Origin: Candidatus Woesearchaeota archaeon
GTDB taxonomy: Archaea; Nanobdellota; Nanobdellia; Woesearchaeales; GW2011-AR9
DNA: 30,109 nt
Direction of reading: 5' to 3'
Assembly: GCA_016188105.1 (NCBI GenBank)
Contig: JACPIL010000048.1
Span: 1 to 30,109, forward strand
The notes under the pieces are model-generated. The model worked only from the letters and a program-made list of their open reading frames with translations, had not been told where the DNA came from and did not search any database. Each line of letters starts with the position of its first letter. The stretch's first letter is position 1. The position numbers were made by a program, and so were the translations under genes. Of this stretch, positions 1-30,109 are shown piece by piece.

Positions 1-231
1 CATTTGGTTTTTAGTTTCTGGAAGTAGATACATGTTACGAAAACCGCCAACATCTTTAGCGCGATGGTTTTTGATAATGTAGTCCATAAGACTTTTGTGG
101 TAACAGATAATCACTCCTTTGGGAGCTTTATATTGAGGATATTTCCCAATCCTCTTTCTATAATTCATAAACTCTTCAGGAGAGATCATAGAATCTTGAG
201 CATGTTTATGTTTAAAATTTGGAAAAGACAT
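1..231 (-). CDS. Probable nucleoside phosphorylase-family protein, N-terminal part (runs off window start)
   Basis: Manually translated open frame from ATG at 231: MSFPNFKHKHAQDSMISPEEFMNYRKRIGKYPQYKAPKGVIICYHKSLMDYIIKNH... It resembles N-termini of PNP/UDP-phosphorylase-like proteins, but no catalytic motif lies inside the window. Confidence 0.45.
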   Translation of the reverse strand, partial: MSFPNFKHKHAQDSMISPEEFMNYRKRIGKYPQYKAPKGVIICYHKSLMDYIIKNHRAKDVGGFRNMYLLPETKNQM

Positions 232-262
232 AGATAGAAGAAATATTTGAAAGATATAAATC

Positions 263-823
263 TTATCGTCCTTTCAACTTCAAATCCAATACTAAATCTT
301 CTAACTTCCTCAAATCATATTTTATAGAATCAAATTTTCTTCTGACTTCGTTATCTCTAAAATCAAATTTCAATAATTCCCCATAGATAGTATCAACTTC
401 ATCTTTGATCTTGATCACTTTCTCTACTTCGCCTTTCCCAGCCAAGAAGACTGCTTTCCTAACCAGTTCGCCGGGAAGATCAGCTAATCCCAAAATGAAA
501 TGTTCAGTATCAATGGCCAGATCAACTAATTTTCCATCTTTGACAAAATGATAATACAACAATGCTTCTGCATATTCCTGGATGGCAACTTTGTAGCTGC
601 CCTCACTACCCATCTTGCGGCTGTGCTTGGCGATAGCATCAAGTTTTTTCTTTTCCGTTTCAATCTGCTTGATTAATTTGGCTGCTTCAGTTAATTCATC
701 TCTGTGCACAGCATAGATAATCTGCTTGCTGAGCTTGAGAACATCTCTGCTCTGCTTGATCAAATGTTCACGTTCTGAATCGTAGTCCTGAACATCCTTT
801 CGAAGTTTTGCAAAATTTATCAT
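263..823 (-). CDS. Translin/Trax-family (archaeal C3PO-like) RNase
   Basis: All-helical 186 aa with QEYAEA and GLADLPGELVR motifs, which carry the acidic catalytic residues of Trax-type proteins. Confidence 0.9.
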   Translation of the reverse strand: MINFAKLRKDVQDYDSEREHLIKQSRDVLKLSKQIIYAVHRDELTEAAKLIKQIETEKKKLDAIAKHSRKMGSEGSYKVAIQEYAEALLYYHFVKDGKLVDLAIDTEHFILGLADLPGELVRKAVFLAGKGEVEKVIKIKDEVDTIYGELLKFDFRDNEVRRKFDSIKYDLRKLEDLVLDLKLKGR

Positions 824-862
824 AGACTAGAAAATAGCTATTGTATTTATAATTCTTCCGTG

Positions 863-964
863 GGCAATAACAATCACGCAGGCGAGGCTGGGTCGCGCCG
901 TCCGGGGTGGCGCATAGGACACGAGTGAAACGAGTGGCCGTCTGCAGTGATTATTGTTATTGCC
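863..964. other. GC-rich intergenic palindromic/structured element (REP-like or ncRNA)
   Basis: Perfect 12-bp terminal stem GGCAATAACAAT (863-874) / ATTGTTATTGCC (953-964). Inner stems CACGCAG/CTGCAGTG and GCGCC/GGCGC, plus a CACGAGTGAAACGAGTG mini-hairpin. Confidence 0.65.
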
Positions 965-1005
965 GTCTCAAAATTAATCCTTTTACTTTCTTTTTAGCTT
1001 TTTAG

Positions 1006-1020
1006 CGAAACCTTTATATA
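1006..1020 (+). promoter_or_regulatory. BRE + TATA box for the Sm-rpl37e operon
   Basis: CGAAA-CC-TTTATATA upstream of ATG 1068; matches the archaeal promoter consensus. Confidence 0.6.
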
Positions 1021-1067
1021 GCATCCTCTTTCCTAAATGGTCAACTAGATGGGGTGTAAATAAAACA

Positions 1068-1295
1068 ATGGAAGAAGGATCAAGACCTTTAGATGCGCTG
1101 AACGCGGCAAGAAACAAAATCGTCATGGTTGAATTAAAGAATAACCATCGTTTTGTAGGTAAATTACGAGCTTTTGATATTCATATTAATACCGTTTTAG
1201 AAGACGCAAGCGAATATGAAAATGGGGAATTAAAACGAAAGGTCGGCACAGTATTCATACGTGGCGACACTATCACGATCATTTCTCCGGAATAA
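1068..1295 (+). CDS. Sm-like archaeal protein (SmAP1/Lsm)
   Basis: Sm1 motif (VELKNN..FVGKLRAFDIHINTVLEDA) and Sm2 motif (VFIRGDTI). Directly upstream of rpl37e, the conserved archaeal context. Confidence 0.95.
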   Translation: MEEGSRPLDALNAARNKIVMVELKNNHRFVGKLRAFDIHINTVLEDASEYENGELKRKVGTVFIRGDTITIISPE

Positions 1296-1318
1296 AATTT
1301 TGCATTTGAGGAATTAAC

Positions 1319-1495
1319 ATGACCAAAGGAACACCGAGCATGGGGATGAAGAGCGGGAAGAAAACCCACATTCCCTGCCGACGATGCGGAAGAAAAGCAT
1401 ATCACATGACTAAGAAGAAATGCGCTTCCTGCGGATACGGACAGAGTGCTACTATGCGGCGTTATGCATGGAACAAGAAAGCTTCTGGAAATTAA
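1319..1495 (+). CDS. rpl37e: 50S ribosomal protein L37e (not in ORF track)
   Basis: Manual translation MTKGTPSMGMKSGKKTHIPCRRCGRKAYHMTKKKCASCGYGQSATMRRYAWNKKASGN, with CxxC...CxxC zinc finger. Confidence 0.95.
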   Translation: MTKGTPSMGMKSGKKTHIPCRRCGRKAYHMTKKKCASCGYGQSATMRRYAWNKKASGN

Positions 1496-1502
1496 TTTTT
1501 TT
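1496..1502 (+). terminator. Oligo-T terminator after rpl37e
   Basis: T7 run immediately after the stop codon; archaeal intrinsic terminators are U-tracts. Confidence 0.5.
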
Positions 1503-1540
1503 GTTAAAAACTTTTATAATAGAGATTTGGGGGAACACAC

Positions 1541-1996
1541 ATGACTATAATTGTTGAAGGTCCTTACGATTTGAAAAGACAAAATCCAGCGGCTACGCCG
1601 ATCGGTATTGTTGTAGTTAAGGATTACAAAGGAAGAGAGGATTATGCTTTTTTGTCTAGAGCGGTTGATCTCTCTTTTGTTGAAGTAGCTAATTATATAA
1701 GTATAGATGAGAGAAATAATCAAAGAGCAGTGATTCATGCTGATATCGACAAGTTAATAGTAAGGATTGAAGAAAGGACGGGAACAAATCCATTTGAGGA
1801 ACATTCTTTGAGAAGTTTTTTAGACAATGTACTTCATAATCCAGAATATTCGAAAGCAAGAGGATTTCAAACAGATCCAAGTGCAGATGTCTATAGGGAT
1901 CTTTCTGAAATGTCTCCAGCTTGCCGTGAGTCTTTACAAAGAAGAATAATGGGGAATAGAAAGTTCGTCGATTTTGCTGCTCGCGGTTGGAAATAA
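1541..1996 (+). CDS. Hypothetical protein
   Basis: 151-aa ORF with TATA-like TTTTATAA about 22 nt upstream; no family recognised. Confidence 0.7.
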   Translation: MTIIVEGPYDLKRQNPAATPIGIVVVKDYKGREDYAFLSRAVDLSFVEVANYISIDERNNQRAVIHADIDKLIVRIEERTGTNPFEEHSLRSFLDNVLHNPEYSKARGFQTDPSADVYRDLSEMSPACRESLQRRIMGNRKFVDFAARGWK

Positions 1997-2026
1997 TTAA
2001 AATTATAGTTTATTATTTTCAAGACG

Positions 2027-2662
2027 TTAACTCTCAGCTGCTTCTTCCAAGTAGCCATCGCATATTTGTTTCATGTCTTTTATAGGGATCTTATTACAAA
2101 GCTCCTTATTGCCAGTTAACTTAGCTATTTTCAAGTAGCAGGATCCTGAATTTACTTGGTCATCAGCAAATTGGGCGCAAAGATCAGCATTAAGAGTGGC
2201 CGTAGCTATTTTGTAAAGACATTCCGCTCTATTCTGCTTACTTAGCCGATCGCATAATTCAGCATTATTTGTGGCAATTGCTACTTTCTTGACACAATCA
2301 ATGTTTTGATTAACTTCCAGGATGTTAGCACAGGTCCTATAGTCTTCAGCCTTAATAGCTAAATGATAATAACAAAGACCTTGCCAATATTCATCAAGGA
2401 TTTCTGCGCAGATGCTAACATCGTTCTGCTGTAAAGCAATCTGTTCTTGACAGAATCCTTGGGTTCTGCTGGTAACAATAAGATCGCAGACCTTAACATC
2501 ATCCTTAGTTTTGGCTAATTCTGCAACACAGGAGTCTCGGAATTGGGTGTTCTTGATTTTGCTGCATTTAAGCGATTCAAAATAACAATTATCTTTGGCG
2601 CTGCCTTCTAAGGAAGAGCATTGATCTGCAGCATCCTTAGTAATAGAACAAGTTAGCTTCAT
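2027..2662 (-). CDS. Cys-rich tandem-repeat protein (~26-aa units)
   Basis: 7-8 repeats of C-x10/11-C-x3-(I/L)A-x7-C, e.g. CAEILDEYWQGLCYYHLAIKAEDYRTC. Confidence 0.75.
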   Translation of the reverse strand: MKLTCSITKDAADQCSSLEGSAKDNCYFESLKCSKIKNTQFRDSCVAELAKTKDDVKVCDLIVTSRTQGFCQEQIALQQNDVSICAEILDEYWQGLCYYHLAIKAEDYRTCANILEVNQNIDCVKKVAIATNNAELCDRLSKQNRAECLYKIATATLNADLCAQFADDQVNSGSCYLKIAKLTGNKELCNKIPIKDMKQICDGYLEEAAES

Positions 2663-2791
2663 AATAAGGTTTTATCAAAAAGCCCTTTTAAGTTTTGTGG
2701 AAGTGTAGTGATATATTATTAAGGTCATGAAGAGCTTCAATGACTTTCTTAAACACAAAAACAATATAAACCCCTCTTTAATCCTCTAACT

Positions 2792-3859
2792 ATGTCTCTT
2801 TTCAAGGATATGTTACGCAGCGGAGAAACAGTTTTCCGCGACACTATCGTTCTAGATTATGATTTCCAGCCGAAAGTGATGAAGTTCAGAGAAAACGAAC
2901 AGATGCGTTTTGCAACCGCAATTCGGCCATTGCTTCAGGGACATAACGGAAGGAATTTGTTTGTCTATGGCGCCCCAGGGATCGGAAAAACAACTGCTTG
3001 CCGACATGTACTTCGAGAATTGGAGGAAGAAACCGCAGAAGTAGTTTCTATTTACGTCAACTGTTGGAAGGAAAATACTACCTTTAAAGTCTATATCAAG
3101 ATTTGCGAAGATTTAGGATACAAATTTATTCAGAGCAAAAAAACCAGCGAATTGCTGGAACTAATAAAGCAGAAATTAAACAAAAACAGTGTTGTTTTTG
3201 TTTTTGATGAGATTGATAAGTTAGAAGAGATGGATTTTTTGTATTCTCTTCTTGAAGATATTTATAGAAAATCAATTATTCTCATAACCAATTATCGAGA
3301 CACTTACGGTGAACTGGATGAACGTATCAGAAGCCGGCTGGGACCAGAATTTGTATACTTTCGGCCCTATAATGAGGCAGAAATTGCTGGAATTCTGCAG
3401 CAACGTTGTGATTACGGATTTGTAGATCAATGTTGGGATGAAGAAGCGTTCAAAGAAATTGTAGAAAAATGTGCAGAAACCAATGACGTGCGAGTGGGAT
3501 TGTATCTGATGCGGGAAGCAGGAAATTTGGCTGAAGAGCGAAGTTCGCGGAAGATCACCGGTGTACATGTAGCAGAAGCGATGAAGAAAGTTGATGATTT
3601 TCATATAAAACCTAAAGAAGGATTAGATGAAGAGATGAGATCTATTCTGGAGTTAATACGAGAACAAAGCGGCAGAAAGATCGGAGAGATTTTCGCTTTG
3701 TACGCGGAACGCGGCGGGGAGATGAGTTACAAGAGCTTCCAGCGCAGAATCACGAAATTGAAAGAAAGTAAATTTTTGAATACAGAGAGAAGCGTCTCTG
3801 GTGATGGAAACAGCACTATTCTTCATTATGATGCGGATAGGAAACTGACTGAGTATTGA
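2792..3859 (+). CDS. cdc6: Orc1/Cdc6-family replication initiator AAA+ ATPase
   Basis: Walker A GAPGIGKT, Walker B FVFDEID, YVNC motif, C-terminal winged helix. Confidence 0.92.
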   Translation: MSLFKDMLRSGETVFRDTIVLDYDFQPKVMKFRENEQMRFATAIRPLLQGHNGRNLFVYGAPGIGKTTACRHVLRELEEETAEVVSIYVNCWKENTTFKVYIKICEDLGYKFIQSKKTSELLELIKQKLNKNSVVFVFDEIDKLEEMDFLYSLLEDIYRKSIILITNYRDTYGELDERIRSRLGPEFVYFRPYNEAEIAGILQQRCDYGFVDQCWDEEAFKEIVEKCAETNDVRVGLYLMREAGNLAEERSSRKITGVHVAEAMKKVDDFHIKPKEGLDEEMRSILELIREQSGRKIGEIFALYAERGGEMSYKSFQRRITKLKESKFLNTERSVSGDGNSTILHYDADRKLTEY

Positions 3860-3861
3860 AA

Positions 3862-4419
3862 ATGGAACGTCAAGTCAAAGACCGAAACATTCTTGACAGA
3901 TTCTGTGAAGAATTCTGCGCAATAGTAGAAAAACATTGTAAATATATCGTTGTTTCTGGGTTCCTAGCCATAGCTTCTGGAAGAACGCGAGGAACTGAAG
4001 ATATTGATATGATTATTGAAAGACTTGACTTTGATAGATTCAAACTGCTTTTTCAAGACTTAATCAAGAAAGGATTTGTCTGCATGCAATCTTCCAGCGC
4101 AGAAGAGGTTTACGACTACCTGAAAGATAATACTTCAGTGCGTTTCACTTGGAAAGATAAAGAATTACCAGAGATGGAAGTTAAATTTGCAAAAGATGTT
4201 TTAGATGAATACCAATTGAAAAATAGAGTAAAATTAGAACTCACAGGATTAGATGTTTGGTTTAGCAACGTTAACATAAATATCGCATTTAAAGAGGAAC
4301 TCTTAAAAAGTCCAAAAGATTTAGAAGATGCAAGACACTTACGGATAGTATATGCTGAACAGGTTAACGAAGAAGAAATACAATCTATAAAACTGCTAAT
4401 CAAGAGATTCAGATTATGA
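3862..4419 (+). CDS. Nucleotidyltransferase-fold protein (DUF6036/AbiEii-like)
   Basis: VVSGFLAIASGRTRGTEDIDMII fits the G-x-x-A...G..R.T.DID Pol-beta-like NTase motif. ATG 3862 preferred over the track's TTG 3856. Confidence 0.7.
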   Translation: MERQVKDRNILDRFCEEFCAIVEKHCKYIVVSGFLAIASGRTRGTEDIDMIIERLDFDRFKLLFQDLIKKGFVCMQSSSAEEVYDYLKDNTSVRFTWKDKELPEMEVKFAKDVLDEYQLKNRVKLELTGLDVWFSNVNINIAFKEELLKSPKDLEDARHLRIVYAEQVNEEEIQSIKLLIKRFRL

Positions 4420-4631
4420 GAGAAGAACATCTGCAGCAAGTGGAACGGTGGGCGCTTTTTGTAAAAGAAAATCCTACCCAGTGGAAGAAGATCCATACCG
4501 AGTTTATTAATGCGCTATTTGAGAAACATGATTCTTTTAGAGAAAAATTATTAAAAATGCCGAGAGGAAAAGAAAAATTACAGAATCTTTACAATATTAA
4601 AAATAAAGAAGGATATAACTGGTTAAAATAA
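4416..4631 (+). CDS. Small helical hypothetical protein, translationally coupled to the NTase
   Basis: ATGA start/stop overlap at 4416-4419; 71 aa. Confidence 0.75.
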   Translation: MREEHLQQVERWALFVKENPTQWKKIHTEFINALFEKHDSFREKLLKMPRGKEKLQNLYNIKNKEGYNWLK

Positions 4632-4632
4632 T

Positions 4633-5445
4633 CTACCCAATATAATGCACATCTTTCTTTTTGGCCTGCGCCCCGGCTTGCGGATGAGCAAACTCATCAG
4701 ACATCCAATCAGAAGCTTTCTGTAACAATTGGTTCTCAACTTCCAGGATATCCTTGCTGATCTTTTTCAGATTAACTCCTAAATTAAATTTCTTTTCTAA
4801 TAATTGAACTATTTCTTTTGCTCCTTTAATGCCTAAATACAAAGGATTCCCAAAAGTTTCTGCCAATAAAGCCACGCCTTTGATTCCCTTCTTTTTCCCT
4901 AAAGCCAGTAAAATTCCAGAGACGCCAATAATTGGTCCGACTACGCCGAAAATATCTTTTTCTACTGACATCCCTTTTTTAGTATATTCCTGTAATTCAG
5001 TTTGATCATTTCCTGCGCAATATACTTTTGGTTTGTCAGGCACATGCTGTAAGCCGATCCCGCCGGTAGTTATAACTTTTTTACAGTTGTATTGTTTGGC
5101 TAACTTTAATACTTCATCACAAAAGGCATAACAGCTTTCTTCATCAATAGGTTGGATGTCTCCGACTAAAAAAAGCAGATCGCGTTTCTTGCTGCCCTTG
5201 CCGAACTGCTTGTAATACATTTCTAGTTTGGGCATCTCAACTACATTTTTCTCATTGACAAAGACAGAATGAGGAAATTTGTAAGAGAAAAATGAGTATA
5301 ATTTCTTTGCTTTTAATTCTTCTACTAAGAAGTCCACAGCTATTTTACCAACGTTGCCGATACCGGGAAGCCCTTCGATTAAGACTGGATTGTTCAGAGT
5401 AGGCAGGGTTTTAGTTTCAGCAGTAACTTCCCAAATTTTATGCAT
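4633..5445 (-). CDS. Proteasome assembly chaperone PAC2-family protein
   Basis: LIEGLPGIGNVGKIAVDFL, GDIQP, TTGG and GPIIGVSG motifs. Confidence 0.9.
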   Translation of the reverse strand: MHKIWEVTAETKTLPTLNNPVLIEGLPGIGNVGKIAVDFLVEELKAKKLYSFFSYKFPHSVFVNEKNVVEMPKLEMYYKQFGKGSKKRDLLFLVGDIQPIDEESCYAFCDEVLKLAKQYNCKKVITTGGIGLQHVPDKPKVYCAGNDQTELQEYTKKGMSVEKDIFGVVGPIIGVSGILLALGKKKGIKGVALLAETFGNPLYLGIKGAKEIVQLLEKKFNLGVNLKKISKDILEVENQLLQKASDWMSDEFAHPQAGAQAKKKDVHYIG

Positions 5446-5556
5446 AGTTCTGAGAAGGATTCGGGATTTATATAGTTTTGGTTACAATTAGAATCATGCA
5501 ATTATTTTAGAAAGGAATCCGGTAAACTTTAAATAGAATTTGCTTTTTTTATTTTT

Positions 5557-6066
5557 ATGCCTAATCTTAAAATAGAAAATTATACATTAAGGGGAAAAAT
5601 TGGGGAACTTATCGCTCGCTCACATATTCCTTTTTCTTCAAGAGTTCAAGAATTAAGCCCAAAATACCTTTGCAAGAGATTTTCCTTTGGTTTTATTTCT
5701 AATGAAAAGAGGACGTTCTTAATCAAAAATTGGAGAAGCTTTGACTTAATTCGCTTAGTAACATCCGAAGGGGGAACAAAACTAGAAAACATAGAGATCT
5801 ATGAAGTTAAAACTCAATCAAACAACCGAGAACATAAACTAGAAATCACTGAAAAAAGTTTTGCGGTTTACAAACAAGCAAAAAAGCTGGGTATCATCCC
5901 TAAATCAGTTAAGATTATCTTTAACAATGAATGGGAATATGAAATTAAAATCAAGAACTTTGAAGAGCATGATTTTTCCATTAATAATGGCAGTGGAAAA
6001 TCAGAAAATTATCTTAATTTTTTGAAAGAATCCGCACTTTTGAATAGAAAAGTGCGAGGGACGTGA
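5557..6066 (+). CDS. Putative PD-(D/E)XK nuclease-fold protein (DUF3883-like)
   Basis: GKIGELIA...FDL...IYEVKT...LEITE motif order; AT-rich. The stop codon lies inside the antisense tRNA 3' end. Confidence 0.55.
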   Translation: MPNLKIENYTLRGKIGELIARSHIPFSSRVQELSPKYLCKRFSFGFISNEKRTFLIKNWRSFDLIRLVTSEGGTKLENIEIYEVKTQSNNREHKLEITEKSFAVYKQAKKLGIIPKSVKIIFNNEWEYEIKIKNFEEHDFSINNGSGKSENYLNFLKESALLNRKVRGT

Positions 6067-6156
6067 ATCGAACACGCGTACCCACTAAGGGACTAGCCCC
6101 TCAAGTTCGCCAGGTTTTTGACCTTCTAGCGGATTTGACCGCTCTCCCACCCTCGC
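6053..6156 (-). tRNA. tRNA-Leu(GAG), intron-containing; CCA not encoded
   Basis: Acceptor stem GCGAGGG/CCCTCGC with discriminator A; D arm GGAG-AGCGGTCAA-ATCC; long variable arm; T arm GCGTG-TTCGATT-CACGT. Removing 6106-6125 gives anticodon stem CTAGC/GCTAG with loop TT-GAG-GG. Spliced length 84 nt. Confidence 0.9.
6106..6125 (-). other. 20-nt tRNA intron at non-canonical position 30/31
   Basis: Intron AAGGTCAAAAACCTGGCGAA. Central helix CGCT/GGCG, bulges AG|A and AA|C, intron hairpin AGGT/ACCT: a bulge-helix-bulge-type splicing motif. Confidence 0.8.
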
Positions 6157-6185
6157 ATCAAGATCCTAAATCAGCTGTTTATTTA

Positions 6186-6746
6186 TTAATTTTTACCATT
6201 TACTCTGCTCACAAACTCATTCCCTTCTACAAAGAATCTCCATTGCAACTCTAACGCATCTTTTATGCCGATTCTAGAACTGGATGCAATTTTAACAATT
6301 TTAAAGCCGTCGTCAAATAGTTTGATTTCTTTGCCTAATTTAAGGCCATTATATTTTTTATCAATGCCTAAGGCAAGGCATAATTTTCCTGGTCCAGAGC
6401 AGAGATTTTGAATCTTCTCTGTTTTTCTATTCTTCTTCATTGCTTCTATGCCTACAAGCGGCTCTACTGCCCGTATCAAGACTGCGCCCGCCTCATCTTG
6501 ATTGGAAGTAAAATTCAAGCACCAATACATCCCGTAAATAAGATAGACATAGACATGCCCATAGGTATCGTACATCAAAGCACTGCGATCTGTTCTCTTG
6601 AAAGCATGCGAGGCGGGGTCTTTACCATATGCTTCCGTTTCTACTATACGGACGAGCATGCCGTTAATAGATATAATTTTACCTAACAAATCTTGGGCAG
6701 TTTTCACAGTATCTTGAGCGAAGAACGAGGAGGATAATTCTTTCAT
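6186..6746 (-). CDS. mpg: 3-methyladenine DNA glycosylase (MPG/AAG family)
   Basis: RIVETEAY, YVYLIYGMYWCLN, AVLIRAVEP and GPGKLC motifs. Confidence 0.95.
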   Translation of the reverse strand: MKELSSSFFAQDTVKTAQDLLGKIISINGMLVRIVETEAYGKDPASHAFKRTDRSALMYDTYGHVYVYLIYGMYWCLNFTSNQDEAGAVLIRAVEPLVGIEAMKKNRKTEKIQNLCSGPGKLCLALGIDKKYNGLKLGKEIKLFDDGFKIVKIASSSRIGIKDALELQWRFFVEGNEFVSRVNGKN

Positions 6747-6780
6747 GATATTATAAATTGAAGATACCTTAAAAAATGTT

Positions 6781-6993
6781 TTAAGAATAATATCGGGAAA
6801 TAGGAAAATAAGGATCTGTTTTGGTATTTAATATATCAATCTCAATCTTCTCCGGAGGTTTTTCTGGCTGATGGTCTGGAATTCTCGGCATAGGATTTTC
6901 CACTGGAAGCTCTAACGGAATTGGCTGCCCTCTTTTCCTTTCTTTTTCCCGCTCCTTCTTCAAAATTTCTTCAATGATAAATTCTGGTAACAC
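6781..6993 (-). CDS. Small Pro-rich hypothetical protein
   Basis: 70-aa ORF filling the gap between co-oriented genes; charged helix followed by a Pro-rich tail. Confidence 0.55.
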   Translation of the reverse strand: MLPEFIIEEILKKEREKERKRGQPIPLELPVENPMPRIPDHQPEKPPEKIEIDILNTKTDPYFPISRYYS

Positions 6994-7055
6994 GCTAAAC
7001 GAATGATCTGTAAATTATTTAATTTTCTGCATATAGAAACTAAATACCATATGTC

Positions 7056-7757
7056 TCATCCTAAATGGCCTACAAGCCAACCGACAAAATAGCCAATTAA
7101 TCCTGCGCATAATCCGATCAAGACTACTTCCAACCCAGACTTAACCCTGCTTAGTTTGGTGTAATATGTTTTTGCTAAACCCACTCCAAACAAAGCGGCA
7201 ATGGTAAGAGCTGAAGCCAGAATTGCGGCCTGAAATAATGAGATGGAATCAAATTTAGAGATCAGAAATGGAAACAAAGGAAAAGCTGAGCCTAACAGAA
7301 AAGAGAAAAACATGGCAAAGGCATTTTTGAAAGGAATTTCCAGTTTTTCTTTAGAGATACCAACTTTTTTTTGCACCATGTAGTTGCAGACAAATTCAGG
7401 ATGCTTATAACGGGAGGATTTTTTAAGCAACCGATTGACTTCTTCTTTGGTAAGACCCTCTTTTATCAAGGAAGAATGCATTTCTGTATAACATTTACGC
7501 GGATTTTTCATCAGTTCATCGCGAGTGCTTTCTATCTCATGTTCATATACCTCTCGCTGCGATTTCGAAGAGAGATAGCTTCCTGCAGACATAGAAAAAG
7601 CGCCAGCAAACATGCTTGCTGCTCCAGCAAGAAGTATAATGGATGCATCTCCTCCGCCAGCCGCTACCCCCAAAACCAGGCCGAGGTTAGAGACTAAACC
7701 GTCTTCCATGCCGAAGACAAAATCCCTGATCACTTCTTTGACAGTTGTGGGAATCAT
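7056..7757 (-). CDS. VIT1/CCC1-family Fe/Mn transporter
   Basis: GMEDGLVSNLGLVLGV, AGAFSMSAGSYLS and five hydrophobic segments. Confidence 0.92.
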   Translation of the reverse strand: MIPTTVKEVIRDFVFGMEDGLVSNLGLVLGVAAGGGDASIILLAGAASMFAGAFSMSAGSYLSSKSQREVYEHEIESTRDELMKNPRKCYTEMHSSLIKEGLTKEEVNRLLKKSSRYKHPEFVCNYMVQKKVGISKEKLEIPFKNAFAMFFSFLLGSAFPLFPFLISKFDSISLFQAAILASALTIAALFGVGLAKTYYTKLSRVKSGLEVVLIGLCAGLIGYFVGWLVGHLG

Positions 7758-7761
7758 TTGC

Positions 7762-8040
7762 TTATGAAAGTTGTGAGTTAATTACTGCCGTACAGCGGTT
7801 AGAAAGGCATTTGATCTCTCCTTGCCCGCAATCTAACGTTCCCGGCTCACAAACTGCGGTACAGAAAGCTTCACTGCAATCAGGAGCATATTCCTTATTC
7901 ACCGCACTAAAAGGATGGCAGCATTGCGCAGGAACACAATCACTATCCACCGAACATTGCTCTGCATTAGGAGTGCAGGAAATCAAAAAAACAGAAATTA
8001 TCATCACTATCCATAATATCATCATCAATTTCTGTTTCAT
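7762..8040 (-). CDS. Small secreted Cys-rich (lipo)protein
   Basis: Basic N-terminus, hydrophobic stretch and LISC lipobox-like site; mature part has CxxDxDC...CC...C pattern. Confidence 0.75.
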   Translation of the reverse strand: MKQKLMMILWIVMIISVFLISCTPNAEQCSVDSDCVPAQCCHPFSAVNKEYAPDCSEAFCTAVCEPGTLDCGQGEIKCLSNRCTAVINSQLS

Positions 8041-9339
8041 CTACCTCACCTCACTGAGGAAATCTTCTTCATAAACCAATCGTCCATTAATCTCTCCACG
8101 AATATTTTGTGTCATTAATTTTTTAGATTCTTCACCAGAATAATTGCCTAACAGCCAAGATAATTTTACTAAGGCGGTGTTGGCAAGCATATCCTTCCCG
8201 GGGATTACTCCTAGATCCAGTAAATCCCGTCCTTTATCATAGACATTCATATTAACTCCGCCAAATAAACATTGAGTTGCCATAACTACAACGCATCCAG
8301 AGTCGATCAGTTTTTTGATAGCTGGATATATTCTTTTATGGATTGCTGATTCCTTATTTGGAACTTGTCCAGGTGTATGCCCTAGACCGGTCCCTTCTAT
8401 GATTAAGCCCTTGTATCCTTTGAAGAAGGAAAATTGCTCTGGAAACATATTGATATGGATTTTTAATAATCCAACCTTTTCTTCCATTTTTGGTTTTAAG
8501 ACCAATTTTCCGACGCGTTTAGAATAATCATTACGGAGATATTTTATTTCACGAGTTTTATAATCAATTCTGGCAAGAGGGCCGTCATTAATCGCTTTGA
8601 AAGCATCCCTTCTGGAAGAATGGAGTTTGTAGGTCTTTGTTCCAGGCAAGATCAAACAATTTTTGTCGCTGGCTGACTGGTGCATGCATATCGCAACTCC
8701 TCCAAAATCAGTTTTGGTTATAAATTCAGCTGCGCAGATTAGATTCATAGCAGCGTCACTACTTCCACGATCTGAAGAACGTTGCGCGCCTACGAATAGG
8801 ACGGGAACTGGCGATTGTTCCACAATGAATGATAAAGCAGCAGAGGCTACGGCAAGATTGTCTGTTCCCATGCCGATGATGATTCCTTTCACGCCCTTCT
8901 TAACTTGGCGTTCGATAGCTTTTGCGATTAATGAAAAATGAGCAAAGCGCAGATCATCACTCCACATCTGAGCAATAAGTTCTGATTCTACATTTGCGAT
9001 ATCTTGGAGTTCTGGAAAAAGCGCCAGCAATTCTTCCGGGCTGAAATCGGTTGCAACGCCGCCAGTACGATAATCCACTTTGGAAGCGATTGTTCCTCCG
9101 GTATGAAAGATAGCGATGGTTGGAAGATGAGGTTCTTTAGTGATTTTTGCAGCTGTTTTCTTTTTTGCCGCTGCTTTTGTTAATGTAACTATTTTTGAAA
9201 CATCTTTTTTATCAAAGCCCACATTATAGCCGCTGTCTAACTTGAGAAGAACAATATTCTTATCAGAACCAGGCATTAAAATTCCTTCTTCTGTTCTCTT
9301 TTTAGTTACAACTCTAGCTCTATCCCCGGGATTAGGCAT
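8041..9339 (-). CDS. gatD: Glu-tRNA(Gln) amidotransferase subunit D
   Basis: N-terminal KLDSGYNVG domain, TGGTIASKVDYRTG, GTD, QRSSDRGSSDA and KLHSSRRDAF motifs. Confidence 0.95.
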   Translation of the reverse strand: MPNPGDRARVVTKKRTEEGILMPGSDKNIVLLKLDSGYNVGFDKKDVSKIVTLTKAAAKKKTAAKITKEPHLPTIAIFHTGGTIASKVDYRTGGVATDFSPEELLALFPELQDIANVESELIAQMWSDDLRFAHFSLIAKAIERQVKKGVKGIIIGMGTDNLAVASAALSFIVEQSPVPVLFVGAQRSSDRGSSDAAMNLICAAEFITKTDFGGVAICMHQSASDKNCLILPGTKTYKLHSSRRDAFKAINDGPLARIDYKTREIKYLRNDYSKRVGKLVLKPKMEEKVGLLKIHINMFPEQFSFFKGYKGLIIEGTGLGHTPGQVPNKESAIHKRIYPAIKKLIDSGCVVVMATQCLFGGVNMNVYDKGRDLLDLGVIPGKDMLANTALVKLSWLLGNYSGEESKKLMTQNIRGEINGRLVYEEDFLSEVR

Positions 9340-9390
9340 GGTTAAAAAGAAAGAGCGATGGTTTATTAAAGTTTCCGAAGCACTTGAGTT

Positions 9391-9780
9391 TTAATTATCG
9401 ATGGTCCAAGCTAATGGGGCATCTGTTTCTTTTTCATCAACAAATATCCTTTCCAGGAATCCCATCCATTGTTGGTAACATCTATTTAGAAACCCATTCC
9501 TTTCGGGATGGATTGGTTCATTTCTATAACCAGTTCTTTCCATAAATTTTTCAGCTATTAAGTTTTGATAGCTCCAAACCGTCCAGAGGTCAAGATTTGC
9601 TTCTTGTATTCCATCTCTCATTGCCTCTGCGCCACTATTACAAAGCATACCCAAATGATAAAACTGCCCACAGATTAAACCATAATCACTGTTACTTTTA
9701 GGGACATTGGAAACCAGTAGATCCACCAATACATCAATCTCTTCAGAGGTTAGTTCTTTTATTGGTGCTAAATCGTCCAT
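9391..9780 (-). CDS. Hypothetical protein
   Basis: ORF of about 129 aa; ATG 9780 preferred over the track's TTG 9786. No family recognised. Confidence 0.65.
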   Translation of the reverse strand: MDDLAPIKELTSEEIDVLVDLLVSNVPKSNSDYGLICGQFYHLGMLCNSGAEAMRDGIQEANLDLWTVWSYQNLIAEKFMERTGYRNEPIHPERNGFLNRCYQQWMGFLERIFVDEKETDAPLAWTIDN

Positions 9781-9782
9781 AT

Positions 9783-10805
9783 TCAACTCTTCCTCATCTG
9801 AGCAATTGCCTGCATGATTTCTTGCTGGGAATGAGACAAGGAAGTTAACACCGAGGGAACTCTTTCTTCGGCGCTCGCGTTGATTTCTTTCTTTACTTGT
9901 AGTTCAAACTTTATCTTCCAGGTTTTGTCTTTAATCTTAGAAGCAATCTCATCTAAATCATACGCTGCTCTTTTCGGCTCCCATAATAATCCAGATAAAC
10001 TATCATTTTGCCAGCGCGGTAAGATATGAATTGCTAATCTTCCAGAAGGATTGTCGTCAGATTCGCCTGAGAAGAGCAGGATATTAGTCCCTTGCGCACG
10101 CATGGCTTCAAAGATAGCTCTGCTGGCCTGAAAAGCGGTTTCAAAGAGATGAGCGCTATCCTGCTGGGAAAGTTTTTCGATAAATCTTTCTTCTGTTTTA
10201 CTATAGACAGTTATTTGTCCTTTAGCGCTTGCTTCATCGGGAAGAAGGCAAAGGATTTTTTCGTCTTCGTATAAAATAGTGGCGGCTTCTGTAGATTTAG
10301 TTAGAAAGGACGGGATTATACTTTTACCTGAAGTGCTTGACGGAGGTAGGATTTTTTGTAATAAATCAGAAATGTTCTTTTTATCCTCCTCACTGGTTTT
10401 AGTATTTCTCTTAAGCAGGAAATTGAAAAATTTATCTTCTGGTTCCCTGGGAAGAAGATGTAACATGAAATGATAGGACTGCTGTCCAGCTACACCACCC
10501 ATAGCTATGAAGACATTCATGCCAGTACGCACCATCGCTGATTTAATCGCTTGGCTTAAACCAGGAATCAAGCTAAGCTTATGAGTCAACTCTTCCTTAG
10601 AGACATAGGCAGGCATGGGATAATGCTCTTTCAGCATGAAAAGAGTATGCCCTTTTACCGCAGGATAAATGTCAAGCAGCGCAATAGTCTTATCATCTTC
10701 AAAAACTTTCTTTGCGTTAGGTATTTCTCCGGAGATAAGCTTACAGAAAATACATTGCTTTTTTTGTTCAGCTAATTGTTGTTTTATTTCAGGTGTGAGT
10801 TGCAT
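9783..10805 (-). CDS. Tandem HIT-fold protein with degenerate histidine triads
   Basis: CIFCKLISGEIP...DIYPAVKGHTL...YHFMLHLLPR, then a second domain ILYEDE...RLAIHILPR. Confidence 0.85.
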   Translation of the reverse strand: MQLTPEIKQQLAEQKKQCIFCKLISGEIPNAKKVFEDDKTIALLDIYPAVKGHTLFMLKEHYPMPAYVSKEELTHKLSLIPGLSQAIKSAMVRTGMNVFIAMGGVAGQQSYHFMLHLLPREPEDKFFNFLLKRNTKTSEEDKKNISDLLQKILPPSSTSGKSIIPSFLTKSTEAATILYEDEKILCLLPDEASAKGQITVYSKTEERFIEKLSQQDSAHLFETAFQASRAIFEAMRAQGTNILLFSGESDDNPSGRLAIHILPRWQNDSLSGLLWEPKRAAYDLDEIASKIKDKTWKIKFELQVKKEINASAEERVPSVLTSLSHSQQEIMQAIAQMRKS

Positions 10806-10818
10806 TTTTATAGGTTAT

Positions 10819-11424
10819 TCAATGATTTAGATCCATTAATAATGGAGTCAACTCCTGAAAGTTTGAGATTATTTTAAAAGGTTTTCCTTGTTCAAGTTTT
10901 TTCCGATCATGGAATCCAAATTCTACGGCAATAGTTTTGATATTTAGATGATTTGCTTCCAGAATATCCCCAACAGTGTCAGTTATAAAAACGCAATCAT
11001 GGTGCTTTAAGTTATACTTATTAAAGAGATATTCAAACTTTTCTACTTTCGAAGTCGAAACTTCAAAACCAAGTATTTCCACGAAGGATTTATCCAAATC
11101 ATGTTTTTTTAAATAATCATGGATGAACTTTTTGGGAGAAGAAGAATTGATGAATAAGGTATGGGTCTTGCTCAATTCTTTCAAAAGATCAATGACTCCT
11201 TGATTTGGGGCAATGGTAGACAAAATAGTAGAATAAGTGGTTAAGAAATCAAAAGTTTCATCTTTAATTTTTTTTGTGGTTTTCTTTTCGTAGATATTCC
11301 CTAAAAACCAGCTCTTATATTCTTCTGGAGATAAATCTTCATACTTCATACTAGCTGGGATGTAGCAGGCGCTAAAACTATCAACCAGCACTCCATCAAA
11401 ATCAAAGACAATTGCCTTAACCAT
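10819..11424 (-). CDS. HAD-superfamily hydrolase/phosphatase
   Basis: FDFDGVLVDS motif I, NSSS motif II, K, and TDTVGDI motif IV. Confidence 0.9.
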   Translation of the reverse strand: MVKAIVFDFDGVLVDSFSACYIPASMKYEDLSPEEYKSWFLGNIYEKKTTKKIKDETFDFLTTYSTILSTIAPNQGVIDLLKELSKTHTLFINSSSPKKFIHDYLKKHDLDKSFVEILGFEVSTSKVEKFEYLFNKYNLKHHDCVFITDTVGDILEANHLNIKTIAVEFGFHDRKKLEQGKPFKIISNFQELTPLLMDLNH

Positions 11425-11443
11425 CGTATAAAATAGAACGGGA

Positions 11444-12370
11444 TTACTTCTTCTTAGTCTTCTCGACTTGCTTATTCAATTTAAGTTTCTTAATCAGTTC
11501 TTTATAGCGATTCCTGATAGTTACTTCAGTTACGCCGGCAACGTCAGCAACTTCTCTTTGCGTACGCTTTTCCCCGTGAATAAGTGATGCAACATACAAG
11601 GCAGCGGCAGCAATTCCTGTAGGACCGCGACCTGAAGTTAATTCGATGTCCCGAGCTTGTTCCAGGATTTCTACAGCTTTGGATTGTGTTTCTGGGCTCA
11701 ATTTCAATGCGGAGGCAAATCGCGGGATATAATCGGCAGGATTACTAGGACGGATACTGATCTCCAGTTCACGAGTTACAAAGCGGTAGGTTCTTCCAAT
11801 TTCTTTTTTCTCGATGCCGGAAGCTTCTCCCATCTCATCAAGTGTTCTGGGGATTTCATGACGTCGGCAGGCTGCATATAATGCTCCAGCGACTACAGAT
11901 TCCATCGATCTGCCCCTTACTAATCCTTTCTGAACAGCAGAACGATAGATACGGGCAGCTTCTTCTTCTACTGATTTTGGCAATCTTAAGTAAGAACTTA
12001 CTCTTTTCAATTCTGCCAGAGCAACTTTTAAGTTTCGTTCGATAGCAGTGCTGATACGAATATTCCATTTTCGCAATCTAAAGAAGCGATCTCTTTCCCG
12101 GTCTGATCCTAATTTATAAAAATCGGCAGTTGTTCCTACTTCTGTTCCTAAACCTTGGTCAAATTGAGTTGCGCTTGACGGAGCGCCAGTTCTTCGTTTA
12201 CTGTCCTGGCCGCCATCGTCTTCAAAACTGCGCCATTCCTGAGAGAAATCAACCATGCGATCTTCAATAACTAAACCGCAATCACGGCAGATCGTTTCAC
12301 CTTTTTCAACATCTCGGAAAATATTCTTACTGGCGCATTCAGGGCATTCCTTTAAATTTTTTCGCATCAT
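11444..12370 (-). CDS. tfb: Transcription initiation factor IIB (TFB)
   Basis: Zn ribbon CPEC..CRDCG, QEWRSF, two cyclin repeats, VAGVTEVTIRNRYKEL. Confidence 0.97.
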   Translation of the reverse strand: MMRKNLKECPECASKNIFRDVEKGETICRDCGLVIEDRMVDFSQEWRSFEDDGGQDSKRRTGAPSSATQFDQGLGTEVGTTADFYKLGSDRERDRFFRLRKWNIRISTAIERNLKVALAELKRVSSYLRLPKSVEEEAARIYRSAVQKGLVRGRSMESVVAGALYAACRRHEIPRTLDEMGEASGIEKKEIGRTYRFVTRELEISIRPSNPADYIPRFASALKLSPETQSKAVEILEQARDIELTSGRGPTGIAAAALYVASLIHGEKRTQREVADVAGVTEVTIRNRYKELIKKLKLNKQVEKTKKK

Positions 12371-12438
12371 GGTTTATGCGCCGGCTGTTTTAGAAGCTTG
12401 GCTTAAGCGTAATTTTTAAATATATTCTGCAGCTTTAG

Positions 12439-12454
12439 TTTATAAATCTTTCGG
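12439..12454 (-). promoter_or_regulatory. BRE + TATA box of tfb
   Basis: CCGAAAGA-TTTATAAA on the minus strand. Confidence 0.6.
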
Positions 12455-12482
12455 TAATTTATTAAAGAAAAGCTGGAAATGA

Positions 12483-12893
12483 TTACATCGACAGAAAAAC
12501 GAGCATCGAAACTCCCAAGCCGATCAAAGCGCCGACTATCACTTCTAAAGGAGTATGCCCCATCGAATAATGGAATTTTGACTTCAATTTATGCAATTTT
12601 AATAAGCGTTCAATCTGTTTTCCTTCCATGCCCACGGTCCTGCGCACCCCAAATGCATCCCGCAAGACAATTAATGCTAACACTAAACTTATCACAAAAG
12701 CAGTAGAAAGCCCTTCAACAAAATAAATTATGCTGGATAAAGAAACCACAAAAGCGGAATGCGAAGAAGGCATACCTCCGGTAACCACAAGATCATGCCA
12801 GGTCAGCGATTTATGCCGGAAATACAAGATAATCAACTTTAGCAGTTGCGCACCGAAGCCGGCCAACAAGACCGCTAGAGCAATTTTATTCAT
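12483..12893 (-). CDS. Divergent PAP2-family membrane protein (DUF212)
   Basis: TGGMPSSHSA, DAFGVRR and GHTPLEV motifs with transmembrane helices. Confidence 0.92.
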   Translation of the reverse strand: MNKIALAVLLAGFGAQLLKLIILYFRHKSLTWHDLVVTGGMPSSHSAFVVSLSSIIYFVEGLSTAFVISLVLALIVLRDAFGVRRTVGMEGKQIERLLKLHKLKSKFHYSMGHTPLEVIVGALIGLGVSMLVFLSM

Positions 12894-12978
12894 TACTGGA
12901 AAGAATATGAATGAATTTATATTTGTTACTGGTGATTGGAGATATTAGACTAAATAATTGATTTCAAATTGACAAAGA

Positions 12979-13620
12979 TTATAGCAATTCGGCCATCTTG
13001 CGAGCTTGTTTTACAACCAGAACACCGAAGATTTTTGCTTTCCGTAAGTTTACAATGGCTGCGGCGAGACTCTTTTTATTATCCTTAGCCATTTCTAGAT
13101 TGGCATTCTTAAGATATCTAAGATAATTATCCAAATAATTTATCAGCAAGGCAAATTCTTGTGCTTCTCGTTCTTTCCAATTCTGGAAGAAATGCCTAAT
13201 GGTAATTTCTTTTATTTTTTGTTCAGAGGAAGTATTTCTCATTGAATCTAACATCCTTTCCAGATGAGTTTTTGACGGTAAAGATTCCAATTCTCCTGGA
13301 ACGGTCAAAGAGACAATACTTTCAACTTTTTTCACTATATCTCTTACCAGAGGCCTCATCTTAGCAGCAATAAGCTGTTTATCTCTGGCAATTTCGTAAT
13401 TTTGGATAAATCCCAGCAATAATTTTGTTCTGTTTACTAAAGCTAAAAACTCTCCTTCCTCGCGCCCTTTCAGTCCGGCAAGAAAACCGCTCAGTTTTTC
13501 AATTAAATCATATGCAGTCTTACGTTTTGACCGCTGTAAACTTAAATCAGAAATGTTATTACTCTCTTCCAGCAGGGCAATAGCCTCGTCTATGCTTTCC
13601 TGAAAAAAATCTTTAGACAT
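12979..13620 (-). CDS. Hypothetical all-helical protein
   Basis: 213-aa ORF co-oriented with its neighbours; no family recognised. Confidence 0.7.
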   Translation of the reverse strand: MSKDFFQESIDEAIALLEESNNISDLSLQRSKRKTAYDLIEKLSGFLAGLKGREEGEFLALVNRTKLLLGFIQNYEIARDKQLIAAKMRPLVRDIVKKVESIVSLTVPGELESLPSKTHLERMLDSMRNTSSEQKIKEITIRHFFQNWKEREAQEFALLINYLDNYLRYLKNANLEMAKDNKKSLAAAIVNLRKAKIFGVLVVKQARKMAELL

Positions 13621-13646
13621 TATTTGTAAGCAAGAAAGCTCTTTAT

Positions 13647-14459
13647 TTATGTTTTATGGTTTTGCGGTTTGATTTTTGGTCTTGATAGTTTTCTGAAGTC
13701 AAAATCGATCATCAACGGCAGATGATCAGAGAAATGGAATTTTAAAACAGAGTATTTTTTAACTTTTATTTGAGGGGAGGTAAGAATATAATCTAATCTT
13801 CTGGTGGGATGCCAGGCCGGTTCGGTCAGCGGCAATGATTTTTTATCAAGGCTGATCAAATCTTTAAGATGAGTTCTCTTCAACAATTCCCTAATTTCCT
13901 CTACACCATTAAAAGTATTAAAGTCCCCGACCAAAATGACGGGATTTTTAACTTTGTTGACGATGTTGATCAATTCTTTAATCTGTTTAGCCCTCGCTTT
14001 TTTTCCTAAGGCGAGATGAGCAGCGAGCAAGGTCACAGGCTTAGGACACTTCACGGTCGCTTCAATCACCATGCGCTTGGTTCCTTCGTGAAAAACATGG
14101 TAGCGCACTTTAGTGAATGGAAATCTTGAAACTAAGGCATTGGCTTGTTTGTTTAGGATAGGGATATGATGAAAAAGCTTTAACCAGCCTTTGAGAGGAT
14201 ATTTCACTTTTTCTACAAAATTAGTAAAGCCTAGTTTTTCTTCTAAAAAACGGACCTCGTCCTCTCCTCTACTGCGTAAAGAACCAATATCTACCTCAAT
14301 CAAAGCAAGAATGTCTGGATTTAGCTTATGAAGCGCAGTAACCATCCTTCTTTCAAGATTTTTAGGCGGAAAAAAAATTTTCCAAAGCTGGAGGTACTGA
14401 TACCAAAGGCCTTCCATCCCCTCGCAATATTCAATATTATAAGTGATTAGCTTAACCAT
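13647..14459 (-). CDS. Endonuclease/exonuclease/phosphatase (EEP) family protein
   Basis: TYNI, ILALIEVD, GDFN, LDYI and SDHLP motifs. Start reassigned to ATG 14459 because the track's extra 41 aa overlap the opposite-strand gene. Confidence 0.9.
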   Translation of the reverse strand: MVKLITYNIEYCEGMEGLWYQYLQLWKIFFPPKNLERRMVTALHKLNPDILALIEVDIGSLRSRGEDEVRFLEEKLGFTNFVEKVKYPLKGWLKLFHHIPILNKQANALVSRFPFTKVRYHVFHEGTKRMVIEATVKCPKPVTLLAAHLALGKKARAKQIKELINIVNKVKNPVILVGDFNTFNGVEEIRELLKRTHLKDLISLDKKSLPLTEPAWHPTRRLDYILTSPQIKVKKYSVLKFHFSDHLPLMIDFDFRKLSRPKIKPQNHKT

Positions 14460-14525
14460 AGAACATATAAGCAAAAGAAGTTTATAATAGTTGTTGAGTA
14501 CCCTGGGGAAGTTACCAGAATTACC

Positions 14526-14798
14526 ATGGTCGATAAAAATCTTCGAAAATTGATCGTAAAAGCGCAGAGTGCGGGCAAGCAAAGCTTAACCTACATCAAA
14601 GAAGATATAGAAGAGATAATAAGCCAGAATCTTACTTCAGAACACAGGATCGAAAGTCTGCTGGACCGATTATTGGATTGTCTTTATCTCGGACTAGGCG
14701 AAGAGGAATTTAAGAGACTAAACAGTTATTACGCGACCATCAACAAAGAAAACTCAGATTTTTATCAACGTTCCTATCAAGAGATCGTAGAAGAATAG
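14526..14798 (+). CDS. Small hypothetical helical protein
   Basis: 90-aa ORF divergent from the EEP gene; RIESLLDRLLD...YY..IN...Y pattern. Confidence 0.65.
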   Translation: MVDKNLRKLIVKAQSAGKQSLTYIKEDIEEIISQNLTSEHRIESLLDRLLDCLYLGLGEEEFKRLNSYYATINKENSDFYQRSYQEIVEE

Positions 14799-14825
14799 AG
14801 AATGATATCTTAAAATTATTTCAAA

Positions 14826-14920
14826 ATTCCGTAACCGCAGGCTTAGCCGAGGACAAGTCACTACGTTCGTGCCTTTCCTAACGGAAAGATTCGGAATCCT
14901 ATTTTAGGATTCCGTAACCG
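14826..14920. repeat. Palindromic element bracketed by 12-bp direct repeats at the aIF2-gamma 3' end
   Basis: ATTCCGTAACCG at 14826-14837 and 14909-14920. Imperfect hairpin GGACAAGTCAC-TACGTTC-GTGCCTTTCC and perfect hairpin GGAATCCT-ATTTT-AGGATTCC over the stop codon. Confidence 0.6.
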
Positions 14921-16218
14921 ATCAATCTAAATCTATCCCCTACTCTTCGAGAGATAGTTATTCTATCGCCTGCTTTGGCGCAGATCGGTTTTTTTAGAAC
15001 ACAAATAGTATTTTTCTTAGAAGGATCAACAACTACTCCAACAGTAGCAGCTGAATTACAATTAAGCATCAAAACTTCGCCTTTTGCTAAGGGCTTTACC
15101 TCTACTTCTTCCTTTGCTCCAACTACTCGCTCCAGCAATGATGTTTCCAAGCTAACTTGAGAATGGATTGCAGGTAGTTTTCCAGGTAATCCCACTATGG
15201 AACCAGTAAGAGAATCTGATTTCACGACCGAAGGATCAAGAGTCGTTCCAATAGCCATGCTTCCGCCGGGCAGGATCTCTTCGACAGGCTCTCCCCCGGA
15301 AAAAATCTTGGTTATTCTTGTACGTAAGGGCTTGGCTACTTTTTTGTTTTTCTCTTCCACCATGTAACCAGGACTGACTTCGATCTCATCTCCAACTCTA
15401 AATTTTCCTTGTTTTACTGTACCCCCTAAAACCCCGCCAACAAGTTTTTCCGGTTTTACCCCCGGCTTGTTGATATCAAAAGAGCGGGCAACTAACATGA
15501 TGGGATCTCTGTCAAGATCTCGGGCTGGAGTGATTATATTTTCTTGAATCGCCTTCAACAAAACGTCAATATTTACATTTCCTCGGGCTGAGATTGGAAT
15601 GATGGGCGCATTTTTGTATTCTGTTGAAGATAAGAAATCTTTGATCTCTTTGTAATTTGCAAGCGCTTCTTCGTATGAAACAAGGTCGATTTTATTTTGA
15701 ACCACAATCACATTTTTTATGCCGCTGATATGTAAAGCCATTAAATGTTCTTTCGTCTGCGGCTGTGGGCATTTTTCATTTGCAGCAACTAAAAGCAAAG
15801 CTCCGTCAACAATAGCAGCGCCGGAAAGCATGGTCGCCATCAATGATTCGTGTCCAGGAGCATCGACTAAAGATATTTTTCGCTGAAATATTGTTTCGTT
15901 GTTGCATTTAGGACATTTCAATTTGCTGGTATAATAATGACAATTTTCACAGAAATAGATGCAAAAATCAGCATAACCCAGGCGAATAGTGATCCCTCTT
16001 TTCAGTTCTTCAGAATGGGTATCGGTCCATTTGCCGCTTAATCTTTCTGTAAGAGTGGTTTTACCGTGATCGACGTGACCGACTAAAGCGATGTTGAGTT
16101 CTGGTTGAACAGTTTTTGCAATTTTTGCAATAGGAACAGGATCTTCTTTTTTAATTTTGACAGCTTTGGGAGCTGCCTTCTTAGACTCGCCGCTGGCAGA
16201 TTTCTTTTTCGCAACCAT
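14899..16218 (-). CDS. eif2g: Translation initiation factor 2 subunit gamma (aIF2-gamma)
   Basis: GHVDHGKTT, RGITIRLGY, Zn knuckle CENC..CPKC, DAPGHE, NKID and RFRLIGYG. Confidence 0.97.
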   Translation of the reverse strand: MVAKKKSASGESKKAAPKAVKIKKEDPVPIAKIAKTVQPELNIALVGHVDHGKTTLTERLSGKWTDTHSEELKRGITIRLGYADFCIYFCENCHYYTSKLKCPKCNNETIFQRKISLVDAPGHESLMATMLSGAAIVDGALLLVAANEKCPQPQTKEHLMALHISGIKNVIVVQNKIDLVSYEEALANYKEIKDFLSSTEYKNAPIIPISARGNVNIDVLLKAIQENIITPARDLDRDPIMLVARSFDINKPGVKPEKLVGGVLGGTVKQGKFRVGDEIEVSPGYMVEEKNKKVAKPLRTRITKIFSGGEPVEEILPGGSMAIGTTLDPSVVKSDSLTGSIVGLPGKLPAIHSQVSLETSLLERVVGAKEEVEVKPLAKGEVLMLNCNSAATVGVVVDPSKKNTICVLKKPICAKAGDRITISRRVGDRFRLIGYGILK

Positions 16219-16335
16219 GAGAAGCTAAAAAGGCAGTTTCTTTATAAAGCTTCGGGGGCTTGAAAAGAGGAGGGTAAGAAATAAATAGCATAAAAAGGAT
16301 TTAAAAAATAAAAAGAATAAAGAGGGGAAGAAAAA

Positions 16336-16683
16336 TTATTTCTTTCCCCGTCTTCTTAGATGTTTCAAGTTTTCTTTCATGGCGCTTTTCACTCGCTGTG
16401 CTCTTTTTTTCAACAAGCTGCGCACCGTTTTTACTTCTCCTTTACTGGCCACGCCGGATTTCAGCAGAGCCGACTCAAAATATTTTCCTACCGTGCCCAT
16501 CACTTCTTTGCTGGCTTTATCTGAATTAGCCATCAGCTGTTTAGCTAACTTGAGGCTTTCTTCATCATTGAGTTTTAATTCCGTTTTCACTTTTGAAGCG
16601 ACTCTTTTAGCTTCGGTTAAACTCAATAAACCTAGGCCGTAGCCGGTTTTAACAATTGTTTTCAATTTCTTTTCCATATTCAA
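16336..16683 (-). CDS. Phasin-like amphipathic helical protein
   Basis: TGYGLGLLSLTEAKRV...EESLKLAKQLM resembles phasin-family proteins; overlaps the ubiB-like stop by 4 nt. Confidence 0.55.
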   Translation of the reverse strand: MNMEKKLKTIVKTGYGLGLLSLTEAKRVASKVKTELKLNDEESLKLAKQLMANSDKASKEVMGTVGKYFESALLKSGVASKGEVKTVRSLLKKRAQRVKSAMKENLKHLRRRGKK

Positions 16684-18332
16684 ACCTCCTTTTTATGAGT
16701 GATAATAAAATAAAACAAAAGAAGTAAAGCCGTCACAAACATCACCAAGCTTACGGGAATACCCCAGATAACAGTTCTACCTTCAAGATAAAAGAGTAAG
16801 GCCGAAGAGATGATAAGAGCAGAAATAATGATACCGATCACTCTCTTCCGATTAACATATTCAAATTCTTGTTCTAATTCTTTCAATTGAGAAATATCGA
16901 TCTGGGTAGGCCGTTCTGGTTCTTCCAATTTCTGCATAATTCTAAGCAGATGTTCAGGAAGATCTTCCAGCAATTCTTTTTGGCTCCATAATGTTCCGGC
17001 TATTTTTTTAGCTACTTTAGTCGGAGTATAGGTTTCCTGTAAATATTTTTCCGTAAATTCATCTAGCCCTTCAGAAACTTTAAATTGCGGATACAAGCTT
17101 GCTGCTAAGCCTTCCGCCTGGAAGAGCGACTTAGCCATTAAGACGTGGTTGGAATCAAAAATAACGCCATGTTGGGCTCCTTTTCCAATAATTTCATACA
17201 ATGCTTTGCCGATGCTCTTCTCGCTAATGGAACTTTTGTAGACTTCTTCCAATATTGATCTGGTTTCATTCTTGAAAGCTGGAAGGTCGGCTTTGCTGGT
17301 ATCCTTAGCTAAGGAAACTATGATATCAATGCTCTTACTGGGATCTTTATCATTCACGGAGGTGATGAAACGGATAACTTTTTTTCGGTCAGTAGGATTT
17401 AATTCTCCGACGATGCCGTAATCGATGTAGGCTAGCTTGCCATTTTTTTGGACAAAAATATTTGCAGGGTGCGGATCGGCATGAAACAATCCATGCAGCA
17501 GAGCTTGTTCTAAAATAGAAGTGAAATAAGTCATAACCAGGGTTTTGCGATTAATATGATATCTCTCCAGAGCAGCATAATCATTTATCTTTACGCCCTC
17601 TACAAAATCCATGGTTAAAACACGCTTAGAAGAAAAAGCTGGATACATCTTGGGGATAAATAGGCGATGATTATTTTTTAATTTCTCTCTCAAGATAGTT
17701 GCATTATGCCCTTCAATTTCGAAATTTAATTCTTTTCTGGTCCAGAGAGTAAATTCCTTAACCACATCAACCGGGTGATAATTTTTAATTTTAGGAAAAT
17801 GCTTCTCCAGGGTGTGAGCAAGATGAAAGAGGATATCTAAGTCCGTATCGATAATTTCTCGGAGGTTCGGCCGCTGTACTTTTACTACTACTTTTTTTCC
17901 CGACTTAAGAGTTGCTTTATGCACTTGAGAAACCGATGCTGAGGCTAAAGGCTTTTTGTCAAGGGATTTGAAAATTTTCTCTATTGGCCTCTTAAGATCT
18001 TCTTCAATAATTTTTTTAGCCTGGCGGTAGGAAAATGGCGGAACATGATCCTGAAGTTTTTCAAATTCTTCAGAATATTCTTTAGGGACTAAGTCTGGAC
18101 GCAGAGAAAGTAATTGGCCGAACTTGACGAATGTCGGGCCCAACCGTTCAAAGGCTCTTCGCAATCTGACTGCTTGCCGCTGCTTGTTTGAAAGCGGCAG
18201 AGTAGGTTTAATACGTTTATGCCAGGGCAAGTTCGTTTGCAACGGAGTTTTGCTGATATAGTAGCCCAAACCCTCTTCAACGAAAATAGCGATTATCTCT
18301 TGGAGTCGTTTGATGTCCTTAACTGGAAGCAA
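16680..18332 (-). CDS. UbiB/AarF/ABC1-family atypical kinase/ATPase with C-terminal TM helices
   Basis: KFGQ (KxGQ), ASASVSQVH, VVKVQRP, HADPHPAN, DYG; two C-terminal TM segments. Confidence 0.95.
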   Translation of the reverse strand: MLPVKDIKRLQEIIAIFVEEGLGYYISKTPLQTNLPWHKRIKPTLPLSNKQRQAVRLRRAFERLGPTFVKFGQLLSLRPDLVPKEYSEEFEKLQDHVPPFSYRQAKKIIEEDLKRPIEKIFKSLDKKPLASASVSQVHKATLKSGKKVVVKVQRPNLREIIDTDLDILFHLAHTLEKHFPKIKNYHPVDVVKEFTLWTRKELNFEIEGHNATILREKLKNNHRLFIPKMYPAFSSKRVLTMDFVEGVKINDYAALERYHINRKTLVMTYFTSILEQALLHGLFHADPHPANIFVQKNGKLAYIDYGIVGELNPTDRKKVIRFITSVNDKDPSKSIDIIVSLAKDTSKADLPAFKNETRSILEEVYKSSISEKSIGKALYEIIGKGAQHGVIFDSNHVLMAKSLFQAEGLAASLYPQFKVSEGLDEFTEKYLQETYTPTKVAKKIAGTLWSQKELLEDLPEHLLRIMQKLEEPERPTQIDISQLKELEQEFEYVNRKRVIGIIISALIISSALLFYLEGRTVIWGIPVSLVMFVTALLLLFYFIITHKKEV

Positions 18333-18436
18333 TTAGATCTACCTCTTTTTGTTATACTAAGGAAAAATAGTATATAAGAGTTTTGCTAGAAGTGGCTTAG
18401 TGGAAAAAGTCATTGCAAGAGTCGTTGCAACAATAA

Positions 18437-18625
18437 TTAAGCTTCTTGTTTCTTAAGCCTAGTCATGTATCCAGCGATGATATTACGGATCTTCTTACTT
18501 CCACCGCGAGTATATTGGTTAGTCAAGGTCTTATTCTGCTCGAAATCAGTGGTAAACTTTTGACCGTGAAGATTTAAGAGCTCTTTGGTCTTCCGCTTGA
18601 TCATAGTGGTTTTAATTCTTCCCAT
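18437..18625 (-). CDS. rps17e: 30S ribosomal protein S17e
   Basis: MGRIKT..IKR...FTTDFEQNK...SKKIRNIIAGYMT. Confidence 0.96.
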   Translation of the reverse strand: MGRIKTTMIKRKTKELLNLHGQKFTTDFEQNKTLTNQYTRGGSKKIRNIIAGYMTRLKKQEA

Positions 18626-18736
18626 ATCACAGGTAGGGAAGGAGGCTATTTATAAAGTTTTCTGAGGTTCCGGCTTAGTCAGAAAGCTGCCGAGTATGTG
18701 AAAAGTTTAAGTAAGAGAATCAATTTCAAAGGAAAA

Positions 18737-19963
18737 ATGAGCATAAAACAGGATCAAGCCCAGTTTGATCGAAAATTAAAAAAATTAAAAAAAGAGGGGC
18801 TCAAAAAATATTTCAGTTCTGAATCAATTATTGTACCGCGACCGCATGGAAAAAAACTCCAAGTACCTATTCGTAATTTAGATATTCCTCGGTTCCGTTT
18901 CGGATTAAATGATACTGGCGGTGTAGCGCAGGGCGATGGAGAAGAGGGTGATCCAGTTCCGGGAATGAACCGTGGTATGGGAAGAGGACCCGGCCATGGT
19001 TCTGGTACCGGAGAGCATGATTTTACTGAGTTAAGCTTGGAAGAGGCAGCCGAGATGTTGGGTGAGGAACTGGAACTGCCTAATCTTTTAGATAAATTTG
19101 AAGGAAAGGTAGGCGCAAAATCCTATAATCGATACACCAGCATACAGCGAGTCGGGCCAGAAGCGTTGCGCCATGGTAAGAGAACTTTCCGCCAAGGTCT
19201 TCTGCGCGGGATTACCAGCGGTGATTATAATCCTGATGATCCACGTATAATTCCCATCCACAATGATAAGAGATACAGATCAGCGAAGGAAGCAACCAAG
19301 CCATCTACAAAGGCAGCAGTGATTTATCTTTTGGATTATTCGGGATCGATGTACAATGTGATTGATTTTCTACAGAATGTCGGCTGGTGGGCTGACGCCT
19401 GGATCAAAAAACATTACGACAGTGTTGTCCACCGCTATGTGCAGTATGATTCCGTGGCCCAAGAAGTTGCGGCTGAAAATTTCTATTCTGTCCAGGCCGG
19501 CGGCGGAACCGATATGCGTGCTGGACTTTCTTTGGCAACAAAAATTGCCAAAAGTGATTTCCCAGAGTCAGAGTATAATCTCTATTTGATACACTTTACT
19601 GACGGCGATTGTTACGGGATAGAGGTCAGTGAAGAATATGTCGAACAATATCAAAGATGGGTTGAGGAACATCCCGAATTAGAAGATGAATTTGAAGCTC
19701 CGGAAGCAGGAAATCCGCTTACTGATTTTCTCATTCCGCGTTGCAGCGCCCTTTTTGTCTGTGAAGCAGGAGCTTATTATAATGGAATGATTAATTTTGG
19801 AGGCTTTGAGATGGGCGGTAATTACAGCGATCTGCTGCAAAATTTGACAAAAACAAGGCCTTCGCTGGAAGCAAAGGTACGCTGTGTTTCATTCACTGAC
19901 GAAGAAATAAAAGAAGGAAAGGGCGAAAAGATCAAAGAAACCTTGACCCATTGGTTTAAATAG
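18737..19963 (+). CDS. YeaH/YhbH (DUF444) VWA-domain protein
   Basis: VPIRNLDIPRFRFG, Gly-rich linker, ELELPNL, MIDAS DYSGS, GGT and HFTDGD. ATG 18737 preferred over GTG 18698. Confidence 0.88.
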   Translation: MSIKQDQAQFDRKLKKLKKEGLKKYFSSESIIVPRPHGKKLQVPIRNLDIPRFRFGLNDTGGVAQGDGEEGDPVPGMNRGMGRGPGHGSGTGEHDFTELSLEEAAEMLGEELELPNLLDKFEGKVGAKSYNRYTSIQRVGPEALRHGKRTFRQGLLRGITSGDYNPDDPRIIPIHNDKRYRSAKEATKPSTKAAVIYLLDYSGSMYNVIDFLQNVGWWADAWIKKHYDSVVHRYVQYDSVAQEVAAENFYSVQAGGGTDMRAGLSLATKIAKSDFPESEYNLYLIHFTDGDCYGIEVSEEYVEQYQRWVEEHPELEDEFEAPEAGNPLTDFLIPRCSALFVCEAGAYYNGMINFGGFEMGGNYSDLLQNLTKTRPSLEAKVRCVSFTDEEIKEGKGEKIKETLTHWFK

Positions 19964-20014
19964 ACCAGTATACTGATAAGTAATATTTATATATTAACAT
20001 ACTATTAATTGATT

Positions 20015-20416
20015 ATGGTTATTCTCATTGACCAACAGAATCTGCCTGAAGACATCTACAAAGTTATTTTTGCTACTGAACAACAAGAGATTGTAGCTAA
20101 GATGCTCATAAAATATATGGCAGAAAATGATGGGGAAATAGGAAAAACCGAGATGGGTTTATTTGCCAGCAATCTTCATGAAGGAAAAGCGATTATTAAG
20201 GAAAAAGGCAAATCGCCATTACAGCAAGAATCGCGAATGTCTTATAATAAGAGACAGTTTTACGATCGGATCCTTACCCCTATGCGGGGAATGGGATTGA
20301 TAGAATATGATCTATTCAAAAAAACATACAAGCTTTCTGATAGGTTTAACAGACTTATGATTAAAATTGGTTTGCTTTGGCTGAGAGAACTAGAGAGAAT
20401 AAAAAATCAAAAATAA
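20015..20416 (+). CDS. Hypothetical protein, possibly winged-helix
   Basis: RQFYDRILTPMRGMGLIEYD...KTYKLS resembles a wHTH recognition helix and wing; TATA TTTATATA at 19986-19993. Confidence 0.7.
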   Translation: MVILIDQQNLPEDIYKVIFATEQQEIVAKMLIKYMAENDGEIGKTEMGLFASNLHEGKAIIKEKGKSPLQQESRMSYNKRQFYDRILTPMRGMGLIEYDLFKKTYKLSDRFNRLMIKIGLLWLRELERIKNQK

Positions 20417-20452
20417 ACATACTCGTGCTTCAACTTATGTTTTTTGATAAAA

Positions 20453-20944
20453 TTACTGGCGCATGGTTTGCCGCACTAAATTAGCTTTTCGCGTTTCTTC
20501 GATTAAATTTTCCAACATCTCCAAAATTTGATGAGGATTATCGATATCTTTGAGTTCAAGATTGCTGTTTCCAACCTGTAGGTGAACTGTTCCAAAACCG
20601 AGAAGCCGTTGTAGTGCACCCTGCCTAATATTGAGATCAGGAATAAACCCAAGCGGTTGGTAATAGACATTCTTTTTTCTAATCTTCAGCACACCTTTGG
20701 TAACAGATAATTTTGTGGGCATGATTTTATATCGATCACCAAAATATCGTCGTAATTCTGTTCCAGCCAGACCAATAAATCCTAGTCCAGAAAGCAAGTA
20801 AGTTATACTTTCAGGCAGGTCAATTTGTTTTATCAAACCTATAAGCAGAAGCGCAAGCAGAAAAAACCCACAAGTATATTCAACTAGAAAGGCTTTTCGT
20901 GAATGACGTAAAGTCATAAGAACTTTATCATTAGCCTCTTCCAT
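20453..20944 (-). other. C-terminal two-TM plus bacterial PH-like domain fused to MetK
   Basis: From Met at 20944: two hydrophobic helices, then [16 protein letters not shown]...[13 protein letters not shown] typical of bPH_2/YdbS-like domains. Confidence 0.65.
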
Positions 20945-23431
20945 CTGAGAGAGGAGGGTTTTTTCCCAAGTAAAGTCCGGATCATTCCGGCCAAAGTGCC
21001 CATAAGCGGCTGTTTTTCGATAAATCGGCCGCCGTAACTGTAATTGTTCAATAATCGCTTTTGGACGGAAATCAAAGTGCTTTTTCACGGCTTCTACTAT
21101 TTTTTCTTCCGGAATTTTATTGGTTCCAAAGGTATTAACAAATATGCTTACCGGCGCAGCTATACCGATGGCATAGGCAACCTGAACCTCGCAACGGTCA
21201 GCCAAACCGGCAGCAATAATATTTTTTGCTACATATCGAGCATAGTACGCTGCGGAGCGGTCTACTTTGGTGGGATCTTTGCCAGAATTATGGCAAACAA
21301 ACCCATTAGCAGTAAAGGTATGTGAATAGGGTATGTTTAAGTCGTAGGTATGGGCAAAAGAAGGAATTTTATTTTTAATAGGAGAGTAATAGTGCTCCAT
21401 GAGTATTAATTCCTGCAGTTCTGTAAAATCTTTCTCAGCATTCAACAATTGTCCATAGGCATCGATAAATTCCCTCGCTTTCTCATAAGTCAATTCTTTA
21501 GTGGCTTTGCCTTCTGAACTTCTGGTCAGGCGACCAATTTTACAAAAATCTTTTTTCTGTTCAGATAATGGCAATTTCTGAAATAACCGAATTATTCTTT
21601 CTCTTTGATTTGGAATAATCTGCAAATCTCTTTTAGCTGGAACATTTTCATCTAAAGTTTTTTGTTTTCTGGAGAGTCCAAAACCAATATGTTCCTTAAA
21701 CAATTGAACACTCTTGCTTCCTTTTATAGTAACATCATAGCGAGTGTGCACCGAATTAATTTTCCTTCCTCCGATGTATCCCTTTTTTTCAGTCATTGAA
21801 ACTGTAAATATTTTTGAAATGATGCCAAAATTAAGTAATAGCAACTGAACTTCTTCAGCCAATCTTCGGCTGGTCGTAGCCAGATGGATTCGAATGGTAT
21901 TCTTATTTCTTCCATCAATGCGCACGCTTCCGTCAGTATCGAAAAGTCCTCGTAAGAAAGCTGCATAATTTTCTTTTGAAGCGTTAAAAATCGCCCGTGG
22001 AACAGTTTTCTCAAATGATTTGGCATTGGTGAGCCCTAAATGTTCTAAATATGCTCGCAATTCAACTCCACCAAGATAGGCCCAGTGACCATAAACTTTA
22101 CCTTCCTCACCAGAAATTTGGCGGTAGATTCTCTGGACAATATTCTGCATTTCCGTTTCACAGACACACAGTTTTATGGATCCTCTGTCGGTGCATAGGC
22201 CATCGCCGATTAGCAAACCCAATAGATACGCATAGTTCTCGGTTAGAGTTTCTGGAAACGTGTATCGCTTGACACGACGAGGAGCTGTTCCTTCTTTATG
22301 AGTGAATTTAAATTTTGGTATGACATTATCGCCAAATAACCTATTTTTAGTCTGAATTGCAATTCTGTCTCCAGAAGATATTTTTTCAACCGGTCTCCAT
22401 ACATAATTTCCGTTTTGATCAATTATCCTGAAATTATGATTCAAAGTAGCTTCAACTTGATATCCATCTTCAGTTATAAGAACTTCAGTTATTTTTACGC
22501 CATTATCATACCAAGCACCAGCAGGCATGGGATGTACGTCTGTTTTTACCAGCAATCCTTTTTCACCTATTTGCTGACATTTGCTGATTTTAAACAGTCC
22601 TTTTTCAGTATTGATTAAAGAATTGCCGGCAAGACAAAAAGCCCCGCCGCCATGACGGCCGTAGCCGCCGTAAGTGTCAACAATAATTTTTCGGCCGGTT
22701 ACGCCAGCGTCACCGACTGGACCGCCAATAACAAATGCGCCGGTTGGATTAATGAAATATTTAGTGTTTTCATCGATCCATTCATAGCAAATCGGCTTAA
22801 TTATTTTTTCGATAACATCACGACGAAGATTTTCCCGGCTGACATCAGGATGATGCTGAGTGGAAACAACCACTGTATCTACTCGTTTAGGCACACCATT
22901 TTCGTATTCAACTGTAACCTGCGATTTTCCGTCAGGACGCAGATACCAGAGTTCACCACGTTTTCTCGCGCTTGCTATTCGCTGAGTTAATTTATGGGCA
23001 AGCATGATCGGCAAGGGCATATACTCCGGAGTTTCGTTGCTAGCATATCCGAACATCAATCCTTGATCTCCTGCGCCTTGTTCTTGGTATAAGCCAGCAT
23101 TTTCATCAACACCTTGAGCAATGTCTGGTGATTGTTCAGAAAGAGCAACTAAGACTCCGCAGGTCTCTCCGTCGAAACCTAATTCTGGTTTGTTGTATCC
23201 AATACTTTTTACTGTTTCACGGGCAATTTTCTGCACGTCGATTATTGCTGACGTCGTAACCTCGCCTGCTATGACCACAAAGCCGGTCTTAGTAAGGCAT
23301 TCTACTGCAACTCTCCCGAAGGGATCCTGTTCTAAAATTGCATCAAGGATTGCGTCGGAAACTTGGTCGCAGATTTTGTCTGGATGTCCTTCGGTAACAC
23401 TTTCAGATGTAAAAAAATAATTTGTATTCAT
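20453..23431 (-). CDS. metK: Bacterial-type S-adenosylmethionine synthetase precursor with intein and C-terminal membrane/PH-like fusion
   Basis: [57 protein letters not shown] and YGHFGR..FTWEK. ATG 23431 follows SD GAGGTG; the track's GTG start is part of that SD. Confidence 0.95.
21287..22636 (-). mobile_element. Intein (450 aa) with LAGLIDADG homing endonuclease in metK
   Basis: Block A CLAGNSLI, block [18 protein letters not shown] blocks [10 protein letters not shown] and [10 protein letters not shown], block F TYDLNI, terminal HN followed by Ser+1. Excision restores GGGAF-SGKD. Confidence 0.96.
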
Positions 23432-23500
23432 ATGATCCACCTCATGGTTTATTTAAATTGGGAATTAATAAAGTTAGTGAAATAATGCTCTTTTGATTTT

Positions 23501-23908
23501 TCATCTATACTTCCCAAAAGTATTTCTTGTATCATTCGGAGCAAAGGGAAGGTTCTGTCTTTTTTTTGCAGATTCCCTACTTTTGTAAATGGAAAGATCA
23601 TAGAATATTTGTGCTAATTCCGCCATCTCTTCTCCAGCAATTGTTCCTTGCAAAGCTTCTCCATGCTCAGTAAAATATCCGCAAAGGCCCGAAAGCGATA
23701 TTTCTCCTTTGCTCTCTTGGTTAGCAATTGTAAGCACATCAATGATAGCATTTTGGGCATCGCGTACTTCTGCGGGATCCCTATCTTCGGTAGCCACTAG
23801 ATTACTCAGTACATCATCGATAATCCGCTGGGCCGATTCTGGAATTCTTGCGTATATTCCGGTTGTTGATCTCATTTCTTCCTCCATATTGGTATTTATT
23901 TTATTCAC
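23501..23908 (-). CDS. Hypothetical protein
   Basis: 135-aa ORF upstream of metK; no family recognised. Confidence 0.65.
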   Translation of the reverse strand: MNKINTNMEEEMRSTTGIYARIPESAQRIIDDVLSNLVATEDRDPAEVRDAQNAIIDVLTIANQESKGEISLSGLCGYFTEHGEALQGTIAGEEMAELAQIFYDLSIYKSRESAKKRQNLPFAPNDTRNTFGKYR

Positions 23909-24033
23909 GATCTATTCTTAATATAAACTTTCTTGCAAATATTATTCCTTTAAGAATAATCATCTGGGGAATAAATATCAATACCCTTATTCCTTTGGTA
24001 ATATTTATATAGTCAAAATCAATTTCGAGAATC

Positions 24034-24573
24034 ATGATGGAAATCCAGAACATTAAGAAAATGCGCCAGGCCTTAGGGTTAACCCAGCACCAATTTGCAA
24101 AACAGGCAAGTGTCTCCCAATCGCTGATCGCAAAGATAGAATCTGGGAGAGTTGACCCTGCCTATTCTAAAGTAAAACAAATCGAAGAAGCTCTACATCT
24201 GCTCTCTGCCAAAAAAGAGTTATCTTTGGATGAGATCATGACCAAAAAAATCATCACGGTTAAACCTTCAGAGAAAGCTGCAGAAGTTATTAAACTTATG
24301 AACCGGAAAAATATTTCTCAAATTCCGGTTGTGGAGAGAGATAATATCATAGGAGTAGTAAGTGAATCTTCCGCATTGGCGCACGCGGAGAGATTAAAAA
24401 ATAGTACAGTGGCAGAAATAATGGATGAAGCTCCGCCAATTGTTCCCCAGACTACCAGCATTTCAGTAGTTTCAAGTTTATTAAAACATTACTCTCTGGT
24501 CTTAGTAAAAGAGAAAGGCACCCTAGTAGGGATTATCACCAAGGCAGATTTACTACGGAAAGCGTTCATTTAG
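24034..24573 (+). CDS. XRE-type HTH + tandem CBS domain transcriptional regulator
   Basis: RQALGLTQHQFAKQASVSQSLIAKIESG, then ISQIPVV...GVVSE and LVGIITKADLL. Confidence 0.92.
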   Translation: MMEIQNIKKMRQALGLTQHQFAKQASVSQSLIAKIESGRVDPAYSKVKQIEEALHLLSAKKELSLDEIMTKKIITVKPSEKAAEVIKLMNRKNISQIPVVERDNIIGVVSESSALAHAERLKNSTVAEIMDEAPPIVPQTTSISVVSSLLKHYSLVLVKEKGTLVGIITKADLLRKAFI

Positions 24574-24598
24574 CTTGAAAAAATTGGTTTAAAATAAA

Positions 24599-25471
24599 TC
24601 AGTTCTTATCCAAAGCCTGAAAGGCAAGAATATCTTCAGTCCTTAGTTTCTGTCTTTTCTTTATCTTTTCTTGCACTTCGGCAGTTTTTTCCTTTATCTG
24701 CTGGCTGAAAGATTTCTTTTCTTCATCGCTAAAGATCTTGCCAAGTTCTTTAACTCTGGAAAAAGTCTCTTCCAAGGGCTTTTTCATTTGTTCATGTTGA
24801 TTTTTGAGTTCAAAATACTTTTGAGCTAGCGATTTTTCTTTTTCACGTAATTGGTTAAGCTCCTGATAGAGAGCAGTAAGCTGTTCATGCTTGTTTTGCG
24901 ACAGAATCGCAGTATCCTGCACTTCTTGATGGGATTGCTGCGCTTTTCTGCGATGTTCTGCTGCCTCGACAGCTGCGTTGTGGATGTCTTTGGAAATTTC
25001 TCCCAGCTGAGTCAATCTCTTATAATCTACCTGGAGCAATTTTATTTTTTTCCTGATTTTCTCTTCTTCAGGAAAAGGCATGACTTCCGTTTCCAGCTGG
25101 TGTTCTAATTGCGCCATGATCGCTTTGATCCTAGAAGGATTTCCTTTAAGTTCTGCTTTTTCTGTCAATTCTTTTTTCTTTTGGTCAGCTTCTTTTTTAT
25201 GAGTAAATTTTTCCTGCATAACGAGATTCAATTTATTCCTTTCCTGTTTTAATTCCTGCACTTTTTTAGTTAGATTATCTCGTTCCTGCTTAATGGAGTT
25301 AATTTTGGCTAAAGCAGATTTGATCGATTCTTTCGCAGAACGCAGCTGGCGGAAATATTCTTCTTTTTCAGCGTGTATAGAAGCAAGTTGCGAACGCAGC
25401 ATAGAAAATTCTTTTTTCTTCTCTCGGAATTCCGTTCGAAGTTCAGACACTTGGTGGTGGTTGGCTTCCAT
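24599..25471 (-). CDS. Archaeal long coiled-coil protein (COG1340-like)
   Basis: Heptad-rich throughout; EEEKIRKKI centre and C-terminal KLRTEDILAFQ. Confidence 0.75.
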   Translation of the reverse strand: MEANHHQVSELRTEFREKKKEFSMLRSQLASIHAEKEEYFRQLRSAKESIKSALAKINSIKQERDNLTKKVQELKQERNKLNLVMQEKFTHKKEADQKKKELTEKAELKGNPSRIKAIMAQLEHQLETEVMPFPEEEKIRKKIKLLQVDYKRLTQLGEISKDIHNAAVEAAEHRRKAQQSHQEVQDTAILSQNKHEQLTALYQELNQLREKEKSLAQKYFELKNQHEQMKKPLEETFSRVKELGKIFSDEEKKSFSQQIKEKTAEVQEKIKKRQKLRTEDILAFQALDKN

Positions 25472-25521
25472 ATCTTTGTAGAGATAAAAATAAAAAAAAT
25501 TAAAGAAAAATTAAGAAAGAC

Positions 25522-25833
25522 TTAGCCAAATAGCGCGCCCAAACCTGCAGCGGCAGATTCTTCAGCTTTTTTGCCATCTTCTTTCTTCTTTTCTTCTTTC
25601 TTAGCTTCCCCGGCAGGAGCAGCACTAGCAGCAGGCGCAGCGGCGACTGCGGTAACAGTAGCGGCTTTCTGGACTGCTTCTTCGATATTGACACCTTCAA
25701 GAGCAGCCACTAGAGCTTTTACTCTCGCTTCGTCAACATGAACTCCAGCTGCGCTTAAGACTGCCTTAACGGCATCAGTGGTAATGCTCTTACCTGCTTT
25801 GTGAAGCAACATTGCGGCGTAAATGTATTCCAT
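25522..25833 (-). CDS. rpl12: Ribosomal stalk protein L12/P1
   Basis: [11 protein letters not shown]..., Ala-rich hinge and [10 protein letters not shown] tail. Confidence 0.97.
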
Positions 25834-25886
25834 TTTTGTTTTCCTCCAAATATTTAATTTTGTTTTTTAATTTTATTTATCCTTAC

Positions 25887-26726
25887 TTATAGATTGGCTT
25901 CCCTCTTTAAGGAGAGAGCTTGCCTTTCTGAACGTGCAATTATTTCGTCACTGGTTTCTTTATTCACGATTGCGTATTCTACTCCTACCGCTTTTGCCTC
26001 GCGGAAAGCTTTCTGTAATAATATTTCCGTAGTTTCTGATGTAGGATAGGCTGCTTCTACCGCTAAATTCATAGCCCAGGTAGCAGCCTGAATCACATTC
26101 TGAGTGTACTCTTTCTCGTCGATATGCAATTGTTTAGCATCAAATACTAATCCCTCTTCCCAAACTGCAACTAAGTTCAAACCAACTTCCATGGGTTTGA
26201 TGTCGAGGCGCTTTAAGGTTTCTGCAACTTTTGGAGAGATAACATCTCCTTCCTTAGCGACGGTAGTATCCTGGATCACTTCCAGTTTTCCCGCATTTAC
26301 TTTAGTTTTGATACCGACAGCGGCTAATTCTGAAATGATCGGCCCTGGCGCAAAACTGGTAGGGCCCGCTTTTACAATGATGTCTCTGGGCGCGGTCTGG
26401 CCTGCTTTTGCCGGAGCTTCAGATTTATTTTTTTCGATAAGCGCATTAAGAGCAAAAGGATTGTCCTTGGTAAAGAGTAAGGCAGGCATTCCTCGGATTT
26501 TTTGTTTTAATTGCTGCAGATTTTCTTTTTTTGATTGGTCAAGAGCAAGCTCCAATAATTTCTTCTTGGTCATGCTTAGCTTAACGCCTTTTTGCTTGAG
26601 CATGGCGCGCATGGTTTGTAATTGCTGAGCAGGTAAATTTTGTAAATTAAGTACCCCGACAATAGGATATTGGTCAATGTCTTTAATCAACTGCTGTACA
26701 AGTTGTTTTTTTTGTTGGCTGACCAT
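25887..26726 (-). CDS. rplP0: Ribosomal stalk protein L10/P0 (no acidic C-terminal tail)
   Basis: PAKAGQTAP.DI.VKAGPTSFAPGP, LDIKPMEVGL and three C-terminal spine helices. Confidence 0.95.
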   Translation of the reverse strand: MVSQQKKQLVQQLIKDIDQYPIVGVLNLQNLPAQQLQTMRAMLKQKGVKLSMTKKKLLELALDQSKKENLQQLKQKIRGMPALLFTKDNPFALNALIEKNKSEAPAKAGQTAPRDIIVKAGPTSFAPGPIISELAAVGIKTKVNAGKLEVIQDTTVAKEGDVISPKVAETLKRLDIKPMEVGLNLVAVWEEGLVFDAKQLHIDEKEYTQNVIQAATWAMNLAVEAAYPTSETTEILLQKAFREAKAVGVEYAIVNKETSDEIIARSERQALSLKREANL

Positions 26727-26767
26727 TTTCTATTTATTATTTTATATTATTTTATTATTCTCTTACC

Positions 26768-27406
26768 TTATACTTTCACTGGTTTTCCCATACTCAACTT
26801 TAACATGACGTTCTTAATATTCTGCGCTTCATTAGGCAACTGTTTGATAGTAGCTTGGTAAACAGTCAAAATATTATCGATGATTTGATCTTCTGGCTGG
26901 TCTTCTTTTCCGACATGGCATTGTACATTGGTTCCTTTCTTCGCGCTAAGGCGCACAGTAGTAGCAAGTTTCTTTACCAATGGTTCAAGGTTAGCGTTGG
27001 GAGGAACAACACATCCTAACTTAGGGTTAGGCATTTTTCCTCGAGCGCCGAGAGCTTTACCGAAAATAGCTGCTAGTTTTGGCATAAGAGTAGCTTGAGC
27101 GATAAAATAATTATAATTCTGGGCTAGGCTTTTGACTTCTTTTTTGTCTTTATATTTTTCAAAATCAGTTTCACGAATCGATAGATCACAGAATTTAGCC
27201 GCTTGTTCAACTAGTTGTTGATCAACAAAAGCAGCAGTCTTGATCTTTTTTCCTCGAGGGTAATGAAGAGTGACAAAGAGATCAACTGGATGTTGTTTGA
27301 CATCATGATCTTTAAGATTGATGACTAAATCGTAAGATTGGACAAACTTGCGTTTAGGCTGCTTCTGTAATTCCTGTAGCGCTTTTTGGACTTGTTCTTT
27401 GTTCAT
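26768..27406 (-). CDS. rpl1: 50S ribosomal protein L1
   Basis: KRKFVQSYDLVINLKD, FIAQATLM..GKALGARGKMP and KLSMGKP. Confidence 0.96.
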   Translation of the reverse strand: MNKEQVQKALQELQKQPKRKFVQSYDLVINLKDHDVKQHPVDLFVTLHYPRGKKIKTAAFVDQQLVEQAAKFCDLSIRETDFEKYKDKKEVKSLAQNYNYFIAQATLMPKLAAIFGKALGARGKMPNPKLGCVVPPNANLEPLVKKLATTVRLSAKKGTNVQCHVGKEDQPEDQIIDNILTVYQATIKQLPNEAQNIKNVMLKLSMGKPVKV

Positions 27407-27416
27407 AACAACCTCC

Positions 27417-27460
27417 CACTGGGCAGAATTCGGTTCATCATGATCAGAGCCGAGCCAGTG
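27417..27460 (-). promoter_or_regulatory. 5'-UTR hairpin with K-loop (box D CTGA / box C ATGATGA) adjoining the rpl1 SD
   Basis: CACTGG-C-TCGG-CT-CTGA-TC-ATGATGA-A-CCGA-ATTCTGC-CCAGTG followed immediately by GGAGG and then ATG. Confidence 0.6.
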
Positions 27461-27494
27461 GTATTATTGGTTTGACTGTTGGGGACGGAGCTTA

Positions 27495-27510
27495 TTTATA
27501 AAGATTTTGG
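27495..27510 (-). promoter_or_regulatory. BRE + TATA box of the rpl1-rplP0-rpl12 operon
   Basis: CCAAAATC-TTTATAAA about 90 nt upstream of the ATG, implying a leader of roughly 65 nt. Confidence 0.6.
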
Positions 27511-27646
27511 AAAAAATTGGCTCTGTCGAAAAAGTCAGTTAGCGCTTGGAGGGATACAATGAAGGAGCGCTGCAGTGATCACCTTTAAATATTATAAGGA
27601 GGTTTGGAAGAAGATATCCAAAAAATGAGGATTATTATTGTCAATC

Positions 27647-28117
27647 TCATAACCGCTTCTGGAATGTATCTCTGATCTCATTAACCTTTTTTTCGTTTAA
27701 TTTGATAATAATTGACTTACACTTAACTAAAAATTCTGGAGCTTTCTGAATCATCTTATGGTATTGTTCGTCTGGAACAGTCCTATCAATGTAATACTGG
27801 GAATCAACTCTTGCTTTCAAAGATTTTTCCATAAAATCAAATTCTGATTCTTGAAAATAATCTTTAAGGAATCTTTTTGCAAATTCAATAGTACAGGAGT
27901 GAATTTCACATTTTATGCCGATCTTCATCAAAATAGCATAAAGCGAAAAGTAGATGGTGAAATATGCGGTTGAAATCTTCCAATCTTTAATAATGTTCAC
28001 TCGCATTGACTCAAGAGCTTCTTCAGCTTTCTTAATGTAGGCATTGGCAAGATCTGAATTCGGCTCAATTAAACTTAATCCTTCTTTCTTCCCTGCGCAC
28101 CATTTTATCTTATCCAT
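27647..28117 (-). CDS. HEPN-domain protein
   Basis: AEEALES...AYFTIYFSLYAILMKIGI...H...R...QY, a UPF0332-like HEPN pattern; overlaps the MNT gene by 8 nt. Confidence 0.85.
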   Translation of the reverse strand: MDKIKWCAGKKEGLSLIEPNSDLANAYIKKAEEALESMRVNIIKDWKISTAYFTIYFSLYAILMKIGIKCEIHSCTIEFAKRFLKDYFQESEFDFMEKSLKARVDSQYYIDRTVPDEQYHKMIQKAPEFLVKCKSIIIKLNEKKVNEIRDTFQKRL

Positions 28118-28700
28118 CCTTGAAAACCACCCGTATAAATTGCTCTACATTAACAAAAACCACGTGGTTTTTTAAAACTTCTTTCAGAAGAATGTCTTTG
28201 GTCAAATTTTTCTCAAAAGTTTTTAGGGGATAGCACCTTACACTTATTTCTATGCCTAAATTTTTTGAAACTTTTGTTATCTCATCTTGGTTATAATCAC
28301 CAGCGACAAAAATATCCAAATCAGAACCTTCTTTTTCTAATCCTTTGACATAACTTCCAAAAATAACCGCAATTCCGCTGATATGGGGGATTATTTTCTC
28401 TATGATTTCCTTAATCAAAAGTCTTTTTTCTAAAAAGGCGATTGCCTTGTATTGTTCTACCAAAACGAGATACCTCTTAGTAAACTCACTGGGATTTATT
28501 TTATAAGTCTTGATTTTTCCTTTAGTTTTTGATTCTATAATCCCTTTATCTTCTAAATCTTCAAGAATAAGCTGTGCGGTTCTGGGGCTTATTTTTAACA
28601 ATCTCTCAACTTCCCTAATGTAGTACTCTCTCCTAAAATCATTGGTAAATAGGGATAAGACTTGTAAGCTGTTCTCGGTTATTCTAAGTTTATTATACAT
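28110..28700 (-). CDS. wHTH + minimal nucleotidyltransferase (MNT)
   Basis: N-terminal YIREVERLLKISPRT wHTH; IFGSYVKGLEKEGSDLDIF GS-x10-DxD motif. Confidence 0.9.
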   Translation of the reverse strand: MYNKLRITENSLQVLSLFTNDFRREYYIREVERLLKISPRTAQLILEDLEDKGIIESKTKGKIKTYKINPSEFTKRYLVLVEQYKAIAFLEKRLLIKEIIEKIIPHISGIAVIFGSYVKGLEKEGSDLDIFVAGDYNQDEITKVSKNLGIEISVRCYPLKTFEKNLTKDILLKEVLKNHVVFVNVEQFIRVVFKDG

Positions 28701-28999
28701 ACGTATGATAAATAATACTGTAGATATATAAATCTTTTTGTGGTTTTATTGTAGGGTATTATGGGGGAGATATTCAGAAAATGGACTAACCTAATTTCTT
28801 TCGCATCTTTGCCATTAATCCCTGCAGGGTAGACCTGTTTGAACCCCATTAACATAACAAGAATAAAATTAATAGAAATAGAATAAAACTAAATAAAACG
28901 GGATTTAAATAAATATTTTAAGATTGAATTTCCCTTTTTGTTAATAATTATTAATTTTTAAAGAAAGATTTATAAACCATTTTAGCTCTACCTGCTCAT

Positions 29000-29533
29000 T
29001 TGAAAAAAGAGGGAAAAGAAGGTGTATTATTTGATACTATCTTAACTAGGTTAAGTTCTCAGCAATTGTTAAAAGCAGTATTGCAAAAACTCCAGCAGGA
29101 ACAGAATTTGCAGCTTCCGGATCTGATCAAAACTTTTCAAGAAGCAAAGCAGGAAGCGCAGCTGCCGTTGTCGATTTTTTCTCATTCGCTGGAGCCGGCA
29201 GAGGCGCTCTATAAGTTCCTCAAAGAGAACGAAGGGTTTTCTTTTCAGCGGATAGCGCAGACGATGAAAAGAGATCAGAAAAGCATCTGGGCTACCTATC
29301 AGAGAGCGCAGGAAAGAAGAAACCAAAAATTTCTGGTGAAAGAAGAAAAATATCTGCTGCCGCTTTCGATATTCAATAACCGTTCTTACAGTTTTCTTGA
29401 AAGTGTTGTTTTCTATCTGAATTCAGCTTATCATCTTTCCAATAAAGAAATTGCGAAACTGCTGCGCAAAACTCCGAATACTATTGCCGTACTCATGAAA
29501 CGAGCCAGAGATAAACATGAAGCTAGATTATAA
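29000..29533 (+). CDS. Protein with duplicated sigma70-region-4-like HTH
   Basis: Two copies of LPLSIF...E.(L/V)..(F/Y)L.....S...IA..(M/L).(R/K)....I.....RA; TTG start. Confidence 0.75.
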   Translation: MKKEGKEGVLFDTILTRLSSQQLLKAVLQKLQQEQNLQLPDLIKTFQEAKQEAQLPLSIFSHSLEPAEALYKFLKENEGFSFQRIAQTMKRDQKSIWATYQRAQERRNQKFLVKEEKYLLPLSIFNNRSYSFLESVVFYLNSAYHLSNKEIAKLLRKTPNTIAVLMKRARDKHEARL

Positions 29534-30109
29534 TTTAGAAGCATTGAACTTGAGAAAGAGAGCAGTAGAGAGAGCTGCGAAAGCAGTAGCGCTGAAACTG
29601 GAAAAAACTCTTTACTTGTATAATATCGAAAAAGAGAAGCGAAAATCTGCAGCAGTCAAGCAGCTGCGGGTTTTGCTGGACTATGAAACCAAAGAATTAG
29701 AAAGGGCGAAGGCAGAGCTGCGGGAGATCGCAGTGAAGATGATTCTGCTGGAACAGGAAAAGCAAAAACAGGCCAAGACCAGGATGAGAGGAATAGCAGT
29801 ATTGCTGATCTTCTCTCTGGCATTTGCAGGGTTGATGGCGCAATATGGGCTGCGCGATGATGTAACGCAAGAATTTATTGATACTTCAAATGCTCCAAGC
29901 TTTTCCATTACCGATAAATTCCTTGCCTTCCTGGAAAAATTAGATCACTACCGCAGCGATAATTCCCTTACCGGGGCAATAGTTGGAATTCCTGTTGGAA
30001 ATTGTCGTGAAGAGAGAAGTTGTGTGAATGAAACAATTACTGCTTGTAAAAATGAAACGGTGCAGAGATGTGATTCGGTTTGTGTAAATGAAACGATTGA
30101 AAATTGTTC
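29517..30109 (+). CDS. Membrane-anchored surface protein, N-terminal part (runs off window end; not in ORF track)
   Basis: Manual translation from ATG 29517 stays open to the end: coiled coil MKLDYNLEALNLRKRAVERAAK..., TM IAVLLIFSLAFAGLMA, LTGAIVG, then a Cys-rich region with three NET sequons. Confidence 0.8.
   Translation, partial: MKLDYNLEALNLRKRAVERAAKAVALKLEKTLYLYNIEKEKRKSAAVKQLRVLLDYETKELERAKAELREIAVKMILLEQEKQKQAKTRMRGIAVLLIFSLAFAGLMAQYGLRDDVTQEFIDTSNAPSFSITDKFLAFLEKLDHYRSDNSLTGAIVGIPVGNCREERSCVNETITACKNETVQRCDSVCVNETIENC

What the first reader, a model, noticed from the sequence alone, without database searches (positions are those of the whole stretch)
27407..27475. K-loop in the rpl1 leader: candidate L7Ae-controlled switch for the L1-P0-L12 operon
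Sequence: CTGA-TC-ATGATGA gives tandem G.A pairs, U.U, C-G and a TCGG/CCGA stem, inside a CACTGG/CCAGTG stem ending directly at the GGAGG SD. Many genes here look leaderless, but this one has a leader of about 65 nt. Established: L7Ae binds box C/D K-turns and K-loops, including in archaeal mRNA leaders; in Methanococcus this operon is instead repressed by L1 at a site within the rpl1 coding region, which I do not see here. Inference: cross-regulation of the stalk operon by L7Ae, or a novel L1 site.
Basis: partly seen in the sequence, partly recalled or inferred. Interest (0 to 1): 0.65.

Follow-up and report, generated by a model that had tools for sequence, protein, structure and literature searches.

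The report
Permuted uL1 operator in rpl1 leader
The leader of the L1-P0-P1 ribosomal protein operon of this Woesearchaeota genome carries a conserved copy of protein L1's own rRNA binding site, joined the other way round and built around the ribosome-binding site; it most likely lets L1 shut off its own operon, while the K-loop that drew attention is a species-specific accident in a variable loop.

Summary
On the minus strand, CUGA-UC-AUGAUGA (27447-27435) lies inside UCGG/CCGA and CCACUGG/CCAGUGG stems that end at the GGAGG Shine-Dalgarno sequence (SD). The K-loop look is not conserved. It fills the 10-nt apical loop of a genus-specific insertion hairpin. It is absent from the nearest relative (97% L1 identity) and from about 90 other leaders, and was found only in a 98%-identical metagenome contig.

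What is conserved across the phylum is a different element: 5'-NCC-(G/A)-N3-8-A-[C(U/C)AC...loop...GU(A/G)G]-GA-GGN-3', 3-9 nt before the AUG. It matches the 23S rRNA L1 site piece by piece: the top of H76 (C-G closing pair), the GA bulge, the 3-bp H77 that starts with G-C, and the joining strand G...A. The strands are circularly permuted relative to rRNA and to the E. coli rplK operator. H77's 5' strand is the SD itself, and its 3' strand probably lies at the mRNA's 5' end.

Both helices covary, and a model built without this genus picks out the window's leader. The bulge's first base partly tracks each genome's own rRNA.

Best reading: L1 autorepression (about 0.7). L7Ae control: about 0.06. 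This is a new variant of a known kind.

The parts
27495..27502 (-). TATA box TTTATAAA of the rpl1 operon promoter
   Evidence: Sequence read. In 61 of 86 related leaders the first T lies 30-33 nt upstream of the P0 5' strand, and exactly 31 nt in 38 of them.
27469..27472 (-). P0 5' strand, (A)ACC. It is the analogue of the 3' strand of rRNA helix H77 and lies at or next to the predicted transcription start.
   Evidence: It pairs with GGU(U) at 27413-27410. Covariation across relatives: ACC/GGU 39, CCC/GGG 29, UCC/GGA 2, AGC/GCU 3, CUC/GAG 1. The start-site position is inferred from promoter geometry only.
27462..27468 (-). Joining strand AAUAAUA, the analogue of the rRNA strand between H77 and H76 (G...ACA)
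   Evidence: Across 86 leaders the length is 5-7 nt in 80. The first base is G in 70 and A in 16. That the last base is A in all 86 is partly the parser's doing, since it favoured candidates with A there. The rRNA has GCCGAUGAAACA and the E. coli rplK leader has GUUAUUA.
27455..27461 (-). P1 5' strand CCACUGG, the analogue of the 3' strand of the top of H76 (rRNA CCACU)
27430..27453 (-). P2, a genus-specific insertion hairpin (UCGGCUC / GAACCGA with one C.A mismatch) capped by a 10-nt loop
   Evidence: RNAalifold on 10 leaders of the genus gives 6 pairs, 4 of them with compensatory changes. The hairpin is absent from other genera.
27435..27447 (-). K-loop-like sequence CUGA-UC-AUGAUGA (box D'/C'-like), the object of the finding
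   Evidence: Present in the window and in the 98%-identical contig L125. Absent from all other leaders.
27423..27429 (-). 3' internal loop AUUCUGC. The AUUCU is invariant within the genus and its function is unknown.
   Evidence: invariant columns in 10 of 10 leaders.
27416..27422 (-). P1 3' strand CCAGUGG, the analogue of the 5' strand of the top of H76 (rRNA GGUGG). Its last G is the first base of the SD.
27414..27415 (-). GA bulge, the same as the GA between H76 and H77 in 23S rRNA. It forms the middle of the SD GGAGG.
   Evidence: The bulge is GA in 82 of 86 leaders, AA in 3 and UA in 1. The rRNA of the genus has GGUGG-GA-GUU. The first base partly tracks the genome's own rRNA.
27410..27413 (-). 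P0 3' strand GGU(U), the analogue of the 5' strand of H77. It is the 3' part of the SD.
26768..27406 (-). rpl1 (uL1), 212 aa
   Evidence: Pfam Ribosomal_L1, E = 2e-38.
25887..26726 (-). rplP0 (uL10/P0), 279 aa
   Evidence: Pfam Ribosomal_L10 plus RL10P_insert.
25522..25833 (-). rpl12/P1 stalk protein, 103 aa
   Evidence: Pfam Ribosomal_60s.

Best explanation
The rpl1 5' leader is an autoregulatory operator for ribosomal protein uL1. It is an mRNA copy of the uL1 site on 23S rRNA with the strands connected in a different order.

Helix P1 (CCAC.../...GUGG) copies the top of H76. The GA after it copies the GA bulge. The next three or four bases, GGU(U), pair with (A)ACC near the 5' end of the leader to copy the short helix H77. 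The A-rich strand between ACC and P1 copies the H77-H76 joining strand.

In rRNA, and in the E. coli rplK operator, the H77 side is closed and the H76 side is open. Here the H76 side is closed by a loop (in this genus by the inserted P2 hairpin) and the H77 side is open. The bases G-GA-GG are at the same time the SD.

Proposed mechanism (inferred, not shown). When uL1 exceeds free 23S rRNA, it binds and locks the weak 3-4 bp P0 helix. That holds the SD in a protein-bound junction and blocks initiation at rpl1. P0 and P1 would be co-repressed if, as reported for Methanococcus, all cistrons depend on the first.

The K-loop-like letters in the P2 loop are most likely a by-product of drift in a loop that carries no constraint.
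For: 1. Structure of the rRNA site. Rfam's archaeal LSU model, aligned to a 23S of the same genus, gives GGUGG-GA-GUU...GAC-GCCGAUGAAACA-CCACU. The leader gives ACC-AAUAAUA-CCACU...AGUGG-GA-GGU. Four features are shared: the closing C-G pair, the GA, a G-C first pair of the short helix, and a purine-rich joiner ending in A.

2. Conservation. The parser placed the same architecture on 86 of 93 non-identical rpl1 leaders of Woesearchaeota/Nanoarchaeota, though it demanded most of that architecture. A model search placed 72 of 75 hits at the rpl1 start in 317 kb of flanking DNA.

3. Covariation on a structure-blind MAFFT alignment of 47 leaders, none from this genus: 91% of cells are paired against 81% in shuffles (0 of 500 shuffles reach the observed value), slid controls give 24-56%, and 6 of 8 pairs show double changes. 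The model-fitted alignment of 75 hits gives 93.9%. P0 states are ACC/GGU 39, CCC/GGG 29, UCC/GGA 2, AGC/GCU 3, against 13 mismatched, plus CUC/GAG in G068. On the L1 protein tree the first P0 base changes about 6 times. Five of those changes are matched by a complementary 3' base; the sixth, L105, is mismatched at the middle pair.

4. A covariance model built without this genus ranks the window's leader first in the window: 16.5 bits, E = 0.04, despite the 36-nt insertion.

5. Specificity. A loose motif scan of the whole genome gives 7 hits, and only the rpl1 one sits before an AUG. The only other model hit in the genome lies inside a coding region.

6. Breadth. The strict pattern CCR-N3-8-ACUAC-N3-30-GUAGGAGG hits 166 of 401 genomes of the phylum, nearly always once. 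All 8 genomes that could be cross-checked have it directly upstream of L1.

7. The first bulge base partly follows the genome's own rRNA. Across 23 genome pairs, 4 of 5 AA or UA leaders have the same AA or UA in their 23S (permutation p about 0.006, uncorrected for kinship).

8. The E. coli rplK leader contains GGG-GA-GCCUC-UCA-GAGGC-GUUAUUA-CCC. These are the same elements in rRNA-like order, with a joiner much like the GUUAAUA and GUUAUCA seen here.

9. Precedent. uL1 autoregulation through rRNA mimicry is established in bacteria and archaea (PMC3616713, PMC10931766).
Against: No binding, translation or transcription-start data exist for this lineage.

The GA and GG are also the SD consensus, so their conservation alone proves nothing. 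The ACC lies where an initiator element could be conserved.

P0 is only 3-4 bp, and its third pair is mismatched in about 15% of leaders. In 6 of 10 genomes whose rRNA bulge is AA or UA, the leader keeps GA, so tracking is partial.

The joiner in this genus begins with A, not the G found in rRNA and in most leaders.

The model score for the window's own leader (16.5 bits) would not be significant genome-wide without the positional prior. Tree support for independent compensatory events is weak: only 2 pairs lie on well-supported branches.

The details of which RNA atoms uL1 contacts could not be checked, because the structural papers were not held.
Confidence: 0.7

Rival explanations
1. L7Ae-controlled K-loop switch. 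L7Ae binds the CUGA/UGAUGA K-loop at the tip of P2, stiffens P2 and P1, and thereby occludes the SD. This would couple stalk-protein synthesis to L7Ae or box C/D RNP levels.
For: The sequence fits boxes D' and C' exactly, including the U.U and C-G pairs. It has the best supporting stem of the 32 such motifs in the genome. L7Ae and fibrillarin genes are present. L7Ae is known to repress translation through k-turns in 5' UTRs (PMC5539422). The motif is kept in a 98%-identical environmental contig.
Against: It is absent from the closest sequenced relative and from all other leaders examined. It occupies a loop whose sequence drifts freely, and it differs from the genus consensus AGAACAUAAA at only 4 of 10 positions. 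The bare motif is common: 32 per genome and 2 in this window. Only 4 nt separate the two sheared pairs, which leaves a single nucleotide beyond the 3-nt k-turn bulge; from memory, this is at or below the shortest known K-loops. No box C/D sRNA context surrounds it.
Confidence: 0.06
2. A protein-independent hairpin. P1 simply tunes SD accessibility or mRNA stability, or acts as a thermometer-like element or 5'-end protection. The resemblance to the L1 rRNA site is a coincidence created by the SD sequence GGAGG.
For: The last base of P1 and the following GAGG are the SD. Short hairpins abutting the SD are common. The first-look fold is only modestly stable (z = -1.7).
Against: This reading does not explain four things. 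The element is found once per genome and only at rpl1. The upstream NCC covaries with the base after GG, including AGC/GCU and CUC/GAG variants that weaken the SD. The joiner is conserved as G-N-A. AA and UA bulges appear preferentially in genomes whose rRNA has the same bulge.
Confidence: 0.15
3. An operator for the stalk complex P0(P1)n, the archaeal uL10/L12, by analogy with the bacterial rplJ leader, whose k-turn mimics the uL10 rRNA site. Here the K-loop or the AUUCU internal loop would be the P0 site.
For: The operon encodes P0 and P1. Bacterial uL10(L12)4 recognises a kink-turn in its leader (PMC10931766).
Against: The k-turn-like letters are not conserved. The conserved core matches the L1 site, not H42-H44. 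The only archaeal system in which this operon's control has been studied experimentally (Methanococcus) has L1 as the regulator.
Confidence: 0.03

Closest known systems
E. coli rplK-rplA (L11 operon) leader operator for uL1
   Same: It is an mRNA mimic of the 23S rRNA uL1 site upstream of the regulated gene. It has a short G/C helix, a GA bulge, a second helix beginning with G-C, and a 7-nt joiner G-N5-A (GUUAUUA in E. coli; GUUAAUA-like in Woesearchaeota, AAUAAUA here).
   Different: In E. coli the H77-like helix is the closed hairpin and the H76-like helix is open, and the SD lies about 20 nt downstream of the site. Here the H76-like helix is closed, the H77-like helix is open and formed between the leader's 5' end and the SD, and the SD is part of the site. 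The regulated genes also differ (L11-L1 against L1-P0-P1).
Methanococcus vannielii / M. jannaschii MvaL1 operon operator
   Same: Same operon (L1-L10/P0-L12), same regulator, and the same principle of rRNA mimicry with an asymmetric internal loop (PMC3616713; structural work cited in PMC2175363).
   Different: From my memory of Kraft et al. 1999 (paper not held): the Methanococcus site lies inside the rpl1 coding region, about 30 nt after the AUG, in rRNA-like strand order. The same paper reports leader-located sites for Archaeoglobus and haloarchaea. Their strand order could not be checked here.
23S rRNA L1 stalk (H76-H77-H78)
   Same: The H76 top pairs (CCAC/GUGG are identical in this genus), the GA bulge with its invariant A, a 3-bp H77 starting with G-C, and a joiner ending in A.
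   Different: The leader has no H78 or inter-helix loops, and the strand order is circularly permuted.
K-loop (box C'/D' motif of archaeal C/D sRNAs) and the L7Ae 5' UTR k-turn
   Same: CUGA and UGAUGA boxes able to form tandem sheared G.A pairs, a U.U pair and a C-G pair, closed by a loop and located in a 5' UTR (PMC6009581, PMC5539422).
   Different: It is not conserved, has no guide or box C/D context, and has a very short loop. It lies in a drifting apical loop rather than next to the SD.

Membership tests
uL1 autoregulatory mRNA operator (rRNA mimic) | Located on the mRNA that encodes uL1, near the translation start | tested here: met
   The element ends 4 nt before the rpl1 AUG. In relatives, 72 of 75 model hits lie at the rpl1 start.
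uL1 autoregulatory mRNA operator (rRNA mimic) | Two helices flanking an asymmetric internal loop, with a G-A and an unpaired A on one strand and a longer purine-rich strand on the other (PMC3616713) | tested here: met
   P1 / GA / P0 with a 5-8 nt joiner. Both helices covary.
uL1 autoregulatory mRNA operator (rRNA mimic) | Sequence and structure resemble the organism's own 23S rRNA H76/H77 junction | tested here: met
   23S of the genus: GGUGG-GA-GUU...GAC-G...ACA-CCACU. Leader: AGUGG-GA-GGU...ACC-A...AUA-CCACU. The bulge is concordant in 15 of 23 genomes, p about 0.015.
uL1 autoregulatory mRNA operator (rRNA mimic) | Same 5'-to-3' strand order as rRNA (H76 5' - GA - H77 hairpin - joiner - H76 3'), as in the E. 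coli operator | tested here: not met
   The order here is H77 3' - joiner - H76 3' - loop - H76 5' - GA - H77 5', which is circularly permuted.
uL1 autoregulatory mRNA operator (rRNA mimic) | Binds uL1 with nanomolar affinity and represses translation | not testable with these tools
   Needs EMSA or filter binding, plus toeprinting or reporter assays.
K-loop / L7Ae-binding k-turn | Tandem sheared G.A/A.G pairs from CUGA and UGAUGA boxes, followed by U.U and a Watson-Crick pair | tested here: met
   The sequence allows all of these pairs. This is sequence-level evidence only.
K-loop / L7Ae-binding k-turn | A loop replacing the canonical stem that is long enough to hold the 3-nt bulge plus closure | tested here: inconclusive
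   Only 4 nt (UCAU) lie between the two sheared pairs. The lower limit for K-loops was not verified from a held paper.
K-loop / L7Ae-binding k-turn | Conserved among relatives if functional | tested here: not met
   Present only in the window and in a 98%-identical contig. Absent from 9 other leaders of the genus and about 80 from other genera.
K-loop / L7Ae-binding k-turn | L7Ae encoded in the genome | tested here: met
   PF01248 hit at 86 bits; fibrillarin is also present.
Box C/D sRNA | Terminal boxes C and D flanking two guides of about 12 nt around the C'/D' pair | tested here: not met
   No RUGAUGA lies about 12 nt upstream and no CUGA about 12 nt downstream. No full C/D pattern was found in the genome with a strict pattern. 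Rfam gives no hit.

The most novel reading that the evidence does not exclude
A phylum-wide class of uL1 operators that has apparently not been described. In this class the rRNA site is circularly permuted, so that the SD itself (G-GA-GGN) is the H76/bulge/H77 strand, and the first transcribed nucleotides (NCC) are the other H77 strand. uL1 would repress by clamping the mRNA's 5' end onto its own ribosome-binding site. The operator's bulge co-drifts with the rRNA bulge. The P1 loop tolerates large lineage-specific insertions, such as the P2 hairpin of this genus.
Probability: 0.6. Interest if true: 0.55.

Novelty: new variant of a known kind. Interest (0 to 1): 0.45.

Why it matters
Autoregulation of ribosomal proteins by rRNA mimicry is textbook biology. 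In archaea, however, it rests on a handful of methanogen experiments, and I found nothing on DPANN archaea, which have minimal genomes and cannot be cultured alone.

A permuted operator that doubles as the SD would show that uL1 recognises only the local H76/GA/H77 junction, whatever the connectivity. It would also be a compact, portable repressor-operator pair, and would provide a simple sequence signature for annotating rpl1 starts and promoters in hundreds of metagenome-assembled genomes.

The finding is also a caution. A textbook-perfect K-loop can arise by four substitutions in an unconstrained loop.

Tried and rejected
- Rfam, at gathering and at permissive thresholds, finds no family in the window or the leader.
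- Box C/D sRNA reading: no terminal C/D boxes and no full C/D pattern in the genome.
- Native-order L1 site formed by P1 / P2 / AUUCUGC: it lacks the GA and the joiner does not end in A, so it was rejected by inspection.
- Pseudoknot between the P2 loop (AGAA) and the invariant AUUCU: it would need a 1-nt linker to cross a 7-bp stem, so it was rejected as sterically implausible.
- Own 23S rRNA: not assembled in this genome. A 23S from the same genus was used instead.
- Two genome-wide pattern searches for the rRNA stalk returned nothing because of my own errors: one base too many, then a minimum gap of 40 where the true gap is 36. The corrected search worked.
- My first impression that the leader bulge always equals the rRNA bulge did not hold. 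With 23 pairs it holds in 15.
- My first automatic parser was too greedy with G-U pairs and was replaced.
- The structural papers on L1-RNA contacts and Kraft et al. 1999 were not held. Statements about them come from memory and are marked as such.
- The genomes of two AA-bulge leaders (L111, L112) gave no match to the 23S stalk pattern used, which may also have been too strict.
- G434 is an unpublished genome. It matched the rRNA stalk pattern and so counts among the 22 genomes with a stalk and the 7 with a UA bulge; it was left out of the 23-pair comparison of rRNA and leader bulges. G382, also unpublished, is one of the 166 pattern hits. No conclusion depends on either.

Full report
**What is in the sequence.**
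The finding lies on the minus strand. Read 5' to 3', positions 27472 to 27404 are AACC-AAUAAUA-CCACUGG-C-UCGGCUC-UGAUCAUGAU-GAACCGA-AUUCUGC-CCAGUGG-GA-GGU-UGUU-AUG.
- The three downstream genes are uL1, P0 and P1/L12 (Pfam).
- The upstream neighbours are a HEPN/nucleotidyltransferase pair rather than L11. The operon therefore needs its own promoter, and TTTATAAA lies at 27502-27495.
- ViennaRNA folds the leader into the nested hairpins at -20 kcal/mol, only 1.7 SD better than shuffles.
- Rfam and ARAGORN find nothing.

**How unusual is the K-loop-like motif?**
- CUGA-N2-9-UGAUGA occurs 32 times in the 0.92-Mb genome, against 16.5 expected from composition. It occurs twice in this window, against 0.54 expected.
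- The rpl1 copy has the best flanking stem of the 32, but no box C/D sRNA context.
- L7Ae and fibrillarin genes exist in the genome, so a binder is available.
- The idea has precedent: L7Ae represses its own mRNA through a 5' UTR k-turn (PMC5539422).

**Comparative test.**
I collected rpl1 loci from 40 relatives and 80 named genome contigs. The contig titles identify the group as Woesearchaeota/Nanoarchaeota (DPANN). This gave 93 non-identical leaders.
- The K-loop letters occur in none of them except the window.
- Within the window's genus, the leader contains a hairpin, P2, inserted into the loop of the outer stem. P2 has 6-7 covarying pairs and a 10-nt loop.
- That loop reads AGAACAUAAA, AGAGUACAAA, AGAACGUGAA and so on. 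In the window it reads UGAUCAUGAU, which matches the consensus at 6 of 10 positions.
- The nearest relative (97% L1 identity, 91% DNA identity) has a different loop with no tandem G.A. A 98%-identical metagenome contig keeps the K-loop version.

So the motif is specific to one species-level lineage and sits in the least constrained part of the leader. It cannot be excluded for this one species.

**What is conserved.**
The same architecture could be placed on almost every leader: NCC, then G or A, then 3-8 nt ending in A, then a hairpin whose stem begins C(U/C)AC and ends GU(A/G)G, then GA, then GGN, then 3-9 nt, then the AUG. My parser demanded most of these features, so below are the fairer tests. 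The hairpin loop ranges from 3 to about 70 nt. In this genus it holds P2 plus an invariant AUUCU.

*Structure-blind alignment.* On a MAFFT alignment of 47 short-loop leaders, none from this genus, I scored the 3-bp helix P0 (NCC with GGN) and the 5-bp helix P1.
- 91% of cells are paired, against 81% in shuffles (0 of 500 shuffles reach this).
- Controls with the partner slid by 1-3 columns give 24-56%.
- 6 of 8 pairs show changes on both sides.

*Model search.* A covariance model built from that alignment gave these results.
- It ranks the window's leader first in the window at 16.5 bits, in spite of the 36-nt insertion.
- It places 72 of 75 hits at the rpl1 start in 317 kb of flanking DNA.
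- The fitted alignment gives 93.9% pairing.

*P0 states.* The counts are ACC/GGU 39, CCC/GGG 29, UCC/GGA 2 and AGC/GCU 3, with 13 mismatched at one pair. A CUC/GAG variant appeared later. On an L1 protein tree, the first P0 base changes about six times. Five of those changes are matched by a complementary 3' base; the sixth, L105, is mismatched at the middle pair. Only two such contrasts lie on well-supported branches.

*Specificity and breadth.*
- A loose motif scan of the whole genome finds only the rpl1 site in front of an AUG.
- The sole other model hit lies inside a Lon-like coding region.
- A strict version of the pattern hits 166 of 401 genomes of the phylum, almost always once. All eight genomes that could be cross-checked have it directly upstream of L1.

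**Why this is an L1 site.**
The window's genome has no assembled 23S, but a genome of the same genus does. Rfam's archaeal LSU structure, aligned to it, gives the L1 stalk core:
- H76 top: GGUGG/CCACU
- unpaired GA
- H77: GUU/GAC
- 12-nt joiner: GCCGAUGAAACA

The leader supplies the same parts:
- AGUGG/CCACU
- GA
- GGU/ACC
- AAUAAUA (GUUAAAA-like in most relatives)

Shared invariants are the C-G pair that closes the H76 analogue at the junction, the second bulge base A, the G-C first pair of the H77 analogue, a joiner that begins with G in 70 of 86 leaders, and an A just before the H76 analogue; my parser favoured that last A, so it counts for less.

The connectivity differs. In rRNA the H77 side leads on to H78 and is closed, and H76 opens toward the rest of the molecule. 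In the leader, the H76 analogue is the closed hairpin and the H77 analogue is formed by the two ends.

For a known operator from real sequence, I read the E. coli rplK leader. It contains GGG-GA-GCCUC-UCA-GAGGC-GUUAUUA-CCC, which is rRNA-like order, with a joiner very like those seen here. Assigning that stretch to the genetically defined L1 target is my inference from the literature cited in PMC10931766. Published descriptions of L1 operators speak of a stem with an internal bulge holding a G-A and an unpaired A (PMC3616713), which fits.

**rRNA and leader bulges compared.**
After two failed patterns of my own making, the corrected search found the stalk in 22 of 89 near-complete genomes.
- The first bulge base in rRNA is not fixed: GA 12, UA 7, AA 3. 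The second base is always A.
- I paired 23 genomes with their rpl1 leaders (plus three earlier ones; the unpublished G434 was left out of this pairing).

| rRNA bulge | Leader bulge |
|---|---|
| GA | GA 11, AA 1, CA 1 |
| AA | AA 2, GA 2 |
| UA | UA 2, GA 4 |

- Four of the five AA or UA leaders sit in genomes with the same rRNA bulge (permutation p about 0.006). Overall concordance is 15 of 23 (p about 0.015). Neither value is corrected for kinship.
- This is partial tracking. It is what one would expect if uL1 tolerates G, A or U at that position while the SD consensus pulls the leader toward GA.

**Mechanism (inferred).**
- The SD GGAGG is made of the last G of P1, the GA bulge and the first two bases of P0.
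- P0 is only 3-4 bp and should be open without protein, leaving most of the SD accessible.
- uL1 bound to the junction would fix P0 and bury the SD. Initiation at rpl1 would then be blocked, and probably at the coupled downstream cistrons too, as reported for Methanococcus.
- Newly made 23S rRNA would compete uL1 away, because the rRNA complex is reported to be the more stable of the two (PMC10931766).
- The TATA box sits a constant 30-33 nt upstream of the P0 5' strand in 61 of 86 leaders. That places the likely transcription start at or just before NCC, so the operator would use the very 5' end of the mRNA. This step rests on promoter geometry alone.

**Rivals.**
- A protein-free SD hairpin does not explain the one-per-genome restriction to rpl1, the NCC/GGN covariation (including variants that weaken the SD), or the bulge tracking.
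- A P0-P1 operator by analogy with bacterial L10 leaders has nothing conserved to rest on.
- L7Ae binding to the K-loop remains possible for this species only.

**Unexplained.**
The invariant AUUCU in the 3' internal loop of the genus-specific insertion has no assigned role.

**Earlier notes of this scan.**
One followed-up note reports a 'circularly permuted uL1-binding site that occludes the rpl1 SD' in a Heimdall archaeon. Others mention UUCG-capped hairpins just before rpl1 in other genomes. I reached the permuted reading before seeing these notes. They agree with it but are not independent proof.

**Verdict.**
The L7Ae interpretation is not supported. The alternative 'novel L1 site' is supported in a different form. 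The element is a new, permuted variant of the known uL1 operator, widespread in Nanoarchaeota. Interest is moderate.

Noticed in passing
window 27423-27454 (- strand); L002-L012 leaders: A genus-specific insertion in the P1 loop: a covarying hairpin plus a 3' internal loop whose AUUCU is invariant in 10 of 10 leaders. AUUCU is complementary to the AGAA/AGAG that starts the hairpin loop in 8 of 10 leaders, but a pseudoknot looks sterically impossible. No function is assigned.
   Followed up: partly
window 27647-28700 (- strand): A HEPN-domain ORF (156 aa) overlapping a nucleotidyltransferase ORF (196 aa), the arrangement of a toxin-antitoxin-like MNT/HEPN pair. It occupies the place directly upstream of rpl1 where rpl11 usually sits.
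   Followed up: no
L037 (G011:C15:4987-8762): The 23S rRNA of a genome of the same genus spans 3776 nt against a 2987-position model, which suggests about 0.8 kb of insertions or introns.
   Followed up: no
L014:135-178 and the following bases: One relative has the 3' half of the operator duplicated in tandem (GUAGGAGGU-GA-GUAGGAGGU) before the rpl1 AUG.
   Followed up: no
L090:1395-1434: In this Woesearchaeota contig the operator model hits about 70-100 nt upstream of the tblastn start of L1 and is followed by its own AUG. This suggests an N-terminal extension, a small upstream ORF or an intervening sequence.
   Followed up: no
L092, L099, L110, L120 leaders: A clade whose leaders read GUAGGAGGGUGGAGAUGGUCNUUAUGGA. 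A second in-frame AUG lies 9 nt upstream of the aligned start, so the true start codon is ambiguous.
   Followed up: no
23S L1 stalk of 22 Nanoarchaeota genomes: The first base of the H76/H77 'GA' bulge is variable in this phylum's rRNA (G 12, U 7, A 3), while the second base, A, is invariant.
   Followed up: partly
L086, L089, L093 and L131 leaders: Some clades have an SD weakened to GGAGCU or GGAGAG. The upstream strand changes in step (AGC, CUC), as if pairing mattered more than SD strength.
   Followed up: partly
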